This document shows positions 1 to 64,000 of a stretch of 64,000 nt of DNA, piece after piece. The stretch lies in NCBI RefSeq assembly GCF_003790525.1, contig NZ_CP033635.1; one strand, written 5' to 3'. The translations under genes were made by a program, and so were the position numbers. The notes under the pieces are model-generated. The model was not told the origin of the DNA and did no database searches. It worked only from the letters and a program-made list of their open reading frames with translations. Numbering within the stretch: position 1 is the first letter of the stretch; every line of letters begins with the position of its first letter. The stretch comes from Escherichia coli (lineage in GTDB: Bacteria; Pseudomonadota; Gammaproteobacteria; Enterobacterales; Enterobacteriaceae).

Positions 1-2101
1 CTCCGTAGAGGACGTAATTCAGACGCTGTTTGAAGCCATCGTATTGGTGGTTTGCGTGATGTATTTATTCCTGCAAAACCTGCGTGCCACACTGATTCCG
101 GCGTTAGCTGTCCCCGTCGTTTTGCTGGGCACATTCGGCGTTCTTGCGTTGTTTGGCTATTCGATTAATACCCTGACGTTGTTTGCAATGGTGCTGGCGA
201 TCGGCTTGCTGGTGGACGATGCCATTGTGGTGGTAGAGAACGTCGAACGCATTATGCGTGACGAAGGGTTGCCCGCGCGTGAAGCCACGGAAAAATCAAT
301 GGGCGAGATTTCTGGCGCACTGGTTGCCATTGCGCTGGTGTTGTCAGCCGTATTCCTGCCGATGGCCTTCTTTGGGGAATCTACGGGCGTAATTTATCGT
401 CAGTTCTCCATCACCATCATCTCCGCAATGCTGCTTTCCGTGGTGGTGGCATTGACCTTGACTCCCGCCCTGTGCGGTTCCGTCCTCCAGCATGTTCCGC
501 CACATAAAAAAGGCTTTTTCGGCGCATTTAACCGCTTTTACCGCCGTACTGAAGATAAATATCAGCGAGGCGTAATTTATGTCCTGCGCCGTGCAGCCCG
601 AACGATGGGGCTTTATGTCGTGCTGGGTGGTGGAATGGCCCTGATGATGTGGAAACTGCCCGGCAGTTTCTTACCCACTGAAGACCAGGGCGAAATCATG
701 GTGCAGTACACGCTGCCGGCCGGGGCGACCGCTGCCCGTACAGCAGAAGTGAATCGCCAGATTGTTGACTGGTTCCTGATTAACGAGAAAGCAAATACCG
801 ATGTCATCTTTACCGTTGATGGTTTCAGTTTTAGCGGCAGCGGACAGAACACCGGGATGGCGTTTGTTTCGTTGAAAAACTGGTCTCAACGTAAAGGGGC
901 AGAAAACACCGCCCAGGCTATCGCCCTACGGGCAACCAAAGAGCTGGGCACAATTCGTGATGCGACGGTATTTGCGATGACGCCGCCAGCCGTTGATGGG
1001 CTGGGGCAAAGCAATGGTTTTACGTTTGAATTGTTAGCTAACGGTGGAACCGATCGTGAAACACTGCTGCAAATGCGTAATCAGTTGATAGAAAAAGCGA
1101 ATCAAAGTCCGGAGTTACATTCTGTACGCGCCAATGATTTGCCACAAATGCCGCAATTGCAGGTAGATATTGATAGCAATAAAGCGGTGTCATTAGGGTT
1201 GAGTTTGAATGATGTCACCGACACCCTGTCCAGTGCGTGGGGCGGTACTTATGTGAATGACTTTATTGACCGTGGTCGTGTGAAAAAAGTCTACATTCAG
1301 GGCGACAGCGAATTTCGTTCCGCGCCGTCAGACTTAGGTAAATGGTTTGTGCGCGGTAGCGATAACGCTATGACACCATTCTCTGCTTTTGCGACCACCC
1401 GCTGGCTGTATGGACCGGAAAGACTGGTGCGCTACAACGGCTCGGCAGCCTATGAAATTCAGGGCGAAAACGCGACTGGCTTTAGTTCCGGCGATGCAAT
1501 GACAAAAATGGAGGAACTGGCAAACAGTCTTCCTGCGGGAACAACCTGGGCCTGGAGTGGTTTGTCATTGCAGGAGAAACTGGCCAGCGGTCAGGCATTA
1601 AGTCTGTATGCAGTTTCTATTCTGGTGGTTTTCCTCTGCCTTGCAGCACTGTACGAAAGCTGGTCAGTCCCGTTCTCGGTCATTCTGGTGATCCCTCTGG
1701 GGCTTCTTGGCGCGGCGCTGGCGGCCTGGATGCGTGATTTAAACAACGACGTTTACTTCCAGGTAGCGCTATTAACTACTATCGGCTTGTCATCGAAAAA
1801 CGCCATTCTGATTGTGGAATTTGCTGAAGCGGCGGTTGCAGAGGGCTATTCCTTGAGTCGTGCGGCATTACGCGCGGCGCAGACTCGTTTACGCCCAATC
1901 ATCATGACCTCGCTGGCGTTTATTGCGGGGGTAATGCCGCTGGCGATAGCAACTGGCGCAGGGGCGAACAGCCGCATCGCCATTGGTACGGGCATTATTG
2001 GCGGCACGCTGACCGCTACATTACTGGCCATTTTCTTCGTTCCTCTGTTTTTTGTACTGGTGAAACGTTTGTTTGCCGGTAAACCGCGCCGTCAGGAGTA
2101 A
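1..2101 (+). CDS. RND (HAE1-type) multidrug efflux permease, 5'-truncated by the window edge (C-terminal ~700 aa present)
   Basis: Open frame from nt 2 to TAA at 2099-2101; translation matches AcrB/MexB-like transporters by eye ([14 protein letters not shown] motif, hydrophobic C-terminal TM bundle). Frame runs off the left edge. Confidence 0.85.
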
Positions 2102-2104
2102 GTT

Positions 2105-3505
2105 ATGTTGCGTCGTTCTCTTATTTTTCTGGTGTTGTTGAGTGCGGGATGTGTCTCGCTCGATCCTCACTACAGTACGCCTGAATCCCCAATCCCGGCG
2201 ACCTTGCCGGGAGCACAGGGCCAGGGGAAGGCAATCAGCCATGACTGGCAGCAGGTGATTCACGATCCCCGATTGCAGCAGGTGATTCACGATCCCCGAT
2301 TGCAGCAGGTAGTAACCATTGCACTGAACAGTAACCGCGATGTGCAAAAAGCGATTGCTGATATTGACTCAGCACGGGCGCTCTATGGGCAAACTAATGC
2401 GTCGTTATTTCCGACGGTGAATGCGGCCTTAAGTTCGACTCGCAGTCGTTCGCTGGCGAATGGTACGGGAACAACTGCCGAGGCTGACGGCACGGTGTCC
2501 AGTTATACGTTAGATCTGTTTGGTCGTAATCAGAGTTTATCTCGGGCGGCGCGGGAAACCTGGCTTGCCAGTGAATTTACAGCCCAGAACACTCGTTTAA
2601 CGCTGATTGCTGAAATCAGCACCGCCTGGCTGACACTGGCGGCTGATAACAGCAACCTGGCCCTGGCAAAAGAAACGATGGCCAGTGCAGAAAACTCATT
2701 GAAAATTATCCAGCGCCAGCAACAGGTTGGCACGGCGGCAGCGACAGATGTCAGTGAGGCGATGAGTGTTTATCAGCAAGCGCGCGCCAGCGTTGCCAGC
2801 TATCAGACACAAGTGATGCAGGATAAAAATGCGCTGAACTTACTGGCAGGTACAACGCTTGCGGAAAATCTGCTACCGGGAACACTGGAAAGCCTGCCGG
2901 AACAAATGATAAGTCTGGTTCCTGCGGGAGTATCATCTGATGTTCTGCTGCGTCGCCCGGATATCCAGGAAGCGGAACATAATTTGAAGAGCGCCAATGC
3001 CGATATTGGCGCGGCACGGGCTAACTTTTTCCCGACGATTTCGCTGACTGCCAGTGCCGGTGTTGGCAGTGACGCGTTGTCGTCGTTGTTCAGCCACGGA
3101 ATGCAGATCTGGTCATTTGCGCCATCGGTCACATTACCGCTGTTTACTGGCGGAAGTAATCTGGCGCAGCTTCGTTACGCAGAAGCACAAAAGCGTGGAC
3201 TCATTGCCACCTATGAAAAAACCGTTCAGAGCGCATTTAAAGATGTCGCTAACGCACTGGCGCGGCGGACCACGCTTGAAGAGCAACTGGATGCACAGCG
3301 CCAGTATGTTAAAGCTGAACAACAAACGGTCGATGTTGGCTTGCGTCGCTATCAGGCGGGTGTTGGTGATTACCTGACCGTGTTGACGGCGCAGCGCAGC
3401 TTGTGGAGCGCACAGCAGGAGCTGCTGGCACTGCAACTGACTGATTTTACAAACCGAATCACGCTCTGGCAGTCGCTGGGCGGCGGCATGTCATCACTCA
3501 AGTAA
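2105..3505 (+). CDS. Outer-membrane efflux lipoprotein (OprM/NodT family)
   Basis: 466-aa ORF starting 4 nt after the RND stop, AGGAG upstream; lipoprotein signal with lipobox (LSAGC); OprM-like blocks (DPRLQQV..ALNSNRDV, LLRRPDI.EAEH.L..ANA.IGAARA.FFP, SLW.AQQ); contains 27-bp tandem duplication. Confidence 0.85.
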   Translation: MLRRSLIFLVLLSAGCVSLDPHYSTPESPIPATLPGAQGQGKAISHDWQQVIHDPRLQQVIHDPRLQQVVTIALNSNRDVQKAIADIDSARALYGQTNASLFPTVNAALSSTRSRSLANGTGTTAEADGTVSSYTLDLFGRNQSLSRAARETWLASEFTAQNTRLTLIAEISTAWLTLAADNSNLALAKETMASAENSLKIIQRQQQVGTAAATDVSEAMSVYQQARASVASYQTQVMQDKNALNLLAGTTLAENLLPGTLESLPEQMISLVPAGVSSDVLLRRPDIQEAEHNLKSANADIGAARANFFPTISLTASAGVGSDALSSLFSHGMQIWSFAPSVTLPLFTGGSNLAQLRYAEAQKRGLIATYEKTVQSAFKDVANALARRTTLEEQLDAQRQYVKAEQQTVDVGLRRYQAGVGDYLTVLTAQRSLWSAQQELLALQLTDFTNRITLWQSLGGGMSSLK

Positions 3506-3513
3506 GGAATAAT

Positions 3514-4677
3514 ATGGCTAGAGTCTCTCTTTCATGGGCATTGATTCTTGGTCTTTTAGCCGGTATCGGCCCGATGTGTACCGATCTTTATTTGCCGGCT
3601 TTGCCGGAGATGTCTGAGCAACTGGCGGCAACCACGACCATAACGCAATTAACCCTGACCGCATCACTGATTGGTCTTGGCGTCGGACAACTGTTATTTG
3701 GCCCTCTGAGCGACAAAATAGGGCGTAAACGTCCGTTAATCTTGTCGTTGCTATTGTTTATTGTTTCTTCCATTTTGTGCGCGACAACGAACAATATTTA
3801 CTGGCTGGTGGTCTGGCGTTTTATTCAAGGGATCGCGGGGGCGGGTGGTTCGGTGCTCTCTCGTTCTATTGCTCGTGACAAATATCAGGGAGTAACGTTG
3901 ACCCAGTTTTTTGCGCTGTTAATGACGGTGAATGGCCTGGCACCGGTGTTGTCGCCAGTGCTGGGCGGGTACATTGTTAGCACTTTTGACTGGCGCACTT
4001 TATTCTGGGTAATGGCTGAAATTAGCACCGTACTGTTGCTGGGCTGCCTGTTATTTATTAATGAGACCTTGCCAGAAAATAAAAGGGGCTCATCATTGCT
4101 ATTAACCGGACGAAGCGTGGTGCAGAACCGCCGTTTTATGCGCTTTTGCCTGATTCAAAGTTTTATGCTGGCCGGTTTGTTTGCATATATCGGCTCTTCG
4201 TCGTTCGTGTTGCAGAAGGAATTTGGCTTTAGTCCAATGCAATTTAGCCTGGTGTTTGGCCTTAACGGCATCGGACTTATCATTGCTTCATGGATCTTCT
4301 CGCGCCTGGCGCGACGGATTAACGCGATGACATTGTTGCGAGGTGGCCTGATAGCGGCAATTTTGTGTGCATTGCTCACGGTCTTATGCGCATGGACACA
4401 ATTGCCCATTCCGGCACTGGTGGCATTATTTTTCACCATCGCATTTTGTAGCGGCATCGGCACTGTTGGCGGGGCAGAGGCTATGAGTGCAGTAGGGACG
4501 CAGGAATCTGGAACGGCGTCTGCGTTGATGGGGATGAGCATGTTTGTCTTCGGCGGTATAGCCGCGCCATTGTCGGGAATTGGCGGAGAAACACTGTTAA
4601 AAATGAGTCTGGCAATTACGGTGTGTTATACGCTGGCATTGCTGGTTGCTCTCACCAGAATCGACAATCAAAAGTAA
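3514..4677 (+). CDS. MFS drug-efflux transporter (Bcr/CflA-like)
   Basis: 387-aa ORF, AAGGA RBS, about 12 hydrophobic segments, MFS motif region GPLSDKIGRKRPL; co-directional with the upstream efflux genes. Confidence 0.75.
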   Translation: MARVSLSWALILGLLAGIGPMCTDLYLPALPEMSEQLAATTTITQLTLTASLIGLGVGQLLFGPLSDKIGRKRPLILSLLLFIVSSILCATTNNIYWLVVWRFIQGIAGAGGSVLSRSIARDKYQGVTLTQFFALLMTVNGLAPVLSPVLGGYIVSTFDWRTLFWVMAEISTVLLLGCLLFINETLPENKRGSSLLLTGRSVVQNRRFMRFCLIQSFMLAGLFAYIGSSSFVLQKEFGFSPMQFSLVFGLNGIGLIIASWIFSRLARRINAMTLLRGGLIAAILCALLTVLCAWTQLPIPALVALFFTIAFCSGIGTVGGAEAMSAVGTQESGTASALMGMSMFVFGGIAAPLSGIGGETLLKMSLAITVCYTLALLVALTRIDNQK

Positions 4678-4683
4678 TGAACA

Positions 4684-4720
4684 CCTCATCCTGAGGGGGG
4701 CCCTGTCAGGATGAGGTGCA
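4684..4720. terminator. Bidirectional hairpin between convergent MFS gene and sapF
   Basis: Perfect 13-bp inverted repeat CACCTCATCCTGA/TCAGGATGAGGTG with GC-rich loop, in the 48-bp gap between convergent stops. Confidence 0.5.
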
Positions 4721-4725
4721 AAACA

Positions 4726-5532
4726 CTAACGGTCCTTACGCCACGCATCCGCCGTCAATGCCTCGCCAAAATGACCGGCGATCAGCCGTTTGGTGAGTTC
4801 ATGCAGCGGCGATGCCAGCACATCTGCGGTGCTGCCTCGCTCGACAACCTCGCCCTGATGCATCACCAGCACCTGGTCGCTAATGTGCTTCATCATTCCG
4901 ATATGCTGGGTAACATAAATATACGAAATGCCCTGTTTTTCCTGTAACTCCAGCATCAGGTTAATCAACTGCGAACGCATCGACATATCCAGTGAGGCGA
5001 GGGCTTCATCGGCAATAATGACTTTTGGGCGCAATATCAGCGCGCGCGCCAGACCCAGACGCTGTTTTTGCCCGGGTGCCAACATATGCGGATAGTAACT
5101 GACGTGATCCGGTAGCAGCCCAACCATACGCATCGTTTCAATAATCTGTTTGCGACGCTGTTCCGGTTCCAGATCGGTGTTCAGACGCAGTGGAAAATCC
5201 AGAATTTGCGAGATACGTTGACGGGGATTCAACGAGGTCGAAGGATCCTGAAAAATCATGCGAATACGCTGACTGCGGAAGGAATAATCGCCAAAATGCA
5301 GCGGATGATCGTCAATCAATAACTCGCCGCTGGTAGGTTCTATCATTCCCGCCAGCATTTTTGCCAGCGTGGATTTACCCGAACCATTCTCGCCAATAAT
5401 CGCCAGTGTCTGGCCTTCACGTAGCGTAAAGCTCAAGGGTTTTACCGCTTCTACGGTCTGACGACGAAACCAACCGGTCCGGTAGCGGAACGTTTTACTT
5501 AAATTACGCACTTCAAGCAGCGTTTCGATCAT
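4726..5532 (-). CDS. sapF: ABC transporter ATP-binding protein SapF
   Basis: 268-aa ORF, Walker A GENGSGKST, ABC signature; recognised as E. coli SapF; last gene of sapABCDF order. Confidence 0.92.
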   Translation of the reverse strand: MIETLLEVRNLSKTFRYRTGWFRRQTVEAVKPLSFTLREGQTLAIIGENGSGKSTLAKMLAGMIEPTSGELLIDDHPLHFGDYSFRSQRIRMIFQDPSTSLNPRQRISQILDFPLRLNTDLEPEQRRKQIIETMRMVGLLPDHVSYYPHMLAPGQKQRLGLARALILRPKVIIADEALASLDMSMRSQLINLMLELQEKQGISYIYVTQHIGMMKHISDQVLVMHQGEVVERGSTADVLASPLHELTKRLIAGHFGEALTADAWRKDR

Positions 5533-5533
5533 C

Positions 5534-6526
5534 TCATTCTTTCTCCATGTTCAGCGGGAAATGACAGGCATAGAGATGATTTTTCGCCCCCGTCAAACGT
5601 GGCGTCACAATGCATTCTCGTTGTGCATACGGGCAACGCGGCCCCAGACGACACCCAATCGGTAACTGTTCCAGCAGCGGGATAGCGCCGGGCAGCGTAT
5701 TGAGGCGACTTTTATGCGGCATCGCGCTGCCGAAGTCTGGTATCGCGCGGATCAGCGCCTGGGTATAAGGATGATGTGGCATTGTCACCAACTCCTTACT
5801 TGGCGCGGTTTCCACCGTTTGACCGCAGTAAAGCACGTTAATTTTATCCGCCCATTGGCTAAGCATTTGTAAGTCATGGCTGATAAGCAAAATAGTGGTA
5901 TTACTGTTTTGGTTGAGACGCGTCAGCAGGCGAAAGATTTGCGCCTGGGTTGTTGGCTCCATTGAGTTTGTCGGTTCGTCAGCAATCAGCAGACGCGGTT
6001 GATTCGCCAGTGCAATGGCTATCATCACTTTCTGACATTCACCTTCGGTCAACTCATAGGGAAAACTGCGCATCGCATCTTTGTGATCTTTAATCCCCAC
6101 GCGGTGCAGCAGTTCAATGGCACGGCGTTTGCGCCAGCCAAAACGCTGCCACCAACGGCCTTTATAGGTCCAGGCTGGGATGTTTTGCATCAACTGGCGA
6201 CCCACACGTTCTGAAGGGTCAAGACACGACTGCGGTTCCTGGAAAATCATCGACACGTTGTGACCAACCAGCTTGCGCCGTTCGCGTGCGGAGAGACGCA
6301 GCAAATCGATATCATCAAAACGCATACGGTCAGCAGTAACACGCCAGTTATCTTTATTCACCCCACAAATTGCTTTCGCAATCAAACTTTTGCCGGAACC
6401 TGATTCGCCAACAAGACCGCGGATTTCACCTTCGGTTAAGGTCATACTTACGCGGTCGACGGCTTTAACCCACTCATCACCGGTTTTAAATTCAATGGTC
6501 AGGTTACGAATATCGAGTAATGGCAT
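5534..6526 (-). CDS. sapD: ABC transporter ATP-binding protein SapD
   Basis: 330-aa ORF, Walker [10 protein letters not shown]-terminal oligopeptide-ABC extension; recognised as SapD. Confidence 0.92.
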
Positions 6527-7416
6527 TATTCCACCCCCGCAATAATTGCACGACGGACACCGTCGCCAAGGAGGTTAACCAACAGCACGCTAATCATAAT
6601 TGCCGCACCTGGCAGCATGACAGTCCACGGGGCGACATAAATCAGTTCCAGCGCATCACCGAGCATCGCTCCCCATTCAGGCGAGGGGAGTTGTGCGCCG
6701 AGATCGAGAAAGCCCAGCGCGGCGATATCGAGAATTGCCATCGACAGTGCGCGGGTGATCTCGGTGACCAGCCCGGCGGTGATGTTTGGCATCACAGCAA
6801 ACCAGAGAATATTCAGCGTTGATGCGCCATCCAGACGGGCGGCGATAACGTACTCTTTTTCCAGTTCGTCATGCACCATGCTGTAAATCGAACGTACCAT
6901 ACGAGGCAGCAGCGCCAGCCAGACGGCAAACATGGCGTGCGACAAACTCGGTCCGGCAAACGCTACAACGATAATTGCCAGCAGTAGGGAAGGGATCGCC
7001 AGTAAGGTATCCAGAATATGGTTAAGCACCGCTGATCGGAGGCCGTGGGTCGCCCCGGCGAAGGTGCCCAGTACCAGGCCACAGATCGTCGCGGCAAGCG
7101 TCACCACAAATGCGCCGCCTACGGTTGGCGCAGCTCCGCTCAGTAAACGGCTTAAAACATCGCGTCCGAGGTCGTCAGTCCCAAGGAAGAAAGAAACTTC
7201 GCCATAGCGCGACCATGACGGCGGCAATAATTGATAACCGAGAAATTGCTGATCGATGCCGTAAGGCGCAAACCAGCCGCCAAAAATACACAGTACAGCC
7301 AGCCCCGCGCAGCCGTACAGGCCGACCATCGCAGAGGCGTCACTATAAAATTTGCGCCAGGCGGTACGCAGCGTGCCCGGCGGGCGCTTTTCGCTGTATA
7401 CGCTATCGTAAGGCAT
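6526..7416 (-). CDS. sapC: ABC transporter permease SapC
   Basis: 296-aa polytopic membrane ORF; start overlaps sapB stop; recognised as SapC. Confidence 0.9.
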
Positions 7417-8368
7417 ACCATTCCTTATGTTTCAGAGGGTTAGCCATGGCACCCAAAATATCAGAAATCACGTTAACAATAATGACCAGTGAGCCACACA
7501 CCATCACTCCGGCGGAAATGGCTGCGTAATCCTGCTGGCGGATAGCGTTAATTAACCAGCGCCCTAAACCCGGCCAGCTAAAGACCATTTCGGTGATCAT
7601 CGCCAGCGTCAGCATGGTAGAAAACTGTAAGCCCAGGCGAGGAATAACCGGAGGTAACGCGTTATGCAGAACGTGGCGACGCAAAATAGTAAAGCGCGAC
7701 AAACCGCGGGTCGCCGCTGCTTTAACATAGTTCTGGTCATACACTTCGATAGTGCTGATACGCATTAGTCGGATCACTTCAGTTGTTGGCGCAACCGACA
7801 GGGTGATCACGGGTAATATCATATGGCGAATTGCGCTCATGACCATTTCATCCCGCCACGGTGAGTCCGAAAGCCAGGCATCAATCAACGCAAAACCGGT
7901 AATCGGTTTCACTTCGTAGAGCAAATCGAAACGCCCAGAAACGGGCAACCAACCTAGCGTGAGTGAACAAAACAGCGTCAGCAGAAGCGCCAGCCAGAAC
8001 ACCGGGATTGAAAAGCCCAGTAAGGCGATGGCGTTGATCAAGTTATCCTGCCACTTATGGCGCGTAATCCCGGCAATCATTCCCATGGGGATGCCAACAA
8101 TCAGCGCAAAACCAAAGGCGAGGATGCACAGCTCCATCGTCGCCGGGAAGACCTCTTTTAACTGTTCGGCAATCGGTTGACCGTTAATGCTGGAAACACC
8201 AAAATCCCAGTGGATCAGGCCGTTAAACCAGAACACCCAGGCATTCCACAGTGACGCGCCTTGTAACGGCGCATGTGGGGTGAAATAGCTCAAGCTGAAG
8301 CCAACGAAGGTCAGCAGGAACAAGGTGACAATCAATAACAAAATACGGCGTAAGGTGAAGATAATCAT
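7403..8368 (-). CDS. sapB: ABC transporter permease SapB
   Basis: 321-aa membrane ORF, DppB/OppB-like; 4-nt overlap with sapA stop. Confidence 0.9.
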
Positions 8369-10008
8369 GGCTTTTTCACCTCATCCTGTTTCTCGCGATA
8401 CACCCCAGCAAAGGAGGCGTTACCAAACGGGCTAAGTACCAGACCTTTGATATCGTACCGATAGGCCTGCAAACGCAATGACGACGCCAGCGGCAGAATA
8501 GGTAATTCCTGCGCCAGAATACTTTGCGCTTCGTCATAGGCTTCAATACGCGCCGCCAGCTGCTGCGAAGAGAGCGCCTTACGCAATACGCTGTCGAATT
8601 TCGGATCGCACCAGTGGGCGAGGTTGGTCTGTGAATGAATTGCCGCGCAGCTCAGTAACGGACGGAAGAAACTGTCCGGGTCGTTACTGTCCGTCGCCCA
8701 ACCGGATAACGTCAGATCATGGCTCATATCCATCAACCGCGCCTCCTGAAAACGACCTTCTACCGGCACAATCACCACTTTTACGCCAACCTGTGCCATA
8801 TCCGCCTGAATCAGTTCGGCGGTTTTCAGTGGACTGGGGTTCCACGCCTGCGAACGTGTGGGCACCCACAGTTTCAGCGTTAAGTTTTCCAGCCCCAACG
8901 CCTTCAACTGTTCGCGCGATTTTGCCGGATTGTATTCAGTAATTTTAGCCTCGTTGTCATAGGCCCACGAGGCGCGCGGTAAAATAGAGGCCGCCGTTTC
9001 AGCCGTACCATAATAGATGGATTGCATCAGGCGCTGGTTATTAATCGCCAGTGCCAGTGCATGGCGGACCGCCGGATTATTTAGCGGCGGTTTAGCGGTG
9101 TTAAACGCCAGATAGGCGACGTTCATCCCCGGGCGCAGCGTTAAACGCAAGCGCGGGTCGTCACGCAAAATGGATAGCTGACTGGCGGCAGGCCAGGCCA
9201 GAACGTCGCATTCCCCGGTCAGGAGTTTCGACAGACGTCCGGTGCCGCCGGAGCCTAAATCCACCACCACCTGCGGCATTAACGGCTTACCACGCCAGAA
9301 GTCATCATGACGTTGTAAGCGAATATATTGCCCGGCGCGGTATTCCGACAACTGATACGGACCGGTGCCGACCGGTTGACGGTCGAGTTGCTCCTGGCGA
9401 TCTTCTTTCTCTAACTTCCCTGCATATTCTGCCGACATGACCGAAGCATAATGGGTCGCGAGGTGCCACAAAAAAGAAGCATCCGGCTGAGCCAGACGGA
9501 ACTCAACGGTATGATTATCCAGTTTACGGACGCTTTTCACGTTATCGGCAAATTGCAGGCTGTCGAAATAGGGGAAGTTGCTGCCATTAACGTTATGCCA
9601 CGGGTTGTTGCGGTCAAAAATTCGCTGGAAGGTAAACACCACATCGTCGGCATTCATTTTACGAGTGGGAGTAAACCAGTCGGTTTTTTGAAACGGAACA
9701 TCGCGACGCAGGTGGAAGCGATAGGTCGCGCCGTTGTCGAGTACTTCCCAGCTTTCGGCAAGTTCCGGCATCAGGCGATAGGTATAGGGATCGACATCCA
9801 GCAGTCGATCATAAAACTGGGCGGCAAGGGTATCGACAATTAACCCACTGCTCGCTTTGGATGGGTTAAAGGTGTTGACTTGCCCGCTGACGCAATAGAC
9901 AAAACCGCTGTCGCGGATATCAGCATGCGGGGGGGATTCAGGCGCGGCGATTGCCTGACCACTCACAAGTCCAGCAATCACCAAAAGAGACGATAATACC
10001 TGGCGCAT
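8365..10008 (-). CDS. sapA: Periplasmic substrate-binding protein SapA
   Basis: 547-aa ORF with signal peptide ([13 protein letters not shown]), family-5 solute-binding fold; first gene of sap operon. Confidence 0.9.
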
Positions 10009-10112
10009 AATATTAAGGGATTTTATGTAAAGAGGCTATCTTACTAATATTTAATGACATTTGCCATTACCGTTTGTGTTCAGGGGTCGTAATGAGGGCC
10101 GTGTGGTTGGTC

Positions 10113-10143
10113 GTTGAACAGGTGGCGTCGCCATCTGTTCAAC
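10113..10143. other. 15-bp-arm hairpin in ymjA-sapA intergenic region
   Basis: GTTGAACAGGTGGCG / CGCCATCTGTTCAAC, one mismatch, 1-nt loop. Confidence 0.5.
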
Positions 10144-10257
10144 ATTCGTACCCGTGATTTCTCTATAACTATAACTCACAGAACAACTTAGCGAGGAGCA
10201 GAGCGGTACGATCGTGAGAAACCCATTGAGGCACACTGCAGTGCGTGTCATTGTTAG

Positions 10258-10285
10258 CCGGATGCGGCGTGAACGCTTTATCCGG
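10258..10285. repeat. REP-like palindromic element
   Basis: CCGGATGCGGCGTGAACGCTTTATCCGG resembles the E. coli REP consensus. Confidence 0.55.
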
Positions 10286-10320
10286 ACAACGATACTGACC
10301 GATCGTCTGCAATGAAATAA

Positions 10321-10566
10321 TTACTCATTACCCCATTGATTCAAAAACTCTGCGATCTCATCAATGCGTACGGGATTAATCCCCGCTTCAGCAGCCATTT
10401 CATGTTGGGCTTCTTCGCTGATTTCTTCATTGTTCATCAAACGGGTGAGCAGTAACTGGAAGTAGAGGGCCAGCGGTGTGCGTTCAGCGTCGGCGACAGG
10501 CTCTGCGCATTCGGTCGCGTACTCATCGGCAATATCGAAATATTTTAGCGGGATATCGTGGTTCAT
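10321..10566 (-). CDS. ymjA: Small acidic protein YmjA
   Basis: 81-aa ORF between sapA and puuP as in E. coli; recognised as YmjA. Confidence 0.75.
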
Positions 10567-10651
10567 TATTTGCCCCTGGGGTTAATGCGCTAAGCATAAG
10601 GGCGGATGATAGCACTCGTGATCCGGGTCATACATCTTTTTATAGTTAATG

Positions 10652-10690
10652 GCGCGGCGCATTACCCTCAGGCAGGATAATGCGCCGCGC
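10652..10690 (-). terminator. GC-rich hairpin 3' of puuP (terminator or REP-like)
   Basis: 13-bp arms GCGCGGCGCATTA / TAATGCGCCGCGC immediately after the puuP stop; A/T-rich tail but no clean U-run. Confidence 0.4.
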
Positions 10691-10699
10691 ATCCGACAA

Positions 10700-12085
10700 T
10701 TACGTTTCGCTCACCGGCGTTCTGTCACCATCATACAACGGCACTTTGCGATAGCGGCGGATCAGATACCACAAATATGCGCCGCCTAATGAAGCCCATA
10801 CCAGACCGAGTGTCAGTGACGTTGACTCGAGGTTAACCCACAGCACACCCACCGTCAGCGCGCCAACCAGCGGCATCAGCAAATAGTGGAAGTGATCCTT
10901 CCAGCTTTTATTCATTCCTTTGCGCCGCCAGAAATGATTAAACACCGACAGATTCACGAAGGTAAACGCCACCAGAGCACCGAAGTTAATCAATGCTGTC
11001 GCGGTGACTAAATCAAAGAACAGCGCCGACAGCGCAACAATCCCGACCATAATGACGTTCAACGCTGGCGTGCGCCATTTCGGGTGCACATAGCCAAACA
11101 CGCGCTCCGGAAACACATTGTCACGCCCCATCACATACAGCAGACGCGACACGCTGGCGTGCGACGCCAGGCCAGACGCTAACGTGTTCACAAACGTGGT
11201 ACAGAGGAAAATCGACTGGAAGAGCTTGCCGCCGACGTACAGCGCAATTTCAGGCAGTGCGGCGTCCGGGTCTTTAAAGCGGCTGATATCAGGAAAGAAC
11301 AGCTGCATAAAGAACGACGCAGCGATAAAGATAACGCCACCGTAGACCGCCGTCAGGAAGATGGCTTTCGGGATCACGCGTGCGGCGTCCGGCGTCTCTT
11401 CCGAAAGCGTGGTCACCGCATCGAAACCGAGGAAGGAGAAACAGACAATCGTCGCCCCGGTAATAATCGGGATCAGGTGCGCGTTCTCGCTGATAAACGG
11501 CTGAAGTGACCAGACGGTGCCAACGCCTTCTCCTTTATGCAGTCCCTGAACCACCAGGAAGATAAACACCACCATGATGGAGATTTGCACCAACACAAAC
11601 AGGGTATTGAAGTTAGCAACCAGGTTGACGCTCTTCAGATTCGCGGCGGTTAAAATGGCGACGAAGGTTACTACCCACACCCACGGCGGCACTTCCGGGA
11701 AGAGGGCGGAGAGATAGATTTTCGCCAACAAGACGTTGATCATCGGCAAAAAGAGATAATCCAGCAGCGATGACCAGCCGACCATAAATCCGACGTGCGG
11801 GTTAATCGACTTTTGCGCGTAGGTATAGGCCGAACCGGCTTCCGGAAACTGGCGAACCAGTTTGCCGTAGCTGATAGCGGTAAACAGCACGCCCGCCAGC
11901 GCCAGCAAATAGGACGCCGGAACGTGACCGTCGCTAATGCCGGAGACAATACCAAAAGTATCAAATACGGTCATCGGCGTGAGATAGGCCAGACCCATCA
12001 TCACCACCTGCCACAATTTCAGTGATTTTCGCAGACGGGTTTTGCCAGATTGCGCAGCAATAGTCAGTGGTGAATTAATAGCCAT
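10700..12085 (-). CDS. puuP: Putrescine importer PuuP (APC family)
   Basis: Polytopic membrane ORF; start set at MAINSPL (461 aa) with GGAGG upstream; recognised as PuuP. Confidence 0.88.
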
Positions 12086-12387
12086 AGTTGCTGCCTCCCC
12101 TGCGTAATAAGGTTTGCGGTCGTGTCGACCTGAAATCAAACCTGTTTAGCAAGGGAAGCAAAGGGGGCGGAGTCCAGTCAGTCGCAGGAGGGGCGCATAC
12201 GCAGCCTCCCTCGCCATGCGGGGATTTAATCATCGGCATCATCTCATTTCCTCGTCACAGTCTTAATCGTTAACGGAAGCCCGTTGCCGCCTGCGCTCCA
12301 TAACGCGACATCCGGGAAATGTCTGGATTACCAGCAAATGTCAGGCCTGGCTCCGCTCAGGCCGATGAAACAACCCCGCAAGGGGTA

Positions 12388-13806
12388 TTACGCGTTTTTC
12401 AACATCCACTCAATTTCTGTTTCTGTGATGAGGCGCTCAAACTGCAACAGCTCATCATTTTTACAGGCGTGATAGACATGGCAGAAGCGTTCGCCTAAAT
12501 AGCGGCGCAGGTGATCATTCTCGATAAACTCACCCAGGGCATCGCTCTGGCGAATCGGGAAGGGTAAGCCTTCCTGTTCCAGCCCGTTACCTTCGACTTC
12601 TTCCTGTAATGGCAGTTCGTTATCAAGGCCATGCAAAATACCGGCAAAAATCGCCGCCATCACCAGATACGGGTTGGCATCGGCACCCGCCACGCGATAT
12701 TCCACGCGGTGATTATGGCGATCGCCGCAGGGAATACGCAGGGCGACGGTGCGGTTGTTATGGCCCCACGACGCCTGCGTCGGTACATACATACCTGGCT
12801 GGAAGCGGCGATACGAGTTCACGTTTGGTGCCAGCAACGCCATTGATGACGGCATCAGGTCAATCATCCCGGCAAGCATCTTTTTCAGCAGCGGCGAATC
12901 TTCGCCTTCCGCGTCAGAAAGCACGTTCTCGCCACGGTTATTTTGCATACTGATATGGATATGCATCCCGCTGCCCGCGTGCTCTTCATACGGCTTCGCC
13001 ATAAAAGTGGCGTGCATCTTATGCTTTTCTGCCATCAGACGCACCAGGCGTTTTAGTGCCAGCGCATCATCGCAAGCTTCCAGCACGTTATCGGTATGGT
13101 AAAGATTGATTTCAAACTGACCCGGCGAGGCCTCAGCGACCGCGCCATCTGCCGGAATCAGCTGTAACTGCGCCAGCTCATCAATATCATTGAGCACGTC
13201 GGCGAAGTGGTTGAGGTTATCAACGGAGTAAACCTGGCTTTGTGTATTGCGGTCATCGGTGCCGGGCGCGCAGGGCGGTTGCAGATACCCTTCAGCGTCG
13301 CGCTGGCGATCCAGTAAATAGAACTCCAGCTCTACCGCTACGACCGGGAACAATCCGCGCTGGCGCAGCTGCTGCCACAGGCGGTTAAGAACGTTCCGCG
13401 GCTCAACGTCAAAGGGAGCGCCATCTTCATCGACCATGGTCAGGAGCATCTGACCGATAAACTCTGGATCGGCGGCAGAAGGGGTTAAGGAACCGAGAAC
13501 AGGAACACAGGTACGATCCGGCTCGCCCATTTCCTGACCCAGGCCCGCTTCTTCTACTACGTTGCCCAGAATATCCATTGCAAACACCGAGGCCGGGAAA
13601 TAACACCCTTTCTCGAGCTTCTTCAGGCTTGAAACAGGAATACGTTTTCCACGGAAGCAACCATTCAAATCGGTAAGTAAAACATCAACATATTGCGTAT
13701 TCGGGTAGCGCTCCAGGTAGCGTTTCACTTCCTGCGTAAAGGCGCTACCCCGCCTCTCTTCTGACTGCTGAACAAAGTTCTCTACTTCAACGATATTGGT
13801 TTCCAT
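12388..13806 (-). CDS. puuA: Gamma-glutamylputrescine synthetase PuuA
   Basis: Glutamine-synthetase-like ORF; start set at METNIVEV (472 aa). Confidence 0.9.
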   Translation of the reverse strand: METNIVEVENFVQQSEERRGSAFTQEVKRYLERYPNTQYVDVLLTDLNGCFRGKRIPVSSLKKLEKGCYFPASVFAMDILGNVVEEAGLGQEMGEPDRTCVPVLGSLTPSAADPEFIGQMLLTMVDEDGAPFDVEPRNVLNRLWQQLRQRGLFPVVAVELEFYLLDRQRDAEGYLQPPCAPGTDDRNTQSQVYSVDNLNHFADVLNDIDELAQLQLIPADGAVAEASPGQFEINLYHTDNVLEACDDALALKRLVRLMAEKHKMHATFMAKPYEEHAGSGMHIHISMQNNRGENVLSDAEGEDSPLLKKMLAGMIDLMPSSMALLAPNVNSYRRFQPGMYVPTQASWGHNNRTVALRIPCGDRHNHRVEYRVAGADANPYLVMAAIFAGILHGLDNELPLQEEVEGNGLEQEGLPFPIRQSDALGEFIENDHLRRYLGERFCHVYHACKNDELLQFERLITETEIEWMLKNA

Positions 13807-13849
13807 GATTCTTCGCCTTTGGTTTGTTTTCCGCTCGTTATCAAAGCGT

Positions 13850-13864
13850 AAAATATAATGACCA
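13850..13864. promoter_or_regulatory. Putative PuuR operator in divergent puuA-puuD region
   Basis: AAAATATAATGACCA is one mismatch from the PuuR 15-bp box as I recall it (AAAATATAATGAACA); a related AAAAAATATTGAACA lies at 13945-13960. Confidence 0.4.
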
Positions 13865-14017
13865 CTATTCGAATCTGTATGCAAACTAAATGTTTGTCAA
13901 ATGTTAAATTGAGTTTGCAAAAATGAAAAACCACTGCTAGATTGAAAAAATATTGAACATAAAGGTCATTTAAAGCGCAGTAATGGCGATAATTTAGTCC
14001 ACTTTGTGAGATTGAGC

Positions 14018-14782
14018 ATGGAAAATATAATGAACAATCCGGTTATCGGTGTCGTAATGTGCAGGAACAGGCTTAAGGGTCATGCGACCCAGACTCTGCA
14101 AGAAAAGTACCTGAATGCCATCATCCACGCAGGCGGTTTGCCAATAGCGCTACCACATGCGCTGGCGGAACCGTCGTTACTTGAACAACTTTTGCCGAAA
14201 CTCGATGGTATTTATCTTCCTGGTAGTCCCAGCAATGTGCAGCCGCACCTATATGGTGAAAACGGCGATGAGCCTGACGCCGATCCCGGGCGTGATCTTC
14301 TGAGCATGGCGTTAATTAATGCCGCACTCGAAAGGCGCATCCCCATTTTCGCCATCTGCCGGGGTTTACAGGAACTGGTGGTGGCAACCGGTGGTTCGTT
14401 GCATCGCAAGCTGTGCGAACAGCCTGAATTGCTGGAACATCGGGAAGATCCCGAACTGCCGGTGGAGCAGCAATATGCACCGTCGCATGAAGTTCAGGTT
14501 GAAGAGGGGGGATTGCTGTCTGCGTTGTTACCTGAATGTAGCAACTTTTGGGTAAACTCTCTGCATGGACAAGGGGCGAAGGTCGTTAGCCCACGGTTGC
14601 GTGTTGAAGCTCGCTCGCCGGATGGCTTAGTTGAGGCGGTTAGCGTCATCAATCATCCTTTTGCGCTGGGCGTACAGTGGCACCCGGAGTGGAACAGTAG
14701 CGAGTACGCGCTTTCGCGTATATTGTTCGAGGGCTTTATCACCGCTTGTCAGCACCATATCGCTGAAAAACAGCGACTCTGA
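14018..14782 (+). CDS. puuD: Gamma-glutamyl-GABA hydrolase PuuD
   Basis: Class-I glutamine amidotransferase-like ORF; start set at MENIMNNPV (254 aa). Confidence 0.88.
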   Translation: MENIMNNPVIGVVMCRNRLKGHATQTLQEKYLNAIIHAGGLPIALPHALAEPSLLEQLLPKLDGIYLPGSPSNVQPHLYGENGDEPDADPGRDLLSMALINAALERRIPIFAICRGLQELVVATGGSLHRKLCEQPELLEHREDPELPVEQQYAPSHEVQVEEGGLLSALLPECSNFWVNSLHGQGAKVVSPRLRVEARSPDGLVEAVSVINHPFALGVQWHPEWNSSEYALSRILFEGFITACQHHIAEKQRL

Positions 14783-14808
14783 CCACTACAGTTTAAGGAA
14801 ATGCAAAT

Positions 14809-15366
14809 ATGAGTGATGAGGGACTGGCGCCAGGAAAACGCTTGTCGGAAATCCGCCAGCAGCAGGGGCTTTCACAACGTCGTGCCGCCGAACTCTCCGG
14901 GCTGACTCACAGTGCTATCAGTACGATAGAACAAGATAAAGTCAGCCCTGCCATCAGTACGCTGCAAAAGCTGCTGAAGGTGTATGGTCTGTCACTCTCG
15001 GAATTCTTTTCCGAGCCGGAAAAACCTGATGAGCCGCAGGTCGTCATTAATCAGGACGACTTAATTGAGATGGGCAGTCAGGGTGTGTCAATGAAGCTGG
15101 TTCATAACGGTAACCCGAATCGCACGCTGGCGATGATCTTTGAAACGTACCAGCCGGGCACAACCACTGGGGAAAGAATTAAGCATCAGGGTGAGGAAAT
15201 AGGCACTGTACTGGAAGGTGAAATTGTTCTGACGATTAATGGTCAGGATTATCATCTCGTCGCGGGGCAAAGTTATGCCATTAATACCGGCATCCCGCAC
15301 AGTTTCAGTAATACGTCGGCAGGTATTTGCCGAATTATCAGCGCCCATACGCCCACCACGTTTTAA
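14809..15366 (+). CDS. puuR: HTH/cupin repressor PuuR
   Basis: 185-aa ORF with N-terminal XRE-type HTH and C-terminal cupin. Confidence 0.9.
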   Translation: MSDEGLAPGKRLSEIRQQQGLSQRRAAELSGLTHSAISTIEQDKVSPAISTLQKLLKVYGLSLSEFFSEPEKPDEPQVVINQDDLIEMGSQGVSMKLVHNGNPNRTLAMIFETYQPGTTTGERIKHQGEEIGTVLEGEIVLTINGQDYHLVAGQSYAINTGIPHSFSNTSAGICRIISAHTPTTF

Positions 15367-15515
15367 TCTTTTTGTTCTGTAAGCCGGGTAAGCGCAATGC
15401 GCCCGGCAATCCATAAAGAATGTCGCCAGAAATAAACGGGCATACGGCCCGGGGATCTCTGCGCCCTGACGTTCACAAACTGCATATATCTGATAGACGT
15501 GAAACAGGAGTCATA

Positions 15516-17003
15516 ATGAATTTTCATCATCTGGCTTACTGGCAGGATAAAGCGTTAAGTCTCGCCATTGAAACCCGCTTATTTATTAACGGTGAATATA
15601 CTGCTGCGGCGGAAAATGAAACTTTTGAAACCGTTGATCCGGTCACCCAGGCACCGCTGGCGAAAATTGCCCGCGGCAAGAGCGTCGATATCGACCGTGC
15701 GGTGAGCGCAGCACGCGGCGTATTTGAACGCGGCGACTGGTCACTCTCTTCTCCGGCTAAACGTAAAGCGGTACTGAATAAACTCGCCGATTTAATGGAA
15801 GCTAACGCTGAAGAACTGGCGCTGCTGGAAACGCTCGACACCGGCAAACCGATTCGTCACAGCCTGCGTGATGATATTCCCGGCGCGGCGCGCGCCATTC
15901 GCTGGTACGCCGAAGCGATCGACAAAGTGTATGGCGAAGTGGCGACCACCAGTAGCCATGAGCTGGCGATGATCGTGCGTGAACCGGTCGGCGTGATTGC
16001 CGCCATCGTGCCGTGGAACTTCCCGCTGCTGCTGACTTGCTGGAAACTCGGCCCGGCGCTGGCGGCGGGAAACAGCGTGATTCTAAAACCGTCTGAAAAA
16101 TCACCGCTCAGTGCGATTCGTCTCGCGGGGCTGGCGAAAGAAGCGGGGCTGCCGGATGGTGTGTTGAACGTGGTGACGGGTTTTGGTCATGAAGCCGGGC
16201 AGGCGCTTTCGCGCCATAACGATATCGATGCCATTGCCTTTACTGGCTCAACCCGCACCGGGAAACAGCTGCTGAAGGACGCGGGCGACAGCAACATGAA
16301 ACGCGTCTGGCTGGAGGCGGGCGGCAAAAGCGCCAACATCGTTTTCGCCGACTGCCCGGATTTACAACAGGCAGCAAGCGCCACCGCAGCAGGCATTTTC
16401 TACAACCAGGGCCAGGTGTGCATCGCCGGAACGCGTTTGTTGCTGGAAGAGAGCATCGCCGATGAATTCTTAGCCCTGTTAAAACAGCAGGCGCAAAACT
16501 GGCAGCCGGGCCATCCACTTGATCCCGCAACCACCATGGGCACCTTAATCGACTGCGCCCACGCCGACTCGGTCCATAGCTTTATTCGGGAAGGCGAAAG
16601 CAAAGGGCAACTGCTGCTGGATGGCCGTAACGCCGAGCTGGCTGCCGCCATCGGCCCGACCATCTTTGTGGAGGTAGACCCGAATGCGTCCTTAAGCCGC
16701 GAAGAGATTTTCGGTCCGGTGCTGGTGGTCACGCGTTTCACATCAGAAGAACAGGCGCTACAGCTTGCCAACGACTGCCAGTACGGACTTGGCGCGGCGG
16801 TATGGACGCGCGACCTCTCCCGCGCGCACCGCATGAGTCGCCGCCTGAAAGCCGGCTCCGTCTTCGTCAATAACTACAACGACGGCGATATGACCGTGCC
16901 GTTTGGCGGCTATAAGCAGAGCGGCAACGGGCGCGACAAATCCCTGCATGCCCTTGACAAATTCACCGAACTGAAAACCATCTGGATAAGCCTGGAGGCC
17001 TGA
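15516..17003 (+). CDS. puuC: Gamma-glutamyl-gamma-aminobutyraldehyde dehydrogenase PuuC
   Basis: Aldehyde dehydrogenase ORF (catalytic Cys context VCIAGTR); start set at MNFHHLAYW (495 aa) with GGAG upstream. Confidence 0.9.
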   Translation: MNFHHLAYWQDKALSLAIETRLFINGEYTAAAENETFETVDPVTQAPLAKIARGKSVDIDRAVSAARGVFERGDWSLSSPAKRKAVLNKLADLMEANAEELALLETLDTGKPIRHSLRDDIPGAARAIRWYAEAIDKVYGEVATTSSHELAMIVREPVGVIAAIVPWNFPLLLTCWKLGPALAAGNSVILKPSEKSPLSAIRLAGLAKEAGLPDGVLNVVTGFGHEAGQALSRHNDIDAIAFTGSTRTGKQLLKDAGDSNMKRVWLEAGGKSANIVFADCPDLQQAASATAAGIFYNQGQVCIAGTRLLLEESIADEFLALLKQQAQNWQPGHPLDPATTMGTLIDCAHADSVHSFIREGESKGQLLLDGRNAELAAAIGPTIFVEVDPNASLSREEIFGPVLVVTRFTSEEQALQLANDCQYGLGAAVWTRDLSRAHRMSRRLKAGSVFVNNYNDGDMTVPFGGYKQSGNGRDKSLHALDKFTELKTIWISLEA

Positions 17004-17004
17004 A

Positions 17005-18285
17005 ATGACCGAACATACCAGCAGTTACTACGCCGCCAGTGCGAATAAATACGCGCCATTCGACACGCTGAATGAGTCGATTTCCTGCGACGTTTGCGTG
17101 GTCGGTGGCGGCTATACCGGGCTTTCCTCCGCGCTGCATCTGGCGGAAGCGGGCTTTGATGTAGTGGTTCTCGAAGCCTCACGCATCGGCTTCGGCGCAA
17201 GCGGACGCAATGGCGGGCAGCTTGTGAACTCCTACAGCCGCGACATCGACGTGATCGAAAAAAGCTACGGCATGGACACCGCCCGTATGCTCGGCAGCAT
17301 GATGTTTGAAGGCGGAGAGATCATCCGCGAACGTATCAAACGTTATCAGATTGACTGCGACTACCGCCCCGGCGGCCTGTTTGTGGCGATGAATGATAAA
17401 CAGCTCGCCACACTCGAAGAGCAGAAAGAGAACTGGGAACGCTACGGCAATAAACAGCTGGAGCTGCTGGACGCCAACGCTATTCGCCGCGAGGTCGCCA
17501 GCGATCGCTACACTGGTGCGCTGCTGGATCACAGCGGTGGGCATATTCATCCGCTAAACCTCGCCATTGGCGAAGCGGACGCCATCCGCCTGAACGGCGG
17601 GCGCGTGTATGAACTTTCTGCCGTGACGCAGATCCAGCACACCACGCCAGCCGTTGTGCGAACTGCCAAAGGTCAGGTGACGGCGAAATACGTGATTGTC
17701 GCCGGGAATGCGTATCTGGGCGATAAAGTAGAGCCGGAACTAGCGAAACGCAGCATGCCGTGCGGCACGCAGGTGATCACCACCGAACGGCTGTCGGAAG
17801 ATTTAGCCCGTTCGCTGATCCCGAAAAACTACTGTGTGGAAGACTGTAACTATCTTCTTGATTACTACCGCCTGACTGCCGATAACCGCCTGCTGTACGG
17901 CGGCGGCGTGGTCTACGGCGCACGCGACCCGGACGATGTTGAGCGCCTTGTGGTGCCGAAACTGCTGAAAACCTTCCCGCAGCTGAAGGGCGTGAAAATT
18001 GATTACCGCTGGACGGGCAACTTCCTGCTGACCCTGTCACGCATGCCGCAGTTCGGTCGCCTTGATACCAACATCTATTACATGCAGGGTTACAGCGGCC
18101 ACGGCGTCACCTGTACCCATCTTGCCGGGCGTTTGATTGCTGAACTGCTGCGCGGTGACGCCGAACGCTTCGACGCCTTTGCCAATCTGCCGCATTACCC
18201 GTTCCCCGGCGGGCGCACGCTGCGCGTGCCATTTACCGCGATGGGCGCGGCTTATTACAGCCTGCGCGATCGTCTGGGCGTTTAA
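17005..18285 (+). CDS. puuB: Gamma-glutamylputrescine oxidase PuuB
   Basis: 426-aa FAD-dependent oxidoreductase with N-terminal dinucleotide-binding motif VVGGGYTG. Confidence 0.9.
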   Translation: MTEHTSSYYAASANKYAPFDTLNESISCDVCVVGGGYTGLSSALHLAEAGFDVVVLEASRIGFGASGRNGGQLVNSYSRDIDVIEKSYGMDTARMLGSMMFEGGEIIRERIKRYQIDCDYRPGGLFVAMNDKQLATLEEQKENWERYGNKQLELLDANAIRREVASDRYTGALLDHSGGHIHPLNLAIGEADAIRLNGGRVYELSAVTQIQHTTPAVVRTAKGQVTAKYVIVAGNAYLGDKVEPELAKRSMPCGTQVITTERLSEDLARSLIPKNYCVEDCNYLLDYYRLTADNRLLYGGGVVYGARDPDDVERLVVPKLLKTFPQLKGVKIDYRWTGNFLLTLSRMPQFGRLDTNIYYMQGYSGHGVTCTHLAGRLIAELLRGDAERFDAFANLPHYPFPGGRTLRVPFTAMGAAYYSLRDRLGV

Positions 18286-18322
18286 TTTCCGATTAACAGT
18301 GAAGAGTCAAAAGGTGTGAAAC

Positions 18323-19588
18323 ATGAGCAACAATGAATTCCATCAGCGTCGTCTTTCTGCTACCCCTCGCGGGGTTGGCGTGATGTGTAACTTCTTCGCC
18401 CAGTCGGCAGAAAACGCCATGCTGAAGGACGTAGAGGGCAACGAATACATCGATTTCGCCGCAGGCATTGCGGTGCTGAATACCGGGCATCGCCACCCTG
18501 ATCTGGTCGCGGCGGTGGAGCAGCAATTGCAACAGTTTACCCACACGGCGTATCAGATTGTGCCGTACGAAAGCTACGTCACCCTGGCGGAGAAAATCAA
18601 CGCCCTTGCCCCGGTGAGCGGGCAGGCTAAAACTGCGTTCTTCACCACCGGTGCGGAAGCGGTGGAGAACGCGGTGAAAATCGCCCGCGCCCATACCGGA
18701 CGCCCTGGCGTGATTGCGTTTAGCGGCGGCTTCCACGGTCGTACATATATGACCATGGCGCTGACCGGAAAGGTCGCGCCGTACAAAATCGGCTTCGGCC
18801 CGTTCCCCGGTTCGGTATATCACGTACCTTATCCGTCAGATTTACATGGCGTTTCAACGCAGGACTCTCTCGACGCCATCGAACGCTTGTTTAAATCTGA
18901 CATTGAAGCGAAGCAGGTGGCGGCGATTATTTTCGAACCGGTGCAGGGCGAAGGCGGTTTCAACGTTGCACCAAAAGAGCTGGTTGCCGCCATTCGCCGC
19001 CTGTGCGACGAGCACGGCATTGTGATGATTGCCGATGAAGTGCAAAGCGGCTTTGCGCGTACCGGTAAACTGTTTGCCATGGATCACTACGCCGATAAGC
19101 CGGACTTAATGACGATGGCGAAAAGCCTCGCGGGCGGCATGCCGCTTTCGGGCGTGGTCGGTAACGCGAATATTATGGACGCGCCCGCGCCGGGCGGGTT
19201 GGGTGGTACTTACGCCGGGAACCCGCTGGCGGTGGCTGCCGCGCACGCTGTGCTCAACATTATCGACAAAGAATCACTCTGTGAACGCGCGAATCAACTG
19301 GGCCAGCGCCTGACAAACACGTTGATTGATGCCAAAGAAAGCGTTCCGGCCATCGCGGCGGTACGCGGTCTGGGGTCTATGATTGCGGCAGAGTTTAACG
19401 ATCCGCAAACGGGCGAGCCGTCAGCGGCGATTGCACAGAAAATCCAGCAACGCGCGCTGGCGCAGGGGCTGCTTCTGCTGACCTGTGGCGCATACGGCAA
19501 CGTGATTCGTTTCCTGTATCCGCTGACCATCCCGGATGCGCAATTCGATGCGGCAATGAAAATTTTGCAGGATGCGCTGAAAGATTAA
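18323..19588 (+). CDS. puuE: 4-aminobutyrate aminotransferase PuuE
   Basis: 421-aa class-III PLP aminotransferase; last gene of the puu cluster. Confidence 0.9.
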   Translation: MSNNEFHQRRLSATPRGVGVMCNFFAQSAENAMLKDVEGNEYIDFAAGIAVLNTGHRHPDLVAAVEQQLQQFTHTAYQIVPYESYVTLAEKINALAPVSGQAKTAFFTTGAEAVENAVKIARAHTGRPGVIAFSGGFHGRTYMTMALTGKVAPYKIGFGPFPGSVYHVPYPSDLHGVSTQDSLDAIERLFKSDIEAKQVAAIIFEPVQGEGGFNVAPKELVAAIRRLCDEHGIVMIADEVQSGFARTGKLFAMDHYADKPDLMTMAKSLAGGMPLSGVVGNANIMDAPAPGGLGGTYAGNPLAVAAAHAVLNIIDKESLCERANQLGQRLTNTLIDAKESVPAIAAVRGLGSMIAAEFNDPQTGEPSAAIAQKIQQRALAQGLLLLTCGAYGNVIRFLYPLTIPDAQFDAAMKILQDALKD

Positions 19589-19617
19589 TACGCAGAAGCA
19601 GGGTCAACGCAATAATG

Positions 19618-19700
19618 TCTGATACGCTGCGCTTATCAGGCCTGCAAACGACGTATTGATTATGTATGCCGGATAAGGCGTTCACGCCGCATCCGGCAAG
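19618..19700. repeat. REP cluster (BIME) between puuE and pspF
   Basis: Two REP-type palindromes: GACGCTGCGCTTATCAGGCCTGC and TGCCGGATAAGGCGTTCACGCCGCATCCGGCA. Confidence 0.7.
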
Positions 19701-19718
19701 TTGTATTGCCCAACTTCG

Positions 19719-20696
19719 CTAAATCTGGTGCTTTTTCAACAACGCGCGGAACTGATGATAGGTTAACCCCAGTAATTCAGCCGCGCGCTTCTGGTTATAT
19801 TTCCCCTGTTGCAAACTGAGTTGCAGCAACTCTTTTTCCTGCTGCATCTGAAACTCACGTAAATCCAGCGGCAGTGTTGGAAGCGAGGTGGTTTCTGAAA
19901 CGGCGATAGCGTCTTCAGGCGGACGCCGTTTAAAGGGATCAATAATGATGTCATCAAGCGGATAATCGCTGGTGCCGTGGCGATACACTGAACGTTCCAC
20001 CACGTTTTTCAATTCACGAATATTTCCCGGCCAGCGATAATTCAGCAATGTTTCTCTGGCGCGCTCCGTAAAACCCGGGAACAGAGGCAGCTTGATTTCC
20101 CGACACATCTGAATGGCAAAGTGTTCTGCCATCAGCATAATGTCGCTTTCGCGCTCGCGCAGGGGCGGCAGTTGCACTACATCGAAAGCCAGCCGGTCGA
20201 GCAGGTCAGCGCGAAAAGTACCTTCATTGACCATCGCCGGGAGATCGGCATTCGTCGCGCATACCAACCGCACATTCACCTGCAATGGCTGACTACCGCC
20301 AACGCGCTCCAGTTCACCGTACTCAATCACACGCAATAATTTTTCCTGCACCATCATCGGTGCCGTAGCGAGTTCATCAAGAAATAGCGTACCGCCATCG
20401 GCACGTTCAAATCTCCCAGGATGACGTTTTTGCGCACCGGTAAACGCCCCCGCTTCGTGACCAAACAGTTCGGAATCCAGCAGATTTTCATTTAACGCCG
20501 CGCAGTTAAGGGAAATAAACGGCCCTTGCCAACGGGAGGAGAGATAATGCAGGCGGCTGGCAATCAACTCTTTACCGGTGCCGCGTTCGCCGATGATGAG
20601 CACCGGTTTATCCAGTGGTGCGAGATGCGAAACCTGTTCCAGCACTTCGAGAAAGCTATTCGCCTCACCAAGTAAATTATCTTTGTATTCTGCCAT
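19719..20696 (-). CDS. pspF: Sigma54-dependent activator PspF
   Basis: AAA+ sigma54-activator ORF with GAFTGA motif (HEAGAFTGA) and C-terminal HTH; start set at MAEYKDN (325 aa). Confidence 0.92.
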   Translation of the reverse strand: MAEYKDNLLGEANSFLEVLEQVSHLAPLDKPVLIIGERGTGKELIASRLHYLSSRWQGPFISLNCAALNENLLDSELFGHEAGAFTGAQKRHPGRFERADGGTLFLDELATAPMMVQEKLLRVIEYGELERVGGSQPLQVNVRLVCATNADLPAMVNEGTFRADLLDRLAFDVVQLPPLRERESDIMLMAEHFAIQMCREIKLPLFPGFTERARETLLNYRWPGNIRELKNVVERSVYRHGTSDYPLDDIIIDPFKRRPPEDAIAVSETTSLPTLPLDLREFQMQQEKELLQLSLQQGKYNQKRAAELLGLTYHQFRALLKKHQI

Positions 20697-20790
20697 GATG
20701 AAATTCGCCACTTGTTAGTGTAATTCGCTAATTCATCCTGGCATGTTGCTGTTGATTCTTCAATCAGATCTTTATAAATCAAAAAGATAA

Positions 20791-21531
<741 letters not shown>

Positions 21532-21540
21532 TAACATCCA

Positions 21541-21562
21541 GGCGGCGTCCGAACGCGCCGCC
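21541..21562 (+). other. GC-rich stem-loop between pspA and pspB
   Basis: GGCGGCG ... CGCCGCC; no U-run, so possibly a partial terminator or processing structure. Confidence 0.35.
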
Positions 21563-21584
21563 GCTCATCGTCTAAGGAGTCCTT

Positions 21585-21809
21585 ATGAGCGCGCTATTTC
21601 TGGCTATTCCGTTAACCATTTTTGTGCTGTTTGTTTTACCGATCTGGTTATGGCTGCATTACAGCAATCGTTCTGGTCGCAGTGAATTGTCGCAAAGTGA
21701 GCAGCAGCGATTAGCGCAACTGGCTGATGAAGCAAAACGGATGCGCGAACGTATTCAGGCGCTGGAATCCATTCTTGATGCAGAACATCCGAACTGGAGG
21801 GATCGCTAA
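21585..21809 (+). CDS. pspB: Phage shock protein B
   Basis: 74-aa single-TM ORF; pspB stop overlaps pspC start. Confidence 0.9.
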   Translation: MSALFLAIPLTIFVLFVLPIWLWLHYSNRSGRSELSQSEQQRLAQLADEAKRMRERIQALESILDAEHPNWRDR

Positions 21810-22168
21810 TGGCGGGCATTAATCTCAATAAAAAATTATGGCGTATTCCACAGCAGGGCATGGTCCGTGGCGTCTGCGCCGGGATTGCCAACTATTTTGA
21901 TGTACCAGTAAAACTGGTGCGTATCCTGGTGGTGCTGTCGATTTTCTTCGGTCTGGCGCTGTTTACCCTGGTTGCTTACATCATTTTGTCATTTGCGCTT
22001 GATCCAATGCCGGACAACATGGCCTTTGGTGAGCAGCTACCTTCCAGCAGCGAATTGCTGGATGAAGTCGACCGTGAACTGGCGGCAAGTGAAACGCGTT
22101 TACGCGAGATGGAACGTTATGTCACTTCCGATACTTTCACGTTACGTAGCCGTTTCCGTCAACTGTGA
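21809..22168 (+). CDS. pspC: Phage shock protein C
   Basis: 119-aa ORF, PspC domain with TM segment. Confidence 0.9.
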
Positions 22169-22176
22169 GGAAAGTT

Positions 22177-22398
22177 ATGAATACTCGCTGGCAACAGGCC
22201 GGGCAAAAGGTGAAGCCTGGGTTCAAATTAGCAGGCAAGCTGGTACTTCTTACCGCACTGCGCTATGGCCCGGCGGGTGTGGCGGGCTGGGCGATAAAAT
22301 CAGTTGCTCGCCGACCGCTGAAAATGTTGCTGGCTGTGGCGCTGGAACCGCTGTTAAGTCGGGCTGCCAATAAACTGGCACAGCGTTATAAAAGGTGA
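22177..22398 (+). CDS. pspD: Phage shock protein D
   Basis: Start set at MNTRWQQ (73 aa), just after pspC stop. Confidence 0.85.
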
Positions 22399-22472
22399 GG
22401 GGAATTTCGCAAAAATTGTTAAATCTCAGGCGTATAATGGATGGCAATTTTCATCCATAGAAGGACGCTTAC

Positions 22473-22787
22473 ATGTTTAAAAAAGGCTTACTTGCTCTGG
22501 CACTGGTGTTTTCACTGCCCGTTTTCGCCGCTGAACACTGGATCGATGTTCGTGTTCCTGAGCAGTATCAGCAAGAGCACGTTCAGGGGGCCATCAATAT
22601 TCCCCTGAAGGAAGTGAAAGAGCGCATTGCCACCGCCGTTCCGGATAAAAACGACACCGTGAAAGTGTATTGCAATGCCGGACGCCAGTCAGGGCAGGCA
22701 AAAGAGATCCTTAGCGAGATGGGATATACCCACGTTGAGAACGCCGGCGGCCTGAAAGACATCGCAATGCCGAAGGTCAAAGGTTAA
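22473..22787 (+). CDS. pspE: Thiosulfate sulfurtransferase (rhodanese) PspE
   Basis: 104-aa ORF with signal peptide and rhodanese active-site Cys (VYCNAGRQS). Confidence 0.9.
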   Translation: MFKKGLLALALVFSLPVFAAEHWIDVRVPEQYQQEHVQGAINIPLKEVKERIATAVPDKNDTVKVYCNAGRQSGQAKEILSEMGYTHVENAGGLKDIAMPKVKG

Positions 22788-22802
22788 AAGAATCCACCCT
22801 AA

Positions 22803-22831
22803 GCGGCGCTTATGCGCCGTTTACTTTTTCT
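22803..22831 (+). terminator. Intrinsic terminator after pspE
   Basis: GCGGCGC-TTAT-GCGCCGT hairpin followed by TTACTTTTTCT. Confidence 0.65.
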
Positions 22832-23000
22832 GTTACACCTTATTTACATCCCCATAGATTATTTGCGTCAGCTCACAAATACGCTTTTTCCCTGGTAAAA
22901 AATGATTTCCTGCGTGACTAAAACCCTTGTGCTCAATTGACAGTTTATTTTCTGCGGAGTAGTCTCTCGTTTCATGGGACCGCTACCACGGAAAGGCAAC

Positions 23001-24680
23001 ATGAAACAGAAAATTACGGATTACCTGGACGAAATCTACGGTGGAACATTTACCGCAACTCATTTACAGAAACTTGTAACGCGTCTTGAGAGTGCGAAAC
23101 GATTAATTACACTGCGACGTAAAAAACACTGGGATGAAAGTGATGTCGTGTTAATCACCTATGCCGATCAATTTCACAGTAATGATTTAAAACCACTACC
23201 CACATTTAATCAGTTTTACCCTCAATGGCTGCAAAGCATTTTTTCACATGTTCATTTATTACCTTTTTATCCATGGTCATCTGATGATGGCTTTTCGGTA
23301 ATTGATTATCAACAGGTCGCTAGTGAAGCGGGGGAGTGGCAGGATATTCAGCAACTCGGTGAATGCAGTCATTTAATGTTTGATTTTGTCTGCAACCATA
23401 TGTCGGCAAAAAGTGAATGGTTTAAAAACTATTTACAACAGCAGCCAGGTTTTGAAGATTTTTTTATTGCCGTTGACCCGCAAACCGATCTCAGCGTCGT
23501 CACTCGCCCGCGTGCGTTACCGTTATTAACGCCATTCCAGATGCGCGATCATTCAACGCGCCATTTATGGACCACCTTTAGTGACGATCAAATTGACCTG
23601 AATTACCGTAGCCCTGAAGTGTTACTGGCGATGGTGGATGTATTGCTGTGCTACCTGGAAAAGGGCGCAGAATATGTCCGTCTGGATGCCGTTGGCTTTA
23701 TGTGGAAAGAGCCGGGAACAAGCTGCATCCATCTGGAAAAAACACATCTGATTATCAAACTGTTACGGTCGATTATTGATGACGTAGCACCAGGTACAGT
23801 GATCATTACCGAGACCAATGTTCCGCACAGAGACAACATTGCTTACTTTGGCAACGGTGATGACGAAGCGCATATGGTGTACCAGTTCTCGCTGCCGCCG
23901 CTGGTGCTGCATGCGGTGCAAAAACAGAACGTTGAGGCGCTTTGTGCGTGGGCGCAAAACCTGACACTACCTTCCAGCAACACCACCTGGTTTAACTTCC
24001 TCGCCTCTCACGATGGCATCGGGCTTAACCCACTGCGTGGCTTGCTACCCGAAAGCGAAATATTAGCGCTGGTCGAGGCATTACAGCAGGAAGGGGCATT
24101 AGTTAACTGGAAAAATAATCCCGACGGTACGCGTAGCCCGTATGAAATGAATGTCACTTATATGGATGCGTTAAACCGCCGCGAGAGTAGCGATGAAGAA
24201 CGTTGCGCCAGGTTTATCCTTGCCCATGCGATTTTGTTAAGTTTCCCCGGTGTGCCAGCGATATATATTCAAAGTATTCTGGGCTCGCGTAATGATTACG
24301 CAGGTGTCGAAAAACTGGGATATAACCGTGCGATTAACCGTAAAAAATATTACAGTAAAGAGATCACGACCGAACTGAACAATAAAACGACGTTAAGGCA
24401 CGCGGTATATCATGAATTGTCGCGACTAATTAAAATTCGTCGAAGTCATAACGAGTTTCATCCAGATAATGATTTTACCATCGACACGGTTAATTCATCC
24501 GTAATGTGTATTCAAAGAAGCAACGCGGATGGTAATTGTCTGACAGGATTGTTTAATGTCAGTGAAAATATTCAGCATATAAATATTACTGACCTGCACG
24601 GTCGGGATCTGATTAGTGAAGTTGATATAGTGGGTAATGAAATAACGCTGCGCCCCTGGCAGGTTATGTGGATTAAATAA
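23001..24680 (+). CDS. ycjM: Glucosylglycerate phosphorylase YcjM (GH13_18)
   Basis: GH13-like ORF; start set at MKQKITDYL (559 aa). Confidence 0.88.
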   Translation: MKQKITDYLDEIYGGTFTATHLQKLVTRLESAKRLITLRRKKHWDESDVVLITYADQFHSNDLKPLPTFNQFYPQWLQSIFSHVHLLPFYPWSSDDGFSVIDYQQVASEAGEWQDIQQLGECSHLMFDFVCNHMSAKSEWFKNYLQQQPGFEDFFIAVDPQTDLSVVTRPRALPLLTPFQMRDHSTRHLWTTFSDDQIDLNYRSPEVLLAMVDVLLCYLEKGAEYVRLDAVGFMWKEPGTSCIHLEKTHLIIKLLRSIIDDVAPGTVIITETNVPHRDNIAYFGNGDDEAHMVYQFSLPPLVLHAVQKQNVEALCAWAQNLTLPSSNTTWFNFLASHDGIGLNPLRGLLPESEILALVEALQQEGALVNWKNNPDGTRSPYEMNVTYMDALNRRESSDEERCARFILAHAILLSFPGVPAIYIQSILGSRNDYAGVEKLGYNRAINRKKYYSKEITTELNNKTTLRHAVYHELSRLIKIRRSHNEFHPDNDFTIDTVNSSVMCIQRSNADGNCLTGLFNVSENIQHINITDLHGRDLISEVDIVGNEITLRPWQVMWIK

Positions 24681-24693
24681 AAAGGAACATCTC

Positions 24694-25986
24694 ATGATTA
24701 AATCAAAAATCGTGCTGTTATCAGCACTGGTTTCCTGCGCCCTGATTTCAGGTTGTAAAGAAGAAAATAAAACGAATGTCTCCATTGAGTTTATGCATTC
24801 TTCGGTGGAACAGGAACGCCAGGCGGTAATTAGTCAGTTAATTGCGCGTTTTGAAAAAGAAAACCCGGGCATCACCGTTAAACAAGTGCCCGTGGAAGAA
24901 GACGCCTATAACACCAAAGTCATTACCCTTTCACGTAGTGGTTCGCTGCCGGAAGTGATCGAAACCAGCCATGACTACGCCAAAGTTATGGACAAAGAGC
25001 AGCTTATCGATCGCCTGGCGGTTGCCACGGTCATCAGCAACGTCGGTGAAGGCGCGTTCTACGATGGCGTTCTGCGGATTGTGCGCACCGAAGATGGTAG
25101 CGCATGGACCGGTGTTCCTGTCAGCGCCTGGATTGGCGGCATCTGGTATCGCAAAGATGTGCTGGCAAAAGCCGGGCTGGAGGAGCCGAAAAACTGGCAG
25201 CAATTGCTGGATGTCGCGCAGAAACTGAATGACCCGGCGAATAAAAAATATGGCATTGCGCTGCCTACGGCAGAAAGTGTGCTGACGGAACAATCCTTCT
25301 CCCAGTTTGCCTTATCCAACCAGGCCAACGTCTTTAACGCCGAAGGCAAAATCACCCTTGATACACCAGAGATGATGCAGGCGCTGACCTATTACCGCGA
25401 CCTTGCTGCCAACACCATGCCGGGTTCTAACGACATCATGGAGGTGAAAGACGCTTTTATGAACGGCACCGCGCCGATGGCGATTTACTCCACCTATATC
25501 CTTCCGGCTGTGATTAAAGAGGGCGATCCGAAAAACGTTGGTTTCGTTGTACCCACCGAGAAAAACTCTGCGGTCTACGGCATGTTGACCTCGCTGACCA
25601 TTACCGCCGGGCAAAAGACCGAAGAGACCGAAGCGGCTGAAAAATTTGTCACCTTTATGGAGCAGGCAGACAACATTGCCGACTGGGTGATGATGTCGCC
25701 AGGCGCGGCGCTGCCGGTGAACAAAGCGGTTGTCACTACCGCCACCTGGAAAGACAACGACGTTATTAAGGCGCTGGGAGAATTGCCAAATCAGTTAATC
25801 AGCGAACTGCCAAATATTCAGGTCTTTGGCGCAGTAGGGGATAAAAATTTTACCCGCATGGGCGATGTGACGGGTTCTGGCGTGGTGAGCTCCATGGTGC
25901 ATAACGTCACCGTGGGTAAAGCCGACCTCTCTACCACGCTGCAAACGAGCCAGAAAAAGCTGGATGAACTGATCGAACAGCACTAA
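24694..25986 (+). CDS. ycjN: ABC sugar-binding periplasmic lipoprotein YcjN
   Basis: 430-aa ORF with lipoprotein signal (LISGC); family-1 solute-binding protein. Confidence 0.88.
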   Translation: MIKSKIVLLSALVSCALISGCKEENKTNVSIEFMHSSVEQERQAVISQLIARFEKENPGITVKQVPVEEDAYNTKVITLSRSGSLPEVIETSHDYAKVMDKEQLIDRLAVATVISNVGEGAFYDGVLRIVRTEDGSAWTGVPVSAWIGGIWYRKDVLAKAGLEEPKNWQQLLDVAQKLNDPANKKYGIALPTAESVLTEQSFSQFALSNQANVFNAEGKITLDTPEMMQALTYYRDLAANTMPGSNDIMEVKDAFMNGTAPMAIYSTYILPAVIKEGDPKNVGFVVPTEKNSAVYGMLTSLTITAGQKTEETEAAEKFVTFMEQADNIADWVMMSPGAALPVNKAVVTTATWKDNDVIKALGELPNQLISELPNIQVFGAVGDKNFTRMGDVTGSGVVSSMVHNVTVGKADLSTTLQTSQKKLDELIEQH

Positions 25987-26006
25987 TCCCAGGACAGGAA
26001 TCCGCA

Positions 26007-26888
26007 ATGAACAGGCTTTTTTCAGGTCGTTCCGATATGCCCTTTGCGCTGCTGCTTCTCGCGCCCTGCTTATTACTGCTGGGCGGTCTGGTGGCGTGGC
26101 CAATGGTGTCGAATATCGAAATCAGTTTTTTACGTCTGCCGCTTAATCCCAACATCGAGTCAACGTTTGTTGGGGTGAGCAACTATGTGCGTATTCTCTC
26201 CGATCCCGGCTTCTGGCACTCGCTGTGGATGACGGTCTGGTATACCGCGCTGGTGGTGGCAGGTAGCACCGTGCTCGGGCTGGCAGTGGCGATGTTTTTC
26301 AACCGCGAGTTCCGCCTGCGTAAAACCGCGCGTTCGCTGGTGATCCTCTCCTACGTAACGCCGTCTATTTCGCTGGTGTTCGCCTGGAAATACATGTTCA
26401 ACAACGGCTACGGCATTGTGAACTACCTCGGCGTCGATCTTCTGCATCTCTATGAGCAGGCACCGCTGTGGTTCGATAATCCGGGCAGTAGCTTTGTGCT
26501 GGTGGTGCTGTTCGCCATCTGGCGCTACTTCCCGTATGCCTTTATCTCGTTTCTGGCGATTTTGCAGACCATTGATAAATCGTTGTACGAAGCGGCAGAG
26601 ATGGACGGCGCGAATGCCTGGCAACGGTTTCGCATCGTCACGCTGCCCGCGATTATGCCGGTCCTGGCGACGGTGGTGACGCTGCGCACCATCTGGATGT
26701 TCTACATGTTTGCTGATGTTTATCTGCTGACGACCAAGGTCGATATTCTCGGCGTCTATCTCTACAAAACCGCCTTTGCCTTTAATGACTTAGGGAAAGC
26801 GGCGGCGATCTCGGTGGTGCTCTTCATCATTATTTTCGCTGTCATTCTGCTGACCAGAAAACGGGTGAACCTCAATGGCAACAAATAA
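26007..26888 (+). CDS. ycjO: ABC sugar permease YcjO
   Basis: 293-aa MalF-type permease ORF. Confidence 0.88.
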   Translation: MNRLFSGRSDMPFALLLLAPCLLLLGGLVAWPMVSNIEISFLRLPLNPNIESTFVGVSNYVRILSDPGFWHSLWMTVWYTALVVAGSTVLGLAVAMFFNREFRLRKTARSLVILSYVTPSISLVFAWKYMFNNGYGIVNYLGVDLLHLYEQAPLWFDNPGSSFVLVVLFAIWRYFPYAFISFLAILQTIDKSLYEAAEMDGANAWQRFRIVTLPAIMPVLATVVTLRTIWMFYMFADVYLLTTKVDILGVYLYKTAFAFNDLGKAAAISVVLFIIIFAVILLTRKRVNLNGNK

Positions 26889-27717
26889 ACGCACACTCAG
26901 TCGCATCGGTTTTTACTGCGGGCTGGCGCTGTTTCTCATCATCACGCTGTTTCCGTTTTTTGTGATGCTGATGACCTCGTTCAAAAGCGCGAAAGAGGCG
27001 ATCTCGCTGCATCCTACGCTGCTGCCACAGCAGTGGACGCTGGAGCATTACGTCGACATTTTTAACCCGGTGATTTTCCCGTTTGTCGATTATTTCCGTA
27101 ACAGCATGGTGGTGTCGGTAGTTTCATCCGTGATAGCAGTATTTCTCGGCATTCTCGGGGCTTACGCGCTTTCCCGCCTGCGCTTTAAAGGGCGGATGAC
27201 CATCAACGCCAGCTTTTACACGGTGTACATGTTCTCCGGCATTTTGCTGGTGGTGCCGCTGTTCAAAATCATCACCGCGCTTGGCATATACGACACCGAG
27301 ATGGCGCTGATCATCACCATGGTAACGCAAACCCTGCCCACCGCCGTGTTTATGCTGAAAAGCTACTTCGACACCATCCCTGATGAGATTGAAGAAGCGG
27401 CGATGATGGATGGCCTCAACCGGCTGCAAATCATCTTCCGCATTACCGTGCCGCTGGCAATGTCCGGGCTGATCTCCGTGTTCGTCTACTGCTTTATGGT
27501 GGCGTGGAACGACTATCTGTTTGCGTCGATTTTCCTCTCCAGCGCCAGCAATTTCACCTTACCAGTGGGCCTGAACGCGCTGTTCAGTACGCCTGATTAC
27601 ATCTGGGGACGCATGATGGCGGCCTCGCTGGTGACCGCATTGCCGGTGGTGATTATGTATGCGCTTTCGGAACGTTTTATTAAGAGTGGTTTGACCGCCG
27701 GTGGCGTGAAGGGCTAA
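26875..27717 (+). CDS. ycjP: ABC sugar permease YcjP
   Basis: 280-aa MalG-type permease ORF, overlaps ycjO end. Confidence 0.88.
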   Translation: MATNKRTLSRIGFYCGLALFLIITLFPFFVMLMTSFKSAKEAISLHPTLLPQQWTLEHYVDIFNPVIFPFVDYFRNSMVVSVVSSVIAVFLGILGAYALSRLRFKGRMTINASFYTVYMFSGILLVVPLFKIITALGIYDTEMALIITMVTQTLPTAVFMLKSYFDTIPDEIEEAAMMDGLNRLQIIFRITVPLAMSGLISVFVYCFMVAWNDYLFASIFLSSASNFTLPVGLNALFSTPDYIWGRMMAASLVTALPVVIMYALSERFIKSGLTAGGVKG

Positions 27718-27747
27718 AGCGGCCAGTTTCTTTACAAGGAGTTTTAC

Positions 27748-28800
27748 ATGAAAAAGTTAGTAGCCACAGCACCGCGCGTTGCTGCGCTGGTTGAGTATGA
27801 AGATCGGGCGATTTTAGCCAATGAAGTGAAGATCCGCGTGCGTTTCGGCGCACCGAAACACGGAACGGAAGTGGTCGACTTCCGCGCCGCCAGCCCGTTT
27901 ATCGATGAAGACTTTAACGGCGAGTGGCAGATGTTCACCCCGCGTCCCGCAGATGCGCCGCGCGGCATTGAGTTTGGCAAATTCCAGCTTGGCAACATGG
28001 TGGTTGGCGACATTATCGAGTGCGGCAGCGACGTTACCGACTACGCGGTGGGCGACAGCGTATGCGGCTACGGCCCGCTCTCCGAGACGGTCATCATTAA
28101 CGCAGTGAATAACTACAAGCTGCGCAAAATGCCGCAAGGCAGCTCCTGGAAAAACGCCGTCTGTTACGACCCGGCGCAGTTTGCCATGAGCGGCGTGCGC
28201 GATGCCAACGTACGCGTAGGGGATTTTGTCGTGGTGGTAGGGCTTGGCGCGATCGGTCAAATTGCCATCCAACTGGCGAAACGCGCTGGCGCATCGGTGG
28301 TAATTGGCGTCGATCCTATCGCCCATCGCTGTGAGATTGCCCGTCGCCACGGTGCTGATTTCTGCCTTAACCCCATTGGCACTGACGTAGGCAAAGAGAT
28401 CAAAACGCTGACCGGCAAGCAGGGTGCCGATGTGATTATCGAAACCAGCGGTTACGCCGACGCGCTGCAATCGGCGCTGCGCGGTCTGTCCTACGGCGGC
28501 ACCATCTCGTATGTCGCGTTTGCCAAACCATTTGCTGAAGGTTTTAACCTCGGACGCGAAGCGCATTTCAATAACGCCAAAATTGTTTTCTCCCGCGCGT
28601 GCAGCGAACCGAACCCGGATTATCCGCGCTGGAGCCGTAAGCGTATTGAAGAAACCTGCTGGGAACTGCTGATGAACGGTTATCTCAATTGCGAAGATTT
28701 AATCGACCCGGTAGTGACCTTTGCCAACAGCCCGGAAAGCTACATGCAGTATGTCGATCAGCATCCGGAACAGAGCATCAAAATGGGCGTTACGTTTTAA
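27748..28800 (+). CDS. ycjQ: Zn-dependent sugar dehydrogenase YcjQ
   Basis: 350-aa MDR-family ORF with Rossmann GLGAIG motif. Confidence 0.88.
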   Translation: MKKLVATAPRVAALVEYEDRAILANEVKIRVRFGAPKHGTEVVDFRAASPFIDEDFNGEWQMFTPRPADAPRGIEFGKFQLGNMVVGDIIECGSDVTDYAVGDSVCGYGPLSETVIINAVNNYKLRKMPQGSSWKNAVCYDPAQFAMSGVRDANVRVGDFVVVVGLGAIGQIAIQLAKRAGASVVIGVDPIAHRCEIARRHGADFCLNPIGTDVGKEIKTLTGKQGADVIIETSGYADALQSALRGLSYGGTISYVAFAKPFAEGFNLGREAHFNNAKIVFSRACSEPNPDYPRWSRKRIEETCWELLMNGYLNCEDLIDPVVTFANSPESYMQYVDQHPEQSIKMGVTF

Positions 28801-28817
28801 TTCAAAGGAATGAAAAA

Positions 28818-29606
28818 ATGAAAATAGGCACACAGAATCAGGCATTCTTTCCGGAAAATATTCTGGAGAAATTTCGTTATATCAAAGAGATGGGCTTCGA
28901 TGGTTTTGAGATTGACGGCAAACTGCTGGTCAACAACATCGAAGAAGTCAAAGCGGCAATCAAAGAAACCGGTTTACCGGTGACCACCGCCTGCGGTGGC
29001 TATGACGGTTGGATTGGCGACTTTATCGAAGAGCGTCGACTTAATGGCTTAAAGCAGATCGAACGCATTCTTGAAGCTCTGGCAGAAGTGGGCGGTAAAG
29101 GTATCGTCGTTCCGGCTGCATGGGGCATGTTTACCTTCCGCTTACCGCCGATGACCTCGCCGCGTAGCCTGGATGGCGACCGCAAAATGGTGAGTGATTC
29201 CCTGCGCGTACTGGAACAGGCGGCCGCACGTACCGGAACCGTGGTGTACCTCGAACCGTTAAACCGCTATCAGGATCACATGATCAACACCCTCGCCGAT
29301 GCTCGTCGTTACATCGTCGAAAACGATCTTAAACATGTACAGATTATCGGCGATTTCTATCACATGAATATCGAAGAAGATAACCTGGCGCAGGCGCTGC
29401 ATGACAACCGCGACCTGCTCGGTCATGTGCATATTGCCGATAACCATCGCTACCAGCCGGGCAGCGGCACCCTGGATTTCCACGCGCTGTTTGAACAGCT
29501 GCGCGCGGATAACTATCAGGGCTATGTGGTGTACGAAGGGCGTATCCGGGCAGAAGATCCTGCCCAGGCGTACCGTGATTCTTTGGCCTGGTTGCGTACC
29601 TGCTAA
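28818..29606 (+). CDS. ycjR: Sugar epimerase YcjR (xylose-isomerase-like TIM barrel)
   Basis: Start set at MKIGTQNQAFF (262 aa); the longer upstream frame overlaps ycjQ. Confidence 0.85.
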   Translation: MKIGTQNQAFFPENILEKFRYIKEMGFDGFEIDGKLLVNNIEEVKAAIKETGLPVTTACGGYDGWIGDFIEERRLNGLKQIERILEALAEVGGKGIVVPAAWGMFTFRLPPMTSPRSLDGDRKMVSDSLRVLEQAAARTGTVVYLEPLNRYQDHMINTLADARRYIVENDLKHVQIIGDFYHMNIEEDNLAQALHDNRDLLGHVHIADNHRYQPGSGTLDFHALFEQLRADNYQGYVVYEGRIRAEDPAQAYRDSLAWLRTC

Positions 29607-29615
29607 GAGGTCTTT

Positions 29616-30671
29616 GTGAAAAGTGCAATGACAAGCTCTCCGCTGCGGGTCGCGATCATAGGCGCGGGCCAGGTGGCGGATAAAGTTCATGCTTCGTACT
29701 ACTGCACCCGCAACGATCTGGAACTGGTGGCTGTCTGTGACAGCCGCCTTTCCCAGGCGCAGGCGCTGGCAGAAAAATACGGGAATGCATCCGTGTGGGA
29801 CGATCCGCAGGCCATGCTGCTGGCGGTGAAACCTGATGTGGTTAGCGTCTGCTCACCTAACCGTTTTCATTACGAACATACCCTGATGGCGCTGGAAGCG
29901 GGCTGCCATGTGATGTGCGAAAAACCGCCCGCCATGACGCCAGAACAGGCGCGGGAAATGTGCGATACCGCGCGCAAACAGGGCAAGGTGCTGGCCTACG
30001 ACTTTCACCATCGTTTTGCACTCGATACGCAACAGCTGCGTGAACAGGTGACCAACGGCGTTTTGGGAGAGATTTACGTTACCACCGCCCGCGCCCTGCG
30101 TCGCTGCGGCGTTCCCGGCTGGGGCGTTTTTACCAATAAAGAATTGCAGGGCGGCGGGCCGCTTATTGACATCGGCATTCATATGCTGGATGCGGCGATG
30201 TATGTACTGGGCTTTCCGGCGGTGAAAAGCGTGACCGCGCATAGCTTTCAAAAGATCGGCACACAAAAGAGCTGCGGTCAATTTGGCGAGTGGGACCCGG
30301 CAACCTACAGCGTCGAAGATTCGCTGTTTGGCACCATTGAATTTCATAACGGCGGCATTCTGTGGCTTGAGACCTCATTTGCACTCAACATCCGCGAACA
30401 GTCGATTATGAATGTCAGCTTTTGTGGTGATAAAGCCGGGGCGACGCTGTTTCCAGCACATATCTACACCGATAACAACGGTGAGTTAATGACGCTGATG
30501 CAACGGGAAATGGCAGACGACAACCGTCATCTGCGCAGTATGGAAGCCTTTATCAACCACGTACAAGGTAAGCCCGTGATGATAGCCGACGCCGAGCAGG
30601 GGTACATCATCCAGCAACTGGTGGCGGCGTTGTATCAATCCGCAGAAACAGGGACGCGTGTGGAATTATGA
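29616..30671 (+). CDS. ycjS: NAD-dependent oxidoreductase YcjS (Gfo/Idh/MocA)
   Basis: 351-aa ORF from GTG with AAGAGG 5 nt upstream (alternative ATG at 29628); Rossmann VAIIGAGQ. Confidence 0.85.
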   Translation: MKSAMTSSPLRVAIIGAGQVADKVHASYYCTRNDLELVAVCDSRLSQAQALAEKYGNASVWDDPQAMLLAVKPDVVSVCSPNRFHYEHTLMALEAGCHVMCEKPPAMTPEQAREMCDTARKQGKVLAYDFHHRFALDTQQLREQVTNGVLGEIYVTTARALRRCGVPGWGVFTNKELQGGGPLIDIGIHMLDAAMYVLGFPAVKSVTAHSFQKIGTQKSCGQFGEWDPATYSVEDSLFGTIEFHNGGILWLETSFALNIREQSIMNVSFCGDKAGATLFPAHIYTDNNGELMTLMQREMADDNRHLRSMEAFINHVQGKPVMIADAEQGYIIQQLVAALYQSAETGTRVEL

Positions 30672-32935
30672 CCAGGCCAGTAACGTTAACGGAACCCCAT
30701 TTCAGCCAGCATACCCTGAACAAGTATGCTTCGCTGATGGCGCAGGGGAACGGCTATCTTGGGCTTCGCGCCAGCCATGAAGAAGATTATACGCGCCAGA
30801 CACGCGGTATGTATCTGGCGGGGCTTTATCATCGCGCGGGGAAAAATGACATCAACGAACTGGTGAACCTGCCTGACGTCATAGGGATGGAGATTACCTT
30901 GAATGGTGAACTTTTTGCGCTATCCCGCGAAACGTGGCAGCGCGAGCTTGACTTCGCCAGTGGAGAATTACGTCGCAATGTCGTCTGGTCTTCAGCCAGC
31001 GGCGCACGTTATGCCATCGCCAGCCGTCGCTTTGTTTCGGCAGAACAACTGCCGCTGATGGCGCTGGAAATCAGCATTACGCCGCTGGACGCTGACGCGT
31101 CAGTGCTGATTTCAACAGGCATTGACGCCACGCAAACCAACCACGGACGACAACATCTCGACGAAACCCAGGTGCGGGTGTTTGGTCAGCATTTGATGCA
31201 GGGGATCTATACCACTCAGGATGGACGCAGTGATGTGGCCATCAGCTGTTGCTGCCAGGTGAGCGGTGACGTGCAGCAATGCTATACCGCCAAAGAGCGC
31301 CGCTTGCTGCAACATACCAGTGCACAACTACCTGCGGGCAAAACGCTGACGCTGCAAAAACGGGTGTGGATCGACTGGCGGGACGACAGACACGTCGCTT
31401 TAGACGAGTGGGGTAGTGCATCGCTTCGTCAGCTTGAAATGTGTGTACAGCAGAGTTACGACCAACTTCTTGCAGCATCCACAGAAAACTGGCGTCAATG
31501 GTGGCAGAAACGTCGTATCACGGTAAACGGTGGCGATGCGCACGATCAGCAAGCGTTAGATTATGCGCTTTATCACCTACGCATCATGACGCCTGCTCAC
31601 GACGAGCGCAGCAGTATTGCGGCAAAAGGTTTGACCGGGGAAGGCTACAAAGGCCACGTTTTCTGGGATACGGAAGTATTTTTACTGCCGTTCCATCTGT
31701 TTAGCGAACCGACGATTGCCAGAAGTTTACTGCGTTATCGCTGGCACAACTTGCCAGGCGCGCAGGAGAAAGCGCGACGCAACGGCTGGCAGGGCGCGCT
31801 ATTTCCGTGGGAAAGCGCGCGCAGCGGCGAAGAAGAGACGCCGGAATTTGCCGCCATTAACATTCGCACCGGGCTGCGGCAAAAAGTGGCCTCGGCGCAG
31901 GCGGAACATCATCTGGTCGCCGATATCGCCTGGGCGGTTGTTCAATACTGGCAGACCACGGGGGATGAAAGTTTCATTGCTCATGAAGGCATGGCGCTAC
32001 TTCTGGAAACTGCAAAGTTCTGGATTAGCCGCACGGTGAGGGTTAACGACCGTCTGGAAATTCATGATGTTATTGGGCCAGACGAATATACCGAACATGT
32101 CAATAATAACGCCTTCACCAGCTATATGGCGTATTACAACGTCCAGCAGGCGCTGAACATCGCTCGTCAATTTGGCTGTAGCGACGATGCGTTTATCCAT
32201 CGCGCCGAAATGTTCCTTAAAGAACTGCGGCTGCCAGAAATTCAGCCCGACGGCGTTTTGCCGCAGGATGATTCGTTTATGGCGAAACCAGCGATTAATC
32301 TGGCGAAATACAAAGCGGCGGCGGGGAAGCAAACCATTCTGCTGGATTATTCACGCGCAGAAGTGAACGAGATGCAGATCCTCAAACAAGCTGATGTGGT
32401 GATGCTCAATTACATGCTGCCGGAGCAGTACTCAGCGGCATCGTGTCTTGCCAATCTGCAATTTTATGAACCGCGCACCATTCACGACTCTTCACTGAGT
32501 AAAGCGATCCACGGCATTGTTGCCGCACGCTGTGGCCTGTTGGCGCAAAGTTATCAGTTCTGGCGGGAGGGGACTGAAATCGATCTTGGTGCTGATCCGC
32601 ATAGCTGTGATGACGGTATCCACGCTGCCGCAACTGGCGCAATCTGGTTGGGGGCGATTCAGGGTTTTGCCGGGGCGAGCGTGCGCAACGGTGAATTACA
32701 TCTCAATCCGGCGTTACCTGAGCAGTGGCAACAGTTGTCTTTCCCTCTGTTCTGGCAGGGCTGTGAATTACAGGTCACTCTTGACGCGCAGCGCATTGCG
32801 ATTCGGACTTCTGCGCCAGTTTCACTGCGTTTGAACGGTCAGCTTATTTCAGTCTCTGAAGAATCTGTTTTCTGTTTAGGGGATTTTATTTTGCCCTTCA
32901 ATGGGACCGCTACCACGCATCAGGAGGGTGAATGA
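30668..32935 (+). CDS. ycjT: Kojibiose phosphorylase YcjT (GH65)
   Basis: 755-aa GH65-like ORF; overlaps ycjS stop and ycjU start. Confidence 0.88.
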
Positions 32936-33591
32936 AACTGCAAGGGGTAATTTTCGATCTGGATGGAGTAATCACCGATACCGCACATCTGCATTTCCAG
33001 GCGTGGCAGCAGATTGCCGTTGAAATTGGCATCAGCATTGATGCGCAGTTTAACGAATTCCTAAAAGGGATCAGCCGCGATGAGTCCCTGCGGCGAATTC
33101 TGCAGCACGGGGGTAAAGAGGGCGATTTTAACCCACAGGAACGGGCGCAACTGGCGTATCGCAAAAATCTGCTTTACGTCCACTCACTGCGCGAACTGAC
33201 GGTTAATGCTGTGCTGCCTGGCATTCACAATTTGCTGGTAGAGCTCCGAGCACAGCAGATTCCGGTTGGGCTGGCTTCTGTCTCCCTGAATGCGCCGACG
33301 ATTTTAGCAGCGCTGGAGCTGCGCGAGTTTTTCACCTTCTGCGCGGACGCTTCCCAACTCAAAAATTCGAAACCGGACCCGGAAATCTTTCTCGCCGCCT
33401 GTGCAGGGCTGGGCGTGCCGCCACAGGCATGTATCGGCATTGAAGATGCGCAGGCGGGCATTGAAGCCATTAACGCCAGCGGTATGCGCTCGGTGGGGAT
33501 CGGCGCGGGCTTAACCGGGGCGCAATTGCTGTTGCCCTCAACGGAATCTCTCACATGGCCGCGGTTATCGGCCTTCTGGCAAAACGTATAG
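32932..33591 (+). CDS. ycjU: Beta-phosphoglucomutase YcjU (HAD)
   Basis: 219-aa ORF with HAD motif I ([10 protein letters not shown]). Confidence 0.9.
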
Positions 33592-33604
33592 CAAAGGAAT
33601 CAAC

Positions 33605-34687
33605 ATGGCTCAGCTTTCGTTACAACATATTCAAAAAATCTACGATAACCAGGTGCATGTGGTGAAGGACTTCAACCTGGAAATTGCCGATAAAGAGTTC
33701 ATTGTCTTTGTCGGTCCGTCAGGCTGCGGTAAATCGACTACGCTGCGCATGATTGCCGGGCTTGAGGAGATCAGCGGTGGCGATCTGTTGATCGACGGCA
33801 AACGAATGAATGACGTTCCAGCCAAAGCGCGCAATATCGCGATGGTGTTCCAGAACTACGCGCTGTATCCGCATATGACGGTCTACGACAACATGGCGTT
33901 TGGCCTGAAGATGCAAAAAATCGCCAAAGAGGTGATTGATGAGCGGGTTAACTGGGCGGCGCAAATCCTCGGCCTGCGTGAGTACCTGAAACGCAAGCCG
34001 GGCGCGCTTTCTGGCGGGCAACGCCAGCGTGTGGCGCTCGGACGGGCGATTGTGCGCGAAGCGGGCGTGTTTTTAATGGATGAACCGCTCTCTAACCTTG
34101 ATGCCAAGCTGCGCGTACAAATGCGCGCAGAGATCAGCAAGCTGCATCAGAAACTGAACACCACCATGATCTACGTGACCCACGATCAGACCGAAGCGAT
34201 GACCATGGCGACGCGGATTGTGATTATGAAGGATGGGATTGTTCAGCAGGTCGGTGCGCCGAAAACGGTTTATAACCAACCTGCGAATATGTTTGTTGCC
34301 GGATTTATTGGATCGCCTGCGATGAATTTTATTCGCGGCACGATCGATGGCGATAAATTCGTTACGGAAACGCTTAAATTAACCATACCCGAAGAGAAAT
34401 TAGCGGTTCTGAAAACACAGGAAAGTTTGCATAAGCCCATCGTGATGGGAATACGCCCGGAAGATATTCATCCGGACGCGCAAGAGGAAAATAACATTTC
34501 CGCCAAAATTAGCGTGGCAGAATTAACCGGTGCGGAATTTATGCTCTACACCACGGTTGGGGGGCACGAGTTAGTGGTCCGTGCTGGTGCGTTAAATGAT
34601 TATCATGCAGGAGAAAATATCACTATTCATTTTGATATGACTAAATGTCATTTCTTTGATGCAGAAACGGAAATAGCAATTCGCTAA
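33605..34687 (+). CDS. ycjV: ABC ATP-binding protein YcjV (MalK-like), intact
   Basis: 360-aa uninterrupted ORF, Walker A GPSGCGKST, signature LSGGQRQRV, MalK-type C-terminal domain. Confidence 0.85.
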   Translation: MAQLSLQHIQKIYDNQVHVVKDFNLEIADKEFIVFVGPSGCGKSTTLRMIAGLEEISGGDLLIDGKRMNDVPAKARNIAMVFQNYALYPHMTVYDNMAFGLKMQKIAKEVIDERVNWAAQILGLREYLKRKPGALSGGQRQRVALGRAIVREAGVFLMDEPLSNLDAKLRVQMRAEISKLHQKLNTTMIYVTHDQTEAMTMATRIVIMKDGIVQQVGAPKTVYNQPANMFVAGFIGSPAMNFIRGTIDGDKFVTETLKLTIPEEKLAVLKTQESLHKPIVMGIRPEDIHPDAQEENNISAKISVAELTGAEFMLYTTVGGHELVVRAGALNDYHAGENITIHFDMTKCHFFDAETEIAIR

Positions 34688-34731
34688 ATACAGGGGGAAG
34701 GCATTCCCCCAGGATAATACAAGGAACAATA

Positions 34732-35637
34732 ATGAAAAAGTTATTACCCTGTACCGCACTGGTGATGTGTGCGGGAATGGCTTGCGCACAGGCCGAGGAA
34801 AAGAACGACTGGCACTTTAATATCGGCGCGATGTACGAAATAGAAAACGTCGAAGGTTATGGCGAAGATATGGATGGGCTCGCGGAGCCTTCTGTCTATT
34901 TTAATGCCGCCAACGGGCCGTGGAGAATTTCTCTGGCCTATTATCAGGAAGGGCCGGTAGATTATAGCGCGGGTAAACGTGGAACGTGGTTTGATCGCCC
35001 GGAGCTGGAGGTACATTATCAGTTCCTCGAAAGCGATGATTTCAGTTTCGGTCTGACTGGTGGTTTCCGTAATTATGGTTATCACTACGTTGATGAACCG
35101 GGTAAAGACACGGCGAATATGCAGCGTTGGAAAATCGCGCCAGACTGGGATGTGAAACTGACTGACGATTTACGTTTCAACGGTTGGTTATCGATGTATA
35201 AATTTGCCAACGATCTGAACACGACCGGTTACGCTGATACCCGAGTCGAAACGGAAACAGGTCTGCAATATACCTTCAACGAAACGGTTGCTTTGCGAGT
35301 GAACTATTATCTCGAGCGCGGCTTCAATATGGACGACAGCCGCAATAACGGTGAGTTTTCCACGCAAGAAATTCGTGCCTATTTGCCGCTGACGCTCGGC
35401 AACCACTCGGTGACGCCGTATACGCGCATTGGGCTGGATCGCTGGAGTAACTGGGACTGGCTGGATGATATTGAACGTGAAGGCCATGATTTTAACCGTG
35501 TGGGGTTATTTTACGGTTATGATTTCCAGAATGGTCTTTCCGTTTCGCTGGAATACGCGTTTGAGTGGCAGGATCACGACGAAGGCGACAGCGATAAATT
35601 CCATTATGCAGGTGTCGGCGTAAATTACTCGTTCTGA
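34732..35637 (+). CDS. ompG: Outer-membrane porin OmpG
   Basis: 301-aa ORF with signal peptide, beta-barrel pattern, C-terminal aromatic (…NYSF). Confidence 0.9.
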   Translation: MKKLLPCTALVMCAGMACAQAEEKNDWHFNIGAMYEIENVEGYGEDMDGLAEPSVYFNAANGPWRISLAYYQEGPVDYSAGKRGTWFDRPELEVHYQFLESDDFSFGLTGGFRNYGYHYVDEPGKDTANMQRWKIAPDWDVKLTDDLRFNGWLSMYKFANDLNTTGYADTRVETETGLQYTFNETVALRVNYYLERGFNMDDSRNNGEFSTQEIRAYLPLTLGNHSVTPYTRIGLDRWSNWDWLDDIEREGHDFNRVGLFYGYDFQNGLSVSLEYAFEWQDHDEGDSDKFHYAGVGVNYSF

Positions 35638-35651
35638 TAATGGGTTAAATT

Positions 35652-35681
35652 GCCGGATGCGGCGCGAGCGCCAAATCCGGC
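35652..35681. repeat. REP-like palindrome / terminator after ompG
   Basis: GCCGGATGCGGCGCGAGCGCCAAATCCGGC between convergent ompG and ycjW. Confidence 0.6.
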
Positions 35682-35687
35682 ATACAT

Positions 35688-36686
35688 TTATTTCAACGAC
35701 ATATGCGTGGCAACGGTAATATTTTGTGGTGACGGTTTTCCGGCAATTAAGCGGAATAATAACTCGCAGCTTTGTTGCCCTAACTCCTGCGTCGGAACAT
35801 CGATGCCGCCCGGTGCAGGCGTTAAAATAAATGACAGCGTTTCATTGCTATAACCCACCACCGCTAACTGCTGCGGAATAGCAATATTTTTCTCTGCTGC
35901 CGCACGATAAATGCTCATTAATTTCAGGCTGTCAGTGGCAAATACGGCTTCTGGCAACGGCGACTGGCTTAATAATTGCCGTGCGGCTTGCAAGGCTGTT
36001 TCATGGGTATAACCGCCGTCAACAATCCATTCATCACGCACTGCAATATTATGCGTAGCCAGGCTTTGCTTATAACCATTTACCCGATCCACTGAAACAT
36101 GAACATCAAGCGGCGCATGCAGGCAGGCAATATTCTTATGCCCGCTTTCAATTAACGCATTGGTCAGCGCAATACTGTCGCCATAATTATCGGTATCGAC
36201 GGAATAAACATGGCTGTATTGACCTTCAACTTTGCCAATTACCACTACCGGAATATCATATTTATCGAGTTGGGCAAAAAATGACTCATCCGCTGGCGAA
36301 CTTAGCATAATAATGCCTTTAATCATTTTCTGCTTAATTTTGCTTTCGCATTTTTGTAAGTCTTCTGCCAGGTTGTGCGACGTCTGCAATATCACGTCGA
36401 AACCTTCTTCTTCAGCTTTGGCGGTGATGGCATGTAAAACTTCCGAGAAAAACGGATTACCCGCCGTAGTTTTGGTCGAACGGGTAGAAATCACCATAAT
36501 GGCATCAAAACCCGAAGAGGTCAGCGCGCGTGCCAGCTTGTTTGGTTGATACTGTAATTCTTCAATGGCCCGTAACACTTTTTCGCGCGCTTCCGGGGAG
36601 ATATTGGTTTGCTTATTCAGCACGCGTGATACGGTGGATTTTGATACGCCTGCAACCCTGGCAATATCATAAATAGTTGGGGACAT
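35688..36686 (-). CDS. ycjW: LacI-family transcriptional repressor YcjW
   Basis: 332-aa ORF with N-terminal LacI HTH ([21 protein letters not shown]). Confidence 0.9.
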
Positions 36687-36765
36687 AGGTCAGGAACTCC
36701 GTCCGAACGTGAATGTTGCACATCTTATGGAGTTCGCCCGTCGATGACAACACGGGCAGTTGATA

Positions 36766-36792
36766 ATCAATGGCCTGGCCCCCACATTCATA
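36766..36792 (+). promoter_or_regulatory. Sigma32 (heat-shock) promoter of ycjX
   Basis: -35 TTGATAA, 12-nt spacer, -10 CCCCACAT; resembles CTTGAAA-N13/14-CCCCATNT, about 40 bp upstream of ycjX ATG. Confidence 0.6.
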
Positions 36793-36829
36793 TCCTTACT
36801 GATGGTTTTTTCTGGTCCACAGGACAGCA

Positions 36830-38227
36830 ATGAAGCGACTTAAAAATGAACTTAATGCGCTGGTGAATCGGGGTGTCGACAGACATCTGCGCCTCGCCGT
36901 AACCGGACTTAGCCGCAGCGGCAAAACGGCGTTTATCACTGCGATGGTCAATCAGTTGCTCAATATTCACGCCGGAGCAAGGTTGCCGCTGTTAAGCGCG
37001 GTGCGTGAAGAACGGCTGCTGGGCGTAAAACGCATTCCCCAGCGTGACTTTGGCATTCCGCGCTTCACCTATGATGAAGGGCTGGCGCAGTTATATGGCG
37101 ATCCACCCGCCTGGCCAACGCCAACGCGCGGCGTCAGCGAAATTCGCCTGGCGCTACGTTTTAAATCGAACGATTCGCTGCTACGCCACTTTAAGGATAC
37201 CTCCACGCTGTATCTGGAGATTGTGGATTATCCCGGCGAATGGTTGCTCGACCTGCCGATGCTGGCGCAGGACTATTTAAGCTGGTCGCGCCAGATGACG
37301 GGCTTACTTAATGGTCAGCGCGGCGAATGGTCGGCGAAATGGCGAATGATGTGCGAAGGGCTGGACCCGCTAGCGCCTGCCGACGAAAACCGGCTGGCAG
37401 ACATTGCCGCCGCCTGGACCGAGTATCTCCACCACTGCAAACAGCAGGGGTTGCACTTTATTCAGCCTGGGCGCTTTGTCTTGCCGGGAGATATGGCAGG
37501 AGCACCCGCGCTGCAATTCTTCCCGTGGCCGGATGTCGATGCCTGGGGCGAGTCCAAACTGGCGCAGGCCGATAAGCATACCAATGCCGGAATGCTGCGC
37601 GAGCGGTTTAATTATTACTGCGAGAAAGTGGTGAAGGGGTTCTATAAGAATCATTTTCTGCGCTTTGACCGCCAGATTGTGCTGGTGGATTGCCTGCAAC
37701 CTCTCAACAGTGGGCCACAGGCATTTAATGATATGCGTCTGGCGCTGACGCAGCTGATGCAAAGTTTCCACTACGGGCAGCGAACCCTGTTCCGGCGTTT
37801 GTTTTCACCGGTTATCGATAAGCTATTGTTTGCTGCCACTAAAGCAGACCATGTGACCATCGATCAGCACGCCAATATGGTTTCATTACTGCAACAACTG
37901 ATTCAGGATGCCTGGCAAAATGCGGCGTTCGAAGGGATCAGCATGGACTGCCTGGGGCTGGCGTCAGTTCAGGCGACCACCAGCGGCATTATTGATGTTA
38001 ACGGTGAGAAAATCCCGGCGCTGCGCGGTAATCGACTCAGCGATGGCGCACCGCTCACTGTTTATCCTGGCGAAGTTCCCGCTCGTTTGCCCGGTCAGGC
38101 GTTCTGGGATAAGCAAGGCTTCCAGTTTGAGGCGTTTCGTCCGCAGGTGATGGATGTTGACAAACCGCTGCCGCATATTCGCCTTGATGCTGCGCTGGAA
38201 TTTTTAATAGGAGATAAATTGCGATGA
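36830..38227 (+). CDS. ycjX: Uncharacterised P-loop NTPase YcjX
   Basis: 465-aa ORF with Walker A (GLSRSGKT); recognised as YcjX. Confidence 0.85.
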
Positions 38228-39285
38228 CCGAACCGTTAAAACCACGTATTGATTTCGACGGTCCGCTGGATGTCGATCAGAATCCTGAATTCAGGGCGCA
38301 GCAGACCTTTGACGAAAATCAGGCACAAAATTTTGCCCCGGCCACACTCGACGAAGCGCCTGAAGAAGAGGGGCAAGTTGAAGCGGTAATGGATGCAGCG
38401 TTACGTCCTAAACGCAGCCTGTGGCGCAAAATGGTGATGGGCGGGCTGGCTCTGTTTGGCGCAAGCGTTGTCGGGCAGGGTGTACAGTGGACAATGAATG
38501 CCTGGCAAACCCAGGACTGGGTAGCGCTGGGTGGATGTGCTGCAGGGGCATTGATTATCGGCGCTGGCGTAGGTTCTGTGGTAACAGAGTGGCGGCGCTT
38601 ATGGCGCTTGCGACAGCGCGCCCATGAACGCGACGAAGCGCGTGATTTATTGCACAGCCACGGCACCGGCAAAGGCCGCGCATTTTGCGAAAAACTGGCA
38701 CAGCAGGCGGGCATCGATCAGTCACATCCGGCGCTGCAACGCTGGTATGCCTCAATCCATGAAACGCAAAACGACCGTGAAGTGGTCAGTTTGTATGCGC
38801 ATTTGGTCCAGCCAGTTTTAGATGCCCAGGCGCGGCGTGAAATCAGCCGTTCGGCAGCGGAATCAACATTGATGATTGCGGTCAGCCCGCTGGCGCTGGT
38901 GGATATGGCATTTATCGCCTGGCGCAATCTGCGTTTGATTAATCGCATCGCCACGCTGTATGGCATTGAACTGGGGTATTACAGCCGTTTGCGCCTGTTT
39001 AAGCTGGTATTGCTGAATATCGCTTTCGCCGGAGCCAGCGAACTGGTGCGCGAAGTGGGGATGGACTGGATGTCGCAAGATCTCGCTGCTCGTTTGTCTA
39101 CCCGCGCAGCTCAGGGGATTGGTGCAGGACTTCTGACGGCACGACTGGGGATTAAAGCTATGGAGCTTTGCCGCCCGCTGCCGTGGCTTGACGATGACAA
39201 GCCACGCCTCGGGGATTTCCGTCGTCAGCTTATCGGTCAGGTGAAAGAAACTCTGCAAAAAGGCAAAACGCCCAGCGAAAAATAA
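38224..39285 (+). CDS. ycjF: Uncharacterised inner-membrane protein YcjF (UPF0283)
   Basis: 353-aa ORF overlapping ycjX stop by 4 nt; central TM segments. Confidence 0.85.
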
Positions 39286-39344
39286 TGCAATATCGGGTGC
39301 TGACCGGATATCTTTACGCCGAAGTGCCCGTTTTTCCGTCTTTG

Positions 39345-39362
39345 TGTCAATGATTGTTGACA
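39345..39362 (+). promoter_or_regulatory. TyrR box in tyrR promoter
   Basis: TGTCAA-N6-TTGACA palindrome, close to the TGTAAA-N6-TTTACA consensus, about 70 bp upstream of tyrR ATG. Confidence 0.7.
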
Positions 39363-39432
39363 GAAACCTTCCTGCTATTCAAATAGTGTCATATCATCAT
39401 ATTAATTGTTCTTTTTTCAGGTGAAGGTTCCC

Positions 39433-40974
39433 ATGCGTCTGGAAGTCTTTTGTGAAGACCGACTCGGTCTGACCCGCGAATTACTCGATCTACTCGTGCT
39501 AAGAGGCATTGATTTACGCGGTATTGAGATTGATCCCATTGGGCGAATCTACCTCAATTTTGCTGAACTGGAGTTTGAGAGTTTCAGCAGTCTGATGGCC
39601 GAAATACGCCGTATTGCAGGTGTTACCGATGTGCGTACTGTCCCGTGGATGCCTTCCGAACGTGAGCATCTGGCGTTGAGCGCGTTACTGGAGGCGTTGC
39701 CTGAACCTGTGCTCTCTGTCGATATGAAAAGCAAAGTGGATATGGCGAACCCGGCGAGCTGTCAGCTTTTTGGGCAAAAATTGGATCGCCTGCGCAACCA
39801 TACCGCCGCGCAATTGATTAACGGCTTTAATTTTTTACGCTGGCTGGAAAGCGAACCGCAAGATTCGCATAACGAGCATGTCGTTATTAATGGGCAGAAT
39901 TTCCTGATGGAGATTACGCCTGTTTATCTTCAGGATGAAAATGATCAACACGTCCTGACCGGTGCGGTGGTGATGTTGCGATCAACGATTCGTATGGGCC
40001 GTCAGTTGCAAAATGTCGCTGCCCAGGACGTCAGCGCCTTCAGTCAAATTGTCGCTGTCAGCCCGAAAATGAAGCATGTTGTCGAACAGGCGCAGAAACT
40101 GGCGATGCTAAGCGCGCCACTGCTGATTACGGGTGATACCGGCACCGGAAAAGATCTCTTTGCCTACGCCTGTCATCAGGCAAGCCCCAGAGCGAGCAAA
40201 CCTTACCTGGCGCTGAACTGTGCGTCTATACCGGAAGATGCGGTCGAGAGTGAACTGTTTGGTCATGCTCCGGAAGGGAAGAAAGGGTTCTTTGAGCAGG
40301 CGAACGGTGGTTCGGTGCTGTTGGATGAAATAGGGGAAATGTCACCACGGATGCAGGCGAAATTACTGCGTTTCCTTAATGATGGCACCTTCCGTCGGGT
40401 TGGCGAAGACCATGAGGTGCATGTCGATGTGCGGGTGATTTGTGCTACGCAGAAGAATCTGGTCGAACTGGTGCAAAAAGGCGTGTTCCGTGAAGATCTC
40501 TATTATCGTCTGAACGTGTTGACGCTCAATCTGCCGCCGCTACGTGACTGTCCGCAGGACATCATGCCGTTAACCGAGCTGTTCGTCGCCCGCTTTGCCG
40601 ACGAGCAGGGCGTGCCGCGTCCGAAACTGGCCGCTGATCTGAATACTGTACTTACGCGTTATGCGTGGCCGGGAAATGTGCGGCAGTTAAAGAACGCTAT
40701 CTATCGTGCACTGACACAACTGGACGGTTATGAGCTGCGTCCACAGGATATTTTGTTGCCGGATTATGACGCCGCAACGGTAGCCGTGGGCGAAGATGCG
40801 ATGGAAGGTTCGCTGGACGAAATCACCAGCCGTTTTGAACGCTCGGTATTAACCCAGCTTTATCGCAATTATCCCAGCACGCGCAAACTGGCAAAACGTC
40901 TCGGCGTTTCACATACCGCGATTGCCAATAAGTTGCGGGAATATGGTCTGAGTCAGAAGAAGAACGAAGAGTAA
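39433..40974 (+). CDS. tyrR: Aromatic amino-acid regulator TyrR
   Basis: Start set at MRLEVFCEDR (513 aa); ACT/PAS N-terminus, AAA+ central domain (GDTGTGKD), C-terminal HTH. Confidence 0.93.
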   Translation: MRLEVFCEDRLGLTRELLDLLVLRGIDLRGIEIDPIGRIYLNFAELEFESFSSLMAEIRRIAGVTDVRTVPWMPSEREHLALSALLEALPEPVLSVDMKSKVDMANPASCQLFGQKLDRLRNHTAAQLINGFNFLRWLESEPQDSHNEHVVINGQNFLMEITPVYLQDENDQHVLTGAVVMLRSTIRMGRQLQNVAAQDVSAFSQIVAVSPKMKHVVEQAQKLAMLSAPLLITGDTGTGKDLFAYACHQASPRASKPYLALNCASIPEDAVESELFGHAPEGKKGFFEQANGGSVLLDEIGEMSPRMQAKLLRFLNDGTFRRVGEDHEVHVDVRVICATQKNLVELVQKGVFREDLYYRLNVLTLNLPPLRDCPQDIMPLTELFVARFADEQGVPRPKLAADLNTVLTRYAWPGNVRQLKNAIYRALTQLDGYELRPQDILLPDYDAATVAVGEDAMEGSLDEITSRFERSVLTQLYRNYPSTRKLAKRLGVSHTAIANKLREYGLSQKKNEE

Positions 40975-40979
40975 GCGTG

Positions 40980-41014
40980 AATATGCCTGATGGTGCAACA
41001 CCATCAGGCATATT
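40980..41014. terminator. Hairpin between convergent tyrR and tpx
   Basis: Perfect 16-bp inverted repeat AATATGCCTGATGGTG-caa-CACCATCAGGCATATT. Confidence 0.6.
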
Positions 41015-41017
41015 AAC

Positions 41018-41524
41018 TTATGCTTTCAGTACAGCCAGAGCTGCTTCGTAATCCGGCTCGGTGGTGATTTCATCCACCAGCTGGCTGAAAATCACATTGT
41101 CATTTTCATCAATAACCACAACGGCACGCGCTGCCAGACCTTTCAGTGGGCCATCAGCAATTGCCACACCGTAGGCTTGCAGGAATTCAGCGTTACGGAA
41201 AGTGGAGAGGGTGATAACGTTGTTCAGACCTTCTGCGCCGCAGAAACGAGACTGGGCGAACGGCAGATCGGCAGAGATACACAGCACAACGGTGTTGTCG
41301 ATCTCGGTTGCCAGTTGGTTAAACTTACGTACTGATGCGGCGCAAACACCGGTATCAATACTCGGGAAAATGTTCAGCACTTTGCGTTTACCCGCAAACT
41401 GACCGAGGGTGACGTCAGACAGATCTTTTGCCACGAGAGTAAAAGTCTGCGCTTTGCTACCCGCCTGCGGGATGGAATTGGCGACTGTAACCGGGTTGCC
41501 CTGGAAATGAACGGTTTGTGACAT
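41018..41524 (-). CDS. tpx: Thiol peroxidase Tpx
   Basis: 168-aa atypical 2-Cys peroxiredoxin ORF. Confidence 0.93.
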
Positions 41525-41642
41525 GATTATCTTTCCTGTTTACATATAGTTAACGTCACACCTAGTTTATGCTAACTGTCAATAACACAGCAAACGCTAT
41601 TTGCGCTTAATCCGCAGACCACCGCGACAACAAGGAGTAAAG

Positions 41643-42608
41643 ATGAGAACCGTTAAGGTATTTGAGGAGGCCTGGCCCTTACATACCCCGTTTGTGATTG
41701 CTCGGGGAAGTCGCAGTGAAGCGCGCGTGGTGGTGGTTGAACTGGAAGAAGAAGGTATTAAAGGCACCGGTGAATGCACGCCGTATCCGCGTTATGGAGA
41801 AAGTGATGCCTCGGTAATGGCGCAAATTATGAGCGTCGTGCCGCAATTAGAGAAAGGGCTGACACGGGAGGAGTTGCAAAAAATCCTCCCTGCCGGCGCA
41901 GCACGTAATGCGCTGGATTGTGCATTGTGGGATCTGGCGGCGCGAAAACAGCAGCAATCGCTGGCTGCTTTGATCGGCATAACGCTTCCCGAGACAGTCA
42001 CCACGGCACAGACGATAGTCATCGGTACGCCTGATCAGATGGCCAATAGTGCATCAACACTCTGGCAGGCAGGCGCGAAATTACTGAAAGTGAAGCTGGA
42101 TAACCATCTTATCAGTGAGCGGATGGTGGCAATTCGCACCGCTGTGCCCGATGCGACGCTGATCGTTGATGCAAATGAATCCTGGCGTGCAGAAGGGTTG
42201 GCGGCGCGTTGCCAGCTATTGGCAGATTTAGGCGTTGCGATGCTTGAACAACCGCTTTCTGCGCAGGACGATGCGGCGCTGGAGAATTTTATTCATCCGT
42301 TACCGATTTGTGCTGATGAAAGTTGTCATACTCGTAGCAATCTGAAGGCGCTGAAAGGGCGCTATGAGATGGTTAACATTAAGCTTGATAAAACCGGTGG
42401 TCTGACGGAAGCGCTGGCGCTGGCGACTGAAGCGCGTGCACAAGGTTTTCGTCTGATGCTGGGCTGCATGTTGTGTACCTCTCGTGCCATTAGCGCCGCT
42501 TTACCGCTGGTGCCGCAGGTCAGTTTCGCCGATCTTGACGGACCGACCTGGCTGGCGGTAGATGTGGAACCGGCGCTTCAGTTCACGACGGGCGAATTGC
42601 ATCTTTAG
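41643..42608 (+). CDS. ycjG: L-Ala-D/L-Glu epimerase YcjG (enolase superfamily)
   Basis: Start set at MRTVKVFEE (321 aa). Confidence 0.88.
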   Translation: MRTVKVFEEAWPLHTPFVIARGSRSEARVVVVELEEEGIKGTGECTPYPRYGESDASVMAQIMSVVPQLEKGLTREELQKILPAGAARNALDCALWDLAARKQQQSLAALIGITLPETVTTAQTIVIGTPDQMANSASTLWQAGAKLLKVKLDNHLISERMVAIRTAVPDATLIVDANESWRAEGLAARCQLLADLGVAMLEQPLSAQDDAALENFIHPLPICADESCHTRSNLKALKGRYEMVNIKLDKTGGLTEALALATEARAQGFRLMLGCMLCTSRAISAALPLVPQVSFADLDGPTWLAVDVEPALQFTTGELHL

Positions 42609-43311
42609 GATGCCAGCGCAGCAAGTTTGCCATCGCAAAGAGATATTTTTCGCTGGCTTCGTCGGAGGAGATGGGTGGAAACTCTGCGGTGATGCAATGC
42701 AAGTTGAGATCTGCACACCAACTGCCGAAAGAGCCAGGTGTTTCATAACCGACGCTGGTTACCAGAGGCAATTCAAACGCCTGGGCCAGCCATTCACCTA
42801 ATTCGCTGTGTCTGGGATCTTCAATACAGGCCAGCGGATCGTGGAATGAGACCACCCAGGCAGGTTGAATGCGGTGTATAAGTTGGCACAGCGCCTGGGT
42901 TTCAGGTTCGGAGCCAGGTTTGCCACCTGTCAGTAAAACGACATCACGTTCTTCAGCGGCGCTGTTCCAGCGATAAACTGTTTCACCTTCCTTCCAGTTC
43001 GCTGCCGGAAAGTTTCGGTTTAAATCCACACCATTAGCATTGGCCCGTAACCCTAACTGGCAGCCGTCAGGATTCACACACAGCACCACATGATGGCGGC
43101 GCAAAGACGGTGTCAAAGTCCGCAGAGCACAGGAGAGCGTGACGATCGAAGAGTTTTCATCACCGTGAGTGCCAGCCAGAATCAAACCACTTTCGTGACT
43201 GGCTGCAGGGGCCGGAAACCAGATTAACGGCGCGCCCAATAATGAACGTCCGTAATGTTCTGTACCGGGCGGAAATGCGCCGCGTTCGGCGCGTGGGCGA
43301 GTTACGGTCAT
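42583..43311 (-). CDS. mpaA: Murein tripeptide amidase MpaA (M14 zinc carboxypeptidase-like)
   Basis: Start set at MTVTRPRAERG (242 aa); 3' end overlaps convergent ycjG by 26 nt. Confidence 0.85.
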   Translation of the reverse strand: MTVTRPRAERGAFPPGTEHYGRSLLGAPLIWFPAPAASHESGLILAGTHGDENSSIVTLSCALRTLTPSLRRHHVVLCVNPDGCQLGLRANANGVDLNRNFPAANWKEGETVYRWNSAAEERDVVLLTGGKPGSEPETQALCQLIHRIQPAWVVSFHDPLACIEDPRHSELGEWLAQAFELPLVTSVGYETPGSFGSWCADLNLHCITAEFPPISSDEASEKYLFAMANLLRWHPKDAIRPS

Positions 43312-43406
43312 GATCGTCTCTGGTTCAGGAAGTATTACAGGCAGTGTTGTGCAAATTTTGCGGATTATCAAATCCTTTTCTTCAACGCTATGTTATCGAT
43401 CTTGTA

Positions 43407-43431
43407 TCACTTTTTTGATGGAAGTTGTTTG
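43407..43431. promoter_or_regulatory. 25-bp motif, copy 1, upstream of mpaA
   Basis: TCACTTTTTTGATGGAAGTTGTTTG, identical to 46518-46542. Confidence 0.5.
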
Positions 43432-43557
43432 TATTTTCATTGATGTGCAGATATTAGAATTGTCGTAATGTTATATACATGGCGTATTTTATTCTTACTG
43501 GTTCTACACATGTTAATCGCATCTGATTGATCAGTTCACCTTAATAAGTTTAATAAA

Positions 43558-43582
43558 TCGTACTGCACATAGTACAGTACGA
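43558..43582 (-). terminator. Hairpin 3' of ymjC-like gene (probable operon terminator)
   Basis: 8-bp arms TCGTACTG/CAGTACGA with 9-nt loop, about 20 bp after the stop, followed on the minus strand by an A/U-rich tract. Confidence 0.4.
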
Positions 43583-43601
43583 TGGTAGCTATATAATTGA
43601 T

Positions 43602-44240
43602 TTACATGAAGAAGGGCTTATCACCATCAGTCCCGGGTTGATTGATGCCTATATTCTCACCAATGTGTTTCTCAGGTTTATCGATGATATCTGTGATTAA
43701 TGCTGCGACACTCTTACGTGATACGATCGTACCTTTGAATGGTTCATTGCGTGAGGTAAGCTCATAATCAATAATATCTTCATCAGTCAGCCAGGCAGGG
43801 CGAAGAATTGTATATTCCAGTCCAGAAGCCTCAATTGCATCCGCAGCCCTGCGGAATGGTTTTAGGGGTTCACCAATAACTGCATTATTCCATTCGCCAA
43901 ATTTTCCTGGAACTTCATCATAAATACCGAGGGAAAGAACAAAGATCAGACGTTTAACATCACAGGCTTTCATCGCAGCGATCACTGAATTTGCCTGAAT
44001 ATCTAAATCTTCCCCCGTAAGGTTGGCATACACAACATCCTGTCCCTGCATGGCCTGCTTCAGTGCTGCATGATTCAGTACATCCCCCATAATAATCTTG
44101 CTATTAGTTGGATAGGGTTTGTGGATTTTTGCTGGCTGACGGGCAAATAAAGTTTGTTTAATGGTTTGTTTATCTGCCAGTTGATTAATCACATGGCGGG
44201 CTATCTGACCGCCAGCACCAAGAATCAGTATATTTTTCAT
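43602..44240 (-). CDS. NAD(P)-binding NmrA/SDR-like protein (ymjC-like), intact
   Basis: 212-aa ORF with Rossmann motif ILGAGGQIA. Confidence 0.75.
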   Translation of the reverse strand: MKNILILGAGGQIARHVINQLADKQTIKQTLFARQPAKIHKPYPTNSKIIMGDVLNHAALKQAMQGQDVVYANLTGEDLDIQANSVIAAMKACDVKRLIFVLSLGIYDEVPGKFGEWNNAVIGEPLKPFRRAADAIEASGLEYTILRPAWLTDEDIIDYELTSRNEPFKGTIVSRKSVAALITDIIDKPEKHIGENIGINQPGTDGDKPFFM

Positions 44241-44311
44241 GAAACTTTTCCCAGATTATTGGCAGCAATATGCCAGGCCATATCACTATTACGGATTTGA
44301 ATATGTTTCAT
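44237..44311 (-). CDS. Candidate 24-codon bridging ORF between ycjY and ymjC-like gene
   Basis: ATG overlaps ycjY stop (TAATG); its TGA overlaps the ymjC-like ATG (ATGA); peptide MKHIQIRNSDMAWHIAANNLGKVS. Sequence-only inference. Confidence 0.3.
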   Translation of the reverse strand: MKHIQIRNSDMAWHIAANNLGKVS

Positions 44312-45231
44312 TACAGAGTTTCCTCAAAGAACGGAGCTAATACTGAAATTGCTTCAGCCACATAGACTTTGCCGTCATAAAGATCCATATGGTTTGCGCC
44401 TTCAACAATGTGATAGCGTTTATCCTTGCTTGATGCTCGATCGTACAGGTCGTCACTCATCCATTTGCTCCCAGCCTGGCTGCCCGCCACAATCTGTATC
44501 GGCTGAGTCAGGTACACTTCCGCCATATGGTAAGCATCATAGGTAATAATCTGGTTAAGGCTGCGCAAAGTAGCGTAACCCGGTGCTGTTGGATACTGCG
44601 CGCGAGGGGTGTGGTAATACTCCCAGGCCTGACGCAGTTCTTCGTTCGGCGCATCGGACTCCTTCATTGGTGCCAGTGGCATAGTGGCGTATTCTCCGCT
44701 GCTAATATCGCTGGTTCGGGCGTCTGAACCCGCGTCAACGTATGGTAGGGCATCAATAGATTTCACATTGTTTTCCCAACCATTACGGAACATCGAACCA
44801 ATATTGACCGCACTAACAGTACCGATGGCCTTGATGCGGCGATCCTGAATTGCAGCATTGGCTGTATATCCTGCTCCGGCACAAATTCCCATCGCACCAA
44901 TTCGGGTATTGTCGACATAAGAAAGCGTTGTCAGGTAATCAATCACGGCACTGACGTCTTCAGTACGAATGTATGGGTTTTCTAACTGACGCGGCTCGCC
45001 GCCGCTTTCACCTTGATAAGATGCGTCATAAGCAATAGTGACAAATCCCTTTTCCGCCAGTTTTTCGGCATAGGTTCCGGCCGTTTGCTCTTTAACGCCC
45101 CCACCTGGGTGAGATACCACAATTACCGGATACTGACGGGTTTCATCAAATTTTGGAGGGAAATAGATCACTGCAGACAAAGAGATGGTTGGATTATTGC
45201 TGTTAGTGAAGCTGACTTTATTATTCATCAT
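44311..45231 (-). CDS. ycjY: Alpha/beta-hydrolase YcjY
   Basis: Start set at MMNNKVSF (306 aa) with AGGAA upstream; nucleophile elbow GICAG. Confidence 0.82.
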   Translation of the reverse strand: MMNNKVSFTNSNNPTISLSAVIYFPPKFDETRQYPVIVVSHPGGGVKEQTAGTYAEKLAEKGFVTIAYDASYQGESGGEPRQLENPYIRTEDVSAVIDYLTTLSYVDNTRIGAMGICAGAGYTANAAIQDRRIKAIGTVSAVNIGSMFRNGWENNVKSIDALPYVDAGSDARTSDISSGEYATMPLAPMKESDAPNEELRQAWEYYHTPRAQYPTAPGYATLRSLNQIITYDAYHMAEVYLTQPIQIVAGSQAGSKWMSDDLYDRASSKDKRYHIVEGANHMDLYDGKVYVAEAISVLAPFFEETL

Positions 45232-45301
45232 TCCGTTCCTCATGGAGTTGTCGGTTCGTTTTAACGGTTGGTGATATCACTATAGATATTGATCATTAAG
45301 T

Positions 45302-45346
45302 TGATTAGACCCAAAATCATGATTAGACCTATCATTTAAATGATTA
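45302..45346. promoter_or_regulatory. Direct TGATTA(GACC) repeats in divergent ycjY-ycjZ promoter
   Basis: TGATTAGACC at 45302 and 45320, TGATTA at 45341 (18-21 bp spacing); typical position for a LysR-type operator. Confidence 0.35.
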
Positions 45347-45368
45347 ATAGATTGTATGGAGATACTGA

Positions 45369-46268
45369 ATGAAGCGTGAAGAAATCGCTGATCTGATGGC
45401 GTTTGTCGTTGTTGCAGAGGAGCGTAGCTTCACTCGCGCAGCAGCCCGCCTGAGCATGGCGCAGTCAGCTTTAAGCCAGATAGTGCGCCGTATAGAAGAA
45501 CGATTGGGATTGCGGCTTCTGACGCGAACCACGCGCAGCGTTGTACCCACTGAAGCGGGCGAGCATCTTTTGTCTGTTCTTGGCCCTATGTTGCATGACA
45601 TAGATTCTGCCCTGACATCCCTGAGCGATCTGCAGAACCGCCCATCCGGGACAATACGTATTACTACTGTAGAACATGCAGCAAAAACGATATTGTTACC
45701 AGCTATGCGCACATTCCTGAAATCGCATCCTGAAATTGATATTCAGCTTACCATTGATTATGGTTTGACCGATGTCGTTTCTGAACGTTTTGATGCAGGC
45801 GTCCGTCTGGGTGGGGAGATGGATAAAGATATGATCGCCATTCGAATCGGGCCAGACATACCAATGGCTATTGTTGGCTCACCGGATTATTTTTCTCGTC
45901 GAAGTGCTCCAACGTCAGTGTCACAATTAATAGATCATCAGGCAATTAATTTGTATCTTCCCACATCGGGTACAGCAAATCGCTGGAGATTAATACGCGG
46001 TGGACGTGAAGTTCGTGTTCGCATGGAAGGTCAGCTTTTACTGAATACGATAGACCTGATCATTGATGCTGCAATTGATGGGCATGGATTGGCGTATCTA
46101 CCTTATGATCAGGTTGAGCGGGCTATTAAAGAAAAAAAACTGATACGTGTTTTGGATAAATTCACACCAGATTTACCCGGTTATCACCTGTACTATCCAC
46201 ACCGTCGACATGCTGGCTCGGCATTCTCATTATTTATAGATAGGCTGAAGTATAAAGGTGCTGTTTAG
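45369..46268 (+). CDS. ycjZ: LysR-family regulator YcjZ
   Basis: 299-aa ORF with N-terminal LysR HTH (SFTRAAARLSMAQSALSQ). Confidence 0.88.
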   Translation: MKREEIADLMAFVVVAEERSFTRAAARLSMAQSALSQIVRRIEERLGLRLLTRTTRSVVPTEAGEHLLSVLGPMLHDIDSALTSLSDLQNRPSGTIRITTVEHAAKTILLPAMRTFLKSHPEIDIQLTIDYGLTDVVSERFDAGVRLGGEMDKDMIAIRIGPDIPMAIVGSPDYFSRRSAPTSVSQLIDHQAINLYLPTSGTANRWRLIRGGREVRVRMEGQLLLNTIDLIIDAAIDGHGLAYLPYDQVERAIKEKKLIRVLDKFTPDLPGYHLYYPHRRHAGSAFSLFIDRLKYKGAV

Positions 46269-46517
46269 CACTACTTGCTGATACATTAATTTAATTCTTC
46301 TCTTAACGTATTCTCAGTTCCTTTCAACGTTTTGGTTATTTTTTATTCTTCGCACAATGGCGACAGATGCTGATTATGATACCGAAAACGGGTTTGAACG
46401 TGCGAAGCCCGAACGTAGTGTTCGGAGTTCTATGTGCTTTACCGCATTTTGGAGACTATTATTTACACTAAATCTGATTTGATATATTGATACTTAAAAC
46501 ATTTGATGCTTCCTTTG

Positions 46518-46542
46518 TCACTTTTTTGATGGAAGTTGTTTG
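46518..46542. promoter_or_regulatory. 25-bp motif, copy 2, upstream of mppA
   Basis: TCACTTTTTTGATGGAAGTTGTTTG, 63-87 bp upstream of mppA ATG. Confidence 0.5.
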
Positions 46543-46604
46543 CATTTCTTTAAGGCGAAACAAATAATTACGCATCAATTTTAATGTCGGTTAGAGGGAA
46601 ACTT

Positions 46605-48218
46605 ATGAAGCACTCTGTTTCAGTCACGTGTTGTGTGCTGTTGGTCAGCAGCATTTCTCTTTCGTATGCTGCTGAAGTTCCGAGCGGCACAGTACTGGCA
46701 GAGAAGCAGGAGCTGGTGCGCCACATTAAAGATGAGCCAGCGTCGCTGGATCCCGCTAAAGCCGTGGGCCTGCCGGAGATTCAGGTCATTCGCGATCTGT
46801 TTGAAGGACTGGTGAATCAGAACGAGAAAGGGGAGATTGTCCCCGGCGTTGCGACTCAGTGGAAAAGTAATGACAGCCGTATCTGGACTTTTACCCTGCG
46901 CGATAACGCAAAATGGGCGGATGGCACACCGGTAACGGCGCAAGATTTTGTCTACAGCTGGCAACGTCTGGTGGACCCGAAAACGCTATCGCCATTTGCA
47001 TGGTTTGCCGCGCTGGCGGGAATCAACAACGCACAGGCGATTATTGATGGTAAAGCCACGCCTGACCAGCTTGGCGTCACCGCAGTTGATGCCCATACTT
47101 TGAAAATCCAGCTTGATAAACCATTGCCGTGGTTTGTGAATTTAACCGCTAACTTTGCCTTCTTCCCGGTGCAAAAAGCCAACGTAGAAAGCAGTAAAGA
47201 GTGGACGAAACCCGGAAATCTGATCGGCAATGGCGCTTATGTTCTTAAAGAGCGCGTAGTCAATGAAAAACTGGTCGTAGTGCCGAATACCCATTATTGG
47301 GATAACGCCAAAACGGTACTGCAAAAAGTGACCTTCCTGCCAATTAATCAGGAATCCGCAGCCACTAAGCGTTATCTCGCGGGGGATATTGATATCACCG
47401 AATCCTTCCCGAAAAATATGTATCAGAAGTTGTTGAAGGATATTCCGGGGCAGGTTTATACGCCGCCGCAGCTCGGGACCTATTATTATGCGTTTAACAC
47501 GCAAAAAGGGCCGACGGCAGATCAGCGCGTTCGCCTGGCATTAAGTATGACGATAGATCGCCGCCTGATGACCGAAAAAGTGTTGGGGACGGGCGAAAAG
47601 CCAGCGTGGCATTTTACACCAGATGTTACCGCGGGATTTACGCCGGAACCTTCGCCGTTTGAACAAATGAGTCAGGAAGAACTGAATGCGCAGGCAAAAA
47701 CTTTGTTGAGCGCAGCTGGTTATGGTCCGCAAAAACCGCTGAAGTTGACGCTTTTGTATAACACTTCAGAAAACCATCAAAAAATTGCGATTGCTGTAGC
47801 ATCGATGTGGAAAAAGAACCTGGGCGTAGATGTTAAATTGCAAAACCAGGAATGGAAAACCTATATCGATAGCCGTAATACCGGCAATTTTGATGTTATC
47901 CGCGCCTCGTGGGTAGGGGATTATAATGACCCCTCCACTTTCCTGACATTATTAACGTCAACGCATTCCGGGAATATTTCACGCTTTAACAATCCGGCAT
48001 ATGACAAAGTTCTGGCCCAGGCATCGACGGAAAATACCGTTAAAGCGCGTAATGCCGATTACAACGCGGCAGAAAAAATCCTCATGGAGCAAGCACCGAT
48101 TGCACCAATTTATCAATATACCAATGGACGATTAATCAAGCCGTGGCTGAAAGGTTATCCCATTAATAACCCTGAAGATGTGGCGTACAGTCGGACTATG
48201 TATATTGTGAAGCATTGA
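46605..48218 (+). CDS. mppA: Periplasmic murein tripeptide-binding protein MppA
   Basis: Start set at MKHSVSVT (537 aa) with GAGGGAA RBS; signal peptide; OppA-like. Confidence 0.9.
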   Translation: MKHSVSVTCCVLLVSSISLSYAAEVPSGTVLAEKQELVRHIKDEPASLDPAKAVGLPEIQVIRDLFEGLVNQNEKGEIVPGVATQWKSNDSRIWTFTLRDNAKWADGTPVTAQDFVYSWQRLVDPKTLSPFAWFAALAGINNAQAIIDGKATPDQLGVTAVDAHTLKIQLDKPLPWFVNLTANFAFFPVQKANVESSKEWTKPGNLIGNGAYVLKERVVNEKLVVVPNTHYWDNAKTVLQKVTFLPINQESAATKRYLAGDIDITESFPKNMYQKLLKDIPGQVYTPPQLGTYYYAFNTQKGPTADQRVRLALSMTIDRRLMTEKVLGTGEKPAWHFTPDVTAGFTPEPSPFEQMSQEELNAQAKTLLSAAGYGPQKPLKLTLLYNTSENHQKIAIAVASMWKKNLGVDVKLQNQEWKTYIDSRNTGNFDVIRASWVGDYNDPSTFLTLLTSTHSGNISRFNNPAYDKVLAQASTENTVKARNADYNAAEKILMEQAPIAPIYQYTNGRLIKPWLKGYPINNPEDVAYSRTMYIVKH

Positions 48219-48230
48219 TGTGATGGGAAC

Positions 48231-48258
48231 TGGCGTTACCCTTGTGGATAACGCCAGT
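48231..48258. terminator. Hairpin between convergent mppA and ynaI
   Basis: CTGGCGTTA ... TAACGCCAG inverted repeat. Confidence 0.5.
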
Positions 48259-48268
48259 GATGTCTGAT

Positions 48269-49300
48269 TTAGCGACCCTGGTCCGGCGGTGTAATGTTAT
48301 CCATATACAGCGTCTGGCTGGGGAAGGCAAAGTCCGCACCGTGTGACTGTACAATATCGATAATCTTCAAATAAACGTCTTGCTGTGCAGCAAGCCACTC
48401 AGCCCATACCGTGGTTTTGGTAAAGCAATAAACCATAATATTTAATGACGAATCAGCAAACTGGTTGAAATAAACCAGTAAGGTTTGTCGCTGGTCGATG
48501 GCCGGGTGATTTTTCAGCATCTCACGTACGGCTTCGACAATAACGCCCACTTTTGCCGCATCCTCATAACGTAAACCAATGGTCGTGGTAATGCGCCGGT
48601 TGGTCATTCGTCCAGGATTTTCTACGCTGATCGACGAAAACAGCGAGTTCGGTACGTACAATGGACGATTATCAAAGGTCTTAATTTTGGTAATTCGCCA
48701 GCCAATTTCCGCTACTGTACCTTCGATATTTCTGTCCGGTGAACGGATCCAGTCGCCAATACTGAAAGGACGGTCGAAATAGAGCATAATCCCGGAAAAG
48801 AAGTTACTCAGAATATCTTTACCGGCCATACCGACAGCCAGACCACCAATACCACCAAAGGTCAACAAGCCAGAAAGGCTCATGCCGAAATGTTCGCCAT
48901 AAAGCAGAACAAGCACCACAATAATGGTGATTTTGATAATGCGCGACATGATCCGCGCACTGGTGATATCGCGACCTTTTTTAATCTGCTGTTTTTCAAA
49001 CTGATTAATCAGCAGAAATAGCTTAATCGTCAGAATAACCGCAATCAGGGACGTACAGATAAAATCGATAACGCCTGGGGTGATAAATTTGAGTTTATAG
49101 TTTTCTATAACATAGTTAATGATGCTACCAACAGCACTAATAATTATGGTGTAGATTAAAAATTGCACCGCATGGAATAAAAATCCTTTTCTTTTACGAT
49201 TTCCACGGCGAAACCAAAAGCTCATCAGAATCAATGCTGCGCAGCTACCGAAAATAATGACCAGATTAAGCGCATTATTTGTAAACAGTTCAGCGATCAT
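48269..49300 (-). CDS. ynaI: Small-conductance mechanosensitive channel YnaI (MscS family)
   Basis: 343-aa ORF with N-terminal TM helices and MscS-like C-terminal domain. Confidence 0.9.
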
Positions 49301-49423
49301 TGTTTTATCAGGCTCCTCCAGATAATTGTCGTCATGCCGGAAACCCCTGGCGGGGCTATTTTACCGCGACAATTCATTCAGATCATCAATAGTCAGGGAA
49401 GTAAGTAGCAACATTAGCTAACA

Positions 49424-49439
49424 AATCAATGCATTGATT
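49424..49439. promoter_or_regulatory. Perfect 16-bp palindrome in divergent ynaI-ynaJ region
   Basis: AATCAATGCATTGATT; about 105 bp upstream of ynaJ, about 125 bp upstream of ynaI. Confidence 0.4.
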
Positions 49440-49543
49440 GTAAATCCAGCTAAGAGGTGAGGTTTTCAGAGCAGACAAGAGTGAAATGTCATGGTATTGT
49501 TACGTTTAGGTAACAAGAAATTTGTCTGCACAAGGATTACATC

Positions 49544-49801
49544 ATGATTATGGCGAAACTGAAGTCAGCGAAAGGGAAGAAATTTCTCTTTGGTTTGTTG
49601 GCGGTTTTCATTATTGCGGCGTCGGTTGTGACTCGCGCGACCATCGGCGGCGTTATAGAACAGTACAATATTCCGCTGTCTGAGTGGACGACATCAATGT
49701 ATGTGATTCAGTCATCGATGATTTTTGTTTATAGCCTGGTCTTTACTGTGTTGCTGGCAATCCCGTTGGGAATTTATTTCCTTGGCGGCGAAGAGCAGTA
49801 A
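49544..49801 (+). CDS. ynaJ: Small inner-membrane protein YnaJ
   Basis: 85-aa ORF with two predicted TM helices. Confidence 0.8.
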   Translation: MIMAKLKSAKGKKFLFGLLAVFIIAASVVTRATIGGVIEQYNIPLSEWTTSMYVIQSSMIFVYSLVFTVLLAIPLGIYFLGGEEQ

Positions 49802-49804
49802 GTA

Positions 49805-49840
49805 AAAAATAGGCCCGATAACTCGGGCCTTGTCAGTTAT
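49805..49840. terminator. Bidirectional terminator between ynaJ and uspE
   Basis: AGGCCCGA-taac-TCGGGCCT hairpin flanked by A-run on one side and T-rich on the other. Confidence 0.65.
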
Positions 49841-49850
49841 TGAAGAGTCG

Positions 49851-50801
49851 TTAATCGTCTTCTTCGTCATCCAGTTCAACGGGTGTCTGATACTGGTCAG
49901 GTTTAATGACCAGCAGGTCGCAGCGAAGATGATCAATCACCTGTTCCGCCGTGTTGCCAAGGAATGCTGCTGAAATACCGGTGCGTCCGACCGTGCCCAG
50001 AACCACAATCCCCGCCTGTAAATGCTCCGCCAAATCAGGAATCACCTCTTCTGGCAGACCTTTTTCTACGTGCGTCATGTTTTCATTAATGCCGAATTTC
50101 TGCCGCAGGGCTTTCATTGCCAGCAAATGTTGCCCACGAATGGCATCGTTATAAACGCTCGGATCAAATTCCGGCAGTTCAATCGCGATATTAATTGGCG
50201 TTACCGGATAAGCGCCAACCAGATGAACTTCGGTATGGTTGACTTGTTCCGCCAGTTCGATCGTCTCTTTGACCAGTTTTTCATTGAGCGCATTATGGTA
50301 CGGTTCTTCACTGGCGAGATTCACCGCCACCAGCGCCTTACCCCCTTCCGGCCACGGCTGGTCTTTCACCATCCACACGGGGCTTGGGCATTTGCGTAAC
50401 AGATGCCAGTCCGTTGGCGTAAAAATCACCGCTTCCAGACGGTCATGTTGGTGCGCCATTTTTAGCACCAAATCGTGCCCGCCGCTGATCACTTCCTGAA
50501 TGATGGCTTCGAAAGGACGGTTATGCCAGACCACTTTAATTTCAATGGGAACGCCAGCATTGAGATAATATTTTGCCTGCTCGTGGATCCAGGCTGTACG
50601 CTGGCTGATGACGCCCTGACGCATAGCGGTACGTTCGTCCGGAGAGAGCAGGGTGGTCATTTCGTATGAGAAGTCATAGATCGGCAAAAAGGCTTTAATT
50701 TTGCCACCAATCCGTTGATGTAAATAAACAGCTCGCCGCAATGCTGGTTGGTCGTCCTGGTTAGGATCGATAACAACGAGCATGTTCTGATACATAGCCA
50801 T
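49851..50801 (-). CDS. uspE: Universal stress protein E (tandem Usp)
   Basis: Start set at [10 protein letters not shown] (316 aa). Confidence 0.9.
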
Positions 50802-50952
50802 ACAGGGTCTCCTTACAACAACTGTCAACGCAGTTTGTAATTAAAAGATTAACCCATATCTGGTGAATGAAACAGTGATGAACCTTCTGTCAGATCAATA
50901 AATCAGAAAAATTTAATGATATGACAGAAGGATAGTGAGTTATGCGGAAGAA

Positions 50953-51705
50953 TCAGGCAACGTTACGCGTGTGACCAGCAAGCTGGGCCAGCGCATCGTT
51001 ATTTTCGATGGTGATGTATTTACCTTTGACTGCCAGCATACCGCTTTTCTGGAAGCGGCCCAGCAGACGGCTGATGGTTTCAACCGTCAGGCCCAGATAG
51101 TTACCGATATCACCACGAGTCATCGTCAGGCGGAATTCACGAGGGGAGAAGCCGCGTTGGGCAAAACGACGGGACAGGTTGTAGATGAATGCAGCCAGAC
51201 GTTCCTCGGCATTTTTCTTCGACAACAGCAGGATCATGTCCTGATCGCCTTTGATTTCACCGCTCATCAGACGCATCATCTGCTGACGCAGATTCGGCAT
51301 TTTACCGGACAAATCGTCCAGCGTTTCGAACGGGATTTCACATACCATCGAGGTTTCCAGCGCCTGAGCGAAGCTCGGGTGATGACCGCTGCCGATAGCG
51401 TCAAATCCCACCAGGTCGCCTGCTAAATGGAAACCAGTGATTTGCTCGTCGCCTTGCTCAGTGATGGTATAACTTTTAATCGTACCGGAGCGGATGGCAT
51501 AAAGCGATTTAAGTTCATCACCAGCCTTAAACAGCGTCTGGCCTTTCTGAATAGGCTTCTTCCGCTCAATGATATTATCAAGCTGATCAAGCTCATGTTC
51601 GTTGAGTGTGAACGGGATGCAAAGCTGGCTGATGCTGCAATCCTGGCAATGGATAGCACAACCGCCAGACTGAATGCGCCGTATAATTCGCTTTTCCGGG
51701 ATCAT
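50953..51705 (-). CDS. fnr: Fumarate/nitrate reduction regulator FNR
   Basis: Start set at [10 protein letters not shown] (250 aa); N-terminal Cys cluster for [4Fe-4S], CRP-family HTH. Confidence 0.95.
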
Positions 51706-51724
51706 AGGTCTGCTCAAGCCGTAA

Positions 51725-51738
51725 TTGATATTTGTCAA
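51725..51738. promoter_or_regulatory. FNR box at fnr promoter (autoregulation)
   Basis: TTGAT-ATTT-GTCAA matches TTGAT-N4-ATCAA, 20-33 bp upstream of fnr ATG. Confidence 0.6.
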
Positions 51739-51899
51739 TTTTAACATCTTTTTAGGGAGCAAGTAAGTCTAAGCAAACCTTAACAGCAGAGAATTCCGAT
51801 ATTAGATGTAAATATATGTCTATCTATTTGAAAACCCTTAAGTTGTTAAGGGTAACTTTACATAAAAGTGTGAACAAGCTGGCACAAATTGTTTAATGT

Positions 51900-52415
51900 T
51901 TACAGCAAAAGATAACCTTCGTGGCGCAATAACCACTCTTTTCGCTGAACTCCGCCTGCATATCCGGTCATGGTACCGTTTCTGCCAATGACCCGATGAC
52001 AAGGCACAACAATGCTGATGGGATTCGATCCATTTGCCGCACCTACGGCACGCGCCGCACCGGGGCGGCCCAATTGTTCAGCCAGTTGGCCGTAATGCAT
52101 TACCTGCCCGCAGGGGATTGTGCGTAATGTTTTCCAGACTTCGCGCTGAAATGGCGTCCCCCCCGTGGCAGTGGGAAGCGTATCAATAATGCTAAGATTA
52201 CCGGCAAAATATTCACGAAGCTTGTCGCTTAAACCACCTGGGTTGGTGGCAGAAATGCGCTCATAGCCTTCTTTGCGATAATGGATGTCCAGCAGCTGCA
52301 CCATGCGTTCGCTGTACTCTTCCCATTCAACCGCCCGCAGGCGAAATTGCTCATCGCAAATCACCCACAGTGGACCCAGTGGCGTGACAATTTTTTCTTC
52401 AAGTAATCTCAGCAT
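51900..52415 (-). CDS. ogt: O6-alkylguanine-DNA alkyltransferase Ogt
   Basis: 171-aa ORF with active-site PCHRV motif. Confidence 0.92.
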
Positions 52416-52425
52416 CCGTTCTCTC

Positions 52426-53952
52426 TTAAGACAAACGTGGGTAAATCCCCGGACCTATCGGCAGACCAACAAGATACCACGCCAGCAACATCAGCAGCCA
52501 TACCACCAAAAAGATAAGTGGATAGGGCAAAACTAACGAATAGTAAGTACCCAGTTTCGCGTCTGGTTTGTAGCGTTGCAGGAATCCAAGAAACAGTGGA
52601 ACAAAAGGAGATACTGGCGCTAAAGGCAATACGGATGAGTCGGCAATACGAAAGAGGATTTGCGCAAATGCCGGGTGAAAGCCAAGTAGCATAAACATCG
52701 GTACGAAAATGGGGGCCAGAATCGACCAGATTGCGGAACCGCTGGCGATAAACATGCATAAGAAAGAGGAAAGCAACGCCAGACCGACAAACGCCGGGAT
52801 GCCGCTAAGCCCTGAACTTTCCAGTATATCGGTCAGCCCCACGGCGATGAATTTCCCCATGTTGCTCCAGTTAAACATGGCGACAAACTGGGCGAGGGGA
52901 AAAACCATCACGATAAATCCCGCCATCTCTTTCATCGGTTCAATCATTAAATGCGGTAAATCCGCCTGACGTCGAATTGTGCGGGTAGCGATGCCATAAG
53001 CCAGCGAGACCACAAAGAAAAAAAGAATGATCAGTGGCACGATACCTTTAATAAAGGGTGATGGCATCACGGTGTGATTAATCGGATCGCGCAATATCCC
53101 GTTTTCCGGGATCACCATCAGCGCAATCGCAGCAATAAAAAGTAGCGATACGACACCTGCTATGCGTAAACCAAAACGCTGACTTTCGGTCAATGTCTGC
53201 AGTTTCTCATCGCTGTTTCCCTGCCATTGACCTAAACGTGGCTCAATGATTTTGTCGGTTATCAGGCCGCCAACAATCGTCAGTACGACTACGGAGCTGG
53301 CCATAAAATACCAGTTATCAATTACACTGACGTGCATTTGCGGATTGAACGCAGCCGCAGCCTCCGTGCTGATCCCCGACAGCAACACGTCGGTTGTGAC
53401 AATCAGTAAATTAGCCGTAAAGCCGCAACCTACGCCTGCAATGGCAGCCAGTAAACCTGCAACTGGATGCCTGCCCACCGCCAGAAAAATTAGCGCACCC
53501 ATCGGTGGCATGATCACTAACGCCGCATCGGAAGAAATGTGGCTGAAAAAAGCAATAAACAGCACCATATAACTGGCGTAGCGGGCATTAACATGCGATG
53601 CCATTTTAACCATTAGCGCTGGCAGTAAGCCTACGCGCTCCGCCAGACCGGCACCTAAAACCAGCGCCAGGATCGCACCAAGTGGAGCAAAACCGCTAAA
53701 GTTTTTAATAACATTGGGTAAAAACCAGTGTAATCCTTCCACACTGAGCAGGTTTTTCACCACCACCGGCGTACCATCGGCCGGGTTTTTCGCACTGACG
53801 CCAAAGGCTGACAAAATTGCCGTCGTCACCATGAGTACGATAATCAAATAGATAAAGAGCAAAAAAGGATGGGGAACCTTGTTACCAATTCTTTCGACCC
53901 AGCCATAGAGCTTCCCGGATTGGGAGGACGACGGTATGGATGACATACTCAT
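52426..53952 (-). CDS. abgT: p-Aminobenzoyl-glutamate transporter AbgT
   Basis: Start set at MSMSSIPSS (508 aa); polytopic membrane ORF. Confidence 0.88.
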
Positions 53953-53988
53953 GGGCATTCCTCGTTTGTTGTGTTTGCGTTGTTGTTG

Positions 53989-55434
53989 TTATTTTAAAGG
54001 TGACGGTGTCACGTTTTTCGGGATAGGGCAGTGATACGGTTGCGTGTCCGTAACTTGCTGATGCTCTTGTTGGCATTCTTGCAATAGCCCTGAATCAATG
54101 AAGAGATTAAGTGTGGTTGCTGCCATAGTTTTCGCCGCCAGCAGCATTCCTTTATGAGCAATAGATGTTCGCCCCTGGCTAACCAGTTGCCACGTATGTA
54201 GCGGGGTACCGACGGCAAAGCAGGGGCTGAAACACTGGGCAACAGGCAGTTTCCAACTGACGTCGCCGACATCAGTCGATGCCGCAAGCACGTTATCGGT
54301 GGCGGCATATGGAGCGACTTCATTCGCCAGTACCGTTTCACGATGACGTAGTGCAAAAGCCTTGCCGTTTTCGCCACCGGTTGCAGCGATATTATTCAGA
54401 CTGTTTTGCCGATCGTTGGGGGTGAGCGTAGCCTGAATTTGTTTCGCAAAAGCCAGTTCTTCGCAGTTCCATTCCGGGGTACCAAAATGGGATAGGGCTC
54501 GGTACATGGCATTTTCTAAGGTGCGATTCGGGAGATAACTGGAACAGGCTTTGTCGAAGCGGCATTCAACCGTGGTTTCGGTCATCAATGCCGCACCTTC
54601 GGCGATTTTGGCGACCCGATCATAAATATGCTGCACATCGGTCATTTCGGGGGCGCGGATAAGATAAAGCACTTCTGCCTGCGCCTGGACCACGTTGGGC
54701 GAGATCCCGCCGCTATCTGTGATGGCATAGTGTACGCGCGCTTTTTCAATAATATGTTCGTTGAGGAAGTTGGTGCCAGTGGTCATCAACGTTACGGCAT
54801 CAAGGGCGCTGCGTCCCAAATGAGGGGAATTCGCGGCATGTGCTGCGATCCCTTTAAAGCGCCATGATGCCTGAATGTTTGCCAGCGTGCGGGTATTGAA
54901 CATACCGGCAAAGGCTTCCGGGTGCCAGGTGAGTGCCGCATCCACATCATCAAATACCCCCTCGCGGACCATGAACGTTTTACCCGAGCCGCCTTCTTCG
55001 CCAGGACAACCATAAAAGCGCACCGTGCCGCCTTGCCCATATTGTTCCAGCCATTTCTTGACGGCTATTGCAGCGGCAAAGGCGGCGGTTCCCAGCAAAT
55101 TGTGTCCGCAACCGTGACCATTTTCACCGGGCGTCGCGGATGTAGGTTGCGCGCAACTTGCTTGCTGACTTAAACCTGCCAGGGCGTCATATTCCCCCAG
55201 CAGGGCGATAACCGGTTTGCCTTGACCAAACGAAGCAATAAAGGCATTTGGGATATTGCCTACGTTGCGGGTAACGGTGAAGCCTGCAGACTCCAGCGCC
55301 GAAGCCAGATGCTCCGCTGACCAGAACTCTTCAAAACGTGTTTCTGGATGATCCCAGATTTGATCGGCAATATCGGTATAACGTTGGCGATCGGCTTCAA
55401 TCGCATCGTCGATAAAACGATAGATTTCCTGCAT
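53989..55434 (-). CDS. abgB: p-Aminobenzoyl-glutamate hydrolase subunit B (M20)
   Basis: 481-aa M20-family ORF. Confidence 0.88.
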   Translation of the reverse strand: MQEIYRFIDDAIEADRQRYTDIADQIWDHPETRFEEFWSAEHLASALESAGFTVTRNVGNIPNAFIASFGQGKPVIALLGEYDALAGLSQQASCAQPTSATPGENGHGCGHNLLGTAAFAAAIAVKKWLEQYGQGGTVRFYGCPGEEGGSGKTFMVREGVFDDVDAALTWHPEAFAGMFNTRTLANIQASWRFKGIAAHAANSPHLGRSALDAVTLMTTGTNFLNEHIIEKARVHYAITDSGGISPNVVQAQAEVLYLIRAPEMTDVQHIYDRVAKIAEGAALMTETTVECRFDKACSSYLPNRTLENAMYRALSHFGTPEWNCEELAFAKQIQATLTPNDRQNSLNNIAATGGENGKAFALRHRETVLANEVAPYAATDNVLAASTDVGDVSWKLPVAQCFSPCFAVGTPLHTWQLVSQGRTSIAHKGMLLAAKTMAATTLNLFIDSGLLQECQQEHQQVTDTQPYHCPIPKNVTPSPLK

Positions 55435-56744
55435 CAGATACCTCGCGTCCAGGGAAAATTGAGCGCGGTGCGCGCCAGCGTTTCGACGGCAATAGCGAGA
55501 ACCTGCTCGTCAAAATCGAATTTTTCATTGTGATGACCTGCCGCCAGCTGTGTGCCAAATACCATGTAGGAGGCTTGCCCTTGATGTCGCTGCACGCGGG
55601 CCATCATTAATGTGGCATCTTCGGAACCCGCAGGCGCTTCAACACGTTCAATGGCCTGATTGACCCCCGCGACCTGAGCCGCCTGGATTTGCAACCATGC
55701 GACCCATTGCGGCGAAGGAGAACTGGCGGTAGCAGCACCCATCAGACGAGTTTCAACGCCGACACCATACATGGTTGCTGCGCCCTGAATCGCTTGTTGT
55801 GCACGTTCAAAAACATATTGATTAATGACGTCGCTGGCCCCGCGTGTTTCCACTTTCAGCAACGCCGAGGCAGGAACAACATTACGACCGCTTCCTGCCT
55901 GCATAACGCCCACGTTTACTCTGGAAGCGCCTTCGCTGTGCGGGGCGATTGCATGCAGTGCAAGAGTTGCTTGTGCTGCCGCCAACAAGGCATTGTGACC
56001 GTCTTCTGGTTTTGCGCCTGCGTGAGCGGCGGTCCCGGTGAAGTGCGCGTCAAATTTGGTGGTTGCCATAAAATTATCACTGCCGCACACCACGGTGCCC
56101 GCAGGTACGCCAGTGCCAATGTGCACGGCAGTAAAATAATCAACATCATCTACGACACCTGCATCGACCATCGCCCGCGCGCCACGCGTACCTTCCTCTG
56201 CAGGCTGAAAAATCAGTTTGATGACGCCATGTAGTCCGGACTCGAATTGTTTAAGGGTATGCGCCAGCCCAAGCCCAATGGCGGTATGCCCATCATGACC
56301 ACAGGCATGCATCATTCCGGCGTTACATGACGCAAAACCGTCGCGGTAGGGGCGATGGCTGACATCCTGCTCTTCACTGAGATCCAGCGCGTCCATATCG
56401 ACACGGAAAGCCATCACCGGACCGGGGCGACCAGTATCCAGGGTAGCGACGATGCCAGTGAAACCGCCTTCAAAAGCCGCAATCCATTGTTCTAGCGCCC
56501 CCTGTTGACGAGCGCGCTCGAATTCGCGTTGTAGAGTGAATTCATCAGGTAATCCCATCCGGCTACTTTCATTAACGACTTCGCGGCCCAGCGCCAGTGA
56601 ATAACCGAGCTGGTGCAATTCTTCCGCAACAACGGTGGCAGTGCGGAATTCCACCCAGCCAGACTCTGCATAGTGGTGAAAATCACGTCGCCAGTGCGAT
56701 AATTTTGGGGCAAGCGAATTAATAAATTGATTCAAAGACTCCAT
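55434..56744 (-). CDS. abgA: p-Aminobenzoyl-glutamate hydrolase subunit A (M20)
   Basis: Start set at MESLNQF (436 aa) with GGGAAAGG upstream. Confidence 0.88.
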   Translation of the reverse strand: MESLNQFINSLAPKLSHWRRDFHHYAESGWVEFRTATVVAEELHQLGYSLALGREVVNESSRMGLPDEFTLQREFERARQQGALEQWIAAFEGGFTGIVATLDTGRPGPVMAFRVDMDALDLSEEQDVSHRPYRDGFASCNAGMMHACGHDGHTAIGLGLAHTLKQFESGLHGVIKLIFQPAEEGTRGARAMVDAGVVDDVDYFTAVHIGTGVPAGTVVCGSDNFMATTKFDAHFTGTAAHAGAKPEDGHNALLAAAQATLALHAIAPHSEGASRVNVGVMQAGSGRNVVPASALLKVETRGASDVINQYVFERAQQAIQGAATMYGVGVETRLMGAATASSPSPQWVAWLQIQAAQVAGVNQAIERVEAPAGSEDATLMMARVQRHQGQASYMVFGTQLAAGHHNEKFDFDEQVLAIAVETLARTALNFPWTRGI

Positions 56745-56919
56745 AACCTTTCCCGTCATCAGTAAAAAGTGTGACCCGGTTCACGTAGCGATAGTTTTTA
56801 CTTATCACTAACTGATTTTTCACAGTTTTAACCGTTCATAAATTACCCTGACACAATCATCTGCATTAAAGTAGATGCCAGTTTCTTTGGTCTGATAAAT
56901 AACGGTTATCGGTGGCGTC

Positions 56920-57828
56920 ATGGCTTTTCAGGTAAAAATTCATCAAATTCGGGCTTTTGTTGAAGTGGCTCGTCAGGGCAGCATTCGCGGAGCGAGCCGA
57001 ATGTTGAATATGTCGCAACCGGCACTGAGTAAATCTATTCAGGAACTGGAAGAAGGGTTGGCGGCACAACTCTTTTTTCGCCGTAGTAAAGGCGTGACGT
57101 TAACTGATGCCGGTGAAAGTTTTTATCAGCACGCCAGTCTTATTCTTGAAGAGCTGCGCGCAGCGCAAGAGGATATTCGCCAACGACAAGGGCAACTGGC
57201 AGGGCAAATTAATATCGGCATGGGGGCCAGTATTTCCCGCAGTCTGATGCCAGCTGTCATATCTCGTTTTCATCAGCAGCATCCGCAGGTAAAAGTACGC
57301 ATTATGGAAGGGCAACTGGTGTCGATGATTAATGAATTGCGCCAGGGAGAACTGGATTTCACCATCAATACCTATTATCAGGGACCCTACGACCACGAAT
57401 TTACTTTTGAGAAATTACTGGAAAAGCAATTCGCGATCTTTTGCCGCCCGGGACATCCCGCCATTGGTGCCCGTTCGATCAAACAGTTACTGGACTACAG
57501 CTGGACAATGCCGACGCCACACGGCAGCTACTACAAACAGTTGAGTGAATTGCTTGACGATCAGGCGCAAACGCCACAGGTCGGCGTAGTCTGCGAGACG
57601 TTCTCAGCCTGTATCAGTCTGGTGGCAAAAAGCGATTTTCTCAGCATACTACCTGAAGAAATGGGCTGCGATCCCTTGCACGGACAGGGGCTGGTGATGT
57701 TGCCGGTTAGCGAAATTTTACCGAAAGCGACCTATTATTTGATTCAGCGGCGTGATAGTCGCCAGACACCACTGACCGCGTCATTAATCACGCAATTTCG
57801 GCGAGAATGCGGCTATCTGCAAAGTTAA
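56920..57828 (+). CDS. abgR: LysR-family regulator AbgR
   Basis: 302-aa ORF, divergent from abgABT; LysR HTH. Confidence 0.9.
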   Translation: MAFQVKIHQIRAFVEVARQGSIRGASRMLNMSQPALSKSIQELEEGLAAQLFFRRSKGVTLTDAGESFYQHASLILEELRAAQEDIRQRQGQLAGQINIGMGASISRSLMPAVISRFHQQHPQVKVRIMEGQLVSMINELRQGELDFTINTYYQGPYDHEFTFEKLLEKQFAIFCRPGHPAIGARSIKQLLDYSWTMPTPHGSYYKQLSELLDDQAQTPQVGVVCETFSACISLVAKSDFLSILPEEMGCDPLHGQGLVMLPVSEILPKATYYLIQRRDSRQTPLTASLITQFRRECGYLQS

Positions 57829-57836
57829 AACTGCAT

Positions 57837-57931
57837 AAAAAAAATAGAGTCTGTCGACATCCGCCAGACTCTACAGTACACACAGCAGTGCATCCGCGTC
57901 TTAAATCCGGCATGGTCTCCTCTGCGCCGGT
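57837..57931 (-). ncRNA. mcaS: Small RNA McaS (IsrA)
   Basis: Minus-strand sequence matches McaS as I recall it (5' ACCGGCGCAGAGGAGAC...); terminal hairpin AGAGTCTGGCGGATGTCGACAGACTCT plus U8; sits between abgR and smrA. Confidence 0.8.
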
Positions 57932-58158
57932 GACTGTGTTATAACGGTTTTAACCTTTAGTTGCCAATTTTCTTCAGTGACAGATTTCACGAAAATATAA
58001 GTTACATTATTAATATAGTGAATGAATAATCATGCATAAGCATTTTGCTTAAAATATCGGCAACATTTGGAACTTATTACTGGAAATTTGGGTAATACGT
58101 TGTTGGACCAGCCCGGTCTGGTTATCATATCGCGCTCTTAATTGCGGGAGGATGTAAC

Positions 58159-58722
58159 ATGAACCTTGACGACAAATCGCTGTTTCTTGACGCCATGGAA
58201 GATGTCCAGCCGCTGAAACGTGCTACAGATGTCCACTGGCATCCAACGCGTAACCAACGTGCGCCGCAGCGTATCGACACGCTGCAACTTGATAATTTCC
58301 TCACCACTGGATTTCTCGACATCATCCCGCTAACTCAGCCGCTGGAGTTTCGGCGGGAAGGGTTGCAACATGGGGTGCTGGATAAGCTGCGCAGTGGTAA
58401 ATACCCGCAACAGGCGAGCCTGAATCTTTTGCGCCAGCCGGTGGAAGAGTGCCGCAAAATGGTGTTCAGTTTCATTCAACAAGCCCTGGCGGATGGTTTG
58501 CGTAATGTGCTGATTATTCATGGTAAAGGGCGGGAAGATAAATCGCATGCCAATATTGTCCGCAGCTATGTGGCGCGCTGGTTGACCGAATTTGATGATG
58601 TCCAGGCATATTGTACCGCGCTACCGCATCATGGCGGCAGCGGGGCGTGTTACGTCGCACTACGTAAAACGGCACAGGCAAAGCAAGAAAACTGGGAGCG
58701 CCACGCTAAGCGCAGTCGTTGA
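58159..58722 (+). CDS. smrA: Smr-domain DNA endonuclease SmrA (YdaL)
   Basis: 187-aa ORF with C-terminal Smr domain. Confidence 0.85.
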   Translation: MNLDDKSLFLDAMEDVQPLKRATDVHWHPTRNQRAPQRIDTLQLDNFLTTGFLDIIPLTQPLEFRREGLQHGVLDKLRSGKYPQQASLNLLRQPVEECRKMVFSFIQQALADGLRNVLIIHGKGREDKSHANIVRSYVARWLTEFDDVQAYCTALPHHGGSGACYVALRKTAQAKQENWERHAKRSR

Positions 58723-58742
58723 TCTCGAGACGCATCCGCGGC

Positions 58743-59975
58743 TTATGCCGCCAGCACGCGGTTGCGTCCATCATTTTTCGCCCGATACAAAGCATCATCA
58801 ACGCGTTTAAACAGCTCATCGATGCTTTCATTTCCTTCGTGATGCGCCACACCAATGCTGACGGTAAAGCGTGGTAAGCCCGAAATACTCACTTTTGCCA
58901 CGCTTACGCGGATAGTTTCAGCCAGCGAAAGCGCGGTATCCAGTGGGGTTCTTGGTAGCAATAAGACAAACTCTTCGCCTCCCCAACGAAACACCAAATC
59001 GCCTTTGCGAGCGCAACTTTCGAGGGTGCGGGCGAGGGCGCATAACACCTCATCACCTTTAGAATGCCCATAGAGATCGTTAATGTGTTTAAAACGATCG
59101 GTGTCGATGAGCAACAAGCTGTAATCCTGAGCGATGGCGAGGTGCTGCATTTGGCCTGGCTCGGTAATGTGATAAAACTGTCGCCGATTCAGTAATCCGG
59201 TCATCGCGTCATGGTGGGCAGCATGTTCCAGCTGCTCCTCCAGCCGTTTTTGCTCAGTAATATCATGCACAATACATAACATGAGCTTGTCGCCATAAAT
59301 TTCAATCGGACCGGCATAGGTCTGCACATGACGAGTCGAACCATCCGCCAATTTATGAACAAAATTCAAAGGCTTATGGCCACCGGGTAAATGCGAAATT
59401 TCATGCATGATAGGCATGACGCGTCGCCCGAGCATATTTATTTCCCAGGTATGTTTCTGGCACATCGTTTCATGGTTATAACCATAGAAATTGAGCGCGG
59501 CGAGGTTAGCATCAACGATTTGGCCATCTCGTGAGGGGTCAATCAACAACATTGGTGCAGAGTTAGTCAGAAAAAAGCGCGCATAAAAACCTTGTTTTTT
59601 GCGCTGATAATTTGCCGAGCGACTGGCTTTTAAACCCAGCGTTGCCGGCGCTTCGATACCTTCGAAAATAATCACCGGTTCTGCTTCTGTCAGCTCTCGC
59701 AAAACAAGCCGACAGCTTAATGCTGTTTCCTCTTCTTTACGTTGAACGGTGAGGATTTCGATAATATCGTGTTGGTTTTGCAGATCGGAGAGGTATTTCG
59801 GCAGTTCTTTTTGTGAGGAGACGGAATAGGGACCGGTTCGTAGCTGACTAAACGTGAGGTCTTGCATCAACAGTCGCGCCGCGCTGTTGGCATAAATTAA
59901 CTGTTCCTCAAAGGGCGAAACGATCCAGACAGGACTGGTGAGTAAGTCCAGGGTATTGAAGTTGTGCGTAATCAT
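58743..59975 (-). CDS. dgcM: Diguanylate cyclase DgcM (YdaM), PAS-GGDEF
   Basis: Start set at MITHNFNTL (410 aa); GGEEF motif present (RWGGEEF). Confidence 0.9.
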   Translation of the reverse strand: MITHNFNTLDLLTSPVWIVSPFEEQLIYANSAARLLMQDLTFSQLRTGPYSVSSQKELPKYLSDLQNQHDIIEILTVQRKEEETALSCRLVLRELTEAEPVIIFEGIEAPATLGLKASRSANYQRKKQGFYARFFLTNSAPMLLIDPSRDGQIVDANLAALNFYGYNHETMCQKHTWEINMLGRRVMPIMHEISHLPGGHKPLNFVHKLADGSTRHVQTYAGPIEIYGDKLMLCIVHDITEQKRLEEQLEHAAHHDAMTGLLNRRQFYHITEPGQMQHLAIAQDYSLLLIDTDRFKHINDLYGHSKGDEVLCALARTLESCARKGDLVFRWGGEEFVLLLPRTPLDTALSLAETIRVSVAKVSISGLPRFTVSIGVAHHEGNESIDELFKRVDDALYRAKNDGRNRVLAA

Positions 59976-60208
59976 TGAGATCCCGTTATTTTTATCAATT
60001 TTTGTTGCTATCCGATCGCAAAAAAGCCACGTCATATGATCAGATAATTCTGATAATGATAGACGCTATTTAACACTTCACACGGTTTGTATACGGAAAA
60101 GCATTTTGCTTTTTGTATTCAATTTAGACAGAATTTTATTAATCATTTCAGGGTAATGGGGTGATGAGATGTTGCGTAACAGGGCCAGAAGGCTAGACTA
60201 CAAAATAA

Positions 60209-61213
<1,005 letters not shown>

Positions 61214-61258
61214 CAAAAGCAATTTTCCCGGCTGTCTGTATACAAAAACGCCGCAAAG

Positions 61259-61272
61259 TTTGAGCGAAGTCA
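61259..61272 (+). promoter_or_regulatory. FNR box of fnrS promoter
   Basis: TTGAG-CGAA-GTCAA, centred about 41 bp upstream of the fnrS 5' end (class II position). Confidence 0.75.
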
Positions 61273-61309
61273 ATAAACTCTCTACCCATTCAGGGCAATA
61301 TCTCCCTTG

Positions 61310-61419
61310 CAGGTGAATGCAACGTCAAGCGATGGGCGTTGCGCTCCATATTGTCTTACTTCCTTTTTTGAATTACTGCATAGCACAATTGATTCGTACG
61401 ACGCCGACTTTGATGAGTC
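61310..61419 (+). ncRNA. fnrS: Small RNA FnrS
   Basis: Matches FnrS as I recall it (GCAGGUGAAUGCAACGUCAAGCGAUGGGCG...); terminal hairpin GCCGACTTTGATGAGTCGGC plus U8; between zntB and dbpA. Confidence 0.85.
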
Positions 61420-61487
61420 GGCTTTTTTTTGCCTGTTATATATCAGCGTCTACCCTTTAAGAGTCCACCCAATGACCGGAGGGAAAT

Positions 61488-61661
61488 ATGACGACACTCA
61501 TTTATTTGCAAATTCCTGTCCCTGAACCGATTCCTGGCGATCCTGTTCCTGTGCCCGATCCGATCCCTCGCCCGCAACCCATGCCTGACCCACCCCCCGA
61601 TGAAGAACCGATTAAATTGTCGCATCGTGAGCGTAGATCTGCGAGGATACGTGCCTGCTGA
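61488..61661 (+). CDS. Candidate 57-aa proline-rich small protein upstream of dbpA
   Basis: ATG 4 nt after GGAGGG; MTTLIYLQIPVPEPIPGDPVPVPDPIPRPQPMPDPPPDEEPIKLSHRERRSARIRAC; stops 30 nt before dbpA. Below the ORF-track size cut-off. Confidence 0.4.
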   Translation: MTTLIYLQIPVPEPIPGDPVPVPDPIPRPQPMPDPPPDEEPIKLSHRERRSARIRAC

Positions 61662-61690
61662 CTTTGCGTCGATGACCACGAGAATAGATT

Positions 61691-63064
61691 GTGACCGCTT
61701 TTTCTACCCTGAATGTTTTGCCTCCCGCCCAACTCACGAACCTTAATGAGTTGGGTTATTTAACCATGACGCCGGTGCAGGCCGCCGCGCTTCCGGCGAT
61801 CCTTGCCGGAAAAGATGTTCGCGTGCAGGCGAAAACCGGCAGTGGCAAAACGGCGGCTTTTGGCCTCGGCTTGTTACAGCAAATTGATGCGTCGCTATTT
61901 CAAACCCAGGCTTTAGTGCTGTGTCCTACGCGTGAACTGGCGGATCAGGTGGCAGGTGAATTGCGTCGGCTGGCGCGTTTTCTGCCAAATACCAAAATTT
62001 TGACGTTGTGCGGTGGTCAACCGTTCGGTATGCAGCGTGATTCGTTGCAACATGCGCCGCATATTATCGTGGCAACGCCGGGTCGTTTGCTGGATCACTT
62101 GCAAAAAGGCACGGTATCACTGGATGCGCTGAATACTTTGGTGATGGATGAGGCCGACCGCATGCTGGATATGGGATTTAGCGACGCCATTGATGATGTC
62201 ATCCGTTTTGCGCCAGCATCTCGACAGACGCTTCTGTTTTCGGCAACCTGGCCGGAAGCCATCGCCGCAATCAGCGGACGAGTGCAACGCGATCCTTTAG
62301 CGATTGAAATTGACTCAACAGATGCTCTGCCTCCCATTGAACAACAATTTTATGAGACATTCAGCAAAGGCAAAATTCCGTTGTTGCAACGGTTATTAAG
62401 TTTGCATCAGCCATCCTCTTGCGTGGTGTTTTGCAATACCAAAAAAGATTGCCAGGCTGTCTGTGACGCGCTGAATGAAGTAGGGCAAAGTGCATTGTCG
62501 TTACACGGCGATCTGGAGCAACGCGATCGCGATCAGACTCTGGTACGTTTTGCTAACGGTAGCGCCCGTGTACTGGTCGCGACTGATGTTGCTGCGCGTG
62601 GTCTGGATATTAAATCGCTTGAGCTGGTAGTGAACTTTGAACTGGCGTGGGACCCTGAAGTTCATGTACATCGCATCGGTCGTACAGCGCGTGCAGGAAA
62701 TAGCGGTCTGGCGATCAGTTTCTGTGCCCCGGAAGAAGCACAGCGGGCCAATATCATTTCTGACATGTTGCAGATAAAACTTAACTGGCAAACGCCGCCA
62801 GCTAATAGTTCCATTGTGCCGCTGGAAGCCGAAATGGCAACGTTATGTATCGATGGCGGGAAAAAAGCCAAAATGCGCCCGGGTGATGTATTAGGTGCGC
62901 TGACAGGAGATATCGGGCTTGATGGCGCAGATATTGGCAAAATCGCCGTGCATCCGGCGCATGTCTATGTCGCGGTGCGTCAGGCTGTTGCTCATAAAGC
63001 ATGGAAACAGTTACAGGGCGGGAAGATTAAAGGAAAAACGTGCCGGGTGCGGTTATTAAAATAA
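61691..63064 (+). CDS. dbpA: ATP-dependent RNA helicase DbpA (DEAD-box)
   Basis: 457-aa ORF from GTG; Walker A (TGSGKT), DEAD (MDEAD), SAT, HRIGRTAR motifs. Confidence 0.93.
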   Translation: MTAFSTLNVLPPAQLTNLNELGYLTMTPVQAAALPAILAGKDVRVQAKTGSGKTAAFGLGLLQQIDASLFQTQALVLCPTRELADQVAGELRRLARFLPNTKILTLCGGQPFGMQRDSLQHAPHIIVATPGRLLDHLQKGTVSLDALNTLVMDEADRMLDMGFSDAIDDVIRFAPASRQTLLFSATWPEAIAAISGRVQRDPLAIEIDSTDALPPIEQQFYETFSKGKIPLLQRLLSLHQPSSCVVFCNTKKDCQAVCDALNEVGQSALSLHGDLEQRDRDQTLVRFANGSARVLVATDVAARGLDIKSLELVVNFELAWDPEVHVHRIGRTARAGNSGLAISFCAPEEAQRANIISDMLQIKLNWQTPPANSSIVPLEAEMATLCIDGGKKAKMRPGDVLGALTGDIGLDGADIGKIAVHPAHVYVAVRQAVAHKAWKQLQGGKIKGKTCRVRLLK

Positions 63065-63104
63065 TGAAATGTTGAATCGCAGGGTGCAAGAGTCAATATC
63101 TTCT

Positions 63105-63165
63105 TCGGGATTGCCGGATGCGACGCTGGCCGCGTCTTCTCCGGCCTCCATAAGAGTAGCCCGAT
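63105..63165. repeat. REP/BIME-like palindromes between dbpA and ttcA
   Basis: GCCGGATGCGACGCTGGCCGCGTCTTCTCCGGCC and GCCCGATAAGCTTGCGCATCGGGCG. Confidence 0.6.
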
Positions 63166-63192
63166 AAGCTTGCGCATCGGGCGCTATCCGGG

Positions 63193-64000
63193 TTATTTCA
63201 CTTCAACCACATTCAGTCGTAACTCATCCAACTGATTTTCATCTTCTTCAGGCTGCCAACCCGCCGGTTGTAGAGGGATCTCTTCGCGATCAAACGCCAG
63301 ATCACCCCCGTTAACCACTTCAGAACCGTGGGTAATGCCTTTGAAATCGAACAGGTTGGTATCGCACAGATGCGATGGCACCACATTCTGCATCGCGCTG
63401 AACATCGTCTCGATACGCCCCGGATAACGTTTATCCCAGTCACGCAACATGTCAGCAATCACCTGACGTTGCAGGTTAGGCTGTGAACCGCACAGGTTGC
63501 ACGGAATAATCGGGAACGCTTTTGCATCGGCAAAGCGCTGAATATCTTTCTCGCGGCAGTAGGCCAGCGGGCGAATCACGATATGTTTGCCATCATCGCT
63601 CATCAGTTTCGGAGGCATACCTTTCATCTTGCCGCCGTAGAACATATTTAAGAACAGCGTTTGCAGGATATCGTCACGATGGTGACCCAACGCGATCTTC
63701 GTCGCCCCCAGTTCCGTTGCGGTGCGATAAAGGATACCGCGACGAAGACGAGAACACAGTGAGCAAGTGGTTTTGCCCTCCGGAATCTTCTCTTTCACGA
63801 TACCGTAAGTGTTCTCTTCCACAATCTTGTACTCAACGCCCAGCGTTTCAAGATACTCGGGCAGAACGTGTTCCGGAAAGCCCGGTTGTTTTTGATCGAG
63901 GTTAACAGCCACCAGCGAAAAATTGATTGGCGCGCTTTGCTGCAAATTGCGCAGAATTTCCAGCATGGTATAGCTGTCTTTACCCCCGGAGAGGCAAACC
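63193..64000 (-). CDS. ttcA: tRNA 2-thiocytidine synthetase TtcA, 3' portion (N-terminus beyond window)
   Basis: Minus-strand frame open to the right edge; PP-loop ATPase family with CxxC pairs; stop at 63193. Confidence 0.85.

Follow-up and report, generated by a model that had tools for sequence, protein, structure and literature searches.

The left end of the window, by which we mean the whole 64,000-nucleotide stretch of Escherichia coli DNA analysed here, almost certainly carries the distal part of the chromosomal eefRABCD operon, with positions 1-4677 being best explained overall as eefB'-eefC-eefD. This locus, which encodes a seventh RND pump together with an MFS pump, is already known: it has been characterised in E. 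coli by Pugh et al. (Microb Genom 2026, PMC12817139) and by Shen et al. (Virulence 2025, PMC12482432). Because eefRABCD has already been published, efflux genes beside sapF are an ordinary finding.

The ORF listing and its translations place three plus-strand open reading frames with intact frames at the left end of the window (Table 1), separated by gaps of 3 bp (eefB/eefC) and 8 bp (eefC/eefD), a spacing that is consistent with co-transcription. The eefD stop at 4677 lies 48 bp from the stop of the convergent gene at 4726, whose product scores 588.9 bits against the SapF equivalog model (NCBIfam cut-off 452); these coordinates agree with the first-pass annotation, which had described co-directional, tightly spaced efflux genes ending 48 bp short of the sapF stop. 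The gap between eefD and sapF holds a stem-loop with a predicted folding energy of -29.7 kcal/mol (z = -6.1), which none of 200 shuffled sequences equalled in stability, and its right end marks the limit of the eef-specific DNA on that side. This hairpin is probably a bidirectional transcript-end signal, although its role as a terminator can only be inferred since the stem-loop lacks a T-run. A scan for promoters and terminators within the locus gave matches no more numerous than in shuffled sequence and is therefore uninformative, although the lack of an excess of internal matches agrees with co-transcription.

Table 1. Features at the left end of the window (positions in the window).
Feature	Position	Strand	Evidence
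eefB 3' part, residues 337-1035 of 1035	1..2101	+	open frame 2-2101, TIGR00915
EefB Gly462->Glu, private A versus G elsewhere	378	+	comparison with strain 2D and 41-mer
eefC, NodT/OprM-type outer-membrane factor lipoprotein	2105..3505	+	TIGR01845; OprM
27-bp tandem duplication within eefC	2248..2310	+	TRF
eefD, Bcr/CflA-family (DHA1) MFS exporter, final operon gene	3514..4677	+	TIGR00710
13-bp perfect inverted repeat (stem-loop), eefD-sapF gap	4682..4718	.	fold and repeat search
right flank: K-12 homology from 4719, sapF 4726-5532	4719..5532	-	blastn; SapF equivalog

The identity of the locus was established by comparison with genomes in which it is complete. Strain 2D matches the window at 99.99% identity across a shared 13.8 kb, and its locus reads fabI, TetR, adaptor, RND, OMF, MFS, sapF, with the five eef genes co-directional; the window holds the last three, and the first two are known from near-identical genomes. 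The adaptor, which had been expected beyond the left edge if present at all, and the TetR-type regulator for which the same flank had been proposed, are thus both found in a 99.99% identical genome, from which the presence of EefA and EefR in the window strain itself is inferred. A second match, at 99.83% DNA identity over 16 kb, is SMS-3-5, in which eefRABCD was first reported for E. coli according to Pugh et al. (PMC12817139); the EefR, EefA, EefB and EefD accessions of strain 2D are the same as those in SMS-3-5. The locus shares with the published E. coli eefRABCD its fabI-sapF position, its five-gene order and its proteins, and differs allelically only, through a 9-aa duplication in EefC and the substitution G462E in EefB.

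The eefB frame is truncated at the left boundary of the window, and the remaining 699 codons encode an HAE1-type RND permease without its N-terminal third. This part scores 1036 bits against TIGR00915 (efflux RND permease; NCBIfam cut-off 940) over profile positions 336-1039 of 1050. The solved structures nearest to EefB are AcrB-type transporters and MexB: AcrB gives a full-length match of about 1285 bits with a common architecture, and MexB, among the best solved matches with 1278 bits, shares the proton-relay residues. These are D408, D409, K935 and T972 in EefB (D407, D408, K939 and T976 in MexB numbering), all of which are present inside the window part and agree with the positions given by Pugh et al. 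2026 (PMC12817139).

The eefC product (466 aa) scores 362.6 bits against TIGR01845, the NodT-type outer membrane subunit model (NCBIfam cut-off 210), and among solved structures its closest relative is OprM (E 3e-100). Its N-terminus, MLRRSLIFLVLLSAGC, as read from the translation, is a predicted lipoprotein signal, with the signal peptide ending between LSAG and C, and an AGGAG stands 6 nt upstream of the ATG. The 387-aa eefD product, annotated as WP_000135019.1 and common to SMS-3-5, scores 281.7 bits against TIGR00710 (Bcr/CflA MFS; NCBIfam cut-off 200.9), with residues 7-378 aligned to profile positions 5-380 of 385, and is thus a full-length family member. It falls below the cut-off of every named equivalog (TcaB 317 versus 475, Bcr 228 versus 303); its identity to E. 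coli Bcr is about 30% (Shen et al. 2025, PMC12482432), and its nearest solved relatives are EmrD (1e-26) and MdfA. EefD differs from all of these exporters in being co-transcribed with an RND pump.

From these assignments, EefB is a proton-driven RND permease which, together with the periplasmic adaptor EefA and its own outer-membrane channel EefC, would assemble into a tripartite pump like AcrAB-TolC or MexAB-OprM, with both architecture and stoichiometry presumed. EefD is a separate inner-membrane MFS exporter of the 12-helix type, co-transcribed with the pump, and the TetR-family repressor EefR, encoded by the first gene of the operon, holds expression low. Published experiments bear on several of these steps. 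Shen et al. (PMC12482432) documented co-transcription of the five genes by RT-PCR, a 27- to 83-fold de-repression upon eefR deletion by qRT-PCR, and MICs raised 4- to 32-fold when plasmid-borne eefABC or eefD was overexpressed in an acrB-null DH5alpha. Export of ethidium by eef was shown by Pugh et al. (PMC12817139), in whose hands antibiotic MICs stayed the same whether eefABC or eefD was added or removed, so that the two studies conflict on MICs.

The possibility that the pump is a heavy-metal exporter of the Cus/Czc type, acting on metals in place of organic compounds, arises from EefC, which reaches 318 bits against the Cu/Ag outer-membrane factor model and matches the CusC and SilC structures well. 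That score, however, lies under the model cut-off of 598, and EefB obtains only 225 bits as CusA/CzcA (cut-off 701) against its HAE1 score. Susceptibility to Co, Ni, Zn and Fe was unchanged in the published tests, and EefB is without the methionine relay (Pugh et al., PMC12817139). Family scores and metal tests together largely refute this role, which we regard as extremely improbable.

Two variants distinguish the window from its closest relatives. The first is base 378, the sole difference from strain 2D across the 13.8 kb and hence the single base by which eefB departs from the WP_000492814.1 gene of that strain; a 41-mer centred on the A at this position occurs in 0 of 5426 complete E. coli genomes. 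The affected motif, PMAFFG[G>E]STG, has glycine in each of the 8 further Eef loci read, that of Pseudocitrobacter among them, and the equivalent residue is also glycine in the solved MexB and AcrB-type structures. Because glutamate replaces a glycine found without exception in the relatives examined, this copy of EefB may be impaired; alternatively, base 378 may be a sequencing error.

The second variant is an in-frame duplication in eefC (27-bp period, 2.3 copies, 100% matches by TRF) that repeats QQVIHDPRL within the conserved N-terminal W..(V/F).HDP.L motif region; in the alignment, this 9-aa insertion is the sole difference from EefC of SMS-3-5. An 83-base query proved unsuitable for counting it, as single-copy genomes scored as 100% covered through two overlapping pieces spanning 56 bases. 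The duplication was accordingly counted with a 41-mer specific for its junction, which occurs in 22 of the 5426 genomes; their sources are humans, chickens, dogs, a pangolin and river water. As genomes from such varied hosts and from river water carry it, the duplication persists in a successful lineage.

Taken together, the two variants could mean that the pump of this strain is altered or non-functional, in an operon that is decaying or changed in function. The unmatched substitution at an invariant glycine and the placement of the duplication in a conserved region speak for such a change, but all three reading frames are intact, the duplication keeps the frame and is common to 22 genomes of varied hosts, and a lone private base may be a sequencing error; we therefore consider it unlikely. 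Also unlikely is a broader proposal, in which the duplication and G462E would represent lineage-specific remodelling or inactivation of the pump, EefD would pass substrates through the inner membrane to EefABC in a two-step relay, and the natural substrate would possibly be host-related.

Several known pumps help to place this operon. MexAB-OprM of Pseudomonas aeruginosa has its channel gene inside the operon, as in eef, but belongs to another genus and, unlike eef, lacks a linked MFS gene; it is regulated by MexR, a MarR-type protein whose gene is divergently transcribed. The substrate range of Eef is apparently narrower than that of MexAB-OprM (Pugh et al., PMC12817139). AcrAB-TolC of E. coli K-12 uses TolC, whereas the Eef pump comes with a NodT/OprM-type lipoprotein channel of its own, and EefC scores 56 bits against the TolC equivalog model (NCBIfam cut-off 495). 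Activity of EefAB without EefC has been reported (Shen et al., PMC12482432), which suggests that TolC can also be used. With AcrB present, loss of Eef gave no antibiotic phenotype (Pugh et al., PMC12817139).

The E. coli genes take their name from EefABC of Klebsiella (Enterobacter) aerogenes and K. pneumoniae, where the RND pump is likewise tripartite and brings its own outer-membrane factor; protein identities to this system are 78.1% for EefA, 87.3% for EefB and 74.9% for EefC (Shen et al., PMC12482432). The architecture of the operon differs, however, and in some genera it does not include eefD; the Klebsiella operon is silenced by H-NS, and its overexpression alters antibiotic susceptibility. 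True orthology with the Enterobacter loci, at 73% DNA identity, has been doubted (Pugh et al., PMC12817139). In our searches, an RND gene on an Enterobacter cloacae plasmid matched with 77% DNA identity over eefB only.

Across complete E. coli genomes, the module stands beside sapF in at least 2042 of 5426 (about 38%), at 97-100% DNA identity, a count that required carriage of the whole 4.8 kb adjoining sapF and is a lower bound. Published work assigns the carriers to phylogroups B2, D, E, F and G. In K-12 the order is fabI-ycjD-sapF with no eef genes, as the first-pass annotation had stated, and the rest of the window follows the K-12 order, barring small indels and a K-12 IS5. Of the query, only the sapF tail matches K-12, with homology restarting at 4719. 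Blastn comparison of K-12 with strain 2D placed the breakpoints at L001 positions 5803/5804 and 13718/13719, the latter corresponding to 4718/4719 of the window; a 658-bp segment with ycjD occupies the place of eef in K-12 and its relatives. Eef remnants were not detected in the K-12 fabI-sapF spacer when this 658-bp filler was compared with the 7915-bp segment (blastn, word size 7, E <=1e-3), and visual inspection shows only about 15 bases (TGTCAGRATGAGGTG) in common between the K-12 and eef versions at the right junction. The arrangement in K-12 therefore does not look like a mere internal deletion of eef, although a published alignment cartoon may hint at one.

The patchy distribution raises the question of age. 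A genomic island acquired recently by this lineage through horizontal transfer, carried into the fabI-sapF interval by a plasmid or another mobile element, would explain why K-12 and numerous other E. coli lack eef. It would also fit the presence of Pseudomonas MexB and OprM among the closest solved relatives, a hint of lateral origin according to Pugh et al. (PMC12817139), a related five-gene cluster at another chromosomal site in Pseudocitrobacter, and the plasmid copies reported by Shen et al. (PMC12482432). Against this, composition shows no shift, since GC (0.50-0.54) and GC3 (0.54-0.56) of eefB, eefC and eefD equal those of the sap genes, and no integrase, transposase, tRNA or flanking direct or inverted repeat was annotated or found around the 7915-bp segment. 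Furthermore, the fabI-eefRABCD-sapF synteny is kept in E. albertii, E. whittamii and Escherichia sp. MOD1-EC7003 at 93-98% protein identity, and the locus therefore predates E. coli. Plasmid carriage was likewise rejected for the records examined, which include CP054253.1, NZ_CP141085.1 and NZ_CP134663.1: eef is flanked there by rnb-yciW-fabI and sapFDCBA-ymjA, the records are typed as non-mobilizable, and one measures 4.9 Mb. Given these chromosomal neighbours, typing and size, they look like mislabelled pieces of chromosome.

We consequently hold recent acquisition to be very unlikely. Synteny in sister species, native composition and the absence of a mobility signature instead point to an old locus that was kept by some lineages and lost in others. 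The description of the locus as accessory in the first-pass annotation thus stands insofar as its presence varies within E. coli, and not in the sense of a recent acquisition.

To the published picture, the present analysis adds an independent frequency of the locus in 5426 complete genomes, indications of a chromosomal context for reported 'plasmid' copies, and two strain-level variants, the eefC duplication and EefB G462E, which are new but minor. As already published, K-12 gives an incomplete picture of the efflux systems of pathogenic E. coli lineages, and mutation of eefR leads to de-repression of the operon, with possible multidrug resistance once AcrB is compromised.

Three co-directional efflux genes occupy the left edge of the window, with gaps of 3 bp between the first and second genes and 8 bp between the second and third, and because sapF lies on the opposite strand, 48 bp separate the convergent stop codons of the third gene and sapF. 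These open reading frame coordinates agree in every detail with the first-pass annotation, which had described three tightly spaced efflux genes ending 48 bp from the sapF stop. Families were assigned to these four genes with NCBIfam models that have curated cut-offs, all four of which are exceeded.

Features at the left edge of the window, with family assignments and scores
Feature	Position	Strand	Description	Evidence
Gene 1 (eefB, 3' part)	2-2101	+	open frame of 699 codons, truncated at the window's left edge; efflux RND permease	ORF list, translation; TIGR00915, profile positions 336-1039 of 1050, 1036 bits (cut-off 940)
EefB Gly462 to Glu	378		A for G, within PMAFFGGSTG	sole base separating the window from strain 2D
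Gene 2 (eefC)	2105-3505	+	466 aa; NodT-type outer-membrane subunit	ORF list, translation; TIGR01845, 362.6 bits (cut-off 210)
Tandem duplication in eefC	2248-2310		perfect, 27 bp; in-frame repeat of QQVIHDPRL	+9 residues relative to SMS-3-5
Gene 3 (eefD)	3514-4677	+	387 aa; Bcr/CflA MFS exporter	ORF list, translation; TIGR00710, 281.7 bits (cut-off 200.9)
Hairpin	4682-4718		13-bp perfect inverted repeat (stem-loop) between convergent eefD and sapF	fold -29.7 kcal/mol, z = -6.1
sapF	4726-5532	-	SapF equivalog	ORF list, translation; 588.9 bits (cut-off 452)

This locus has been published before under the name eefRABCD and is characterised in part; it encodes a TetR regulator, a periplasmic adaptor, an RND permease, an outer-membrane factor and an MFS exporter. 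Pugh et al. (Microb Genom 2026, PMC12817139; preprint 2024), who studied more than 20,000 assemblies, attribute its first report to strain SMS-3-5 and describe ycjD in its place in phylogroups A, B1 and C. The SMS-3-5 locus is 99.83% identical over 16 kb to that of strain 2D, the near-identical reference genome for our window; the two strains share protein accessions for EefR, EefA, EefB and EefD, and their EefC proteins differ solely by a nine-residue insertion. This identity, together with the EefB proton-relay residues D408, D409, K935 and T972, found at the positions listed in PMC12817139, establishes the content of the window as eefB (residues 337-1035), eefC and eefD. The first-pass interpretation is supported overall, for a locus previously published.

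To describe the occurrence of the module, window positions 1-4800 were compared by megablast with 5426 complete E. coli genomes. At least 2042 carry the entire stretch at a single chromosomal place with 97-100% identity, and all listed records are annotated with an RND permease, an outer-membrane subunit, an MFS transporter and sapF. In K-12 and similar strains the match is confined to the last 65-74 bases of the query, the tail of sapF, so that K-12 does not carry the three genes. The best match, strain 2D, differs by one base over 13.8 kb, and its annotated order is rnb, yciW, fabI, TetR/AcrR regulator, periplasmic adaptor, RND permease, outer-membrane subunit, MFS transporter and sapFDCBA; the adaptor and TetR-type regulator that had been anticipated beyond the left edge are thus present there in this strain. 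The K-12 order is fabI-ycjD-sapF, as the first-pass annotation had stated. In local blastn, homology with K-12 is lost at window 4718/4719 on one side and 123 bp upstream of fabI on the other, and the fabI-sapF filler measures 7915 bp in eef-positive strains (5804-13718 of the strain 2D locus, L001) versus 658 bp, with ycjD, in K-12 (6335-6992 of its locus, L002). Because blastn detected no similarity between the two fillers, the ycjD and eef segments are alternative cassettes; neither looks like a deletion product of the other with remnants left, although Fig 3 of PMC12817139 gives that impression.

A recent genomic island would be one explanation for such a cassette, and several observations argue against it. 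The eef genes have a GC content of 0.50-0.54 and a third-position GC content of 0.54-0.56, the same as the sap genes; the strain 2D annotation shows no mobility gene close to the eef segment, and no direct or inverted repeats were found flanking it. A single scan of species-representative genomes with EefD returned five loci. In four of them (E. albertii, E. whittamii, Escherichia sp. MOD1-EC7003 and a divergent E. coli) the order fabI-EefR-A-B-C-D-SapF-SapD is identical and Eef protein identity is 93-98%. The fifth, in a Pseudocitrobacter metagenome-assembled genome (L010, 3527-11155), has the same eefR-A-B-C-D order with 68, 82, 88, 75 and 66% identity but occupies another chromosomal site, where genes for a TetR regulator and for an MFS pump of the DHA2 type lie upstream and murQ-murP downstream; the linkage of RND and MFS genes is therefore not specific to Escherichia. 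The evidence supports a long-standing presence of eef between fabI and sapF within the genus Escherichia, with the ycjD segment having replaced it in some lineages, and Pugh et al. agree with this reading.

The 3' arm of the hairpin between eefD and sapF stops right at the point where homology with K-12 starts again; this arm (TGTCAGAATGAGGTG) is the only part of the hairpin that K-12 shares. Since the hairpin has no T-run and a consensus terminator scan performed overall no better than chance, its role as a terminator is one that we infer; it probably ends both convergent transcripts.

From sapF to ttcA the window is collinear with K-12 apart from a few indels and an IS5, in line with the K-12 order noted for this part by the first-pass annotation. 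The puuR-puuC spacer (about 15415) is 122 bases longer in K-12, and the K-12 IS5 between ynaI and ynaJ is not in the window (about 49420). The window carries about 660 bases at 43441-44102 that K-12 lacks. With them a 212-aa gene (43602-44240, - strand) is complete and intact, whereas K-12 retains only part of it, under the annotation of an 'NAD-dependent dehydratase' pseudogene. The small RNAs McaS/IsrA (57836-57931, - strand) and FnrS (61309-61426, + strand) lie as expected from K-12, and the window ends inside ttcA, just short of the K-12 Rac prophage site.

Among solved structures, AcrB-type transporters and MexB match the whole of EefB (about 1280-1290 bits), and EmrD and MdfA match EefD. 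For EefC the top match is OprM (E 3e-100), and the protein starts with a signal of the lipoprotein type, MLRRSLIFLVLLSAGC. By family resemblance, a proton gradient-driven EefB trimer would collect substrates in the periplasm and outer leaflet and hand them on via the EefA adaptor to the EefC channel, and EefD would move substrates out of the cytoplasm through the inner membrane. Shen et al. (PMC12482432) reported that all five genes are co-transcribed and that EefR represses the operon, its deletion raising eefA-D mRNA 27- to 83-fold. In an acrB-null host, plasmid-borne eefABC raised the MICs of sanguinarine, chloramphenicol, erythromycin, tetracycline, clindamycin and fusidic acid 8- to 32-fold, and eefD alone raised MICs 2- to 4-fold; EefAB without EefC was nearly as effective, suggesting that TolC can also be used (PMC12482432). 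In contrast, Pugh et al. observed ethidium export with unchanged antibiotic and metal MICs, and consider the natural function unknown (PMC12817139). On drug transport the two papers are thus in conflict.

Two alleles distinguish the window. The eefC duplication, counted through a 41-mer existing solely at its junction, occurs in 22 of the 5426 complete genomes and marks a lineage; the sources of these 22 are humans, chickens, dogs, a pangolin and river water. Every one of the eight further Eef loci read retains Gly462 of EefB, as do the solved MexB and AcrB-type structures; the A allele encoding Glu is absent from all 5426 genomes, and the change may reflect either an error in sequencing or a mutation that is private to this strain and possibly damaging.

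Shen et al. also reported the operon on plasmids in a few strains (PMC12482432). Three E. coli records with eefRABCD were found in the plasmid collection, NZ_CP141085.1 (L011), CP054253.1 (L012) and NZ_CP134663.1 (H100), all typed as non-mobilizable. The first two (252 kb and 385 kb), the records examined for flanks, retain the chromosomal rnb-yciW-fabI and sapFDCBA-ymjA, and the third is 4.9 Mb in size. These records look like mislabelled pieces of chromosome, and given their context, plasmid spread is unsupported among the records examined. Beyond the two minor alleles, this doubt is all that our analysis adds to the published account, and it weakens the suggestion that eef spreads on plasmids.

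What the first reader, a model, noticed from the sequence alone, without database searches (positions are those of the whole stretch)
2248..2310. Perfect 27-bp in-frame tandem duplication in the outer-membrane factor gene
CAGGTGATTCACGATCCCCGATTGCAG occurs twice back to back (2252-2278 and 2279-2305), duplicating nine residues (QVIHDPRLQ) in the conserved N-terminal OprM-family segment. A perfect copy suggests a recent slippage event, a phase-variable allele or an assembly artefact; it may alter the N-terminal region just after the lipidation site.
Basis: seen in the sequence. Interest (0 to 1): 0.45.

Follow-up and report, generated by a model that had tools for sequence, protein, structure and literature searches.

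The report
Slippage-made 27-bp duplication in eefC
The perfect 27-base in-frame duplication is real: it is a replication-slippage product in the efflux-channel gene eefC of the E. coli ST354 lineage, it has arisen independently at least twice and varies from one to three copies, and it is an ordinary kind of mutation with no shown effect on function.

Summary
Window 2248-2310 is a 100% perfect period-27 array of 2.33 copies inside eefC (2105-3505), the outer-membrane factor of the eefRABCD efflux operon of E. coli.

- **Ancestral state.** The single-copy gene carries a 9-bp direct repeat, GCAGCAGGT, on both sides of an 18-bp spacer. This is a classic slipped-strand substrate, and it is the only direct repeat of 9 bp or more within 60 nt in the gene.
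- **Distribution.** Of 2043 complete E. coli genomes with eefC, 2018 or more have one copy. Twenty-two of the 24 genomes of the window's lineage (ST354, SMS-3-5-like) have two.
- **Variation within the lineage.** SMS-3-5 and SBF22 carry the same allele with one copy. One draft assembly carries it with three.
- **Independent origin.** O157:H7 strain LSU61 has the same duplication on the O157 allele, and both copies carry the O157-specific base.
- **Not an artefact, not phase variation.** The exact protein occurs in 1085 blocks of a public collection. All states stay in frame.
- **Published outlier explained.** The duplication accounts exactly for the 97.07% eefC identity reported for ST354.
- **Protein effect.** Nine residues are inserted between a Trp found in 94% of relatives and helix H1, where spacing is otherwise fixed. 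AlphaFold puts the second copy in the native position, with Leu57 replacing Trp48.

Functional effect is untested. Interest is low.

The parts
1..2101 (+). 3' part of eefB (RND permease); the gene runs off the window's left edge
   Evidence: NCBIfam TIGR00915 match, 1010 bits. Annotated as an RND permease in strain 2D and SMS-3-5.
2105..3505 (+). eefC, outer-membrane factor lipoprotein, 466 aa (two-copy allele, WP_023146387.1)
   Evidence: ORF list. TIGR01845 match at 362.6 bits against a cut-off of 210. OprM 1wp1 at E=3e-100. Named eefC in the Sakai record.
2105..2152 (+). Signal peptide and lipobox ending in Cys16 (TGT 2150-2152)
   Evidence: Sequence MLRRSLIFLVLLSAGC. C16 is invariant in 117 aligned family members.
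2248..2310 (+). Whole period-27 repeat array, 2.33 copies, 100% identical
2252..2278 (+).
   Evidence: translation.
2279..2305 (+). Copy 2; encodes QVIHDPRLQ, residues 59-67. AlphaFold places it in the native structural position.
2248..2256 (+). GCAGCAGGT, first occurrence of the 9-bp microhomology
2275..2283 (+). GCAGCAGGT, second occurrence, at the junction of the two copies
2302..2310 (+). GCAGCAGGT, third occurrence. In single-copy alleles only two occurrences exist, 27 nt apart.
3514..4677 (+). eefD, Bcr/CflA-type MFS transporter, last gene of the operon
4726..5532 (-). sapF, the conserved right-hand neighbour that fixes the chromosomal position of the eef island (fabI-eefRABCD-sapF)

Best explanation
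The 27-bp repeat is a genuine, evolutionarily recent in-frame tandem duplication in eefC. It was produced by slipped-strand mispairing between two copies of the 9-mer GCAGCAGGT, which lie 27 nt apart in every single-copy E. coli eefC allele.

Inferred mechanism: during replication the nascent 3' end, having copied the downstream 9-mer, re-paired with the upstream one and copied the 27 nt again. The resulting 63-nt perfect array is a better slippage substrate than the original. This explains the further change to three copies, and possibly contraction back to one, within the same clone.

The two-copy allele rose to near-fixation in the ST354 lineage, to which the window belongs. I think hitch-hiking is the most likely cause (inferred).

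At the protein level, nine residues are inserted between the conserved Trp48 and helix H1 of the periplasmic equatorial domain. The second copy most likely occupies the native position. The first copy then lengthens the already length-variable N-terminal arm, and Leu57 replaces Trp48. The protein is probably still functional or only mildly affected. This last step is inferred from models and was not tested.
For: **Real and perfect.**

**Ancestral single copy.**
- 2018 of 2043 eefC-bearing complete genomes show the 27-nt gap relative to the window.
- Orthologues from E. albertii, Kluyvera, Enterobacter, Salmonella, Klebsiella and others are single-copy.

**Slippage substrate.**
- The 9-bp direct repeat flanks the unit in all eight alleles examined.
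- It is the only direct repeat of 9 bp or more within 60 nt in the gene.

**Independent recurrence.** The LSU61 allele equals the Sakai allele plus the duplication, with 0 other SNPs. It differs from the window allele by 32 SNPs, and both copies carry the O157 base C.

**Same clone, three states.**
- SMS-3-5 and SBF22 carry the window allele minus exactly 27 nt, with flanks about 100% identical over 25 kb.
- GCA_013078605.1 carries three copies with 0 SNPs.

**Abundance.** Twenty-two complete genomes, 1085 collection blocks and one metagenome contig.

**Lineage and published data.**
- SMS-3-5 is ST354 (PMC9174282).
- The window allele has 14 SNPs against ATCC 25922, which is 98.98% identity, or 97.07% if the 27 nt count as a gap. 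That is exactly the ST354 eefC value in Table 1 of PMC12817139.

**Tolerance.**
- The Cys-to-Trp arm length ranges from 31 to 50 residues in the family. The duplicated form would give 41.
- AlphaFold keeps H57-60/H64-76/H78-99 in the two-copy model, equivalent to H48-51/H55-67/H69-90 in the single-copy model, with pLDDT 94 from residue 61 onward.
- Leu, Val, Tyr or Phe occur naturally at the Trp column.
- eefR, eefA, eefB and eefD are intact in strain 2D.

**Ordinary event type.** M172-1 has a perfect 135-bp in-frame duplication in ycjF.
Against: - The insertion falls in a segment whose length is otherwise fixed. The conserved Trp to the NRD motif is 20 residues in 105 of 106 family representatives and 29 only here. 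Trp is present in 109 of 116. A functional cost or change therefore cannot be excluded.
- AlphaFold is not a reliable judge of destabilising insertions. It gives pLDDT below 50 for residues 44-52.
- Near-fixation in a globally successful clone with an otherwise intact operon could reflect selection rather than drift.
- The order of events inside ST354 is unresolved: SMS-3-5 and SBF22 could be basal or revertants. All SNPs in 50 kb are singletons.
- The three-copy allele rests on a single draft assembly.
- No reads for the window's own assembly could be inspected.
Confidence: 0.78

Rival explanations
1. Assembly artefact: the second copy is a mis-assembly of a single-copy gene.
For: Only the general point that short tandem repeats can be mis-assembled. 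The window's own reads were not available.
Against: - Twenty-two independently sequenced complete genomes, from human, chicken, dog, pangolin and river water in several countries, have the identical 1401-bp gene.
- The exact 466-aa protein is indexed in 1085 blocks of public assemblies and in one metagenome contig.
- LSU61 carries it in both its draft (EFX31192.1) and complete (QKA26998.1) records.
- A 54-nt array is shorter than any modern read.
Confidence: 0.02
2. Contingency or phase-variable locus: copy number switches at high frequency to turn EefC on or off, or to vary an antigen.
For: One, two and three copies of the same allele exist within one clone. The event recurred in O157. A perfect 63-nt array is intrinsically unstable.
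Against: - The unit is 27 nt, or 9 codons, so every state is in frame and none makes a null.
- Twenty-two of 24 lineage genomes from diverse sources have exactly two copies. No three-copy allele occurs among 5426 complete genomes.
- By homology to OprM and by the published EefC model, the site lies in the periplasmic equatorial domain (P31-R69), not in a surface loop.
- Duplicated versions of eight other common alleles are absent from a 15-billion-protein collection.
Confidence: 0.05
3. Adaptive variant: the nine-residue insertion changes EefC assembly, anchoring or gating in a way that was positively selected in ST354.
For: - It is near-fixed in a successful multi-host clone. The mean eefC identity of 237 ST354 assemblies equals the two-copy value.
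- The operon is otherwise intact.
- It hits a conserved, length-invariant motif, so an effect is plausible.
- The same change recurred in a second lineage.
Against: - Recurrence is explained by the mutational hotspot alone.
- In LSU61 the partner gene eefB is frameshifted, and another two-copy strain has a split eefB. There the duplication sits in a decaying operon.
- eefABC deletion gave no antimicrobial-susceptibility phenotype in ATCC 25922 (PMC12817139), so there is no known trait for selection to act on.
- SMS-3-5 and SBF22 persist with one copy.
Confidence: 0.12
4. Loss-of-function lesion: the insertion displaces the conserved Trp and disables EefC, an early step of pseudogenisation of a dispensable pump.
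For: - Fixed Trp-to-NRD spacing is broken, and pLDDT is low around residues 44-52.
- eefC is the most variable gene of the operon (PMC12817139).
- Other lesions are seen in this gene or operon: an IS1 insertion in U15A, a 15-aa duplication in P0001 and an 11-aa deletion in E. albertii P0008, and eefB frameshifts.
Against: - The second copy regenerates the full motif with a hydrophobic Leu at the Trp position, which is seen naturally in relatives.
- The model retains the native fold from residue 57 on.
- No further inactivating mutations have accumulated in eefC or its neighbours across 22 complete genomes.
Confidence: 0.1

Closest known systems
EefC of E. coli ATCC 25922 / SMS-3-5 (eefRABCD operon; Pugh et al. 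2026, PMC12817139) and eefC of Klebsiella aerogenes
   Same: Same gene, same fabI-eefRABCD-sapF position and same 457-aa backbone. The window allele minus 27 nt is identical to the SMS-3-5 gene and 98.98% identical to ATCC 25922.
   Different: It carries nine extra residues (QVIHDPRLQ) after residue 58. The paper lists ST354 eefC as the least conserved entry (97.07%) without mentioning a duplication. That value is exactly what the duplication produces.
OprM of Pseudomonas aeruginosa (PDB 1wp1) and the NodT/OprM/CusC branch of outer-membrane factors
   Same: E=3e-100 over the full length. It shares the lipidated N-terminal Cys, the long N-terminal arm and the W-x2-[FV]-[FVI]-x-D-x2-L motif preceding the NRD motif.
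   Different: Every relative examined has 20 residues from the Trp to the Asn of NRD. The window protein has 29.
Slipped-strand (microhomology-mediated) tandem duplications and deletions between short direct repeats (own knowledge: Albertini et al. 1982; Lovett 2004)
   Same: Perfect head-to-tail copies, breakpoints within a short direct repeat (9 bp), recurrence at identical breakpoints, and later copy-number change.
   Different: Nothing mechanistically different was found. No hairpin potential accompanies the repeat (z-scores 0.23, -0.71 and 0.12).
Lineage-fixed short in-frame duplications in outer-membrane channels, such as the OmpK36 loop-3 GD/TD insertion of Klebsiella pneumoniae clones (from memory, not checked here)
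   Same: A small in-frame tandem duplication in an outer-membrane channel protein that marks a successful clone.
   Different: The OmpK36 insertion narrows the pore and has a proven resistance phenotype. The eefC duplication is periplasmic, lies outside the channel lumen and has no known phenotype.
Intragenic VNTR loci of E. coli used for MLVA typing, and phase-variable contingency loci of Neisseria and Haemophilus (own knowledge)
   Same: Copy number of an intragenic tandem repeat differs among close relatives, here 1, 2 or 3.
   Different: Only one to three copies occur, always in frame. There is no evidence of rapid switching, and the site is not surface-exposed.

Membership tests
Outer-membrane factor, NodT/OprM family (TIGR01845) | Full-length match to the family profile above the curated cut-off | tested here: met
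   362.6 bits against a cut-off of 210.05, residues 9-461. OprM at E=3e-100.
Outer-membrane factor, NodT/OprM family (TIGR01845) | N-terminal signal peptide with a lipobox Cys | tested here: met
   The sequence is LLSAGC, and C16 is invariant in the 117-sequence alignment.
Outer-membrane factor, NodT/OprM family (TIGR01845) | Encoded next to an RND permease and a periplasmic adaptor | tested here: met
   The eefR-eefA-eefB-eefC-eefD gene order is seen in the identical locus of strain 2D. The 3' end of eefB lies in the window.
Outer-membrane factor, NodT/OprM family (TIGR01845) | Fixed spacing of 20 residues between the conserved Trp and the NRD motif | tested here: not met
   It is 29 residues here and 20 in 105 of 106 relatives. 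This is a derived deviation caused by the duplication, not evidence against homology.
Outer-membrane factor, NodT/OprM family (TIGR01845) | Forms a trimeric beta-barrel/alpha-barrel channel in the outer membrane | not testable with these tools
   Only monomer AlphaFold models were made (pTM 0.84 and 0.83). Their helix and strand order matches the family.
Slipped-strand tandem duplication | Head-to-tail identical copies with no intervening bases | tested here: met
Slipped-strand tandem duplication | A short direct repeat at both ends of the unit in the unduplicated allele | tested here: met
   GCAGCAGGT occurs twice, 27 nt apart, in Sakai, ATCC 25922, ST131, DSM 30083, O145, TCM3e1 and others.
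Slipped-strand tandem duplication | The single-copy state is ancestral | tested here: met
   At least 2018 E. coli genomes and all other genera examined are single-copy.
Slipped-strand tandem duplication | Independent recurrence or copy-number change at the same breakpoints | tested here: met
   LSU61 on the O157 allele. A three-copy ST354-type allele in L020, resting on one record only.
Phase-variable contingency locus | Repeat-number change shifts the reading frame or promoter spacing (ON/OFF) | tested here: not met
   The unit is 27 nt. The 1x, 2x and 3x forms all encode full-length proteins of 457, 466 and 475 aa.
Phase-variable contingency locus | High-frequency switching within a clone | tested here: inconclusive
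   Twenty-two of 24 lineage genomes have 2x and two have 1x. One draft has 3x against 1085 collection blocks with 2x. No population-level read data were available.
Phase-variable contingency locus | Affects a surface-exposed or otherwise selectable epitope | tested here: not met
   The site maps to the N-terminal tail/H1 of the periplasmic equatorial domain, by OprM alignment and by the published EefC model, P31-R69.

The most novel reading that the evidence does not exclude
The eefC repeat is a functional 'length switch'. Slippage among one, two and three copies would alter the N-terminal arm and equatorial domain of EefC, and the two-copy state would have been positively selected in ST354 because it changes pump assembly or activity in the host. 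This would give the still function-less EefABC system a naturally occurring allelic series for finding its role.
Probability: 0.07. Interest if true: 0.5.

Novelty: new member of a known kind. Interest (0 to 1): 0.2.

Why it matters
- **Lineage marker.** It is a clean marker for ST354, scorable by PCR as a 27-bp size difference. It is also a small worked example of a mutational hotspot, with the same 27-bp event in two distant E. coli lineages.
- **Published anomaly.** It fully explains why eefC of ST354 stands out as the least conserved entry in the 2026 EefABC survey. That figure reflects an indel, not elevated substitution.
- **Natural allelic series.** Isolates provide 1x, 2x and 3x EefC variants at a conserved, length-invariant motif of OprM-type channels. 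These could be used to test how much the N-terminal arm and equatorial domain tolerate.

Beyond that it is an ordinary polymorphism, with no demonstrated consequence for resistance or virulence.

Tried and rejected
1. **Three-copy query against complete genomes.** Megablast split single-copy hits into two pieces, so the identity bands were not usable. The search showed only that no complete genome matches three copies end to end.
2. **Order of events inside ST354.** I compared 50 kb around the locus in SMS-3-5, SBF22, M172-1, KFu014, the window and the outgroup TCM3e1. Every within-lineage SNP was a singleton, so it is unresolved whether the single-copy strains are basal or revertants.
3. **Further independent events.** I looked up duplicated versions of eight other eefC alleles and a three-copy O157 allele by exact sequence. 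None was present. Only the three-copy ST354-type allele was found.
4. **Metagenome scan for the two-unit pattern.** It returned one contig, carrying the ST354-type allele.
5. **Hairpin-assisted slippage.** DNA folding of both strands and of the single-copy form gave z-scores of 0.23, -0.71 and 0.12, so there is no structure.
6. **Literature.** No paper in the library mentions a duplication in eefC.
7. **Recombinational import of the LSU61 duplication from ST354.** Rejected, because both LSU61 copies and the flanks carry O157-specific bases.
8. **The antisense 108-aa ORF 2021-2347.** Treated as spurious, since it overlaps a well-supported gene.

Full report
**1. The observation**

Window 2248-2310 is a perfect period-27 tandem array of 2.33 copies. 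Tandem Repeats Finder scores it 126 with 100% matches, far above the other eight rows for the 64-kb window. String comparison confirms that 2252-2278 equals 2279-2305 (CAGGTGATTCACGATCCCCGATTGCAG), and that identity at lag 27 runs from 2248 to 2283.

The array lies in the ORF 2105-3505 and starts 147 nt after the ATG. It therefore duplicates nine codons in frame: QVIHDPRLQ at residues 50-58 and 59-67. Thirty-six consecutive matches at one lag cannot be chance.

**2. The gene and the organism**

- The ORF matches the NodT-type outer-membrane factor profile TIGR01845 at 362.6 bits, against a cut-off of 210.
- It matches OprM (PDB 1wp1) at E=3e-100 over its full length.
- It follows the 3' end of an RND permease gene and precedes a Bcr/CflA MFS transporter gene and sapF.
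- In E. coli strain 2D the 1401-bp gene is 100% identical. The neighbourhood there is fabI, a TetR regulator, an adaptor, the RND permease, this gene, the MFS gene and sapFDCBA.
- The O157:H7 Sakai record names the gene eefC and its neighbour eefD.

This is the eefRABCD operon described by Pugh et al. 2026 (PMC12817139). According to that paper it is present in phylogroups B2, D, E, F and G, is not a demonstrable drug transporter, and has unknown function.

Twenty-five kilobases of flank are essentially identical to E. coli SMS-3-5 and 23 other complete genomes; the next best match is 99.3%. SMS-3-5 is ST354 (PMC9174282).

**3. Distribution**

eefC is present in 2043 of 5426 complete E. coli genomes. 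A 261-nt probe across the site gave three classes:

- 22 genomes match at 100%.
- One genome (O157:H7 LSU61) matches at 96.9% without a gap.
- 2018 genomes match at 80-90% identity, because of a 27-nt gap.

The 22 two-copy genomes come from human, chicken, dog, pangolin and river-water sources. All belong to the 24-genome SMS-3-5-like group. The other two members, SMS-3-5 and SBF22, carry exactly the window's gene minus one 27-nt unit, with no other difference.

No complete genome has three copies. An exact-sequence look-up of a constructed three-copy protein did find HAJ7615980.1 in draft assembly GCA_013078605.1. Its DNA shows three perfect units and 0 SNPs relative to the window allele.

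The two-copy protein itself is indexed in 1085 blocks of the public collection, mostly on 50-200-kb contigs. One metagenome contig also carries it. An assembly artefact is therefore excluded as a general explanation.

**4. Independent origin**

LSU61's eefC equals the Sakai allele plus the 27-nt duplication, with 0 other SNPs. It differs from the window allele at 32 sites. Both of its copies carry the O157-type C where the window has T (GATCCAC against GATTCAC). The same duplication, with identical breakpoints, therefore arose at least twice.

Duplicated versions of eight other alleles, and a three-copy O157 version, are absent from the 15-billion-protein collection. The event is recurrent but rare.

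**5. Mechanism**

In every single-copy allele examined, the 9-mer GCAGCAGGT occurs twice, 27 nt apart, on either side of an 18-nt spacer. In the O157-type alleles (Sakai, O145, 266917_2) the match extends to 10 nt. It is the only direct repeat of 9 nt or more within 60 nt in the single-copy gene. This is the textbook substrate for slipped-strand mispairing (own knowledge: Albertini et al. 1982; Lovett 2004).

The breakpoints fall within the 9-mer. No hairpin accompanies it: DNA folding z-scores are 0.23, -0.71 and 0.12. Once duplicated, the 63-nt perfect array should slip more readily, which fits the one-, two- and three-copy series within one clone.

Shown here:
- the flanking microhomology;
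- the ancestral single-copy state;
- the recurrence;
- the copy-number series.

Inferred:
- that replication slippage, rather than unequal recombination, made the first event;
- the direction of the 1x/2x changes within ST354.

A 50-kb comparison of five lineage sequences and an outgroup contained only singleton SNPs, so that direction could not be resolved.

**6. A published anomaly explained**

Table 1 of PMC12817139 gives mean eefC identity to ATCC 25922 of 97.07% for ST354. This is the lowest value in the table and is singled out in the text, while the ST354 values for eefB and eefD are 99.52% and 99.66%. The paper's supplement lists 237 ST354 assemblies.

The window allele differs from ATCC 25922 by 14 SNPs, which is 98.98% identity. 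Counting the 27 extra bases as alignment columns gives 1360/1401 = 97.07%. The outlier is therefore the duplication, and nearly all of those ST354 assemblies must carry two copies. The word 'duplication' does not occur in the paper or in its supplement as held. No other paper in the library links eefC with a duplication in this sense.

**7. Consequence for the protein**

I aligned 116 family representatives of 33-98% identity, drawn from searches of 5.8 and 1.8 billion proteins.

- The lipid Cys is invariant.
- Trp48 is present in 109 of 116 sequences, Asp54 in 94 and Leu57 in 112.
- The distance from the Trp to the Asn of the NRD motif is 20 residues in 105 of 106 sequences, and 29 only in the window protein.
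- The Cys-to-Trp arm, by contrast, varies from 31 to 50 residues.

The insertion is thus not in the length-variable arm but in a length-invariant motif of the equatorial domain, which is P31-R69 in the published EefC model.

Because the unit is duplicated, the second copy regenerates the whole motif. Leu57 then sits at the Trp position, and the arm becomes 41 residues, which is within the natural range. AlphaFold2 agrees with this register:

| Model | Helices near the site | pLDDT near the site |
|---|---|---|
| Single-copy | H48-51, H55-67, H69-90 | 75 for residues 41-50; 97 for residues 51-60 |
| Two-copy | H57-60, H64-76, H78-99 | below 50 for residues 44-52; 94 from residue 61 |

Leu, Val, Tyr or Phe occur naturally at the Trp column in a few relatives.

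In solved tripartite pumps the adaptor contacts the periplasmic tip of the channel, not the equatorial domain (own knowledge). I therefore think the protein is most likely tolerated. This is inference from models, and a mild defect or altered assembly is not excluded.

**8. Context of relaxed or ordinary variation**

Pugh et al. describe eefC as the most variable gene of the operon. Other lesions seen while working:

- a 15-residue in-frame duplication in one E. coli EefC, P0001, with no junction microhomology;
- an 11-residue deletion in an E. albertii EefC;
- an IS1 insertion in eefC of U15A;
- a frameshifted eefB in LSU61, and a split eefB in another two-copy strain.

A perfect 135-bp in-frame duplication in ycjF of M172-1 shows that events of this kind are commonplace in E. 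coli genomes.

**9. Verdict**

- 'Recent slippage' is right, and is now supported mechanistically and phylogenetically.
- 'Assembly artefact' is wrong.
- 'Phase-variable' is right only in that copy number varies. There is no on/off switch, and no surface epitope is involved.

This is a new instance of a well-known kind of mutation. It is useful as an ST354 marker and as an explanation of a published outlier, but it has no demonstrated functional effect.

- Interest: 0.2.
- Most novel reading not excluded: the copy-number series tunes EefC and was selected in ST354. Probability about 0.07.

Noticed in passing
window 2801-2845 (equivalent position in protein P0001, UPI00069C5071): Another E. coli EefC (472 aa) carries a different in-frame tandem duplication of 15 residues, YQTQVMQDKNALNLL, in helix H4. 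The corresponding DNA in the window shows no junction microhomology.
   Followed up: partly
window 2594-2656 (equivalent position in E. albertii protein P0008): One E. albertii EefC (446 aa) lacks 11 residues (AEISTAWLTLA) between imperfect direct repeats that include GCTGA. It looks like a slippage deletion in the same gene.
   Followed up: partly
L004 2680-3449 (E. coli U15A); roughly window 2355: An IS1A element interrupts eefC about 225 nt into the gene, so the gene is a pseudogene in this urinary isolate.
   Followed up: no
L002 1-2452 (O157:H7 LSU61) and L022 1-1497 (CP090342.1): eefB is annotated as frameshifted in LSU61. It is split into 591- and 450-aa products in another two-copy strain, by a 1-bp change in a G run near window 721. 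This could be real decay of the pump or a homopolymer sequencing error.
   Followed up: partly
window 378, 16388, 26067, 33020, 36678: The window carries five private SNPs in its first 41 kb. The four other lineage genomes compared and the outgroup all have the other base, and those lineage genomes have only 0-2 private SNPs each. Three are non-synonymous: EefB G462E, YcjO S21C and PgmB A30V.
   Followed up: partly
L010 47125-48321 (E. coli M172-1 ycjF); window about 38682: A perfect 135-bp in-frame tandem duplication in ycjF of the pangolin isolate M172-1. The first copy starts at gene nt 401, and the gene is annotated as a 1197-bp TIGR01620 protein.
   Followed up: yes
L014 and L019 (ST131 isolate 86; AR_0081): The single-copy EefC protein of ST354 strain SMS-3-5 (WP_000946226.1) is identical in amino-acid sequence to that of ST131, although the genes differ by 6 SNPs. 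Protein-level counts of the single-copy allele therefore cannot be assigned to one lineage.
   Followed up: partly

Follow-up and report, generated by a model that had tools for sequence, protein, structure and literature searches.

Introduction

Hairpin-forming palindromes are known from several kinds of transcribed intergenic DNA. In intrinsic terminators, of which the hairpin between tyrR and tpx is a likely example, a short loop caps a long and stable stem that contains G+C, in intergenic DNA downstream of a gene. REP/BIME palindromes are extragenic and transcribed, and stem-loops of the ompA hp1 type in 5' untranslated regions are stable hairpins near the 5' end of a long leader; protective 5' hairpins must sit within a few nucleotides of the 5' end. 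Template-switch quasi-palindromes of Escherichia coli are imperfect inverted repeats with single-step alleles, one of them perfect, in which one arm looks like a copy and the repeat has a higher density of variable sites than its flanks. Here we report a previously undescribed hairpin between ymjA and sapA of E. coli, which has these traits in common with the respective systems and departs from each of them in others.

The window that we analyzed is a stretch of 64,000 nucleotides of E. coli, with 100% identity to strain 2016C-3878 across 451 bases. The genes around the hairpin are all on the minus strand: sapA (8365-10008), ymjA for a DUF2543 protein (10321-10566) and puuP (10700-12139). SapBCDF is annotated as a putrescine exporter, and its genes adjoin the puu genes. 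Literature mentions of ymjA were limited to strain markers or table rows, and a literature search for sapA together with ChIP-exo found nothing relevant. Positions 54000-54012 match the matS consensus (GTGACGGTGTCAC) perfectly, consistent with a position of the window in the Ter macrodomain. The preliminary description of this DNA had suggested that the hairpin could terminate ymjA or could be a regulatory leader structure or an operator for sap.

Results

A near-perfect palindrome in the ymjA-sapA spacer

An inverted-repeat search of the window found two arms of 15 nt each at 10113-10127 (GTTGAACAGGTGGCG) and 10129-10143 (CGCCATCTGTTCAAC), which are complementary at 14 of 15 positions (93%) with 1 nt between them. 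Together they make a 31-nt near-perfect palindrome (10113-10143, minus strand, centre at 10128), which corresponds to 1357215-1357245 of K-12. The sapA-sense strand reads GTTGAACAGATGGCG-A-CGCCACCTGTTCAAC and folds as RNA into 14 pairs with a 3-nt loop. At the one position where the arms fail to match, the plus strand has G/T and the minus, sapA-sense, strand has A/C. Folded as RNA, the plus-strand hairpin has an energy of -22.7 kcal/mol (z -5.3) and the minus-strand hairpin one of -18.6 kcal/mol (z -5.1), and none of the shuffled sequences was as stable in either case. The repeat search confirms the geometry given in the preliminary description (15-bp arms, one mismatch, a 1-nt loop), and the gene coordinates agree with the position given there, which is downstream of ymjA and 105-135 nt before the sapA ATG.

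Three inverted repeats in the window have 15-nt arms with at most one mismatch and a loop of 0-8 nt (10113-10143, 10653-10689 and 40979-41015), while first-order Markov simulations gave 0.013 such repeats per window; therefore, the palindrome at 10113-10143 is not a product of chance matching. The repeat at 10653-10689 is a second long hairpin (15-nt arms, one mismatch, a loop of 5-7 nt), GC-rich and free of a T-run, between the puuP stop (10700) and the ymjA promoter, whose start is at about 10597. The third, extended to 40977-41017, has 19-nt arms that are 95% complementary around a 3-nt loop. It fills the 43 nt that separate the convergent genes tyrR (ending at 40974) and tpx (ending at 41018), and it looks like a shared two-way terminator.

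The ymjA-sapA spacer is 312 nt long in both K-12 and the window, with seven substitutions, one of which is within the hairpin. Directly after ymjA, the repeat search found a REP-type palindromic element (10250-10293, no strand assigned) with a weak naRNA4/REP-like Rfam match under the gathering score; the only Rfam matches near the hairpin, weak and REP/naRNA4-like, are at 10230-10308. This element is separate from the hairpin and is given as context only. A further imperfect palindrome at 10224-10253 (CATTGAGGCACACTGCAGTGCGTGTCATTG, 75-78% complementary) abuts it downstream of ymjA. On the other side of the hairpin, directly 3' of it in the sense RNA, we found a tract that is rich in C and poor in G (10070-10112, minus strand), with 18 C and 5 G in the 40 nt of the sense strand from 10110 to 10071; in composition, this tract resembles a Rho loading site. 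The sapA leader also contains a CA-rich stretch, GAACACAAACGG (10070-10080, minus strand), which is conserved in most of the Citrobacter loci compared. We take this stretch to resemble the CA-rich motif targeted by the sRNA GcvB, a regulator of other genes for peptide-binding proteins. A literature search found no paper linking sapA with GcvB.

Transcript starts and promoters around the hairpin

To place published transcript ends, K-12 coordinates were moved to the window by offset, the spacers being equal in length and differing by substitutions only. The ymjA start agrees in the two maps used after a version offset of 1,976 nt, which validates the transfer. The first map places a sapA start at 1355282 of K-12 v2, that is, at 10156 with a 148-nt leader, with a value of 2 in what appears to be the read-count column and an upstream sequence ending in ...GTTATAGTTATAGAGAAATC (Kim 2012; PMC3415461, supplement). 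In the second, made by SMRT-Cappable-seq, a sapA operon starts at 1357263, that is, at 10161, 153 nt upstream of the ATG (Yan 2018; PMC6131387, Supplementary Data 2). The same data set has a second sapA operon start at 1357133 (10031), and it has ymjA only inside the operons ymjA-sapA and ymjA-sapA-sapB, with starts at 1357699 and 1357701 (Yan 2018; PMC6131387); the former corresponds to about 10597 in the window (minus strand).

These data indicate two sapA promoters on the minus strand. The distal promoter, P2, has its starts at 10156-10161 and a -10 hexamer TATAGT at 10168-10173 (-12 to -7 of the start at 10161), which is invariant across all Escherichia compared; a -35 element is not recognisable. 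Both data sets give the distal start thin support, with a value of 2 in the first (Kim 2012) and a single operon line in the second (Yan 2018). The proximal promoter, P1, starts at 10031 with a 23-nt leader and has a -10 hexamer TAAGAT at 10038-10043 (-12 to -7), within a block that is conserved in Citrobacter, and Salmonella arizonae has TACGAT there. A consensus scan of 9900-10700 called neither a promoter, P2 included, nor a terminator. We also considered the constitutive promoter ATGACA-15-TTTAAT at 10249-10222 on the minus strand (Shimada 2014), which is upstream of both mapped starts; no start is mapped there and it was rejected. In this strain it reads ATGACA-15-CTCAAT, as against TTTAAT in K-12.

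The distal start is 13-18 nt upstream of the hairpin, which therefore occupies +19 to +49 from the start at 10161, or +14 to +44 from that at 10156, and about 97 bp separate its centre from the proximal start downstream. The hairpin is also contained in ymjA read-through RNA that extends into sapA and sapB. Thus, the suggestion of a sap leader structure held with regard to location, which two independent maps of distal starts support, but found no support with regard to regulation; the stem is polymorphic, and no covariation was seen. The 153-nt leader as a whole shows no unusual degree of structure (z -1.1), and sapA has no obvious Shine-Dalgarno sequence.

A role of the kind played by the ompA stem-loop was rejected, the stem being preceded by 13 nt (Kim 2012) or 18 nt (Yan 2018); unlike the ompA hp1 type, the sapA hairpin begins 13-18 nt from the 5' end. 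A small RNA like RyhB was rejected as well: Erwinia amylovora has an annotated ryhB copy between pspF and sapA (PMC4070566), but the E. coli spacer gave no RyhB match.

No intrinsic terminator in existing data

The preliminary description had offered termination of ymjA as one role of the hairpin. Its stem-loop is stable and contains G+C, as that of an intrinsic terminator does, with the energies given above for each strand. Unlike intrinsic terminators, it has no U/T run 3' of the stem on either strand (the stem is followed by CGACCAACCACACGG on the sense strand and by ATTCGTACCCGTG on the plus strand), it has no mapped 3' end, read-through is documented, and it lies between two co-directional genes, just after a promoter. 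A terminator scan found no terminator-like site between ymjA and sapA. The Term-seq tables of Adams 2021, which cover curated 3' ends, regions of Rho termination and ends mapped within leaders and ORFs, have no curated 3' end for sapA, ymjA or coordinates 13571xx-13574xx, in three laboratory conditions in which low expression could mask 3' ends. Supplementary file 2 of the same study has no Rho termination region for these genes or coordinates either. As a positive control for this search, coordinates were found to be plain integers and the neighbouring puuA entry was recovered. Similarly, no TTS is present at 13571xx-13574xx in Data 1 of Yan 2018 (PMC6131387). Since ymjA transcripts read through the hairpin, RNA polymerase passes it. 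The hairpin is no intrinsic terminator in existing data, and the proposed role in ending ymjA transcripts finds no backing in the T-run, the terminator calls, the Term-seq 3' ends or the Rho regions. Partial termination may occur, given that the long-read library was selected for cDNA longer than 1 kb, so that RNAs of ymjA alone would be missed.

A related possibility is a 3'-end element that serves ymjA as well as short transcripts from P2, where Rho would act on the C-rich tract and exonucleases would trim back to the stem, giving partial termination or insulation before P1. The strong hairpin directly before the C-rich tract, the lack of a canonical terminator anywhere between ymjA and sapA and the size selection of the long-read library speak for it. 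We regard it as quite unlikely, in view of the Adams 2021 tables, the ymjA-sapA and ymjA-sapA-sapB transcripts, the missing U-tract and the REP element that is already present directly after ymjA.

Comparison with known elements

Rfam gave no match over 10113-10143 at E<=10. REP/BIME was rejected because the hairpin is single-copy, has no REP consensus and has no REP-like Rfam match, with a real REP element about 110 bp away. The hairpin occupies about one place per genome (median one), and the extra places in some genomes are presumably the palindrome matching its own opposite strand. A repeated or mobile element or an att site was also rejected, on account of this copy number, the lack of a phage match and the presence of the region in 5,421 of 5,426 E. 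coli genomes; matches labelled as plasmid are to records of up to 4.9 Mb, which we read as mislabelled chromosomes.

For DNA-binding proteins, the hairpin centre was not among the matches to matS (GTGACRNYGTCAC, 13 bp) with at most two mismatches. By eye the K-12 allele reaches 11 of 13 matS positions, which is chance level, as seven matches with at most two mismatches are expected per window. The AAAATATAATGAACA-type motif, which we take to be the PuuR operator consensus and which is said to go back to Nemoto in 2012, was absent near 10113-10143 at up to three mismatches. The window has seven matches to this motif as against about two expected, and the three in the puuA-puuD divergent spacer (13850-13864, 13945-13959 and 14022-14036) have 0-2 mismatches and accord with a PuuR operator. 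A paper on a PuuR biosensor does not state the motif.

A dimeric protein might still bind the 31-bp palindrome as a DNA operator, at about +34 of P2 and -97 of P1, and might block P2 and read-through or assist P1. The dyad is perfect or near-perfect, with 15+1+15 symmetry in strain Xuzhou21 and 733 other genomes, it is placed between two promoters, and the folds show no clear strand preference as RNA. Against this, one arm varies freely, four alleles with 12-15 matching positions are common, the sequence fits neither the PuuR motif nor matS, no similar dyad was found elsewhere in the window, and the hairpin sequence itself gave no match in the library of papers searched. In addition, usual operators are shorter than 31 bp. 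An operator for sap, as the preliminary description had also proposed, thus appears quite improbable.

Variation within E. coli

Allele counts were obtained from exact 61-mers in the 5,421 genomes with the region, 5,105 of which carry one of four alleles. The allele of the window (14/15 pairs) is present in 1,652 genomes and the K-12-type allele (10125 G>A; 13/15 pairs) in 1,674. A perfect palindrome (10122 G>A; 15/15 pairs), found in the O157:H7 strain Xuzhou21, accounts for 734 genomes, and the B2/ST131-type allele (10113 G>A and 10136 T>A; 12/15 pairs) for 1,045. Over these common alleles, the energy of the sense-strand hairpin ranges from -23.3 to -12.0 kcal/mol. The C>T change of K-12 and the terminal C>T change of B2 strains both give G.U pairs on the sapA-sense RNA.

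Among eight E. coli strains, 8 of 31 hairpin sites were variable as against 26 of 281 in the remaining spacer, and the former number falls to 4 of 31 once one odd genome is omitted. The stem is no more constrained than the flanking spacer. In E. coli N96, four clustered substitutions (AA>TT and CG>TT) are present in one arm, at positions equivalent to 10117-10118 and 10126-10127 of the window; they stem from a multi-base mutational event or else from an error in the assembly.

A translated upstream ORF that overlaps the palindrome and controls sapA was also considered. The frame has 21 codons (MLNRWRRHLFNDQPHGPHYDP; 10080-10145, minus strand, ATG at 10145-10143, stop at about 10080) and is open and equal in length in E. 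albertii, E. marmotae, E. ruysiae and E. whittamii as well as in most E. coli. However, codon 4 is a stop codon in the B2 allele (1,045 genomes) and in one of the related loci (L002), and the candidate was rejected for this premature stop. Most substitutions alter the amino acid, a clear ribosome-binding site is lacking, K-12 has no annotated gene here, and frames and lengths differ in Citrobacter. It is hard to give this ORF any credence as a regulator of sapA.

Comparison with relatives and origin of the arms

In the loci compared, ymjA adjoins sapA only in Escherichia. In Citrobacter, Salmonella, Klebsiella and others, ymjA is absent from the 900 nt upstream of sapA. In the E. marmotae locus (1-1446), pspF is directly upstream of ymjA, with no intervening puu cluster. 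About 75 nt before the sapA ATG, P1 included, are near-identical in Escherichia and Citrobacter, and weaker similarity extends to about 260 nt. The hairpin is present only in Escherichia, with none in the Citrobacter loci compared. E. marmotae has the same allele as the window (14/15 pairs), E. ruysiae and L002 have 12/15, E. albertii and a further locus (L004) 11/15, and E. whittamii about 9/15.

An alignment of 11 sequences of close relatives showed compensatory changes in none of the 14 pairs, 8 pairs varied solely by pairing loss and three showed G.U, and shuffled alignments scored equally well or better on covariation; the Escherichia sequences are about 90% identical overall, which gives tests of conservation and covariation low power.

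These results bear on a possible active role of the hairpin RNA in the sap leader, be it as a site of processing by RNase III or another enzyme, a protein-binding hairpin or a polyamine-sensitive structure that would tune the putrescine exporter operon. The hairpin is located in the distal leader and in the read-through RNA, the two common substitutions retain G.U pairing on the sense strand, and such a role would go along with the lack of an obvious Shine-Dalgarno sequence in sapA and with the annotated function of SapBCDF beside the puu genes. On the other hand, covariation is lacking, the stability of common alleles spans -23 to -12 kcal/mol, the remaining leader is not unusually structured and the main conserved promoter P1 bypasses the hairpin wholly. 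Moreover, typical RNase III substrates have about two helical turns of double-stranded RNA, and the stem of 14-15 bp is shorter than this; with 13-18 unpaired nucleotides at the 5' end, the ompA type does not fit either. Taken together, an active RNA element is a doubtful candidate.

The two arms differ in their history. The arm proximal to P2 (10143-10129) hardly varies and can be aligned with Citrobacter, where it is shared in part. The other arm (10127-10113) holds most substitutions and has no counterpart in Citrobacter, where the alignment over this arm is poor. Because the P2-proximal arm is conserved while the other carries most changes, the pattern suggests that the second arm arose in the Escherichia lineage as an inverted copy of the first. 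Unlike in the template-switch case, changes of the sapA hairpin away from complementarity are as common as those toward it, and the direction of change needs more outgroups. Complementarity of at least 11/15 is found as far out as E. albertii, with one lineage at 15/15. A 14/15 palindrome so far from chance, together with this persistent pairing, could reflect selection for pairing.

Discussion

We consider the hairpin to be an ordinary, Escherichia-specific leader stem-loop with little or no selected function, and give this reading a probability of roughly 55%. The palindrome lies in a transcribed spacer between a weak distal promoter, P2, and a conserved proximal one, P1. In RNA from P2 and in ymjA read-through RNA, a stable stem-loop folds at about +19 to +49, and RNA polymerase passes it. 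The strength of the stem drifts among lineages without compensation, and because of this uncompensated drift, its effect on sapABCDF expression is probably small. At most, the stem-loop may locally impede decay or processing of the leader RNA. The position, the fold, the lack of terminator features, the transcript starts, the read-through and the polymorphism are observed; that function is probably weak or absent, and that one arm probably arose by inverted duplication, is our interpretation.

A more far-reaching scheme would join the stem-loop and the C-rich tract into an Escherichia-specific riboregulator that gates transcription from ymjA and P2 into sapABCDF, perhaps by sensing polyamines or a protein, with the four alleles of 12-15 pairs setting lineage-specific expression. 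We hold this scheme to be very unlikely.

The importance of the ordinary leader stem-loop is low, and the main gain is a refined map of the ymjA-sapA spacer, which is now mapped with two sapA promoters, ymjA read-through and a stem-loop that does not terminate in existing data. The locus is also a small case for the origin and decay of palindromes in bacterial intergenic DNA. Finally, if the hairpin does tune sapABCDF, the natural allelic series, from the perfect stem of an O157:H7 strain through K-12 to the weakened stem of ST131-type strains, would be a ready-made experiment on putrescine export.

Follow-up and report, generated by a model that had tools for sequence, protein, structure and literature searches.

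The closest described counterpart of the locus analysed here is the puuA-puuD intergenic region of Escherichia coli K-12, whose PuuR operators were reportedly described by Nemoto et al. 2012 (J Bacteriol 194:3437); locus, genes, repressor and the number and spacing of boxes are the same in both. According to secondary sources, binding of PuuR to the puuA-puuD spacer has been shown in K-12, where the protein represses the puu genes and dissociates when putrescine is present, i.e., putrescine releases it from the DNA. In one such source, the spacer is said to hold four PuuR DNA-binding motifs (PMC9951944, citing Nemoto 2012).

Two further groups of described systems bear on the region. The first comprises the XRE-cupin repressors of Pseudomonas (PauR, PsdR, and ErfA; PMC7901475), which have the HTH_3 plus Cupin_2 architecture in common with PuuR, and among which PauR controls the same gamma-glutamylation pathway. 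Like PuuR, these proteins repress adjacent metabolic genes, bind core promoters, and are released by a metabolite of the pathway; their palindromic motifs, core-promoter binding, and regulation of neighbouring genes were set out by Trouillon et al. 2021 (PMC7901475). The Pseudomonas motifs are palindromic, implying dimers, whereas the PuuR boxes are imperfect dyads that have been described as non-palindromic, and the one or two boxes of the Pseudomonas repressors compare with what are probably four boxes at a single locus for PuuR, one of them inside a coding sequence. The second group comprises the multi-direct-repeat sites of ArcA (Park et al. 2013, PMC3798270). That study, which treats puuD and puuR as a single operon ("puuDR"), reported (i) an ArcA ChIP-seq peak in the K-12 puuD/puuA spacer with the core box atgtttgtcaaatgttaa (14 bits), and (ii) ArcA repression of 15.3-fold for puuA and 10.6-fold for puuDR. 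The 43-bp, four-repeat puuD site listed there is identical to the one found here, the two differing only in the strain that carries them.

For the present locus, gene annotation was taken from RefSeq record NC_010498.1 (E. coli SMS-3-5), to which a 901-base query around the region is 100% identical. Within the window, by which we mean the whole 64-kb stretch of DNA that was analysed, the genes and the spacer between them lie as follows:

12388 to 13806, minus strand: coding sequence of puuA (glutamate-putrescine ligase), from the RefSeq annotation and a Pfam Gln-synt_C match (E = 2e-106)
13807 to 14017, no strand: puuA-puuD intergenic spacer, 211 bp and 33% GC, from annotation, open reading frames, and composition
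14018 to 14782, plus strand: coding sequence of puuD (gamma-glutamyl-GABA hydrolase), from the RefSeq annotation and a Pfam Peptidase_C26 match (E = 8e-70)
14809 to 15366, plus strand: puuR repressor gene, from the RefSeq annotation and matches to HTH_3 (XRE; E = 6e-15) and Cupin_2 (E = 6e-19)

In the annotation of NC_010498.1, these genes are flanked by puuP and ymjE on the puuA side and by puuCBE on the puuR side; puuR itself directly follows puuD as the second gene of the regulated operon. The product of puuR thus has the features of the family outlined above, with an XRE helix-turn-helix (HTH_3), a C-terminal cupin domain (Cupin_2), and a gene placed beside its targets in the operon. The spacer is markedly poor in GC (33.2% versus 51.1% for the 64-kb window), with only 0.5% of 211-bp segments being as AT-rich. 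A preliminary description of this DNA had proposed an AT-rich divergent puuA/puuD control region of 210 bp, which annotation, open reading frames, Pfam matches, and GC content bear out, the exact span of the spacer being 211 bp; the proposed end at 14017 does not hold for the control region, which continues into the puuD coding sequence, where its strongest box is located.

That description had also suggested comparing the operators with those of K-12. Over positions 13760 to 14070, 309 of 311 positions are identical to K-12 MG1655, with every box, the box number, and the spacing unchanged, and the PuuR protein is 100% identical. The two substitutions (T at 13866 and A at 13930, as in the SMS-3-5 allele, with C at both positions in K-12) fall outside the boxes, in the spacers of the puuA and puuD promoters, and nothing of substance differs. 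Positions 13807 to 14017 are therefore the already characterised puuA/puuD switch region with its PuuR boxes, in an ordinary allele. Gene context, AT-richness, the box family, and this near-identity to K-12 all support the original reading of the segment as a PuuR control region. The locus, the repressor, the inducer, and the ArcA site have all been published already; what is mildly new is the reading of the boxes as 18-bp dyads and the conserved spacing of four sites, and these are refinements of a known system, with no new system among them.

The boxes were sought with the 15-mer AAAATATAATGAACA, which we take to be the published PuuR recognition consensus. Allowing up to three mismatches, a consensus scan of the 64 kb returned seven matches against 1.98 expected, and with up to two mismatches only three places are left: box 1 at 13850 to 13864 (AAAATATAATGACCA, one mismatch), box 2 at 13945 to 13959 (AAAAAATATTGAACA, two mismatches), and box 3 at 14022 to 14036, a perfect copy without mismatch in puuD codons 2 to 7. 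These same three places were grouped as one three-copy, 15-nt family (D1) by a repeat finder that had been given no motif. The match to this 15-mer is itself partly circular, the consensus presumably having been derived from these very sites; support that does not depend on it comes from the de novo repeat, from conservation across genera, and from recurrence at a paralogous locus.

The preliminary description had named two of these copies. Both were recovered by the scan and by the motif-free repeat finder, with the second ending at 13959 and not at 13960; the best copy, at 14022 to 14036, had been missed, and the sites probably number four in all. The "related half-sites" that it also mentioned reduce to one, AGGTCATT at 13964 to 13971 (in inverted repeat I2), no other being supportable, and this one is kept only in close relatives of E. 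coli.

In the matrix scan, reverse-strand matches at boxes 1 and 3 are offset by 3 nt, and the motif would thus reach three bases further left than the 15-mer and be roughly symmetric. With that extension, the boxes read as 18-mers:

13847 to 13864, plus strand: O1, PuuR box CGTAAAATATAATGACCA, supported by the 15-mer scan, family D1, conservation in 59 loci, and the matrix; it overlaps the predicted puuA -10
13942 to 13959, plus strand: O2, PuuR box TTGAAAAAATATTGAACA, supported by the 15-mer scan, family D1, conservation, and the matrix; it reaches from -7 to +11 in the puuD promoter
13984 to 14001, plus strand: Of, candidate fourth and weaker PuuR box TGGCGATAATTTAGTCCA, putatively assigned from conservation and the matrix; it lies at +36 to +53 in the puuD leader
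14019 to 14036, plus strand: O3, the strongest PuuR box TGGAAAATATAATGAACA, supported by the 15-mer scan, family D1, and the matrix; it covers puuD codons 1 to 7, at +71 to +88 of the transcript

With the symmetric matrix, O3 (20.3 bits), O1 (19.2 bits), and O2 (17.3 bits) are the first, second, and third positions in the window, all three belonging to the set on which the matrix was trained.

Conservation was assessed in one genome per species with PuuR, giving 80 loci, of which 59 keep the divergent puuA/puuD-puuR arrangement; these 59 orthologous loci range from Escherichia to Serratia and Pantoea. Their spacers measure 205 to 239 bp (210 to 213 bp in 43 of them), and their alignment consists of near-invariant islands with freely diverging sequence between. 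From left to right, the islands are the box 1 core ATATAATGnCCAC, a central block (ATGTTTGTCAAATGTTAAAT followed by GTTTGCAAA), the block CACTGCTAGATTG, the box 2 core AATATTGAAC, the block ATAATTTAGTCCA, and box 3. At O1, the core ATATAAT, G13848, and the CA at 13863 to 13864 are invariant, and AATATTGAAC is the part of O2 that is conserved. Spacing is likewise fixed: O1 and O2 lie 95 bp apart in 53 of the 59 loci, O2 and Of 41 to 42 bp, and Of and O3 34 to 35 bp; O1 lies 32 bp from the ArcA site in 54 of 59.

The same arrangement recurs outside the orthologous set. Serratia carries a second locus with puuA-like and puuR-like genes and no puuD, at which motif and spacings are as in E. coli, and the same holds at distant loci of Rahnella and Pantoea. 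Near-perfect dyads such as TGGGCAATATATTTTCCA occur at these puuD-less Serratia and distant Rahnella and Pantoea loci, none of which were used in building the matrix, with spacings of 96 and 77 bp or of 42 and 36 bp. Downstream of puuR, the motif is rare, with 0.01 matches per kb that score 12 bits or more.

The central conserved block is the ArcA site, not a PuuR site. It contains TGTTA-type direct repeats at 11-bp spacing, and both the site and its core box agree letter for letter with PMC3798270; the core is near-invariant in the 59 loci. In Table S6 of Park et al. 2013 (PMC3798270), the site is placed at -70 to -28 of the puuDR start, which puts the puuD start at 13949, within box 2. The elements between and around the boxes can then be laid out as follows:

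13855 to 13860, minus strand: predicted puuA -10, CATTAT, proposed from the letters; inside O1 and 18 bp from TTGCAT
13879 to 13884, minus strand: predicted puuA -35, TTGCAT, likewise proposed from the letters; at the left edge of the ArcA site
13879 to 13921, plus strand: ArcA binding site of 43 bp, ATGCAAACTAAATGTTTGTCAAATGTTAAATTGAGTTTGCAAA, holding four direct repeats; identical to the site obtained by ChIP-seq in PMC3798270
13915 to 13920, plus strand: puuD -35, TTGCAA, 17 bp upstream of TAGATT and fitting the derived transcription start
13938 to 13943, plus strand: puuD -10, TAGATT, in the conserved block CACTGCTAGATTG and ending 6 nt before 13949
13949, plus strand: puuD(R) transcription start, derived from Park et al. 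2013 Table S6 (PMC3798270) with our own conversion to window positions

The outer ArcA repeats form a 12-bp inverted repeat (I1) and coincide with both divergent -35 hexamers, TTGCAT (13884 to 13879) being the left arm of I1. For puuD, the first bases of TTGCAA and TAGATT are 23 bp apart in every one of the 59 loci. For puuA, to which the tables of Park et al. 2013 (PMC3798270) assign "no TSS", the predicted -35 position keeps ATGCAA, or a variant that bears TTG, in the 59 loci, and TTGCAT and CATTAT would serve as its -35 and -10 elements. O2 thus overlaps the core promoter of puuD, from -7 to +11 of the derived start, and the overlap of O1 with the puuA -10 is a predicted one.

These promoter assignments rest on conservation and the published start position. 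A simple sigma-70 scan called neither the puuA nor the puuD promoter, because both fall under its threshold of 9 matches in 12; its only call was TTGTGA-16-TATAAT at 14004 to 14031, ending inside O3, and the number of calls is no better than in shuffled sequence. An FNR site has also been reported for the puuA-puuD spacer, according to a secondary citation of Partridge et al. 2006; for the FNR consensus TTGAT-N4-ATCAA, the spacer gives only 3-mismatch matches (13831 to 13844 and 13887 to 13900), which is the background level.

Taken as a whole, these elements make it very probable that the region is the shared control region of the back-to-back puuA and puuD-puuR promoters, at which the local XRE-cupin repressor PuuR, as the main regulator, occludes both promoters, ArcA adds anaerobic repression, and putrescine releases PuuR. 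PuuR, with its XRE helix-turn-helix and cupin sensor, would bind four related AT-rich boxes: O1 would cover the predicted puuA -10 and start, O2 would sit across the core promoter of puuD, and Of and O3, in the puuD leader and first codons, may act as auxiliary sites or roadblocks. Once bound, the boxes would exclude RNA polymerase from both promoters or block its progress. As putrescine binds the cupin domain, PuuR would leave the DNA, and puuA and puuDR, puuR included, would be transcribed; since puuR lies in the puuD operon, the circuit would be autoregulated through the boxes. ArcA, covering both -35 hexamers between the boxes, would afford an additional degree of repression when oxygen is absent. 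The boxes may also interact with one another, whether cooperatively or by looping.

How PuuR recognises the boxes can be read from the comparative data in somewhat finer detail. The symmetrised consensus over all orthologues is TGGTCAATATATTGACCA, and the G at position 2, which lies outside the 15-mer, is invariant at O1 and Of in the 59 loci, as is its dyad partner, the C at position 17. With moderate confidence, the PuuR boxes are best read as 18-bp imperfect dyads (TGGnCAATATATTGnCCA). Confidence is held at that level because the individual E. coli boxes are weakly symmetric: by our own count, single boxes have 4 to 5 of 9 complementary position pairs, and O2 does not have the left half of the dyad. 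The best natural copies, by the same count, are symmetric at 7 of 9. PuuR would presumably bind such sites as a dimer. A palindromic operator would accord with the motifs described for the Pseudomonas XRE-cupin repressors. A 2025 paper, in which the PuuR site is described as not palindromic and no evidence is seen for PuuR acting as a dimer, stands against this, and one 2025 study depended on the motif being non-palindromic. The comparative data suggest that the motif in databases is a truncated form of the 18-bp dyad, a point relevant to regulon scans in other species.

A broader version of this reading is tentative, and we consider it less likely than not. It holds that (i) the operator is an 18-bp dyad bound by a dimer and not an asymmetric 15-mer, (ii) the four dyads are 95, 42, and 35 bp apart, (iii) O1, O2, and Of lie on the same face of the helix, (iv) a looped or higher-order complex shuts both promoters, and (v) the site embedded in coding sequence dictates the first codons of PuuD. 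Taking 10.5 bp as one turn, 95 bp corresponds to approximately 9.0 turns and 42 bp to approximately 4.0, and these whole-turn spacings hint at cooperation between sites. Were the reading true, the fixed spacing kept from Escherichia to Serratia and Rahnella would point to one complex silencing both divergent promoters.

The identity of the fourth site is where an alternative has most to recommend it. The locus holds three strong boxes and one weak, conserved candidate, one of the strong boxes falling outside the spacer itself, within the puuD coding sequence. Of is probably the fourth PuuR site, bringing the total to four; this assignment draws on the alignment and the matrix. Of could instead be no PuuR site at all, serving as a second, -35-less (and possibly sigma-S) puuD promoter with GATAAT at 13988 to 13993, or as the site of some other protein, which we judge unlikely though still worth weighing. 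Several points fit that alternative: the match of Of to the box matrix in E. coli is weak (9.5 bits with the 18-mer matrix, and -0.9 bits with the ungapped 15-mer matrix, on which it fails), the GATAAT that it includes agrees with the -10 consensus at 5 of 6 positions, and puuA and puuD have been reported as rpoS-dependent in vivo. Against it, Of has the same 18-bp length as the boxes, with TGG...CCA ends, the invariant G at position 2, and the invariant C at position 17; ATAATTTAGTCCA within it is conserved in the 59 loci, and a matrix whose training set excluded Of ranks it 7th among 63,983 positions. The paralogous and distant loci, moreover, carry strong box matches (16 to 17 bits) at the offset of Of, with 42 bp separating it from the preceding O2 and 36 bp from the following O3. 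Of is without a conserved -35, we know of no second puuD start site, and the count of four motifs in the secondary source has no other fourth candidate that scored.

One other place was considered for a fourth site. The puuA coding sequence also begins ATGGAAA and has conserved first codons; it was rejected, since nothing at its start reaches 4 bits on the 15-mer matrix.

An explanation of the conserved leader and first codons at the level of RNA was also considered. A consensus fold of 18 orthologous puuD leaders gave essentially no structure (-0.25 kcal/mol, with no covariation), and the sole Rfam match was sub-threshold, a CRISPR repeat found by chance at E = 0.4. With the consensus fold essentially unstructured, no covariation, and no meaningful Rfam match, that explanation was rejected.

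O3 calls for a separate argument, in that it covers the puuD start codon and codons 2 to 7. Its conservation at 14019 to 14036 could reflect constraint on the start of the reading frame, whether on the N-terminal peptide or on AT-rich, unstructured codons, such that only the two intergenic boxes would be PuuR sites. Bacterial coding sequences generally begin with AT-rich stretches of little structure, and the first 13 codons of puuA are likewise unusually conserved at the nucleotide level, both of which would suit such an account. Even so, we find it quite improbable, given that the amino acids of puuD change (E, G, or V at codon 2; M or F at codon 5; N, D, or Y at codon 6 over the 59 loci) as the motif positions stay fixed. 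Codons 3, 4, and 6, among them a rare isoleucine ATA that never varies, have a third-position entropy of zero, compared with 0.75 to 1.83 bits at codons 8 to 13. No other sequence in the 64 kb, moreover, matches the motif of the non-coding boxes as well as box 3 does, loci without puuD retain the same 18-mer 124 bp upstream of puuR, and the puuD leader is free of conserved RNA structure. As judged from the alignment, O3 is constrained as DNA, beyond the constraint on its codons. This is of practical consequence for putrescine biosensors: O3, the strongest box, occupies the opening seven codons of puuD and would be missing from a promoter fragment that ends at the start codon.

That the boxes are mere promoter furniture of an AT-rich spacer (-10-like TATAAT, UP-like A-tracts, or nucleoid-protein sites), their repetition arising from low complexity, is scarcely credible: the spacer is indeed only 33% GC, O1 and O3 each hold a perfect TATAAT (the latter within the only promoter-scan call), and the minus strand of O1 provides the predicted puuA -10, yet the GC-containing box ends (TG..CA, with G at position 2 and C at position 17) are conserved like the AT core, O3 lies in coding sequence 71 to 88 nt past the transcription start, a place with no evident use for a promoter element, a separate paralogous locus repeats the same 18-mer, shuffled sequence gives the promoter scan as many matches as are found here and the 15-mer scan far fewer, and direct PuuR binding at the spacer is reported in the secondary literature.

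Elsewhere in the window, matrix matches at 7471 to 7488, 9320 to 9334, and 49249 to 49263 are all inside coding sequences and were treated as chance occurrences. Upstream of puuP, puuC, and puuE, the matrix scan found no PuuR box and nothing of at least 5 bits; the control of these three genes is left unexplained by the boxes at the puuA-puuD spacer.

Within E. coli, the region varies little. A 201-bp core was found in 4,370 of 5,426 complete genomes, with identity never below 95%; when the ranking was sampled at even intervals, the lowest identity among full-length matches was 98.0%. Among 11 strains sampled across that ranking, six positions are polymorphic (13866, 13876, 13930, 13933, 13975, and 14005), and the A at 13930 is absent from all 11 of these other strains. 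The described elements cover 119 of the 201 positions, and all six polymorphisms fall outside every one of them, the chance of which is approximately 0.005 by our own calculation. Strong purifying selection has acted on the set of elements, and the sampled strains show no variation inside any of them.

The whole puuA-puuD junction (window positions 13500-14400) was found in 4,371 of the complete E. coli genomes, which number 5,426, leaving approximately one genome in five in which it is missing. Six matches to the junction lie in plasmid-labelled records. The E. coli strain EM10-18-28 (locus L083 in our comparison, NZ_CP063476.1) carries a natural deletion of ~228 bp, equivalent to window positions ~13657-13885, by which the 5' end of puuA, its predicted promoter, and PuuR box O1 have all been lost; the ArcA core, boxes O2 and O3, the candidate weaker box Of, and puuD-puuR are intact, with puuA annotated as a pseudogene. 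For E. coli LR9-2 (locus L084, NZ_CM188245.1), annotation gives a frameshifted puuA, although the control region is intact. At the single-nucleotide level, window position 13930, which falls in the puuD promoter spacer, is an A here but C or T in K-12 and in 10 further sampled strains of E. coli; this A may thus be restricted to the SMS-3-5 lineage.

Two further sequence features lie in the junction:

13800-13807 (TTTCCATG) and 14017-14024 (CATGGAAA): perfect 8-bp inverted repeat, I3, with one arm at either end of the spacer
14004-14031, plus strand: sigma-70-like promoter match (TTGTGA, 16 bp, TATAAT; 10/12), its -10 element within O3

The inverted repeat exists because puuA and puuD both begin with ATGGAAA; codons 1-13 of puuA, moreover, are unusually highly conserved at the nucleotide level. 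Transcription from the promoter-like match would start inside puuD, and in the promoter scan the count of sigma-70-like matches was not above that in shuffled sequence. With respect to the PuuR box matrices, the next-best matches in the window (13.0-15.8 bits) are located at 7471-7488, 9320-9334, and 49249-49263, all within coding sequences (sapB, sapA, and the open reading frame at 48269-49300), and are presumably due to chance.

Outside E. coli, Buttiauxella sp. A111 (locus L031) contains a 10-bp insertion directly after O2, aligned past window position 13959, that duplicates the right half of this box (…ATATTGAACGATATTGAGCAA…); its spacer thus measures 222 bp with the insertion, and O2 is displaced relative to Of and O3. 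An Enterobacteriaceae-type puu locus is also present in CACSKA010000001.1 (locus L026), titled "Chryseobacterium sp. 18061," with a PuuR that shares 95% identity with the E. coli protein; this assembly is probably mislabelled or contaminated.

Serratia species possess a second locus (L059, L060, L063, L065-L067, L069, and L071-L076), where divergent puuA-like and puuR-like genes flank a spacer of ~360-400 bp, with no puuD in between. The 18-bp boxes and their spacings are the same as those at puuA-puuD. There, the O3-type box, found ~124 bp upstream of puuR, starts with ATGGGC; this start resembles a remnant of the beginning of puuD.

Follow-up and report, generated by a model that had tools for sequence, protein, structure and literature searches.

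In the K-12 lineage of Escherichia coli (among others MG1655, W3110 and BW25113/Keio), ycjV, the ATPase gene of the only ABC importer in the ycj cluster, is truncated. The 64,000-nt stretch of E. coli DNA analysed here, hereafter the window, contains a copy of this gene that a first-pass annotation described as a continuous MalK-like frame of 360 aa. The same annotation took the K-12 allele to be disrupted, suggested that this strain may possess a complete ycjNOPV transporter for the glucosylglycerate/kojibiose pathway, and proposed the strain as a better background for studying it. Is this frame a genuine gene, is it really broken in K-12, and which of the two states is the exception within the species? 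If the gene is intact, what would the transporter be expected to do with it?

The ycjV frame of the window is open from its ATG start over 360 codons and retains all its domains, as the annotation had it. An AAGGA ribosome-binding site (RBS) lies 6 nt 5' of the ATG, itself 13 nt past the pgmB stop (Table 1). Pfam profiles place in the predicted protein an ABC_tran catalytic domain (110.5 bits, E 1e-31, curated cut-off 25), followed by a MalK-type regulatory domain made of OB_MalK (54.9 bits, E 2e-14, curated cut-off 27) and TOBE_2 (39.8 bits, E 5e-10, cut-off 21), the latter covered from position 2 to position 76 of a 76-position profile. The set of catalytic motifs is complete, with Walker A (GPSGCGKS), the Q-loop (VFQ), LSGGQ, Walker B including its catalytic Glu (VFLMDE) and the H-loop (THD) starting at residues 37, 81, 135, 155 and 192, respectively. 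When YcjV was searched against the PDB, Bacillus subtilis MsmX (6YIR) ranked first, followed by 7X0Q (an entry titled 'ABC transporter related protein'), AlgS, an archaeal MalK and E. coli MalK. The alignment with MsmX runs from end to end (YcjV 1-360 on MsmX 1-365, E 1e-148, about 64% identity), both proteins sharing a two-domain architecture that includes the C-terminal tail, whereas E. coli MalK (1Q12, 2R6G), of the same family and fold by sequence, aligns with YcjV residues 1-353 (E 5e-100), belongs only to the class of about 45% identity, and has other permease partners. The regulatory contacts of MalK with EIIAGlc and MalT are a MalK feature, without known counterpart in YcjV. MsmX, for its part, is an orphan multitask ATPase serving several oligosaccharide importers, whereas ycjV is encoded inside one transporter cluster. 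Because the frame combines an RBS, Pfam domains, catalytic motifs and an end-to-end structure alignment, it is a real gene, and a chance open reading frame is excluded. With its ABC_tran domain, motifs, regulatory domain, and co-encoded permeases and binding protein, YcjV has the features of a MalK/MsmX-type (CUT1) ABC importer ATPase, and both its position between pgmB (ycjU) and ompG and its high identity to K-12 ycjV identify the gene as the orthologue of ycjV within the ycj cluster of E. coli.

This cluster is complete in the window, with twelve genes. Using K-12 proteins as tblastn queries, ycjMNOPQRST, pgmB, ompG and ycjW were all recovered at full length, gap-free and collinear with K-12. 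The complete ycjNOPV gene set put forward for this strain is indeed present, all four genes being full length and collinear with K-12, and YcjN, YcjO and YcjP share 98.6-99.7% identity with the K-12 proteins. The genes for the phosphorylases YcjT and YcjM and for the phosphoglucomutase PgmB (93.9%, 95.2% and 95.9% amino-acid identity, respectively) are noticeably more diverged from K-12 than ycjQRS and the genes of the transporter (98.6-99.7%), perhaps as a result of recombination, or because these alleles form a class whose specificity is altered. For the window ycjT allele, the PGAP product name is only 'glycoside hydrolase family 65 protein', and kojibiose phosphorylase is not given.

Table 1. 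Features of the ycj cluster and of ycjV in the window (nucleotide positions of the window).
Feature	Position	Strand	Evidence
ycjM	23001-24680	+	ORF, tblastn, SMS-3-5 annotation
ycjN, lipoprotein substrate-binding protein	24694-25986	+	tblastn, ORF, SMS-3-5 annotation
ycjO, permease	26007-26888	+	tblastn, ORF, SMS-3-5 annotation
ycjP, permease	26875-27717	+	tblastn, ORF, SMS-3-5 annotation
ycjQ	27748-28800	+	ORF, tblastn, SMS-3-5 annotation
ycjR	28818-29606	+	ORF, tblastn, SMS-3-5 annotation
ycjS	29616-30671	+	ORF, tblastn, SMS-3-5 annotation
ycjT	30668-32935	+	ORF, tblastn, SMS-3-5 annotation
pgmB/ycjU	32932-33591	+	ORF, tblastn, SMS-3-5 annotation
pgmB stop codon TAG	33589-33591	+	read from sequence
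ycjV RBS AAGGA	33594-33598	+	read from sequence
ycjV, ATG start, 360 codons	33605-34687	+	uninterrupted ORF (ORF listing)
ABC_tran catalytic domain, YcjV aa 21-162	33665-34090	+	Pfam and motif positions
MalK-type C-terminal regulatory domain: OB_MalK aa 236-288, TOBE_2 aa 282-351	34310-34657	+	Pfam
G6 homopolymer run, G5 in K-12 (gene nt 955-960)	34559-34564	+	pairwise alignment, run-length count
Codons 321-360, lost in K-12	34565-34684	+	translated tails, 6YIR alignment
ompG, outer-membrane porin, directly downstream of ycjV	34732-35637	+	ORF, tblastn, SMS-3-5 annotation
ycjW, LacI-type repressor of the cluster	35688-36686	-	ORF, tblastn, SMS-3-5 annotation

In the gap that separates the stop codon of ycjV from the RBS of ompG, a GC-rich hairpin with a 7-bp stem (34693-34710; GGGGGAA-GGCA-TTCCCCC; -13.6 kcal/mol, z -2.2) is terminator-like on the minus strand and has no U tract on the plus strand. 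A terminator or promoter splitting ycjV from ompG was considered and rejected, given this U-tract-less plus-strand hairpin and promoter-like hits occurring at chance level; the hairpin and promoter scan of the ycjV-ompG gap gave no sign of a separate ompG transcription unit. Further downstream, the spacer between ompG and ycjW (35668-35686) is about 60 nt shorter than in K-12, where positions 14063-14141 of the locus are unmatched, and a small repeat element has probably been inserted into the K-12 spacer.

What, then, distinguishes the K-12 allele? The homologous coding sequence of K-12 (ycjV/ymjB, b1318/b4524 in MG1655) occupies the same ycjU (pgmB)-ompG locus, is 1082 nt long and is flagged 'frameshifted' by PGAP; pairwise alignment with the window gene gives 96.6% nucleotide identity, with 36 substitutions and one gap. 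This gap, the sole length difference, is one G absent from the K-12 GGGGGG run, beyond which the K-12 frame reads ...TTVGG-TS-stop and ends at 322 aa, the last 40 residues being replaced by Thr-Ser-stop, whereas the window frame continues uninterrupted over its 360 codons. The old C-terminus lies in K-12 in a second ORF of 37 codons, and NC_000913.3 lists the pieces as the pseudogenes ycjV (b1318) and ymjB (b4524), the ymjB fragment (the last 114 nt) being annotated separately. This pseudogene state (five G, stop after 322) is found in K-12, in NC_000913.3 and in the isolate OkiPb01703, discussed below, and is absent from the window, with its six G and open frame. The annotation was right about a disrupted K-12 allele, and the alignment suggested as a check finds one G missing in K-12, not the same open frame. 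The defect itself is already known, being part of the standard reference annotation, and MG1655 ycjV is also labelled 'pseudogene' in a mutation table (PMC4786092).

At the protein level, the 40 missing residues belong to the TOBE part and amount to roughly one third of the regulatory domain. TOBE_2 scores 20.6 bits in the K-12 product, below the Pfam cut-off, with only profile positions 2-40 covered, and the ABC_tran and OB_MalK scores are undiminished. The lost tail aligns with MsmX through its final residue (18 of 40 identical, counted by eye), and its FDM.K.HFFD.ETE..IR motif is common to B. subtilis MsmX. In MalK, the regulatory domain holds the ATPase dimer together; we infer, reasonably in our opinion, that the K-12 product would be unstable or inactive. 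Since K-12 ycjV with one G added is exactly the allele of C41(DE3), a strain of the BL21 lineage, the lesion is, on this allele comparison, a recent and derived one-base deletion in a homopolymer, without further decay.

To what extent does either state represent the species? The frame was surveyed in 5426 complete E. coli genomes, using as probes an 86-nt segment centred on the G run (six G) and the matching K-12 85-mer (five G). A whole-gene ycjV match was obtained in 5001 of the 5426 genomes, nearly full length in 4980, and about 8% of complete E. coli genomes had no ycjV match at all. In an evenly spaced sample of the ranking, 35 of 39 full-length matches were 1083 nt long, three were 1082 nt (all K-12) and one was 1084 nt; a 1083-nt ycjV was found in a Nissle derivative and in the BL21 derivative C41(DE3). 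The exact 86-mer occurs in 4375 of the 4995 genomes having the site (88%), including O157:H7, O111:H8 and SMS-3-5, a census that concerns the frame-determining segment only. The exact K-12 85-mer is present in 369 genomes, and the five of them that were sampled resemble K-12 laboratory strains or have a K-12-sized genome (ER1709, MG1655, TG1, an evolution clone and a genome of 4.64 Mb); in O104:H4 and strain 83972, the match to the K-12 85-mer spans 86 nt, i.e., there is no deletion. By this count, an intact ycjV is the species norm, in some nine out of ten E. coli carrying the gene, and disruption characterizes the K-12 lineage and rare other strains.

The idea that the five-G run is exclusive to K-12 had nevertheless to be rejected, as the bovine isolate OkiPb01703 (5.3 Mb, locus 587-1668) has it too, its allele differing from that of K-12 by four substitutions. 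A hotspot shared with other ycjV frameshifts was likewise rejected: FDAARGOS_1256, whose ycjV is 1084 nt long, has its six G intact, and its lesion is one additional A within a run of six A around nt 311 (locus nt ~1811), with a stop at codon 112. Either of these two lesions may be a real mutation or a homopolymer assembly error and, if real, the OkiPb01703 state may represent a recurrence or shared ancestry with K-12. One genome keeps only the last 231 nt of ycjV.

The window itself is closely related to SMS-3-5, from which it differs at 4 of the 50,000 positions between 8501 and 58500 (99.992% identity), and the segment 21001-46000 is 100% identical to SMS-3-5 and to about a dozen other genomes. 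Its ycjV is 100% identical to the WP_000057972.1 genes of FDAARGOS_497 and SMS-3-5, annotated in the SMS-3-5 RefSeq record as an ABC transporter ATP-binding protein, and the exact YcjV protein of the window is already on public record. C41(DE3) carries the entire cluster, with an intact ycjV encoding WP_000057985.1, a 360-aa protein in the same operon context and identical to the window protein at 359 of 360 residues. The two alleles differ by 36 nucleotides, 35 of these differences being synonymous and one non-synonymous (A232S, with Ala in the window and Ser in the B lineage); the K-12 protein is identical to the window protein over residues 1-320, again except for A232S. Having one amino-acid change among 36 nucleotide differences indicates strong purifying selection on ycjV in natural E. 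coli, along its whole length. Judging from these alignments, the window ycjV is the ancestral wild-type state and K-12 the derived mutant.

The proposal that the strain would make a better background fares less well: an intact ycjV is found in most E. coli and the whole cluster in C41(DE3)/BL21. The same complete gene set is available in almost every E. coli outside K-12, BL21 included, which leaves the proposal weak. Neither is the lineage a better genetic background, as it is SMS-3-5-like, and SMS-3-5 is a multidrug-resistant environmental isolate. As a discovery, the finding is therefore a minor one, namely the usual allele of a gene already described beside a well-annotated K-12 pseudogene.

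What would this intact allele bring to the cell? The window ycjV is almost certainly an ordinary wild-type gene for a MalK/MsmX-type ATPase expected to drive YcjO/YcjP and YcjN, K-12 being a derived deletion. A YcjV homodimer would energise the YcjO/YcjP permease pair, which the lipoprotein YcjN would feed; OmpG would be the putative route across the outer membrane, and YcjW would act as repressor. The intact allele would in this way give a working importer, whose substrate would be some alpha-glucoside related to the cluster enzymes. Purified B-strain YcjV (WP_000057985.1), one residue away from the window protein, has ATPase activity (PMC7658222). YcjW has been characterized as a repressor that kojibiose releases from DNA in vitro (PMC6599011), and, according to a secondary source (PMC8009128), signature-tagged mutagenesis screens of EHEC in calves put ycjV on the list of colonisation factors.

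Could the difference between the two frames be technical? It lies in a homopolymer, where errors of long-read sequencing usually occur, and the lone frameshifts of single assemblies (seven A in FDAARGOS_1256, five G in OkiPb01703) could be such errors; a miscalled sixth G in this assembly, or a sequencing error behind the five G of K-12, would leave no real difference to explain. Six G are, however, read in 4375 independent genomes, and five in 369 independent K-12-type assemblies that include the curated reference; moreover, only the six-G frame aligns with MsmX to the last residue, and the chance of an artefact is vanishingly small. The same can be said of the idea that the intact ycjV is a rare, strain-specific restoration, leaving this strain unusually well equipped for the pathway, to which we give next to no credence. 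Of the 5002 matching records, only 113 reach 99% identity or more with the window allele over the whole gene, but it is synonymous drift in the SMS-3-5 lineage that makes this allele rare, and not the state of the frame, the frame-determining segment being identical in 88% of the genomes having the site, and the BL21 lineage being intact as well.

A further question is whether intactness makes much difference to transport. The K-12 product keeps the complete ATPase core and two thirds of the regulatory domain, and MalK and UgpC of E. coli can partly replace each other, so that a truncated YcjV might still work, or MalK/UgpC might energise YcjOP, and K-12 would not be transporter-deficient. Sugar importers that share an ATPase are also documented in Firmicutes (PMC7658222). 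This possibility is nonetheless unlikely in our estimation, as the lost tail is conserved from E. coli to B. subtilis and strong purifying selection extends along the whole gene; the inability of both E. coli YcjV and MalK to substitute for MsmX in B. subtilis shows that interchange is not general (PMC7658222), and the failure of MG1655 on kojibiose even without YcjW, as cited in PMC6599011, fits a broken importer. A working importer could also have a substrate other than kojibiose or glucosylglycerate, such as a D-guloside/3-keto-glucoside precursor or a plant-derived glycoside, in which case an intact ycjV alone would not enable the growth assays that had been proposed on these two compounds. 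We take this to be quite possible, if short of an even chance. No binding was detected for YcjN, with thermal shifts below 0.5 °C in the presence of kojibiose and all other tested sugars, and its authors call its ligand unknown (PMC11543891), while Luhachack et al. considered that kojibiose is perhaps not the natural inducer (PMC6599011). On the other hand, a negative thermal shift is no proof of non-binding (PMC11543891), and an alpha-glucoside is the simplest guess, given that the transporter genes are transcribed together with those for the kojibiose and glucosylglycerate phosphorylases and that kojibiose frees YcjW from DNA in vitro (PMC6599011). That YcjNOPV takes up kojibiose or glucosylglycerate is an assumption.

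With the window allele taken as wild type and K-12 as its derived deletion, results obtained in K-12 deserve a second look. According to the YcjW report (PMC6599011), kojibiose as the only carbon source did not support growth of MG1655, whether or not ycjW was present, and this failure was seen in a strain with a broken ycjV. Does the frameshift explain it, along with the obscure role of the ycj genes? If so, strains with an intact or repaired gene would take up kojibiose, glucosylglycerate or a related glucoside and grow on it in a ycjV-dependent manner, an explanation that we find plausible and yet rather doubtful. In two recent YcjN papers, YcjV is given as the transporter ATPase and the word 'pseudogene' is absent, and the K-12 frameshift may be an overlooked confounder. 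Because ycjV is truncated in K-12, negative growth or uptake results from K-12 strains should not be ascribed to E. coli in general, and the obvious control for work on the ycj pathway would be a strain of the BL21 lineage, or a K-12 strain in which the G is put back.

Elsewhere in the window, a second gene is intact where K-12 has a pseudogene. It encodes an SDR family oxidoreductase of 212 aa (WP_000789793.1 in SMS-3-5; ORF 43602-44240, minus strand) and lies between mpaA and ycjY. K-12 and C41(DE3) lack about 660 nt at this site (window 43441-44102) and keep a remnant of 138 nt annotated 'NAD-dependent dehydratase, incomplete', and FDAARGOS_497 lacks the SDR gene together with ycjY and pgrR. 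The small RNA genes FnrS (61309-61426, plus strand) and McaS (57836-57931, minus strand), both recognized at the Rfam gathering score, are ordinary E. coli features.
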